Virus record (IMG/VR): IMGVR_UViG_3300030433_001760
Span: 1-25,070 of that record
Strand: one strand, 5' to 3'
DNA: 25,070 nt
Origin: a virus
Lineage: Duplodnaviria > Caudoviricetes
How positions within the stretch are numbered: the first letter of the stretch is position 1; every line of letters begins with the position of its first letter. The position numbers were made by a program, and so were the translations under genes. The notes under the pieces are model-generated. The model was not told where the DNA came from. It saw nothing but the letters and a program-made list of their open reading frames with translations, and searched no databases. Of the stretch, positions 1 through 25,070 are shown one piece after another.

Positions 1-886
1 CTGCGACGACTTGCATAGCTGTGACAACATCGGAGGCAGCATGAGTGCTGAAGCCCGATGCCTTGAAGTCACCAGCAACTGCTTGCATTGCAGTGACAAC
101 ATCCGAAGCTGCGTGGGTACTGAACCCAGTAGCCTGAGATGCAGTTCTGGATGCGGCGTCAGTTGTTACTTGATCAACCGAAGGATCGAACGTTGACAAC
201 CCGGAGACATCCGCCTTAAATGCGTCCTCTCTGGTTCCGTCAGTAAAGTAGGTGTAGATGTCAGCAGCAGAGTCGCCACCGCCACCTGTTAGTGCATTCG
301 CGTCAACCTGACCGGCCACTGTAAATGCCAACTGATCGGTCTTGGCCTTAATGGCGTCCACAATCGAGTCTATGGTATCCACAGAAGCCTGTGATGCGAG
401 AGCCGAGATGTCAGCCTTGAAGTCGTTAGCGACTGCCTGAAGAGCCGTAACAACGTCTGCAGCACTGTGAGTCGAGAACCCGGTAGCTGTTGCCCAGTCA
501 CCTTGGTTCTGCTGTAGCTCATTTGTGTCAGCAAGTATCGAAGTGATAGATGCGTTGTCAGGTGCTACTGTGTTAGCACTGTCAGTTCCTCGCATTGTCG
601 CAGCAACTTTGATTGGCACATGGTACTCAGACCAAGCCGTCCCACCAATGTCACCGTTGACTGCACAGCTAACTCCGTCATCGTTGTCAGATACAGACAA
701 TGCAGGAGATAGGCCGCTAAATTTAATCTTGTAAACACCCGTTGATGGGTTGGTTACAGTAGGCACTGCACTTGCGTGAGTGCTTAATCTTGTTGTTGCA
801 GTGTCAATGTTTGCTGCAACGTGGGCACCACTGTCGATCACATTAACCGTGATCACTGCTGTAGTGCCTTCAAATACTTCTTGCAT
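1..886 (-). CDS. Repeat-containing virion/tail-fibre-like protein (partial, runs off the window start; absent from the ORF track)
   Basis: ATG at 886 after GAGGA SD, 9 nt past the stop of the LamG gene. The frame reads open for about 295 codons (MQEVFEGTTAVITVNVIDSG...ILADTNELQQNQGDWATATGFSTHSAADVVTALQAVANDFKA...IKAKTDQLAFTV...). It is Ala/Thr/Ser/Asp-rich with internal repeats. Function is inferred from composition and context. Confidence 0.8.
   Translation of the reverse strand, partial: MQEVFEGTTAVITVNVIDSGAHVAANIDTATTRLSTHASAVPTVTNPSTGVYKIKFSGLSPALSVSDNDDGVSCAVNGDIGGTAWSEYHVPIKVAATMRGTDSANTVAPDNASITSILADTNELQQNQGDWATATGFSTHSAADVVTALQAVANDFKADISALASQASVDTIDSIVDAIKAKTDQLAFTVAGQVDANALTGGGGDSAADIYTYFTDGTREDAFKADVSGLSTFDPSVDQVTTDAASRTASQATGFSTHAASDVVTAMQAVAGDFKASGFSTHAASDVVTAMQVVA
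2..132 (-). repeat. Tandem 72-nt / 24-aa coding repeat (TGFSTHAASDVVTAMQAVAGDFKA), with a third copy at about 416-487
   Basis: gtgacaacat recurs at 21 and 93 (period 72). The units differ mostly at synonymous positions. Confidence 0.85.
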
Positions 887-895
887 TGTTATCCT

Positions 896-1651
896 CTAGT
901 CTAAAACGTGAGTTGAATTAAATGGGTGGGAAGTCGGAGCTTCTCCTTCACCGCCACCCCCACCGGCAGGCTCATAGCCTCGCTGGGATGAAAGGTCTGT
1001 AATCTCTTGGCTAGTAACTACCCTATCTATCCAGCGGAAGTCATCAATCTTACCGTCGAACACTTCGTCCTGCCCGGTATCAGATAGACCTCGCTGTGAC
1101 TGACCTATCCAGAACTCAACATCAGCATGAGGTGCTGACGATGGTGTCACAAGAGTCTGTGCTGAACCAGACTGTGATCCATTAAGGTAAAACCTAAGGC
1201 TATTACTTGAGTCAATGGTCATAACAACGTGAGTCCAAGTGTTTAATGAAACAGATGGTCCAGTCGCTGAGACATAGTTTCCAGCAGTGTTTGCGTACCA
1301 GTATTTCAGGTTGCCAGAGTCAATCCTGAGCAGGCTCCATAGCTTACTGCTTCCAAGAGCAGTATAGCCACCCCAGATGGTCCTTGCACTTCCACTTGTG
1401 GTTGGATAGATCCAAGCAGATATGCTGAAGTCATTAGGGGAAGAAATAACCTCTGCTGGCCTTCCGATTTCAACACGATGACTCTCTGATTGAAAGTCAA
1501 TAGCATGGCTGCCACTGTTGGACGGATCAAAAACTACGGATGCGTCAACGAGCGTGCCGTTGTTTCCATTTCCAGAAAGGTCATCAACGCCGTTTGAAGG
1601 TGACAGTGTTGGGCAGATCCAGACGATCTCATCGCCTATTCCTGTAGCCAT
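896..1651 (-). CDS. LamG / concanavalin A-like lectin domain protein (putative receptor-binding or decoration protein)
   Basis: Laminin_G_3-type motifs: DLSGNGNNGTL, FSISAWI, WTHVVMT, LRFYLNG, FWIG, FDGKIDDFR. Ends in a Gly linker and a short tail. Confidence 0.88.
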   Translation of the reverse strand: MATGIGDEIVWICPTLSPSNGVDDLSGNGNNGTLVDASVVFDPSNSGSHAIDFQSESHRVEIGRPAEVISSPNDFSISAWIYPTTSGSARTIWGGYTALGSSKLWSLLRIDSGNLKYWYANTAGNYVSATGPSVSLNTWTHVVMTIDSSNSLRFYLNGSQSGSAQTLVTPSSAPHADVEFWIGQSQRGLSDTGQDEVFDGKIDDFRWIDRVVTSQEITDLSSQRGYEPAGGGGGEGEAPTSHPFNSTHVLD

Positions 1652-2931
1652 TATGATTCCTCCCTGATTGGGTGTCCGTTGCCAGCCAGTCTAATCGGAT
1701 GATTAGTTATAGCAGGCACTTGATCGTCAGCCAAAACAATATGGCCAAAGTAGTGTTGGTTAGGATACGGCACTGTAGTTAGTGTCATATCAACGTCATT
1801 ACCATTGAAAGCCATAGACCCAATGGCGGCATCATATACAGCAGAGCCATTATGTGCCTTCAGCTTTAGGTCAGCACCCGAGTAGCTGATCTCATCGGAT
1901 GTTCCAATTCCGTCAGCAGATACAGTACCTTGATGACTAGAAGTCGATCCACTACTGTTGTTACTGATGAAGCAATAGCTGTTGCCAGTCGAAGCAGGCT
2001 GAGTTACCTGAACACCAGTGCCCTGTGCGGTACACATGTGTGCTAGTGCAACCTGAGAAACATATCCTGTGTCAGTAGGACCACTGAAGGTCTCGCTGCT
2101 ATTGAGAGATATGTTGCCAACCCCAACCTTAGCCCTGATAGAGTCATCAATGGCTAGTAATACAGAGTCGTCATCTCCGGTGCTACCAGTAGTTGACATG
2201 GTAACAGAGTTAGTGCCCCAGCTACTTATGCTAGAGATCCAAGTCTGGCTATCCTGATGGATCTGACCAACCAAGTAACCACTCTCCATTCTCTGGCTGA
2301 CCTGCATGGTTGAAGCACCATGAGTTCCACCCTGAGCATACATGACCTGACTATTGCCAGACCTCTCAGCCATTCCCCAAGAGTAGATGTTTGTATCTGA
2401 CTCGGTCTGCCCACTGTTGTTCTGGCCAGCAGTGTGACCAAAGATAACATTAGGGTTAATGGAGAATGACTTAGTTCCAGAAGTAGAGCTACCTAGCTTT
2501 ATCATGTCGGCATTGACACCACCGAATATGATTGTCGTTGAAGGGACAAGGTAACTGGGGAACACCGTTCCTGTAGCTGTTTTTGTGAACCTGAGTCCAT
2601 CAGTTAACTGCTTTGCCTCTAAGGTTATAAAGCCTCGTAGGTAAACAGTGTCGTCGTCACTATAGTTCTGGAACCTCTTCATTTCAGAAGAGAAGCGATT
2701 GTCCAGAGCATACACACCAGAATTGTAAACCTTATAAGCACTGCCATCCCAAACGCCAGTGATGATCGACTCACCTGAATTGTTAGATGTAGCACCAGAG
2801 TTATAATTGTGGTAGCTAAGGAATGTCACAAACGCATCTACTTGGCCGAAGCCAGAGATAGTTGCGTCAAAGTTAGTTCCATTGGCCTGTGAGTTATCAA
2901 GGCCGTGAATGAGTGTTCCTATCTTGGACAT
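1651..2931 (-). CDS. Ser/Gly/Thr-rich beta-structured protein, putative virion adhesin or fibre
   Basis: 426-aa ORF with TAATG overlaps on both sides. Composition is typical of phage beta-rich structural proteins, and it lies next to the LamG gene. Confidence 0.65.
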   Translation of the reverse strand: MSKIGTLIHGLDNSQANGTNFDATISGFGQVDAFVTFLSYHNYNSGATSNNSGESIITGVWDGSAYKVYNSGVYALDNRFSSEMKRFQNYSDDDTVYLRGFITLEAKQLTDGLRFTKTATGTVFPSYLVPSTTIIFGGVNADMIKLGSSTSGTKSFSINPNVIFGHTAGQNNSGQTESDTNIYSWGMAERSGNSQVMYAQGGTHGASTMQVSQRMESGYLVGQIHQDSQTWISSISSWGTNSVTMSTTGSTGDDDSVLLAIDDSIRAKVGVGNISLNSSETFSGPTDTGYVSQVALAHMCTAQGTGVQVTQPASTGNSYCFISNNSSGSTSSHQGTVSADGIGTSDEISYSGADLKLKAHNGSAVYDAAIGSMAFNGNDVDMTLTTVPYPNQHYFGHIVLADDQVPAITNHPIRLAGNGHPIREES

Positions 2932-3533
2932 TATACACTCCAGTTGTTAGCAATCGCCTGTACTGCTTGAGCCCAGACCATTGGGTCTGCTTCTACTGAA
3001 TCCATAAGTGGTGCTATGTTAGCATTGTAAGCCTCAGTCCACTTTTCTATCTGCTGCATGTGTGCCTCATAGTTAGCAGCGTCAACTGCTTCCTGTGCAA
3101 CACGTGCATCTTCTTCTGCAATGGCGTCTGCGATGTCTTGCTCGGATATAACTCCGTGGCGAAGACCTCCACCAAGTGCAATAACCTTGTCGCTCTGTTC
3201 CTGAGTGATAACACCAGCAATAACAAGTCCAGCGAGAAGTGATGAACACTTGAGTGCCCACTCAGGCTTATCGCTTTCGATGTGTACGCTGCGGATCTTG
3301 TTCAGGTGACGAAGAAGCTCAGCAACTCCTTCACCTAGCTCACCGCCTAACTCAACAAGAGCAGGGATAGGCCCAGACCAGTTTCCAGTGATCTCATCTC
3401 TCCAAGCAAGTCCTTCATCACCAAGCAGGTTCTCAAGAGCCTGCAGGTCAATAGGATTGCCAGTAAGCGAAGACAACAGTGCTGCCTTTTCTGCGTTTGG
3501 CATATCGCCTAGTGCGTTGATTTCTACAATCAT
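2931..3533 (-). CDS. Hypothetical helical acidic protein (possible fibre-associated or chaperone protein)
   Basis: 200-aa ORF with AAGGA SD, coupled to the next gene by TAATG. Confidence 0.7.
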   Translation of the reverse strand: MIVEINALGDMPNAEKAALLSSLTGNPIDLQALENLLGDEGLAWRDEITGNWSGPIPALVELGGELGEGVAELLRHLNKIRSVHIESDKPEWALKCSSLLAGLVIAGVITQEQSDKVIALGGGLRHGVISEQDIADAIAEEDARVAQEAVDAANYEAHMQQIEKWTEAYNANIAPLMDSVEADPMVWAQAVQAIANNWSV

Positions 3534-3543
3534 CGTTTAATCC

Positions 3544-3762
3544 TTATAGTTGTTTAAGTTCTTCAGCATTGGGGTCAATTCTAACCAATGCCATCCAAAG
3601 TTGTCTCCTGTCATCATCGCATTCTTCTGCACGCTTTACCAACTCTTCGTGGGTCTTTCGCTGGGCATGGTATAGGTGTGCCACTGCACCGCCAAGTGCG
3701 GTGAGACCCCCTAGTAGTGCCGTGGTGAGGCTTATGGGCTCTACCTGTGCAAAGTGTTCCAT
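3544..3762 (-). CDS. Small single-TM plus coiled-coil protein (holin-like)
   Basis: Hydrophobic ISLTTALLGGLTALGGAVAHLY followed by charged helix RKTHEELVKRAEECDDDRRQLW. The holin role is an inference. Confidence 0.6.
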   Translation of the reverse strand: MEHFAQVEPISLTTALLGGLTALGGAVAHLYHAQRKTHEELVKRAEECDDDRRQLWMALVRIDPNAEELKQL

Positions 3763-3764
3763 GA

Positions 3765-3911
3765 TTAACTCTCTTTGTTCTTGTTGTCGTTCTTGTTGTC
3801 TTCTAGCAGCCGGTTAAGGACATCCTTAACCTTCAGTTTAAGCTGTGATTCAAGCCTCTTGGACGAATCCGCAACAAGTTTTTTTAACATCTCTAAGTGT
3901 TTGTCTTTCAT
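3765..3911 (-). CDS. 48-aa basic coiled-coil protein (below the ORF-track cutoff)
   Basis: MKDKHLEMLKKLVADSSKRLESQLKLKVKDVLNRLLEDNKNDNKNKES. GGAGG SD, ATGA overlap with the peptidase stop, and it fills the gap exactly. Confidence 0.75.
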   Translation of the reverse strand: MKDKHLEMLKKLVADSSKRLESQLKLKVKDVLNRLLEDNKNDNKNKES

Positions 3912-4645
3912 GATTCCTCCCTAGACTTGACCGCCCTAATTGCGACTGACTCAAAAGGTACGGCCTTGTCGCCCCAGATGATTCCGTACCCGCCTTTAAG
4001 ACCACCACCGCTCCAGCCAGTTCCCCAGCTATTAGCAATGATGAGACCAACGTTACCGGACCTGTTCATTGTCACACCTAATCCCAACACCAAATGCTTC
4101 CACCAGCTAAACGCTAGTGTCACAGGTGATGGTCGCTCACCGATTAGTGCACTGACAACTCCGTCAAAGTCACGGCGTCCTAGCTCCTCGAACTCAACAA
4201 GCTTATGCCTAGATGCTTCACGCTTGACCTTATCGCTCCAGTTGTTGGTCTTGGTGAACTCTGGCAAGTACTTGTGAGTCGGGATGCCAAACTTTTCCAC
4301 TCCCTTGCAAGCCTCAACTGCGAAACCGCCTTGGCGTCTTCCGCCCTTGATCTTGTAAGCAAGTGCAAAGGCATTGAGGTCAACATGACCAACGCCTTGT
4401 ATCGTATATGCAGTCTTCACTGCTCCCACTGTCCCATATGCCCAGCAATACGGCCAAGCTTTCTGGTTCATCACAGGCTGTTCGTGCTTGTGCCAGTGGT
4501 ATGGTTGTATTTTTAAGTGATTAAGGTATTTGATCCTCTCACGCCATTGAGAACGTGGCACTCGAGCCCCAGAGAACTCAGGGTATGCTGAGAACTCTGG
4601 AACGTCGGTGTATGATCTCTCAATGTATCCTTTACCGAATGTCAT
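3908..4645 (-). CDS. Papain-like (C1 family) cysteine peptidase
   Basis: NQKAWPYCWAYG (oxyanion Gln and catalytic Cys), WKHLVLGLG (His) and IANSWGTGW (Asn) match the papain QxxxxxCW / H / NSWG signature. Confidence 0.88.
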   Translation of the reverse strand: MTFGKGYIERSYTDVPEFSAYPEFSGARVPRSQWRERIKYLNHLKIQPYHWHKHEQPVMNQKAWPYCWAYGTVGAVKTAYTIQGVGHVDLNAFALAYKIKGGRRQGGFAVEACKGVEKFGIPTHKYLPEFTKTNNWSDKVKREASRHKLVEFEELGRRDFDGVVSALIGERPSPVTLAFSWWKHLVLGLGVTMNRSGNVGLIIANSWGTGWSGGGLKGGYGIIWGDKAVPFESVAIRAVKSREES

Positions 4646-5403
4646 TGAGTAGCCTTTCTAATTCTTCTGATGTTATTGGCATGTCAACTGATGATGACTT
4701 ACCGTTTCCATAAACGTAAACGACCGAGGGGGAACTTCCTCTTTCGCTGCGACTCTTTCTTATCGCATCGGCAAGGTGAGACTCCACATTGTCCACAGAC
4801 TGACTCGTCTGGTACAATCTCCTCTCGATCCCCATCGACGATAACTTCTCCTCGATCATCAAGGATCGGATCAAAGTCGAGATCTCCGGTGTGACCGTCT
4901 CGTTCGTCAAGAACAGGACGGCCTCCGGCCTCCCCCCGTGGGAGTACCTCCACTACGTCGTCAACATGGTCAACGATGAAGTCCCAAGCGGTCGATAGGT
5001 GACCACCAGCCCAGAGGGCACCGGCAAGGATCGTGGCAGCTAAAGGCTTCCAGTTCCACTCGCCTTCGACCTTCTCAGCGTTCTTCCAGTTCTTGGCAGC
5101 TTCTACGGCTTTCTGAGAGCTCTTCCGCAAAAGACGACCCAACCATCGGGCCCCTTCCTCTACGTGCGGGAGCAGCCCGCTGAGCACGCCTATCGTCAAT
5201 ATTCCGATCAGTTGTACGAAGGACACGGCACTGGCAAGCAAAGTTGCCCCAAGTGCGGCCCATTGTGCATCGCCAAACCCTTCCTGCGGGGGGTTAGCAA
5301 ATGCGTGTAGCCACCCGTCGCGGTACAAGACCCAGCCGAACCAGATGGTCGCTAGCCCAACCACAAATTGGAAGGACTTGTTATCTTTTAGATTTTTCCA
5401 CAT
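4632..5403 (-). CDS. Multi-pass membrane protein with a soluble C-terminal domain, apparently frameshifted (+1) at a G6 run at 4932-4937
   Basis: ATG 5403 with GGAG SD and about three hydrophobic segments. Removing one G joins ...VVEVLPRG to RPEAVLFLTNETVTPEISTLIRS... (ORF 4632..4910), giving 256 aa that ends overlapping the peptidase start. Confidence 0.6.
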
Positions 5404-5405
5404 TT

Positions 5406-5681
5406 TTACTCTCCAAGTAATTCGTCTATCTTTTTGTTGATCCACTTCTCAATAAGCTTCATTGCTACTTTGAGCATTAGGCTAATGAGGATGGACGTTA
5501 AAATGCTTCCATACTGCTGTCCGAATCCATTCCTGAGTGCCTCGATGTCTTCACGAGTCCACTTCTCTGCGAGCTTCTTGTGACTGTCGATGTGCTTGGC
5601 CGACTTGTAGTACGAACCAGACTTCTCGAAGTTGTCACGAGCGATCTGCTCGGCTTGACGCTTCTTTCTTTTACTCAGCAT
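5406..5681 (-). CDS. Small basic protein with a C-terminal hydrophobic/amphipathic helix
   Basis: 91 aa containing YGSILTSILISLMLKVAMKLIEKWI. Overlaps the end of the protease gene and abuts the next gene. Confidence 0.75.
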   Translation of the reverse strand: MLSKRKKRQAEQIARDNFEKSGSYYKSAKHIDSHKKLAEKWTREDIEALRNGFGQQYGSILTSILISLMLKVAMKLIEKWINKKIDELLGE

Positions 5682-6363
5682 GTTCTAGTCTCCGTAGTAG
5701 CTGATGAATGCACGCATTTCGGATTGAATAGGTGTGAATGTAGTCGGTTGCGTGGATAACCCCTACGAGCTCACCGGCGTCATTGAACAGAGCTCCACCG
5801 GAGTCACCGGGGATCGCTGGGTTCGTTGACTGGACACAGTTTGGCTGGCTTCCGCCAATGTTTATCGTGAAGTCAGAGACGGTGCCGCTCCAGATTCGTC
5901 GCTCGCAACCCTCTTTGTTATCACTGTAAGACACGCCGAAGCCAACGCCGTGTACGGTATCTCCCTCTGAGACGTCGTCCCAAGCTACTGGTGCAGCAGG
6001 GGTTATGACTTTCTCAGGCTTGTTAGCCTTGATGATCACAAGGTCGTATTCTACGTTGTAGATCTTCACGTAGCCGCTGTAGATGACCTGTAGGTGGTGA
6101 TCCACAATAGCGATTGGCTGGTCTTCTGCACCCTCTACGACGTGATGAGCGGACACGAAAAGGCCATCACCAATGTGAGTTGCACTGCCAAAGCCATAGG
6201 CAGACTGGATTCCAACGACACTTTCAGCCGCTTGGATAGATTGTTCGGTGGGGACCACTGGGGCGATAGATGCCTTGGTCAGGTAGAATGCGTTGTCTAC
6301 GTAGATGCCAGCGGGAGTCAGGAATGCGGCAATTAGTAGTAAATCTCGAATAAGCTTCTTCAT
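5671..6363 (-). CDS. Trypsin-like (S1) serine protease with an N-terminal signal/TM anchor
   Basis: Triad motifs SAHHVV (His), YDLVII (Asp), GDSGGALF (Ser). Start moved to ATG 6363 (GAGGA SD; MKKLIRDLLLIAAFLTPAG). Confidence 0.9.
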   Translation of the reverse strand: MKKLIRDLLLIAAFLTPAGIYVDNAFYLTKASIAPVVPTEQSIQAAESVVGIQSAYGFGSATHIGDGLFVSAHHVVEGAEDQPIAIVDHHLQVIYSGYVKIYNVEYDLVIIKANKPEKVITPAAPVAWDDVSEGDTVHGVGFGVSYSDNKEGCERRIWSGTVSDFTINIGGSQPNCVQSTNPAIPGDSGGALFNDAGELVGVIHATDYIHTYSIRNACIHQLLRRLEHAE

Positions 6364-6391
6364 AGGTAGATCCTCGCTGTGTTGTGTGTGG

Positions 6392-6439
6392 GCAAGAGGG
6401 GGGACGCCTCTACTTTTGGGCTGTCCCCCTAGCTCCTGC
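6392..6439 (-). other. 48-nt GC-rich stem-loop in the leader of the protease cassette
   Basis: GCAGGAG-cta-GGGGGAC-a-GCC-(10 nt)-GGC-GTCCCCC-CTCTTGC, with no U-tract after it. Confidence 0.65.
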
Positions 6440-6450
6440 GATAATCTTTT

Positions 6451-6459
6451 ACTATACCA
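6451..6459 (-). promoter_or_regulatory. Putative extended -10 promoter (TG-G-TATAGT)
   Basis: Intergenic, between the helicase stop and the protease start. No clear -35. Confidence 0.5.
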
Positions 6460-6484
6460 TACCACCCCCTAAAAGTGGTAAGGT

Positions 6485-8353
6485 TTAGAACGGACAGTCA
6501 TCGTTCTCCTCAAAACTGAGGAAAACTCGCTCAGGCTTGTCTGCCTTGAACTTCTCTGCCACTATTCTACGCCATTTCCCATCCCGGTCAACAAGAATTA
6601 TGAAAGGTTCTCTGATTCCGCCCTTTTCAATCAATTCCTGTGCCTCAACGATGGTCTCTGGTACTAGACACTTAGACCGCTTGTTCCACCAAGTCACTGC
6701 CTTCTTCTGGGCAAAGCCTTCATGTTCAAAGCAGACCCATTCCATAAATCGGCCTTTTAGCTCCACATCTTTACCCGTAATCTCACATTTACTTCTTTTT
6801 TTGCAAGTATATGTGACCCGGAGAGTATGTAGCTTTCCTTCCTCTTTTGGCACGTGTCTAACGTAACTCACCTCATCGACCTCCCACCACTCAGGCTCTG
6901 GCTTGTCCTCGACAAACACTGAGTCCCGAAGCGTCTTACCCTCTTGCAGAGCCTTCTCGATTCTGTTACGGCAGTTGCCACAGATCTCGTCAGTCTCAGC
7001 AATGATGGCGTTGCACAAGTCACCGCTCTCGAGCGTAGACTTACACCGCTTGGCTAGGAAGTCATAGTCGCATGTCGTCAGTAGGTCCAGCATGGTGCCG
7101 CACTTACCTTCGCTCAATGGCCTTTGCTGATTGCATGATGGACACTCCTTGGACCTCATGAGAAGCCCGCAGTCACCACAACGATCAGACTCAGCCTTGA
7201 CAACGCTCTTGCACTCCTTGCACAGCAGGATCTTGTTGTCCTGATCCTTCATGCCGAAGTCCTCCTCGAGTGGGCAACCGTGCTCCTCGAAGTTTCCGCC
7301 GAAGTCCAGAACCAAGAAGTCCTCCTTGCCTTCACACCTACGCATCCCCCTTCCCAGTATCTGGTAGAAGAGGCCAGCACTCTTGGTGGCCCGGCAGATA
7401 GCAATGGCGTCCACGTTTGGTGCGTCAAAGCCAGTCGTCAAGACCCCTACGTTGATCAGGAAGAACCTCTTGCTGGCCGGAGACACGAATGCCTTGAGCA
7501 CAGCGGCTCTCTCTGTCTTGTTGGTAGTTCCAGTCACGGTAGTCACTAGATCACCCGTAGAAGCCCTCAGGATAGCCTGTAACGCCTCCGCGTGAGCAAC
7601 ACTGGTCGCAAACACCAAGACACGGTTTCGGCCCTCAGTGAGTGCAATGATCTCCTTAGCGTTGGACTCAACCTTCTCGATGAAAGCCTCTGAGAGCTCC
7701 TCAGGAGCGTACTCACCGCCTCTCACCTTGATGCCACTGGTATCGACCTGATTGACGCCCGGAGTTGACCAGCCAGTGATATGGCCATCCTCTAGCATAC
7801 GCCTCAGGGGGACGCTGTAGCAGCACTCGTCGAACAGTTTGTCCTCACCATGGATCATGCCTGAGCCTAGCCTGTACGGGCTAGCAGTAAGCCCAAAGAC
7901 ACGCATCTTAGCGTTACGCTCTCTGAGCTCATTGATGACCTGACCGTACTGACTGTCATCAGTCTGAGGGATCTGGTGGCACTCGTCGATCAGGATACAG
8001 TTGATCATTGGCAGATGCTTCACAGCATTGACCACTGACTGCACTGTAGCGAAGATCACGCTGGTGTCAGTTTCCTTACGGCTCAAGGAGGCAGAGTAGA
8101 CCCCTGCCTTGATTCCTGTGAACTGCTCAAACCTCTCAGCGTTCTGTTGCACTAGCTCCCCCTGTCTGCACAGCACTAGCACCTTCTTCTTGGCACCGAC
8201 TGCACGACGGCAGAACTCAGCTATCACTACGCTTTTGCCGGAACCGGTCGGTAAGTGCACATAGGCGTGCTCTGATGGCTTTGATGACTTTGCAAAGCCA
8301 ACCATCGCATCGACGGCCCCGCTCTGGTAGTCTCTCGGCTTGAACGCTGTCAT
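6485..8353 (-). CDS. Superfamily 2 DNA helicase, RadD/YejH-like, with zinc-ribbon insert
   Basis: RDYQ Q-motif, PTGSGKS Walker A, DECH, GLTASP, LTTGFD and QILGRGMR motifs, followed by LDFGGN and a 12-Cys region. Confidence 0.93.
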   Translation of the reverse strand: MTAFKPRDYQSGAVDAMVGFAKSSKPSEHAYVHLPTGSGKSVVIAEFCRRAVGAKKKVLVLCRQGELVQQNAERFEQFTGIKAGVYSASLSRKETDTSVIFATVQSVVNAVKHLPMINCILIDECHQIPQTDDSQYGQVINELRERNAKMRVFGLTASPYRLGSGMIHGEDKLFDECCYSVPLRRMLEDGHITGWSTPGVNQVDTSGIKVRGGEYAPEELSEAFIEKVESNAKEIIALTEGRNRVLVFATSVAHAEALQAILRASTGDLVTTVTGTTNKTERAAVLKAFVSPASKRFFLINVGVLTTGFDAPNVDAIAICRATKSAGLFYQILGRGMRRCEGKEDFLVLDFGGNFEEHGCPLEEDFGMKDQDNKILLCKECKSVVKAESDRCGDCGLLMRSKECPSCNQQRPLSEGKCGTMLDLLTTCDYDFLAKRCKSTLESGDLCNAIIAETDEICGNCRNRIEKALQEGKTLRDSVFVEDKPEPEWWEVDEVSYVRHVPKEEGKLHTLRVTYTCKKRSKCEITGKDVELKGRFMEWVCFEHEGFAQKKAVTWWNKRSKCLVPETIVEAQELIEKGGIREPFIILVDRDGKWRRIVAEKFKADKPERVFLSFEENDDCPF

Positions 8354-8441
8354 TGGTGTCTCCCCAATCTATAGTGTCGTAATTAGTTCTATACGTAACT
8401 CTGTTGGCAACTCGGTTGCCGTCGCCTTTACCATTGGCCAT
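8217..8441 (-). CDS. Small phage protein (GKGD..R.......NYD.I.W type), overlapping the helicase start
   Basis: GAGGA SD. The N-terminal 30 aa fill the intergenic gap and resemble short phage proteins I recall. The C-terminal part overlaps the helicase in another frame. Confidence 0.5.
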   Translation of the reverse strand: MANGKGDGNRVANRVTYRTNYDTIDWGDTNDSVQAERLPERGRRCDGWLCKVIKAIRARLCALTDRFRQKRSDS

Positions 8442-8577
8442 TTAGTTTATCCTCAAGTTCTAGTAGTTCACGCTTGTTAAGCTTCCATACATAGACCTCA
8501 TCGTCATCACCACGGATGACCCAGTAGCGTGCTTTGCCGCCACTGTTGCTACACAGCACACACCAGCTATTAAGCAC
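8428..8577 (-). CDS. Hypothetical protein (about 49 aa)
   Basis: GTG start overlapping the upstream stop. Sequence ...ARYWVIRGDDDEVYVWKLNKRELLELEDKL. Start position is uncertain. Confidence 0.5.
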   Translation of the reverse strand: MLNSWCVLCSNSGGKARYWVIRGDDDEVYVWKLNKRELLELEDKLNGQW

Positions 8578-8824
8578 CTTCACCGGATGAAGGATGATAT
8601 TGATTTTCTGTTGTGCCGTCGCTATGAGAGACTGTGACATGGATGTTTCCAAACTGATTAGTAAGTGTAATGAACTCGCCTGTATGCATTTTAACTCGCA
8701 ACATGGCGAAGTCAAGGTCATAAAACGGTAGTGACTCTAAGCATTCGGACCAAGCAACATCGCTACATTGGTAATCGGTAACTTGGTAAAACAGATCCAG
8801 TAGGATGTCCTTGTTTCCTAACAT
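8570..8824 (-). CDS. Hypothetical protein (84 aa)
   Basis: ATG 8824 with GGAG SD directly after a terminator. The longer start in the track would cross the hairpin. Confidence 0.7.
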   Translation of the reverse strand: MLGNKDILLDLFYQVTDYQCSDVAWSECLESLPFYDLDFAMLRVKMHTGEFITLTNQFGNIHVTVSHSDGTTENQYHPSSGEGA

Positions 8825-8834
8825 AACATACTCC

Positions 8835-8865
8835 AAAAAGAAAGGCCATCCCCGGAGAGATGGCC
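8835..8865 (-). terminator. Rho-independent terminator
   Basis: GGCCATCTC-TCCG-GGGATGGCC followed by TTTCTTTTT, downstream of the SSB-like gene. Confidence 0.8.
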
Positions 8866-8892
8866 CGTAAAACCAAACACACAACAACTCGA

Positions 8893-9366
8893 TTAGAAAG
8901 CGTCAAACTCGTCAGCGGCGTCAGCAGCAGGACGGTCATTGTCTTGACCCTCGTACTGGTTGACCCAGCTTACTCGGTTCTTGTCAGCGTAACCGTTAGT
9001 TCCTTCTTCGATCTTAACTCCGCCCCATACGTGAGCGTTGACAAGCTGTGAAGGATCGCTGAGCTTATCGTGGCCATTGGCGACAAGAAGCTTGCTTAAC
9101 TGACGCTCTGAGATCTCTTTTGATCGCTCGTTGCCACCAAGCATGTAGATCTCGAAGATCCGACGATTAGCGTGAGGCTGACCGTCTTCAATTCTGTACT
9201 GGACAGAGACGTAAGGGTTTCCAGTCTTGGACTCTCTGACCTCAGCACCAACTACGCTCAGGTGATACTCACCCGGAGGAACTGGGCTGTTGTCATAGTT
9301 AGGCTTGGAAGCCTCTGCTGCGGTCTCTGCATTGATGCCAGCGAAAAGGTTTGAAAAATCGGACAT
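8893..9366 (-). CDS. DUF669-family ssDNA-binding protein
   Basis: PPGEYHLSV...SKTGNPY...YRIEDG...RRIF motif, acidic C-terminal tail ending DEFDAF, and position directly after a Sak4-like gene. Confidence 0.85.
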   Translation of the reverse strand: MSDFSNLFAGINAETAAEASKPNYDNSPVPPGEYHLSVVGAEVRESKTGNPYVSVQYRIEDGQPHANRRIFEIYMLGGNERSKEISERQLSKLLVANGHDKLSDPSQLVNAHVWGGVKIEEGTNGYADKNRVSWVNQYEGQDNDRPAADAADEFDAF

Positions 9367-9370
9367 AGTT

Positions 9371-10078
9371 CTATTCTCCTAGAATAAGTTTTGGGAAATC
9401 TTTCTGATCAATCGTAGCGGGCAAGTCAACGCGACTCTTGGCTACATAACTCGGATGAGGTTGACTGTTGAGGATACGCCTCCCCGTAGTCGTTGCGATG
9501 CCCTTGGTACGGCCAAAGTCACCTTCCTCTTGTCGCACGAACACTTCGTGCTTGGCATGGACAATGATGTCTGCCCATTCCATAACTCTCTCGCACGCTT
9601 TCTTGCTGAGCTTAGGACGGATGACGTCCCACTGGTTCCCAGCAATGTCTTCAGCTTTGCGTACCTCTTGGTGAGCGAGAAGGATTACTGTCTTGCCTGC
9701 TTCGATGCATTTATCGAAAGCGGATAATACTTTACAGAACCTTCTGGCTACCTCAACGATACCCTTACCGTAGTCAGTCTTAAAATTCTCCTCTCTTAGT
9801 GCTTCATCAATTAACTTCTCAAACCAGTCGGCAGAGTCAAGAACTACTGTCTCGTAGTCTGACTGTGCACATTCGGCAGCCGCTTTAAGTACGTCCACGG
9901 CCTTGGTGAGGTTGACTCTAGTACAGTCAATCTCGTTGGTTCCGTCCTCAGTTGCTAGGAAGATAGCCTTTGGGAACTTGCTTGCACAGGTTGATTTACC
10001 TGTAGCATGTTCGCCGTAGATCATGATCTTCTTAGGCTTAGTGATCTTCCCTGATACTGCATTACTCAGAATCGACAT
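9371..10078 (-). CDS. AAA_24 / Sak4-like P-loop ATPase (single-strand annealing recombinase)
   Basis: IYGEHATGKST Walker A, TEDG, TVVLDSADW Walker B, ILLAH, EWADII and AKSR motifs. Confidence 0.88.
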   Translation of the reverse strand: MSILSNAVSGKITKPKKIMIYGEHATGKSTCASKFPKAIFLATEDGTNEIDCTRVNLTKAVDVLKAAAECAQSDYETVVLDSADWFEKLIDEALREENFKTDYGKGIVEVARRFCKVLSAFDKCIEAGKTVILLAHQEVRKAEDIAGNQWDVIRPKLSKKACERVMEWADIIVHAKHEVFVRQEEGDFGRTKGIATTTGRRILNSQPHPSYVAKSRVDLPATIDQKDFPKLILGE

Positions 10079-10484
10079 TAAATAAGATCCTCGCTTCTAG
10101 TGCCCGTTCCGCTATCTCCTCAGAGCTCAGCAAGGGGAACTCGTTGCTTGCTGAGTTGTCCTTAATCTCATTGAGCTCATAGTGATTGCCGTCTTCTGCT
10201 ATCAGCATGAACTCGTTCCAACGCTTTAACTGTGACGTCTCGGCTTTGGTCTTATCAGTATAACAGAAGACTACTCTATCGCAAAATGTTAACCCAATTC
10301 GTTTGGTGGCCTTGGTTTCCAGCGATTCGATAGGGCACTCAAAAAAGTTTTTCAGGCGTGTAGCAAACTTCTTCGATGGCCGTGCGTCCATAACTGTGGA
10401 CTGTGCGGCTGCAACGTTAAGGTGGTGCTGCACTTCCTCAAGGTAGTTCTCACTGTTAATAACGATCTTCAGTAAACTGCTCAT
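10062..10484 (-). CDS. Hypothetical protein (140 aa)
   Basis: ATG 10484 (MSSLLKIV) with GGAG SD and TAATG overlap with the upstream small gene. Confidence 0.7.
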   Translation of the reverse strand: MSSLLKIVINSENYLEEVQHHLNVAAAQSTVMDARPSKKFATRLKNFFECPIESLETKATKRIGLTFCDRVVFCYTDKTKAETSQLKRWNEFMLIAEDGNHYELNEIKDNSASNEFPLLSSEEIAERALEARILFNVDSE

Positions 10485-10636
10485 TAGTGTTTCTCCAATT
10501 CGTACCAAATAAAACCAATGTTCCCTACACTGTACGCCAGCCACACCAGAGCGTGAGGGTAATCTTTCTGGTGGACATTCACGGCGGCCTGTATCATATA
10601 ACAGACCGCCGGAATTGCAATCATCGCATAGTTCAT
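10484..10636 (-). CDS. 50-aa two-TM membrane protein (below the ORF-track cutoff)
   Basis: MNYAMIAIPAVCYMIQAAVNVHQKDYPHALVWLAYSVGNIGFIWYELEKH. ATGA overlap upstream and TAATG overlap downstream. Confidence 0.75.
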   Translation of the reverse strand: MNYAMIAIPAVCYMIQAAVNVHQKDYPHALVWLAYSVGNIGFIWYELEKH

Positions 10637-10902
10637 GGCTCAGGGTTCCATCCTTCTACTGCGTTGTACTTCTGCACGCTCTTGGCCCACGCCTTAGCGT
10701 CTTCAATGCCGTACTGCCTCTCGAACCATCCAATGTGCCGAGAGATGTACTCAGCAGACTTATGATCAGGGAAGCCCGTGATCTTGATGCCACGATACCA
10801 GACCTCTGCGGTGGCATCATTGTCTTTGCGGGGGAACCCTCCTACGCAGACCACGGTGGCTGGGTAGTTCTTAGCTCGTGAATGTGGTTGGATACCGCTC
10901 AT
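10633..10902 (-). CDS. Hypothetical protein (89 aa)
   Basis: AAGGAG SD and ATGA overlaps at both ends. Confidence 0.75.
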   Translation of the reverse strand: MSGIQPHSRAKNYPATVVCVGGFPRKDNDATAEVWYRGIKITGFPDHKSAEYISRHIGWFERQYGIEDAKAWAKSVQKYNAVEGWNPEP

Positions 10903-11111
10903 TTGTTTAACTCCTTAACTCGTGCTTGTGCGTTACGATCTGCCGCCTCTTCGGTGGCCCAGTTAGTTGGTGACTCTTCATGAAGCTCAGGCAACTCAAT
11001 GCCATGAGTCATTACGCAGTCGAAGTTATCTAGGATGTCGAAGGCCCAGCGGACCTTGCCATCGGTTCTCAAGAAGTTGTAGACCTTGTAGGAATACTGC
11101 TGCTTGCTCAT
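10899..11111 (-). CDS. Hypothetical protein (70 aa)
   Basis: GGAG SD and ATGA overlaps at both ends. Confidence 0.75.
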   Translation of the reverse strand: MSKQQYSYKVYNFLRTDGKVRWAFDILDNFDCVMTHGIELPELHEESPTNWATEEAADRNAQARVKELNK

Positions 11112-11332
11112 AGTGATCTCCAGTCGATAGGGTTACTAAACTTGTCGAACTCAATTCTAACACGCTGACCAACGTCTGGCAAGAGCAATCCGTCACTATT
11201 CCAGTCATTGATAAAATCTTTGAAGTAGTACCACTGACCGTTAGCCAGCTTGATGGCACCGTTGTCACGATCTATCCGAAGAGTCTTGACAACTGTTAAA
11301 GTCTCTGTCGTGTAAGTTACGTCGCTGTTCAT
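11108..11332 (-). CDS. Hypothetical protein (74 aa, small beta-rich/OB-like)
   Basis: GGGAG SD and coupling to the next gene. The fold is a guess. Confidence 0.7.
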   Translation of the reverse strand: MNSDVTYTTETLTVVKTLRIDRDNGAIKLANGQWYYFKDFINDWNSDGLLLPDVGQRVRIEFDKFSNPIDWRSL

Positions 11333-11403
11333 CTCTCACTCCCTATGATACGCTCTGATCTGATAATGTCAAGTACAATCTCTAAAGTTTCTGCTGCCTT
11401 CAC
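11329..11403 (-). CDS. 24-aa leader microprotein
   Basis: GGAGG-6nt-GTG start, MKAAETLEIVLDIIRSERIIGSER, stop overlapping the next ATG (ATGA). Confidence 0.55.
   Translation of the reverse strand: MKAAETLEIVLDIIRSERIIGSER
11345..11372 (-). promoter_or_regulatory. Sigma70-like promoter TTGACA-16-TATCAT
   Basis: Perfect -35 and 5/6 -10 match. It lies inside the 24-aa ORF. Confidence 0.5.
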
Positions 11404-11443
11404 TGCTTGCCTCCGTTGTGTTGTTGTTTCCTCTTATGCCTCT

Positions 11444-11471
11444 ATTATACAGACTTCGGGCCCCATGTCGA
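11444..11471 (-). promoter_or_regulatory. Sigma70-like promoter TCGACA-16-TATAAT with an AT-rich upstream element
   Basis: Perfect -10, 5/6 -35 match, T-rich tract upstream, located just after a terminator. Confidence 0.7.
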
Positions 11472-11492
11472 GGACAAAATAGAAAAAATCAC

Positions 11493-11523
11493 AAAAAAAG
11501 CCCAACTAATTTCTAGCTGGGCT
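11493..11523 (-). terminator. Rho-independent terminator
   Basis: AGCCCAGCTA-GAAAT-TAGTTGGGCT followed by a T-run, 10 nt after the SPFH stop. Confidence 0.85.
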
Positions 11524-11533
11524 CGTAACTCCT

Positions 11534-12049
11534 TTACTGTAAAAGACTTAGGGGAATGACTTGTTGTAGGTCTTCTACCTGAAAACTCACAAGTTCTATC
11601 CCATAGTAGTCTAATTCGGCGTGAATCTCATCAAAATACGTGTCACGCTCTATCAGTTCACTTAGGTGCGACCAGTTGTGGCCGCTAATCAAATCACAGA
11701 CAACACCGCGAATGAAGATGCTCGAGAGCTCCTCATAGCCCTCTGCCGCACGATCTCGGCAGAGCACTGGGTCAGTTATCTTAATGACGCTGGTGGCATT
11801 CACAGCCACGCTCCTGTCATCAGCGGTGGTCACTCGTTGTAGTCCACAGTCAATCGGGATCTCATTCTTTGGCAAGTACTCAACGTGAGTTAGTGCTGGA
11901 ATGAAGACAACCGGGTTAACTGTCTGCTTGGTGTGACCAAACCACCGATCAATGACCAACCACTCGTTGGTCTGCGGCCTGTGGGCTATCCTCGGCACAA
12001 GGGCGAAGAAGGGCTCCAGCAGGCCACTGATCAAATCGAATAGGCTCAT
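11534..12049 (-). CDS. SPFH / band-7 domain protein
   Basis: Contains LQRVTTADDRSVAVNATSVIKITDP and YYGIELVSFQVEDL. Start moved to ATG 12049 (ATGA overlap with the upstream gene). Confidence 0.8.
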   Translation of the reverse strand: MSLFDLISGLLEPFFALVPRIAHRPQTNEWLVIDRWFGHTKQTVNPVVFIPALTHVEYLPKNEIPIDCGLQRVTTADDRSVAVNATSVIKITDPVLCRDRAAEGYEELSSIFIRGVVCDLISGHNWSHLSELIERDTYFDEIHAELDYYGIELVSFQVEDLQQVIPLSLLQ

Positions 12050-12723
12050 AGTTTCATTGGCTCCACAATCGCTGTGCGGCCCTCTAGGATCACTCCACAG
12101 GACACTACGGGCTTCTGGCTGTACTTCTTGCCATACTCCATCTGAGCGTGCTTCCAGTCCGTTCCGCAGCCCACTTGGCAACCGAAGATGCGAGTCGATA
12201 AGTTGCAGTAGAACTCAACCCCAGCCTTGCTGTGGTGATGTCCTTGGACAACCGACTTGAACTCCGCTTTGGCGTTCAGGATCGCAGAAGCCTTGCCACG
12301 GTCACCGTGCTGGTAGATCACGTCATCAATGACAAGCTGATCAAACCTCTGGTGTACCTTCCACCGCTTAGGCAGTCCGAAGATAGCACCGAAGTCTCTC
12401 ATCATCGACTCAGGGATTCCAACCTCATCGCACCAGCGATACGGTAGTGCATCGTGGTTGCCAATCAGCAACTCTGCACTCGGGAACGCCTTAGTCAACT
12501 GCTTGACCTGTTTCATTGCCTTCTCGTATTCCTGCAAAGGATCTTTGAGTTGAGGCTTCTTCAGGTGGAACGATAGTGCAGCATTGTCAACAATGTCACC
12601 GATGTGGACGACCTTGTTGCAGTTCCATCGCTTGTGGACATCTCGCAGAAAATCCACGTAGCCGTCAACCATAGCGGGACAGTGGGTATCTCCGATGACC
12701 AATACACGTTTCTTACTCGGCAT
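12046..12723 (-). CDS. Calcineurin-like metallophosphoesterase
   Basis: Motifs GDTH, GDIVD, GNHD, HG and GHHH. Likely start is ATG 12723 (MPSKKRVLVIGD). Confidence 0.9.
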   Translation of the reverse strand: MPSKKRVLVIGDTHCPAMVDGYVDFLRDVHKRWNCNKVVHIGDIVDNAALSFHLKKPQLKDPLQEYEKAMKQVKQLTKAFPSAELLIGNHDALPYRWCDEVGIPESMMRDFGAIFGLPKRWKVHQRFDQLVIDDVIYQHGDRGKASAILNAKAEFKSVVQGHHHSKAGVEFYCNLSTRIFGCQVGCGTDWKHAQMEYGKKYSQKPVVSCGVILEGRTAIVEPMKL

Positions 12724-12724
12724 A

Positions 12725-13195
12725 TTAAACTCTCTCATTAAAAGCGGAATTGAAGGGAACTCTGTAAACGTCAATCAGAACCTTGGGGCCCTGATCACGA
12801 ATGGAATCATCTTGTCTCCCAAGCACCCATTCGATGTACTTAGGTGAATCGTCTTCAGCAAGTCCTGCCTCAATCAAGGCGTCTTGGATTTGCTTATAAT
12901 TACCACGGAGCACAGAATCTGCGTCCCATAGGCGTTCTCTCTTGCCAAGGATACGCCAGACCACAAGTCCTAGCTTCTCATCCTTGCCGAAATGGATCGC
13001 CCTCGTCCAATCTGAGAGCTTCTGGTACACCCCTGACTCTTTTGTCGCGGGTGTCCAAACTCGTGCGTCAGCGACCGCCTCCGTGGCCGTACGACGCTCT
13101 TTATGGCTACCTGACCAATGACGACCTTGGCCTTGGTTGTTGTTCTTCAGCTTCATCGGGATCTCAATCTCACCGATGTGTATGCCGTCAAGCAT
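12725..13195 (-). CDS. RusA-like Holliday junction resolvase / endonuclease
   Basis: DADSVLRGNYKQIQDALIEAGLAEDD matches the RusA DxDN..K...DAL...G...DD pattern (Asn replaced by Ser). GGAGG SD. Confidence 0.75.
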   Translation of the reverse strand: MLDGIHIGEIEIPMKLKNNNQGQGRHWSGSHKERRTATEAVADARVWTPATKESGVYQKLSDWTRAIHFGKDEKLGLVVWRILGKRERLWDADSVLRGNYKQIQDALIEAGLAEDDSPKYIEWVLGRQDDSIRDQGPKVLIDVYRVPFNSAFNERV

Positions 13196-13217
13196 AGTGT
13201 CCTCCTGTGGGTTAACG

Positions 13218-13271
13218 AAAAAGGGTCCGCACTCTACCGGCGGTGGAGAAACCAGTATAGCACAGACCCTT
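13218..13271 (-). terminator. Long G-U-containing hairpin with U-tract at the end of the structural operon
   Basis: AAGGGTCTGTGCT-A-TACTGG-(11 nt)-CCGGTA-G-AGTGCGGACCCTT-TTT. Confidence 0.65.
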
Positions 13272-13281
13272 GTATCGTCAA
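13254..13281 (-). promoter_or_regulatory. Sigma70-like promoter TTGACG-16-TATACT with extended -10 TG
   Basis: Both hexamers match 5/6, with TGC before the -10. It lies upstream of the RusA-like gene. Confidence 0.65.
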
Positions 13282-13286
13282 AATGT

Positions 13287-13589
13287 TTAGCTGGACTTGA
13301 CCATCTTAATGGCTTTATCCAGTAATTTACCTGCCCCGATTCTAGCTAGGGGCTCTGGGATTCCTCGTAGGAGGGGTATTAGCCTTTCGCGTTGCTTGAC
13401 AAGCCTAGTAATGATTGCCTGTCGGTTGGCTTCACAGCCTACCACTCCCCATGAGTCCATCTTGCGGACCCATGACTTGCAATCACAGCCCTGCTTGTCC
13501 GCTACGGCCCAGTCCGGGATCAATGACTCAAGAGCCGTCCCTACCCTCTCGGGAGCCCTGTGCGGCCTCCTAGGTGCCTTATCGTTCAT
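13287..13589 (-). CDS. Small Cys-containing protein closing the tail module
   Basis: GTALESLIP...GCDC.....MDSWGVVGC motif. Starts 3 nt after the large tail gene. Confidence 0.75.
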   Translation of the reverse strand: MNDKAPRRPHRAPERVGTALESLIPDWAVADKQGCDCKSWVRKMDSWGVVGCEANRQAIITRLVKQRERLIPLLRGIPEPLARIGAGKLLDKAIKMVKSS

Positions 13590-13592
13590 ATT

Positions 13593-15830
13593 TTAGTACC
13601 TCAGTGTAATAGTCATGGTGTCGTTAGTATCTGTGATCCCCGGAAGGGTCGCAGTGCTTGGCTTCAGCCTTCTCCTGTCCCTTGCATCTTTATTAGTTAG
13701 AGCCCAGAGTTCGGTTGCGTCAAACGTTCTAACGCTGTACACGCCCGGAGATGCCTCAAGGATGACATCCAGATCAGGGAAGTCCCACAGTGGGCCCGGA
13801 AAGCCGATCCAGAAGATATCTGCACCGCTTATACCGTCCTCCATCCGCAGAAGGTTTCTGGCATTCATGTACCTAGTCCTTGCCGGATACGAAGTGCATC
13901 CAGCGGGATCACCGTAGATGTAAGCATCTTTCTGTTGAACATAGTTGTCAAACGGAGATACAGAAGCGTCCTTAGTAGCGTCATATAAAGAGAAAACGTT
14001 TGAGTAGACCTCACCGTTTATAAATGCCGAATCAATAGTGATCGAGCCGTCCTTCAACCTTGGTATGCCCCTGCCTTCCTCAACGACCACAGAGCTAGCC
14101 TTAGGTGAGCCATAGTCATACCAGCTATCGGTAGGACTAATGAAGCTGTCATAGGTCCATGAGCACGAGTTGCTCCAGCTACGCTTAGTGTTGGTCATTG
14201 CTGTATCAAGATGATTCAATATCCTGCCCGCTTCCCAAGTAGTAGTTGCTTCCCAAGCATTAGTTGATGGAGAATAGCTTTTGCTAATGGTCACAGTAGT
14301 GCCATGAATTGACTCTGCCAAGAACCTTAATGCGTGATAACCTTGAAGGTAGGGAATGTTAAAGTATCCAGCCGTTAGAGGAAGCATCCAAGAAGCCTGT
14401 CCTCCAGAGTATATCGTGCATTTTCTGGTAAACTCAAAACGCCTTGCGTACCTACTGGACCGATCAGCACTTCCGTAGTTATGCCAATCACTGGCAAACC
14501 CGTCCTGAAAGTTGTCTGTGTTAACAGACCAACCACCAGCACAGCTAAATCCTTGAGCAGTACTTGCAGGCCAAGACCCTGAAAGGTCAAGTGGGCCAAG
14601 GCTAACTGGTCTGCTCTCAGCATGGCTTGTAATTGAGTCCCAATGATTGTTTGTGTAGTTAATTGGCGTACAATTATTAGCCGAAGAGTAGGTAGCTGAC
14701 CATGTGCAGTCAGCGTATGGCTCAAGATAGAAGAACACGTTTGGATCTGGATACTCAAACGAATGGTCATCAGTGTAGAGATCGTTGAGCATGTCGAATC
14801 TGATGTTATCCAAATGAGTTATCTGTGCAGGTGTAGCATCAGCAACAGTCTCGTCTATGATAATATACTGTTCATACTCAAGGTTCTGTGAGAACTCATT
14901 GTAAGCCCTTCTCCTGTGAGGAAGAAGTGGATCATACTTTGTGATCCAATCATGATCAGTTGTTCCGTCAACAAGATATGTGTTGTCAACCGTCATGCTG
15001 ATAGTTAACGTGTCATCCAACAATGCGTTGTTAAATACATTGGTCTTCGTGGTAAACACATCGTTGTCAGTGATGGTTGTAGTTGGTGGCTCATTGATAC
15101 AGAACTGCTCCTTGTATGGATACACTCCGTCAGTGTAGTTAGGCCCAAGGAAAGCGTGAGCCGCACCGCACCAAACAGACACCTTATTGATTACAACAGT
15201 GTCACTGTTAGCCCTGAAGGTCACAGGAATTGTCCTGAGGCCAGCAGGGAAAGGTTCAATGATTCCATTGACCTCATTGTCCCTGATCCAGTTATATGGC
15301 GTCTCGTAGCCCGGTGTGCCTGTGAATGTTGGAGTGCTGATAGATGGGTCAAACATCTCTCCAGAAACACAGCCTACAGCACCTGTCTCTGTGTCGAGCT
15401 CTGCAAGAGTAAACGAGATAGCTCCGCCGCTGTATGGCTGGCTGTAATAGAAAGCAGGCCCAGCACTGTAGGTCCAAGCTGAACCGCTTACGCCAGACTG
15501 CCAGTCATCAATGTCTGCGTCTGTTGCGTATGTAACATTATGCCATACTTGGTTACACCTTCCGGCACGAATGCTAAACCCAGACACAGGTGGCTCTGCC
15601 GCAGCATCAATGTTCTGATAATTGTCAGCACTTGCTATCTCGACGAGAAGCATGTAGTTGCTGCAAGGGATGTCAATGTTGAACTGAATCTCATCGCCGG
15701 GGTTAAGCGTGTTAACCCCTTCCTTGCCAGAGGTGAAGCTGACGTTGCTTAGTGTACGCCAGTCCTCACCGTCTCTCTTTAGCTCATAGTGCTTTACGCA
15801 AGAGCACGAGCAACATCCGATCATAGTCAT
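13593..15830 (-). CDS. Putative tail tip / receptor-binding protein (745 aa) with N-terminal GCCSCSC
   Basis: Large Thr/Ser/Tyr/Trp-rich ORF, third gene downstream of the tape measure. Function is inferred from position. Confidence 0.65.
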   Translation of the reverse strand: MTMIGCCSCSCVKHYELKRDGEDWRTLSNVSFTSGKEGVNTLNPGDEIQFNIDIPCSNYMLLVEIASADNYQNIDAAAEPPVSGFSIRAGRCNQVWHNVTYATDADIDDWQSGVSGSAWTYSAGPAFYYSQPYSGGAISFTLAELDTETGAVGCVSGEMFDPSISTPTFTGTPGYETPYNWIRDNEVNGIIEPFPAGLRTIPVTFRANSDTVVINKVSVWCGAAHAFLGPNYTDGVYPYKEQFCINEPPTTTITDNDVFTTKTNVFNNALLDDTLTISMTVDNTYLVDGTTDHDWITKYDPLLPHRRRAYNEFSQNLEYEQYIIIDETVADATPAQITHLDNIRFDMLNDLYTDDHSFEYPDPNVFFYLEPYADCTWSATYSSANNCTPINYTNNHWDSITSHAESRPVSLGPLDLSGSWPASTAQGFSCAGGWSVNTDNFQDGFASDWHNYGSADRSSRYARRFEFTRKCTIYSGGQASWMLPLTAGYFNIPYLQGYHALRFLAESIHGTTVTISKSYSPSTNAWEATTTWEAGRILNHLDTAMTNTKRSWSNSCSWTYDSFISPTDSWYDYGSPKASSVVVEEGRGIPRLKDGSITIDSAFINGEVYSNVFSLYDATKDASVSPFDNYVQQKDAYIYGDPAGCTSYPARTRYMNARNLLRMEDGISGADIFWIGFPGPLWDFPDLDVILEASPGVYSVRTFDATELWALTNKDARDRRRLKPSTATLPGITDTNDTMTITLRY

Positions 15831-15831
15831 G

Positions 15832-16635
15832 TTAGCACTCCCAACCTAGAACTGTAACTACACCATTGACGACACCCACGACACACTTGGCGTCCATGGG
15901 GATGTCATCAGACCAAGGATTGAATGCCTTGATCCTGAACGCATTGCCAGCGTTAGCAACAAAGCTACAAGCACCGTCAAAGTTAAATGTTGTAGACCCC
16001 GGAGCTTCGTCAGTTGGCTTCACGTGGAGGTTAATGTCTCCTCTCTCGCCAGCAATAATGTCAGAACCATAAACAGTGCCGAACACATTGTGCTCGCCGC
16101 TGTATATCCACCTTGGACCAATCTTATTGACCTCAATAATCTGCCCAGCCATGATAGGGAGCAATGAGCAGTTCCAGATCTTCATTCTTGACCTGTGGCT
16201 CAAGTTGCCGCCAGTCTCGCCCTCAATAGTTGGGTCTCCAGAAGAAGGGTCGGGAGCGGCATCGCTTATCTTGATGCCGAAGCTTGTCTTGGCTGTATTA
16301 TAAGTAGGAACAACACTGTTTGTTGCTGGATAAGCTTTGCTGAATAACAACTGATAAGCGTATCCCCAGTCAACCTGATAGACACCAAGGAACTCATTAG
16401 CATTGAAAGCGTTATGGCTAACAGAAAGATAGTCTTCACTGGAGTTTATGCCAGCTATAAATCTCGAGTCAGTCTGGTGTGCCTCATAGTTACTGAAGCT
16501 GACCCTAACGATCCTAGTGCTGTCAGACATCATCATGTTCTTAGTTGCACTCTTAAGAGGCTGTTGCCTCCTATTGTTCTGGGCAAGATGGTGGAGGTCC
16601 ATCGCATCTTGCCTGTGTCTAAATCCGTACATCAT
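15832..16635 (-). CDS. Putative minor tail protein (267 aa, ends in WEC)
   Basis: TAATG-coupled, positioned in the tail-tip block. Confidence 0.65.
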   Translation of the reverse strand: MMYGFRHRQDAMDLHHLAQNNRRQQPLKSATKNMMMSDSTRIVRVSFSNYEAHQTDSRFIAGINSSEDYLSVSHNAFNANEFLGVYQVDWGYAYQLLFSKAYPATNSVVPTYNTAKTSFGIKISDAAPDPSSGDPTIEGETGGNLSHRSRMKIWNCSLLPIMAGQIIEVNKIGPRWIYSGEHNVFGTVYGSDIIAGERGDINLHVKPTDEAPGSTTFNFDGACSFVANAGNAFRIKAFNPWSDDIPMDAKCVVGVVNGVVTVLGWEC

Positions 16636-17660
16636 TAAATCCTAAGGAAGTCGCTAAAGAGAATCGGTGTTTGTGTAATATACTGATCAACAGGTGGCGG
16701 CTTAATTGACCAGAAGTCTTCTGCCAATGGCTCACCAGTGGTCTTGAGGTAGGCCGTTGCTGGTCTAGTGCTATTCTCGTTAAGCATGATCGGCTGAGGA
16801 ACTAAGTCACCATCGTCATTTGGTGCCATGATCCAGTCGTCAACTCGGACTAGATCGTAACCCCAAGCAGCGTCCAGAAATCCGTCGCTAGCGTCATCAT
16901 CAATAGTTTCAATTTGATGATTCAGGCACTTGATTACATACTTAACTTTGTAGACGTTTTGAAATATTATCTGACCAGCAAACTCCACAGGTATCTGAGC
17001 TCGCTCATAAGTTATATTGTCAATCTTGCAGGAGTATTTTTCAAACCCTTGCCAAGAAGATTCATTGATTGCCTTGTACCTCTGTCCAAGGTCAGACAAG
17101 CTCAAGGTGTTTTCAATCTGCTCTACGGTTGCAACAAAGACAGGCACTTCCTTGACTGGTGCTACACCATCGTAAAAGTTTCCCGTAGGAAGCTTAATTG
17201 GCTGGCTACCAGAGTTAGAACCAAGTCTCCTTCTCCGTGCAGTGTACCGAGTGACACCAGTAGACTCCAATGACCAGTTGATCGTTGGATTGTAGTTCTC
17301 TGGATCACTCTGAACGCCCTGACCTGACTGATCGTTCGACTCATCAGCGTATGATGCTGTGACGTTATAGATGAACGCATTTTGCTCGTCACGCTCAATG
17401 TTTACGCTTCGGCAAGTGAAGTTCGGGTAATAGATATTATTGACTGCATCATAGTATGACCACCCACCAACTTGAGGCACACCGTCAAATCTCCCAACCG
17501 AAACTGGGTCGGGAACATTTGCGTCTACACTGTCCTCATCAATGATGACAATGTACTGCTCTTCAAGGGTGCGTATTACCCTACGCTCACCATTCTGCTC
17601 AGATAACTGTGCGTCACCTGAGCCTGATCTTAGTCTTTTAACTTCGTATGAAATAGACAT
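16635..17660 (-). CDS. Putative distal tail / hub-like protein (341 aa)
   Basis: First gene after the tape measure, with an alternating beta-strand pattern (CRSVNIER, IYNVTASY, YKVKYVI). Confidence 0.6.
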   Translation of the reverse strand: MSISYEVKRLRSGSGDAQLSEQNGERRVIRTLEEQYIVIIDEDSVDANVPDPVSVGRFDGVPQVGGWSYYDAVNNIYYPNFTCRSVNIERDEQNAFIYNVTASYADESNDQSGQGVQSDPENYNPTINWSLESTGVTRYTARRRRLGSNSGSQPIKLPTGNFYDGVAPVKEVPVFVATVEQIENTLSLSDLGQRYKAINESSWQGFEKYSCKIDNITYERAQIPVEFAGQIIFQNVYKVKYVIKCLNHQIETIDDDASDGFLDAAWGYDLVRVDDWIMAPNDDGDLVPQPIMLNENSTRPATAYLKTTGEPLAEDFWSIKPPPVDQYITQTPILFSDFLRI

Positions 17661-19855
17661 TATGGAACCGCTTGTCCTTGATTTTGAGGTACTAATAGTT
17701 TGTTCTGCTTGTGCAGTGCTTTAAGCTGGTTGGCAGTATTCTTGTTGATTCTGTCGGTCAGCTTCTCCATCTTCTTGTTGTGCTGCTTCTGGGTGACCCT
17801 GTCTCTCTGTTCAGACTTGATCCTTGCAAGCAGTTGATACTCCTTGCCGCCTCCGCCAACACCACCAGAGAAGCCTTTAGCCATCTCTGTGTTCTTGATC
17901 TTCTCGAGCTTCTTGTCACGCTTCTCCATGATTGCCTGAGCACCCTTGGTTAAGCCTGCGTACTTACTTGATCCATCAATGCCGCCAATAAGCTGGTCAG
18001 CCTTCTGGTCGCGTTGCTTCTGAAGTTCAGCGGACTCTTCAGCCTTCTTCTTCTTCTCCTTGGCCTTATCAGCCTCTTGGAGCTTCTTGAAGTGATTCTC
18101 AACGATAGCTACTGCCATCTTGTATTCGCGGCTTGTCCACTTACCGCTTTCCATCTTCTCTCGAAGATTGAATATCATTCGGTTCTTTTCGACCTCATCG
18201 TAGCCACCGCCAGAAGTGTCCTTAAACATGAAGCCCTTCCTGAAGCTTGCAAAGTCTTCAATCTGCAACCTGCGGGCCGCTTTGGCTTCAGCCTCTGCCT
18301 CTTTCTCAGCAGCAGTCTGCTCTGCGGGAGTCATGTCAAAGCCTTTGCCGTAAAGTGCTTCCTGCTCTTCCCTGAGCTTCTTGTATGCTTCTTCTGAAGC
18401 TGGACCTGTATCCAGACCTCTTGTTCTATTACGTAGCTCTTCTTCTAACAGAAGCATACGCATAAGCTGTGGATCTGTTGTAGCATCCCTTGCATCGTAT
18501 CCGGTAACAGTAAGTCCACCGCCCATGCCGGGATCTAATATCTTGCCCATTGTGCTATAGCTGGTTCCGAAGTCACCGCCAACAGTTTGGCCATGAATGT
18601 TGTGCTGCATACCACGAGGGCCATTGGAGTCAGTAGACGCTGCCCAGTCAGAGAAGTCTTTCACGTAGTCAGCAAGTGCGGCTGAAGCTGAGTTCCAGTA
18701 TCTAACAAGATAGCTAGACTCTGCACCCATCGACTGATATGCTTCTTCCCACTTGGCTTTCAAGATAATCGCTTGACCTTCAAGTGTCTTTGCCTTCTCT
18801 TCAAGCAACCCGGAAAACAGTCCACCCTCTTCTGTCATGTTAACAAGAGCTTGGTTGACATGCTCAGCAGTGATAGCACCGCTCTCCATTGCTTTAGCAA
18901 AGTCGGTCATCTCAATGCCTGCTACCTTAGCAACCTCAGACAGAGAGAACCCGGCGTTGATCAACTGGTTCTTCTCTTGGCCCATAAGCTTGCCCTGTGC
19001 GTTCACCTGAGCGAATGCTATGGTCAATGCCTTGAACTTCTCAGTGTTACCACCGGCGACCGTACCAAGCCTCTCGAGACGCTTAACGATGCCATCTGCT
19101 GTCAATCCGTAAGACGCCCATGTCTTTGCATTGCTAACAAGCTGTGTTGTCGTCAGTGCTGTGTTCTTTGCCAAGGCTTTGAACTGAGCACCAAGGCTGT
19201 CACCTCTATCTTCACCGAACAAAACCTTGAGGTCAACAAGCTGTGACTCAAGTTGAGCATAGGTGTCAATAGACTCTTTGATGACCCTGAAAGTGCCCAT
19301 GGCTCCGGCAGCACCTAATCCAAGTGCACCTGTGTGCATAAGACCCATGCCACCCATGGCCCCAAAGTTTCCGGCCATCCTTGCAGCACCAGCAGAAGCT
19401 CCGCCCATGCCCAAGGCACTAAAGCCACCAGCCATACCGCCGCCAAGCATCTGAGCTCTCTTAGCCCTTGCAGCGTTCTCACGGTTTAGCTGTGCCTCAA
19501 GCTTCCTTGACTGACGTTCTTCTTCACGCTTCTGCTTATTGAGCTTACGCTGTGCGTCAGCCTCTTTCTGCATCTGGATCTTGCGAGCACGAGTTACGCC
19601 GTTAAGTCGGTTACGTCTCTCGAGCTCTTTCTGTAGAGATGCGTTGTATTCTTTCTTAGTGATAGCACCCTCTTTGAGTGCTGTCGTCAATGTCTTCAGT
19701 GAGTGTTGGTACTCACGGTTTGCCGCTTTGGCTTGGCCAAGGTCACGGTTCAATCTTCTTGTAACCTTGTTCGACTCGCGTGCACCACGAGCCATATCTG
19801 TTGTGTCGATACCTAAGGAGATACCGTAGCGAATAATTGGTTGCTTACGGGCCAT
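17660..19855 (-). CDS. Tail tape measure protein
   Basis: 731-aa helical protein with the tape-measure core AFAQVNAQGKLMGQEKNQLINAG...MTEEGGLF, in the expected position. Confidence 0.92.
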   Translation of the reverse strand: MARKQPIIRYGISLGIDTTDMARGARESNKVTRRLNRDLGQAKAANREYQHSLKTLTTALKEGAITKKEYNASLQKELERRNRLNGVTRARKIQMQKEADAQRKLNKQKREEERQSRKLEAQLNRENAARAKRAQMLGGGMAGGFSALGMGGASAGAARMAGNFGAMGGMGLMHTGALGLGAAGAMGTFRVIKESIDTYAQLESQLVDLKVLFGEDRGDSLGAQFKALAKNTALTTTQLVSNAKTWASYGLTADGIVKRLERLGTVAGGNTEKFKALTIAFAQVNAQGKLMGQEKNQLINAGFSLSEVAKVAGIEMTDFAKAMESGAITAEHVNQALVNMTEEGGLFSGLLEEKAKTLEGQAIILKAKWEEAYQSMGAESSYLVRYWNSASAALADYVKDFSDWAASTDSNGPRGMQHNIHGQTVGGDFGTSYSTMGKILDPGMGGGLTVTGYDARDATTDPQLMRMLLLEEELRNRTRGLDTGPASEEAYKKLREEQEALYGKGFDMTPAEQTAAEKEAEAEAKAARRLQIEDFASFRKGFMFKDTSGGGYDEVEKNRMIFNLREKMESGKWTSREYKMAVAIVENHFKKLQEADKAKEKKKKAEESAELQKQRDQKADQLIGGIDGSSKYAGLTKGAQAIMEKRDKKLEKIKNTEMAKGFSGGVGGGGKEYQLLARIKSEQRDRVTQKQHNKKMEKLTDRINKNTANQLKALHKQNKLLVPQNQGQAVP

Positions 19856-20391
19856 TAGAATGTCCTTTTAACGATTGTTGGTTTTACTCTTTTACAAGCT
19901 TTCTCGACGCCTTTCTGTGTCATCTCTTGAGCCCTGCTCTTGATGACCTTAGCCGCATTCTCACGGAAGTTAAGAGCTTCCTGATGGTCAGGACCACCGA
20001 GAGTATTCTTCTGTTCTCTCTCGTGATGCCATGCCATGCGTCTATCTGTACCTTGGTCTAAGAATCTTGCTACATAGTCGCGGCCTGAAGGTACACCGCC
20101 GTAAGCAGTGACTTCGTTGTCATACTCTGCTACGCGATGATCTGTGCCTAAGACGGAGCCGCCCCACTTGTAGTAACCTTCCTTCTCGGATTGGGATCTC
20201 AAGTCGTGCGTTCCAGTTTTTTCAGAGCGATTTACTCCAGCCATTCTCATCTCTCGACGGAAGATTGTTTCAATCTGTTCAGCTACGCTTTCCATAACAT
20301 CGTTCTCAATGTCATGTGTCACGCTTTTTATCATACGATCTAGGGTGTCCTGTACGATCTTCCCTAGATCATCCATTCTCATATTTGCCAT
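19855..20391 (-). CDS. HK97 gp10-like neck/tail completion protein
   Basis: N-terminal helices, a TG motif, YVARFLDQGT (cf. AxFLExGT) and a C-terminal helix. Confidence 0.6.
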   Translation of the reverse strand: MANMRMDDLGKIVQDTLDRMIKSVTHDIENDVMESVAEQIETIFRREMRMAGVNRSEKTGTHDLRSQSEKEGYYKWGGSVLGTDHRVAEYDNEVTAYGGVPSGRDYVARFLDQGTDRRMAWHHEREQKNTLGGPDHQEALNFRENAAKVIKSRAQEMTQKGVEKACKRVKPTIVKRTF

Positions 20392-20642
20392 TACATAATT
20401 CCTAAGCTTTGAATATGACTTAATGCTTCCTCAGGCGTGTTTGATTCTGCCTTTGGATTCTTCTCGTCTCGCTCTAGTAATTCGTAGGCTATCCATTGGT
20501 CTAAGACCGAGGGGCTTATAGTATTCATCCAATGGACTGGGTCATCAATACCCAGTCTTTGGCATATCAAGAAGGCCCACCTCAGGCGATGATTTGACCT
20601 GAAGTGTTCAATCATCCTTTCTACTCGCCCTTGGCGTTTTTT
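20391..20642 (-). CDS. Tail assembly chaperone extension (gpT-like), reached by -1 frameshift
   Basis: The -1 frame from A-AAA-AAC reads RQGRVERMIEHFRSNHRLRWAFLICQRLG...LDQWIAYELLE. The track start ATG is at 20615. Confidence 0.8.
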   Translation of the reverse strand, partial: KKRQGRVERMIEHFRSNHRLRWAFLICQRLGIDDPVHWMNTISPSVLDQWIAYELLERDEKNPKAESNTPEEALSHIQSLGIM

Positions 20643-20968
20643 TCTTCAAGGAATGAATCGTTGAAGTCGCTAATAGCATCGACCAATGAGTCAAGCACTC
20701 CGCTTTCTAAAGCGAGCAAATCCTTGACGTCACCCTCAGTAAAGAGGTTCTTGCCTGTCTCGTCACACAGTTGATCAACAACCATGTTGACTCGAAGCTT
20801 CATGCGAGCGTCCTCGGACTTCTTATCCTTGTCGCTCCAGAGGTCAGCAAGACGCTTTGATCGCTGGAACTCGGTAAGTGGTTTAACCCAGATCTTACCG
20901 TGCTCTTTAGCATCTACTTCAACCGGCTTTGGCTTTTTTGCCAATAAAGATTGTTTAGTTAAAGTCAT
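20621..20968 (-). CDS. Tail assembly chaperone (gpG-like)
   Basis: Start at ATG 20968 with GAGGT SD. MTLTKQSLL...IWVKPLT...LCDETGKNLFT pattern, with a slippery site at the 3' end. Confidence 0.85.
   Translation of the reverse strand: MTLTKQSLLAKKPKPVEVDAKEHGKIWVKPLTEFQRSKRLADLWSDKDKKSEDARMKLRVNMVVDQLCDETGKNLFTEGDVKDLLALESGVLDSLVDAISDFNDSFLEEKNAKGE
20636..20642 (-). other. Programmed -1 ribosomal frameshift heptamer A AAA AAC
   Basis: X-XXY-YYZ heptamer in the correct phase, four sense codons before the TAG. The -1 frame is open into the next ORF. Confidence 0.85.
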
Positions 20969-21254
20969 CGTGATGTACCTCGTCGTCAGAGTTGTCTTCA
21001 TACTTTGCAAGAATCTTTTCCTCGTCAGGTGCGTTGACGTGGTCAGCAGTGTCACCAAGGAGATGCTCCACTTGATTCTTCACTTCGGCAATGTCTTCAG
21101 GAGATAGCTTTGTGATAAAGATAACCTTAGAACCAAAGTCCCAAGACTTGTATCCAACAAGCTTGCCATCAAGCACCACTCGGTACTGACGAACTGTTTC
21201 TTCCTGTCGAGTTGCCATATTGATGCCCTTATGGGGCAGAAGCTCCACCTTCAT
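20955..21254 (-). CDS. Hypothetical protein (99 aa) between tail tube and chaperone
   Basis: GAGGA SD, acidic tail, overlaps the chaperone start. Confidence 0.75.
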   Translation of the reverse strand: MKVELLPHKGINMATRQEETVRQYRVVLDGKLVGYKSWDFGSKVIFITKLSPEDIAEVKNQVEHLLGDTADHVNAPDEEKILAKYEDNSDDEVHHDDFN

Positions 21255-21274
21255 AATTATGTCCTCTGTAGGTT

Positions 21275-21306
21275 AAAGAAAGCAGGGGCTCACAGTGAAC
21301 CCCTGC
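21275..21306 (-). terminator. Rho-independent terminator after the tail tube gene
   Basis: GCAGGGGTTCA-CTG-TGAGCCCCTGC followed by TTTCTTT. Confidence 0.85.
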
Positions 21307-21330
21307 GTGTTTTAGTTGATCGTTAGATCA

Positions 21331-21804
21331 TTACTCTCCTGCTGAACCTGCGGTCCAGACAGGTCCATCAAAACCATCGAAACAGAAAGTAAAGCTGTAT
21401 TCGAGAAGTTGGTTTACGGATAAGTCTGGTAGGTCCAAGCTGGAGATGAATCCACTGCCGCTCAAGCTTCCGCCGCCGCCGCCACCGTTCTCGGTTGCGT
21501 AGGTTGGGAAAGTGATTGTCAGAGTGTCTTTAGCTCCAACGATGATGTCGCCGGGAGTTGCGTCTGCAGCATCGTCTCCAACGTCATCGTTTGGTGCCCA
21601 CAACATTGTTACGGTGCATTCGCCGGGATCAGTCAAGTCGCCGGGGATGTATTTTGCATACCCCTTGTCTTCGATGCAAGTGATGTCAATCTTCTCTTGA
21701 GTCCAGTTAGGAAGAGTGATCGAGCGAACACATGCGTTGAATCCAGCGGCTCCCAAAGTAACGGTACAGCCTTGGCCAGTACGTCCTTTTAAGTTAGTTG
21801 CCAT
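21331..21804 (-). CDS. Major tail tube protein
   Basis: EKIDIT...YIPGDLTDPGECTVT...LTITFP...SGSGFISS pattern of lambda gpV-like tubes, in the expected position. Confidence 0.88.
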   Translation of the reverse strand: MATNLKGRTGQGCTVTLGAAGFNACVRSITLPNWTQEKIDITCIEDKGYAKYIPGDLTDPGECTVTMLWAPNDDVGDDAADATPGDIIVGAKDTLTITFPTYATENGGGGGGSLSGSGFISSLDLPDLSVNQLLEYSFTFCFDGFDGPVWTAGSAGE

Positions 21805-21820
21805 TATTAAATCCTAAGTG

Positions 21821-22237
21821 TTAAAACGGGTGATAAGTTATACTAAAAGACTGAGATGTTCTGAATTGCCATCTGTCAGTCCCATCATTTGGTATGTCCA
21901 CTAAGTGGATTTTACCAGTAGCCTGTGAGATACCCTGAATTGATGAATTAGGGTAACCCGAAGCGAGTAAGTCATTGAGAGCATTACGAACAGCGTCTGA
22001 TACGTTGTCAGCGTCTTCTCTCGAGGTGCCCACGCATTCGATACGCAGGCGTGCTTCTGAGAAGTCAAGGAAGCCAACGATAGAGTCCAGTGGATCTTCG
22101 CTTGTTATGTACATGAATATACATGGCTTCTGTGAGTCTTCAGGTGCAAAGTCGGCATAGACTCGGGAGCCAACTAGGTCGGTAACCCCGGTGTTGCCTT
22201 TAAGGGCTGAGATAACTTGTGGTACTAAACTAGGCAT
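21821..22237 (-). CDS. Tail terminator (DUF3168-like)
   Basis: LVGSRVYADFAP...P...LRIECVG...ADNVSDAVRNAL motif. Likely start is ATG 22237. Confidence 0.85.
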   Translation of the reverse strand: MPSLVPQVISALKGNTGVTDLVGSRVYADFAPEDSQKPCIFMYITSEDPLDSIVGFLDFSEARLRIECVGTSREDADNVSDAVRNALNDLLASGYPNSSIQGISQATGKIHLVDIPNDGTDRWQFRTSQSFSITYHPF

Positions 22238-22586
22238 CGTTCTCACCCCTTAACTCAATCCGCATTTCCATCTGAAGTCCATCAGCGTCAATGACGCACG
22301 TGACCCCGTAACTAACTCCATTGATGACACACCTGTGCTTGGCAGTGACATTCTGTGCTCCAAAGAACTCGCCATAGGCAACATGAGTTGTCTTAGCATT
22401 TGTCATTCGACCACGGATCACTTCACCACCAACCGTAGTGATCAATTCGCAAGGCCAACCGCTTACGGCTACAGCCCAATCATTTTCGTTGTCATAAGTA
22501 GGTTGTCCGTAACTATCTACATTCCCGTTGTGGGAGTAGAAGGTTGCGTTGTGCCTCCTCATGCCAATTCGTTTGCGAATAGTCAT
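22230..22586 (-). CDS. Head closure / head-tail adaptor (SPP1 gp16-like)
   Basis: IGMRRH...DSYGQP...W...GGE...TTH pattern, in the expected position. Confidence 0.85.
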   Translation of the reverse strand: MTIRKRIGMRRHNATFYSHNGNVDSYGQPTYDNENDWAVAVSGWPCELITTVGGEVIRGRMTNAKTTHVAYGEFFGAQNVTAKHRCVINGVSYGVTCVIDADGLQMEMRIELRGENDA

Positions 22587-23191
22587 TACGGGTAAGTGCT
22601 CCTCATGAGAGTCATTACTAAACGTTCATAAGCAACCTCTTGTGAGTGCAGTGCACTTCCTTCCTGTGCAGGATCGAAGAACCACTTGCCAACACACAAT
22701 AAGATTGCTGCTTTCATTGATCTTGGAACAGTTGTGTTTGTTGTGCCATAGCCAGCAGTGAAGGTAATCTCCACTCTGTTGCCAGTGTTGTCCGGTGATA
22801 GGGAAGGCCATTGCTCACCAGCGGCAAGCCATAGCCTTGTTCTACCAGCGTCATACACGTACTTCGATGAGTCTAATGTCTGAAGGACATCGTCCTCATC
22901 TCGATACTGAACAGACACAATGTCTGAGATCGCTCTCTTGTACAGTTTGATCGAGCCTTCCAAGTTGTCATCAACACTCCATGAGAGTTGTGACTGCTTG
23001 TAGTTGGCTTGTATGATCTGCCTGTCTATGTCATCTTCTAAGCGTTCTGTCGCGGCCTCAATCAACAACTGAATATGGTTGTCGTGAGTCGTGTCAGCAC
23101 TACTCAGCCTTAGGTGACTTTTTACTTCTTCGAGGCTTACTGGCAGGTTTGACGGGCTTGTCACCCGCGTCAGCGTCCAGTTTGTCGCCAT
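22586..23191 (-). CDS. Head-tail connector (HK97 gp6 / phiE125 gp8-like)
   Basis: PVSLEEVKSHLRL...D...LIEAA, VEITFTAGYG and VP...KAAILL motifs. Confidence 0.9.
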   Translation of the reverse strand: MATNWTLTRVTSPSNLPVSLEEVKSHLRLSSADTTHDNHIQLLIEAATERLEDDIDRQIIQANYKQSQLSWSVDDNLEGSIKLYKRAISDIVSVQYRDEDDVLQTLDSSKYVYDAGRTRLWLAAGEQWPSLSPDNTGNRVEITFTAGYGTTNTTVPRSMKAAILLCVGKWFFDPAQEGSALHSQEVAYERLVMTLMRSTYP

Positions 23192-23318
23192 CTTCTACTA
23201 CCTCTTCAAGTACGTTGAAATCGAATAAAGTTTTGACCAAGCCAGATGCAAGGCGGCTTGAGTCTACCACCGTGCCCGCTGCGAATCCGCAACGGGCTTT
23301 CTTAAATCGTACTTTCAT
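23100..23318 (-). CDS. Small capsid-adjacent protein with a basic tail
   Basis: 72 aa starting 2 nt after the capsid stop, with a Lys/Pro-rich C-terminus overlapping the connector gene. This is a common arrangement. Confidence 0.7.
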   Translation of the reverse strand: MKVRFKKARCGFAAGTVVDSSRLASGLVKTLFDFNVLEEVVEDGDKLDADAGDKPVKPASKPRRSKKSPKAE

Positions 23319-23320
23319 GA

Positions 23321-24601
23321 TTAGCCAGTGATGGTGATTTTCGCAAGAACCTCAGGATTGGCCACTTTCAATGCCACTCGCTGCGTACATTGAACGCCCA
23401 CCTGATCGGTGTTTGCGTATAGCTCATTCAGGGTACGGAAGTTCAATCCGCGACGCTCACCGAAGTAGCAAGCCAAGCTAACGTCACCGAATACTGCGAG
23501 CAAGTCGCCAGCACCAGATGCTGCTGCACCGGGAAGAACGTTAACGAAGTTCACTGGGTAGCCGAGAAGGCTTGGTCGCTGACCACCTTCGATGACCGAC
23601 TGAGTGTTTCCGCCTGCTGCGAGGAGAAGATCACGTACGGGGCCATGGAACAAGGTTGGGTTGATGTACCACTCGTTGCGTGCACCGATAACTGGGTTTC
23701 CAACGGAAACGCTAGCTGCGGTGAAGTCGCTAAGAGCAAGAGCCGAAACCGAAGCAACGTTGGTGTCTGCAATGCCGATGTGGCCTTGAAGCGAACCAGC
23801 GTCTACGTCTTCGAGAAGTCCACCAGCAACTCCGATGAAGAGGTTGGTGTCTTCAGCGATTGCCATTTGGTAAGCCATGGACTCAACAACGGTGTCCATC
23901 ATGCTGATGATGCTGTCTTCGGTTACTTCGCTCGAAAGCTTGGTAAGTGCAGTCATCTTCTGAGCAACCAAGTTAACCTGACCGAAGGAAAGGTCGCTGG
24001 AGTCGATTGCAGCAGCTTCGTTTGTGTAGTTGATGCTGACGTGACCGTTCAACTTAGGAACGTCCCAAGTGTTCTGGCTCATGACGATACGACGGCATCG
24101 CTGACGAGCGACTCCGTAGTCTTCCATCAAGTTGATCAAAGCGTTGCTCAAAGGAGCAGGGATGGTGTTATCTTCGCCGTTGCTTCCGTCAGTTTGAAGG
24201 TCGTTCATGAACGACTGAGCTTGACGGTTGCCAGCCATTGCTCGGATAGCTTGACCGGAAACGAATGCGTCTTCTGCGGATGCAAAGTGACGGCTACGTG
24301 AGGATGCGACAACTGCTGGTAATTTCATTTCTTTTTCTTCTTCGATTTGAGGTTGGATAGCTTCTGCTACCACGGAAGGTTGTGAGGATGCTTCAGCGGA
24401 TGCTTCAGCGTCTGCGATTACTCTTGCTCGGATTGCTTCAAACTCAACCGATCGGTCAAGTTCTGCGGAAAGCTCTTCGGCTTTTGCGTCGAGCTCTTTC
24501 AGTTCTTCCAAGGAAGCACTGTCTAATTCGGCCATTGCTTGAAGCTCAACTTTGAGCTCAGACAACTCAGCACGAATGTCATTACTTGGTCGTAAGGACA
24601 T
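23321..24601 (-). CDS. Major capsid protein, HK97 fold
   Basis: N-terminal coiled-coil delta domain, plus FGQVNLVAQKM...SSEVTEDS, EDTNLFIG, LLGYPV and VFGD motifs. AGGAG SD. Confidence 0.95.
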   Translation of the reverse strand: MSLRPSNDIRAELSELKVELQAMAELDSASLEELKELDAKAEELSAELDRSVEFEAIRARVIADAEASAEASSQPSVVAEAIQPQIEEEKEMKLPAVVASSRSRHFASAEDAFVSGQAIRAMAGNRQAQSFMNDLQTDGSNGEDNTIPAPLSNALINLMEDYGVARQRCRRIVMSQNTWDVPKLNGHVSINYTNEAAAIDSSDLSFGQVNLVAQKMTALTKLSSEVTEDSIISMMDTVVESMAYQMAIAEDTNLFIGVAGGLLEDVDAGSLQGHIGIADTNVASVSALALSDFTAASVSVGNPVIGARNEWYINPTLFHGPVRDLLLAAGGNTQSVIEGGQRPSLLGYPVNFVNVLPGAAASGAGDLLAVFGDVSLACYFGERRGLNFRTLNELYANTDQVGVQCTQRVALKVANPEVLAKITITG

Positions 24602-24631
24602 GAGGTTTCTTCTCCTAATTGAGAAACGTGT

Positions 24632-24664
24632 AAAAAACTGCCTACCGGCTACGTTGCCGATAGG
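24632..24664 (-). terminator. Terminator-like hairpin between the protease and capsid genes
   Basis: CCTATCGGC-AACGTA-GCCGGTAGG-cag-TTTTTT. Confidence 0.5.
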
Positions 24665-24714
24665 ACTATCTTAACATGCAGGCCCCGAAATCTGCTAAGG
24701 TTTAGCGTGCCTAC

Positions 24715-25070
24715 TTACTTGTATCGGTGAATGGCGTCAATTACTTTAGCCATAATCCGATTTGGTGATACGAAAGCCTTGACTTCGGGGAGCGATTCCT
24801 CAGCTTTGACCTTCTTCTCTCTAACGTCATAGATCTCGTCAACTAGGCCCAATTCTAGGGCTTTGTTGGCGTCCATCCATGTTTCTGCGTCCATCATAGC
24901 CAGCCACTCATCGACGTCTCCGCCTGCTCGTGCCTGATATGTTTCTGCAATATCCATGTCCATGAGCTCCATGATGTCAGCCATGCTGCGGAAATCTTTG
25001 CAATTTCCCATAGCTGCCGTCCAAGCTCTATGTATCATGTACTTAGCGTTGGAGTTCATAATGATTTTTC
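24715..25070 (-). CDS. ClpP-like prohead maturation protease (5' truncated by the window end)
   Basis: YMIH (catalytic His) and MDAETWMDANKALELGLVD motifs, directly upstream of the capsid gene. The frame is open to the window edge. Confidence 0.9.
   Translation of the reverse strand, partial: KIIMNSNAKYMIHRAWTAAMGNCKDFRSMADIMELMDMDIAETYQARAGGDVDEWLAMMDAETWMDANKALELGLVDEIYDVREKKVKAEESLPEVKAFVSPNRIMAKVIDAIHRYK

Follow-up and report, generated by a model that had tools for sequence, protein, structure and literature searches.

A papain-fold peptidase gene block with a predicted programmed frameshift and a possible role in lysis in a phage of a likely planctomycete host

The window analysed here is the whole of a 25 kb record (25,070 nucleotides) of a marine phage. 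It contains a run of tightly coupled genes, all on the minus strand, which had been pointed out in a sequence-only reading; the run is indeed present and its genes are conserved together. The features of the block, listed in the 5' to 3' direction of that strand, are as follows.

6451–6459, minus strand: extended -10-like promoter element without a good -35 (from the sequence and its equivalents in L032 and L037)
6392–6439, minus strand: leader hairpin (folding of 6355–6490; pairs kept in three loci)
5671–6363, minus strand: accessory trypsin-like (S1) protease with a signal/TM N-terminus (Pfam Trypsin_2, E 1.6e-13)
5406–5681, minus strand: protein A, 91 aa, with an amphipathic C-terminal helix (same cluster as the gene present in 18 of 28 IMG/VR loci)
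4699–5403, minus strand: zero-frame product of protein B, 234 aa, a membrane part and a tail ending in a basic stretch (ATG at 5403)
4947–4951, minus strand: SD-like GGAGG, 9 nt upstream of the slip site (motif in slip loci)
4930–4937, minus strand: predicted slip site GG GGG GAG, which is GG GGA GAG in L032 and L037 (locus comparison)
4893–4923, minus strand: hairpin predicted to be stimulatory, 6 nt downstream of the slip site (folding energies)
4632–4931, minus strand: Cys-free thioredoxin-like domain, read in the +1 (= -2) frame of B (alignment with domains that relatives have in frame)
3908–4645, minus strand: papain-family (C1) cysteine peptidase without a signal peptide (Pfam, alignment, AF2, fold match)
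3765–3911, minus strand: 48-aa helical peptide (in the slot of an exported protein in non-shifting relatives)
3544–3762, minus strand: 72-aa TM plus coiled-coil protein, a holin candidate (13 of 28 loci)
2931–3533, minus strand: 200-aa protein, co-conserved downstream, before fibre-like genes (13 of 28 loci)

The 136-nt leader (6355–6490) folded better than 200 of 200 shuffled sequences (z -3.0). Seventeen pairs of the leader hairpin were kept in three loci, four of them with changes on both sides, in line with the hairpin proposed earlier. For the proposed promoter of the block's own, the result was divided. The element at 6451–6459, located after the replication genes, looks like a host sigma-70 element, and at this position L032 and L037 have TTGACA together with a -10-like hexamer; however, a promoter scan of the intergenic stretch called no site, with counts in the range of chance (5 vs 3.3).

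Protein A, C1 with its papain fold and the membrane protein B form the conserved core of the block, usually joined by the TM-coiled-coil protein. Among 28 IMG/VR loci, which include several near-duplicates, a B-family gene was present upstream of C1 in 22, A in 18 and the TM-coiled-coil gene in 13, bearing out the expected co-occurrence of membrane genes and C1; in L028, C1 was found without the rest of the block. The block recurs in unrelated architectures, namely a complete (DTR) siphovirus colinear with the window (G001), a genome encoding a 3628-aa protein (G004), a prophage (G367), and a locus in which it directly precedes methylase, terminase and portal, with no fibre gene (L025). A single-sequence scan of viral sequences for relatives gave no match, and a search of GenBank phages gave one weak match. 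Sequencing runs with small word shares were left out of the run comparison.

The S1 gene encodes, as claimed, a signal/TM-anchored trypsin-like protease, with a hydrophobic N-terminus and motifs containing H74, D107 and S188 (read from the sequence). The idea of a two-protease core was not upheld: S1 was present in 1 and absent from 27 of the 28 IMG/VR loci, is also missing from L037 of the window's own clade, and adjoins the block only in the window, L032, L008/G001, L031 and G367. It is an accessory gene outside the conserved core. Pfam, PHROGs and Atlas searches gave no family for protein A or for the 72-aa protein itself, and Pfam and PHROGs gave none for the 200-aa protein. The 72-aa protein has one TM segment, and the G001 gene in the same slot had weak hol-like and Rz-like PHROG matches (E 5e-4 to 5e-3). 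An open frame similar to the 48-aa peptide exists in L037; L002 and L006 have shorter helical frames without a clear start.

C1 matched Pfam Peptidase_C1 (E 2.8e-5, 24.7 bits against a cut-off of 20.7). Its catalytic residues Q61, C67, H184 and N205 were invariant in 23 of 23 aligned homologues, and the predicted structure (AF2 pLDDT 93.8) matched cathepsin/papain entries in Foldseek (E 1.6e-10, TM 0.6–0.7), in agreement with its description as a papain-like protease with an intact Q/C/H/N set and no signal peptide. It thus shares fold and catalytic residues with the C1A enzymes (procathepsins, bromelain), but is only 15–21% identical to them, is phage-encoded, lacks a signal peptide and has a Cys-less thioredoxin-like domain as its partner or fused to it. 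At E<=1e-10 the family comprises 682 clusters (50% identity). Eight of 16 long members had Intein/LAGLIDADG matches; in the four that were read, the insertion lies at the motif of the catalytic Cys or Asn. None of the 16 contained a peptidoglycan-binding domain. In three relatives the thioredoxin-like domain of B is fused to C1, behind a signal peptide (P0158), a TM segment (P0173) or a lipobox (L071). These fusions make it likely that C1 works outside the cytoplasm, in the envelope, as had been suggested. Modelled as a complex, C1 and the B domain scored 0.87 and one control 0.72.

B had been described as a multi-TM protein with a soluble domain. Both parts exist, but the domain lies in a different frame from the membrane part. 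The domain itself (4632–4930) had been seen in the sequence-only reading, where the conserved recoding signal at the frame break was not reported. The domain was predicted with a pLDDT of 94.8 (AF2), and most of the best 50 rows of a fold search were thioredoxin folds (best Z 8.0, a middling value; rmsd 2.8 over 89 aligned residues). The CxxC active site of redox-active thioredoxins is not present, and the window's domain contains no Cys. The last 14 residues of the zero-frame tail carry a charge of +7; the same tail was found in 13 of 14 other B clusters of 226–234 aa.

New here is the reading of the frame break at 4930–4937 as a conserved recoding signal, not an error: it is very probably a programmed ribosomal frameshift, predicted to yield two products. 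The overlapping open frames meet at one site that is conserved across loci, three distinct loci providing the DNA evidence for the window's clade. The SD-like motif was present in 8 of 8 slip loci and 1 of 9 others. Hairpin energies were -17 to -22 kcal/mol in all eight slip loci, compared with -3.6 to -7.5 in all nine others. Two hairpin pairs swap C-G to G-C between clades, in a codon-anchored register that we chose ourselves; automatic DNA alignments gave other registers for the hairpins of the two clades. At GG GGA GAG (L032, L037), Gly and Glu are both kept after a -2 shift, while in the window only the Gly tRNA would re-pair. The -1 slip heptamer G GGA AAG was found in five loci. In a second clade (L002/L006) the corresponding position holds a -1 heptamer, and the default product of one clade is the shifted product of the other; a test for a single origin of the two slip types gave p-AU 0.43.

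In 13 clusters the +1 frame was compatible at 35–40 of 40 positions vs about 12 in shuffles (26 in P0036), and in seven clusters the +1-frame domain was called separately (60–66% identity). In a codon-position test on the tail, whose amino acids the other frame determines in part, differences were nearly even over the three positions. In L007, which has no slip site, that frame is open for more than 130 codons. An assembly error at the G run was rejected: contigs of three DNA runs, X1 as a possible source together with X2 and X3, showed no indel, and the zero-frame tail occurs in 13 other clusters. A simple pseudogene was also rejected, the +1 frame being open and conserved in L032 and L037 and showing the compatibility and the separate calls given above.

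It is improbable that the thioredoxin-like domain instead arises through transcriptional slippage or from a start codon of its own. In L037 the +1 frame does contain an ATG 4 nt beyond the G-rich site, near which six of the seven separately called domain ORFs begin, but the window has no start codon there, L032 has ACG, the hairpin covers the candidate start position, and a separate product would be without an export signal. Similarly, the run of six G in the window would suit transcriptional slippage, but it is broken in L032 and L037. Against both stands the in-phase -1 heptamer of the second clade, a motif counted 10 times in 127,337 codon positions.

Programmed frameshifts described in PMC5009743 include E. 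coli dnaX (-1) and the phage tail chaperones (lambda G/GT, -1; Mu, -2). With these, B would share the slip site, the 3' stem-loop, the upstream SD-like element and two products with one N-terminus, and for dnaX the same source likewise describes species in which default and shifted products are reversed. B differs in being a membrane/envelope gene, in that both products have long alternative C-termini, and in having an extra frame that seems to take the place of a separate gene. A separate exported basic-tail gene was found in 8 of 9 non-shifting loci and was absent from the frameshifting loci, where the basic tail is encoded by the overlapping frame, which appears to stand in for that gene (p 5e-4 by locus, 0.067 by lineage, with only two slip lineages). 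The tails have charges of +4 to +8; the helical moment is low in the frameshift tails, and the zero-frame tails are not clearly amphipathic helices. We propose as an analogue phiKT gp28, described as a 56-aa cytosolic amphipathic cationic disruptin of a spanin-less phage (10.1101/515445). The tail here is different in that its basic residues number about 14 and it is either carried by a membrane anchor or preceded by a signal peptide.

As had been stated, no lysin family was recognisable among the 38 window ORFs (Pfam, PHROGs), and a simple lipobox pattern scan of ATG starts gave no match. The window being the whole record, these absences refer to 25 kb and alone prove nothing. In the complete relative G001, profile searches detected no lysin family in 65 ORFs (Pfam) or 39 (PHROGs), in line with the earlier reading, and in the prophage G367 none in 77 ORFs (Pfam). 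Divergent lysins escape profile searches, and many G001 ORFs have no family. The 3628-aa protein of G004 weakly matched a PHROG labelled endolysin (E 2.7e-7).

The host is likely a planctomycete, as had been suggested. A Pirellulaceae MAG contig carries A, split B and C1, and the G367 prophage lies in a genome drawn from the same phylum, of which 2 of 401 genomes matched; one of the three genome matches was a Gammaproteobacteria MAG contig, and the host-linking homologues are distant (about 27–36% identity).

We favour, at a probability of roughly 0.45, the reading that the block is an exit (lysis) module in a planctomycete host, in which C1 cuts envelope protein without an endolysin and the signal in B gives two products; a lysis role of any kind is somewhat more probable. 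The block would be transcribed from its own host-type promoter. B would be an inner-membrane protein whose C-terminus faces outwards, as suggested by the positive-inside rule and by split relatives with one TM segment before the domain. Most ribosomes would stay in frame and make the anchor with the basic tail, and a fraction would slip -2 (or +1) at 4930–4937 and make the anchor with the thioredoxin-like domain; in the L002/L006 clade a -1 shift would reverse these products. C1, having no signal, may be released through lesions formed by the 72-aa and/or 91-aa proteins. The thioredoxin-like domain, given its fusion to C1 in relatives, may hold or activate it, and C1 would cleave the load-bearing protein layer, assisted by S1 in phages that have it. 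The basic tail, in non-shifting relatives a separate exported gene product, would have the outer membrane or the sacculus as its target. A sigma-70-like promoter after replication genes ill fits a strictly late gene.

The lambda S-R-Rz/Rz1 cassette is likewise compact, with small membrane proteins around one hydrolase, and the position before terminase in L025 adds to the likeness. Rz and Rz1 are two products of overlapping frames, which the two frames of B recall. In contrast to lambda, no muralytic family was recognised in the block and no lipobox in the window, and a C1 peptidase serves as the hydrolase. Ribosomes would reach the second frame of B by a predicted shift instead of a separate lipoprotein start.

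The substrate of C1 may be peptidoglycan, since planctomycetes have peptidoglycan (PMC4432640) and some C1-like folds occur in phage proteins named peptidoglycan-binding (E 4e-9) or N-acetylmuramidase (among BFVD matches), which speaks against a protein substrate. The block would then be an ordinary holin-endolysin-outer-membrane cassette of unrecognised parts, with C1 as a new peptidoglycan peptidase, and papain-fold CHAP/NlpC enzymes are known lysins (PMC10318531). We consider this unlikely: the best solved matches are cathepsin/papain C1A enzymes and not CHAP/NlpC, the long family members lack a peptidoglycan-binding domain, and the partners of C1 are thioredoxin-like domains and trypsin. 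A little less unlikely is an envelope-remodelling or superinfection-exclusion module that acts during infection or lysogeny and cleaves receptors or surface proteins without lysis. In its favour are the host-type promoter, the thioredoxin folds, the export of proteases, an SPFH gene carried by the same genomes, and RNA-run contigs covering parts of the block (which do not prove transcription or timing). Such modules are usually patchy in distribution, whereas this block turned up in all the architectures examined and is a target of inteins; moreover, complete G001 would be left with no lysis candidate. Least probable is that the proteases mature virion proteins, those of the adjacent fibre genes or others. 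In many loci the block is indeed followed by fibre-like genes and the 200-aa gene, and G367 encodes a 1598-aa cadherin-domain protein two genes on. This alternative, raised earlier for fibres, is weakened by L025, where the block precedes methylase-terminase-portal and no fibre gene is present, by exported and lipoprotein forms of C1, which are unfit for cytoplasmic assembly, and by the ClpP-type protease present in the window and G001.

Returning to proteolytic lysis, we tentatively extend it to a more general scheme, in which planctomycete phages exit by proteolysis of a protein sacculus without a muralytic enzyme. Some would set the ratio of a protease-docking to a membrane-active basic anchor by a frameshift that absorbed a once separate gene, and whose default frame was later flipped by a one-base change. 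Apart from this scheme, the B gene would be a compact case of recoding outside tail chaperones, with one site, -1 or -2/+1 by clade, and products swapped. The composition of the planctomycete sacculus is described as open, and peptidoglycan genes as dispensable in P. limnophila (PMC13450696, PMC10632474), and what holds the planctomycete cell together is unsettled (PMC13450696). If a phage protease was selected to break that layer, its substrate would identify the load-bearing component, and the C1 family is large.

All six genes that the sequence-only reading had grouped as a lysis-like membrane cassette were found in the window: a trypsin-like protease (S1), a 91-aa protein, the membrane protein B, a papain-family C1 peptidase, a coiled-coil peptide and a 72-aa TM-coiled-coil protein. 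The catalytic set of C1 (Q61, C67, H184, N205) was invariant in 23/23 aligned homologues, and its predicted fold (pLDDT 93.8) matched papain and cathepsin structures. A consensus scan of the window gave no call for the block promoter proposed earlier, but TTGACA is present at the matching position in loci L032 and L037. The leader hairpin is kept in three loci with both sides changed in 4 of 17 pairs. Block leaders in loci lacking S1 are also long and stable (raw folding energies of -61 to -87 kcal/mol):

L002, 8800-8990: long stable leader structure before the block
L006, 8790-8990: the same
L009, 8830-9020: the same
L018, 8560-8830: the same

Synteny was read from 28 IMG/VR loci retrieved with the C1 alignment, several of them near-duplicates or ending early, with genes grouped by BLAST clustering. 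A B-family gene lies upstream of C1 in 22 of the 28, the 91-aa cluster is present in 18, the 72-aa protein and a 200-aa protein in 13 each, and S1 in one; L028 has C1 without the block. Of the suggested linkage of S1, TM, C1 and holin-like genes, the part with the B family and, less regularly, the 72-aa protein is supported, whereas S1 is accessory. In all fetched DNA, S1 adjoins the block in the window (and its copy L036), L032, L008/G001, L031 and G367; L037, of the same clade as the window, has a block that lacks it. The block is present in G001 (complete, with terminal repeats, colinear with the window), in G004 and G005 with different morphogenesis genes, and in the prophage G367, in which S1 forms a fusion with a basic-tailed CxxC domain and whose contig carries an rRNA gene. 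Further features of these genomes were:

L055 (G001), 3381-5093: 570-aa protein that joins a class II glutamine amidotransferase-like domain to a gamma-glutamyl cyclotransferase
L066 (G367), 2269-3027: PEP-CTERM surface protein on the prophage, upstream of the block
L059 (G005), 1-10200: no long ORF listed at the place of the 3628-aa gene of G004, which may reflect a frame left unclosed where the stretch ends

The single 250-aa B protein of relatives aligns to the window in two frames, which meet at:

Window, 4930-4937 (-): predicted slip site in B

Contigs of three DNA runs, which belong to two studies, show no indel at this site. Searching with the zero-frame product found 17 proteins; 14 besides the window's own measure 226-234 aa and 13 of these share the same tail, P0036 alone crossing into the domain frame, while two others of the 17 are in-frame forms. 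In the DNA of the window, L032 and L037 both frames are open and share one layout (GGAGG, 9 nt, GG GGR GAG, 6 variable nt, 31-nt hairpin). Gly and Glu are both kept after a -2 slip in L032 and L037; in the window the Gly tRNA alone re-pairs, so that its shift could be +1 as well as -2. In L002, L039, L006, L042 and L046 the domain is in frame, G GGA AAG, the heptamer used by lambda, stands at the same place, and the -1 frame is open for 75-76 codons. The anchor motif was located in 22 loci (repeat fetches and motif-less loci left out), and collapsing five near-identical pairs gave 17, eight with a slip site and nine without. Hairpin energies were -17 to -22 kcal/mol in 8/8 slip loci versus -3.6 to -7.5 in 9/9 non-slip loci, and an SD-like motif occurred in 8/8 versus 1/9. 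In a codon-anchored register two hairpin pairs swap C-G to G-C between the slip clades. The slip types fall in separate clades, and a single origin of both was not rejected (p-AU 0.43). These sequence features make a programmed shift in B highly probable. Earlier papers describe programmed shifts in lambda (-1), Mu (-2) and dnaX, reversed in dnaX of some species (PMC5009743), SD-like interference (PMC10885494) and a -2 shift favoured by a shorter spacer (PMC3458567).

A signal-peptide gene directly follows C1 in 9/9 non-shifting loci, with a basic end in eight (that of L008 is a thioredoxin-like protein), versus 0/5 shifting loci read (the window, L037, L002, L039, L006; Fisher p 5e-4 by locus, 0.067 by lineage). 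Charge over the C-terminal 14 residues ranges from +4 to +7 among the frameshift tails and from +6 to +8 where the separate gene is complete. Of 443 background ORFs, 4.7% reach +5 or higher, and in L003, a non-shifting locus, the frame that is not used has a +6 end as well. The frameshift tail appears to stand in for the separate exported gene; phiKT gp28 disruptin is a cationic phage peptide for comparison (10.1101/515445).

The window is the entire available record (25,070 bases), and each of three marine metagenome runs contains at least half of its sampled words, one of these runs being a possible source. Profile annotation of its ORFs identified part of a siphovirus (with genes for a ClpP-type protease, capsid, tail and tape measure), in which this set is followed by RusA-like, phosphoesterase, SPFH, Sak4, SSB and helicase genes, then the block, then fibre-like genes. 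SPFH/Band 7 proteins are often partners of membrane proteases.

Window, 6485-13195: replication/recombination genes, flanked on the same strand by tail genes on one side and by the block with the fibre-like genes on the other; same order in G001
Window, 11534-12181: SPFH/Band 7 gene amid replication genes; G001 has one too
Window, 20621-20660 (-): A AAA AAC heptamer, in phase, at the end of the tail assembly chaperone, just before a 74-aa downstream frame

The heptamer marks the usual tail-chaperone -1 shift, so that, with the slip site in B, the phage likely has two recoding sites.

That no endolysin is recognisable was borne out at profile level. No stand-alone lysin was found in 65 ORFs of G001 by Pfam, or in 39 of G001 and 60/67 of G004 by PHROGs, and no lysin in 77/114 ORFs of G367 and 19 of G004 by Pfam, a scan of the longer same-strand ORFs that stopped short of the far end of G367. 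The 3628-aa protein of G004 gave a weak PHROGs match to a family labelled endolysin.

At E<=1e-10 the C1 family comprises 682 clusters, a number that rises to 1346 at E<=1e-3. Intein or LAGLIDADG matches occurred in 8 of 16 long members; in 4/4 intein-bearing members inspected, the insertion point is either the motif of the catalytic Cys or that of the catalytic Asn:

P0048, P0098, P0102, P0140 and others: intein-bearing C1 relatives, some with LAGLIDADG endonuclease, two insertion sites

Inteins at catalytic motifs are taken as the mark of a needed gene, and their position in C1 suggests that it is one. The B domain is joined to C1 in P0158, P0173 and L071, behind a signal peptide, TM segment or lipobox (recognised by eye). 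That of the window (pLDDT 94.8) has middling thioredoxin-like structural matches (Z 8.0, rmsd 2.8, 89 aligned) and no Cys in its sequence.

C1 matches in genomes were three: a Pirellulaceae MAG contig, which holds the 91-aa protein, split B and C1 together, one other bacterium, and a Gammaproteobacteria MAG contig. At E<=1e-10, 2/401 genomes matched, the searched phylum being that of the Pirellulaceae MAG alone. These matches point to a likely planctomycete host.

L030 (Pirellulaceae MAG contig), 3702-4619: receiver-domain-like and PAS-like ORFs after the block (by eye)

A lysis role for the block would combine the predicted topology of B, its shifting, export of C1 through a holin, partnership of C1 with the B domain, cleavage of a C1 substrate and lysis; for a lysis role overall we put the probability at roughly 0.6. 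An envelope protein as the substrate in this exit role is a tentative proposal, at slightly below even odds; the composition of the planctomycete sacculus (PMC13450696) and Cys-rich YTV proteins (PMC10632474) are background here, as is PMC2754498. C1 might instead cut peptidoglycan, as papain-fold CHAP/NlpC enzymes are known lysins (PMC10318531) and planctomycetes with peptidoglycan are described (PMC4432640); we consider this improbable, and slightly more so than remodelling of the envelope without lysis, itself unlikely. Processing of the adjacent fibre proteins, also raised by the sequence-only reading, is the least probable, since in L025 the block is placed before methylase, terminase and portal genes instead of fibre genes.

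No published account of the block or of a frameshift in such a gene was found in titles and abstract openings, most subscription papers and supplements lying outside this search. The block is real and conserved and is likely a protease-based exit module, and the recoding switch in B is well supported and apparently unreported.
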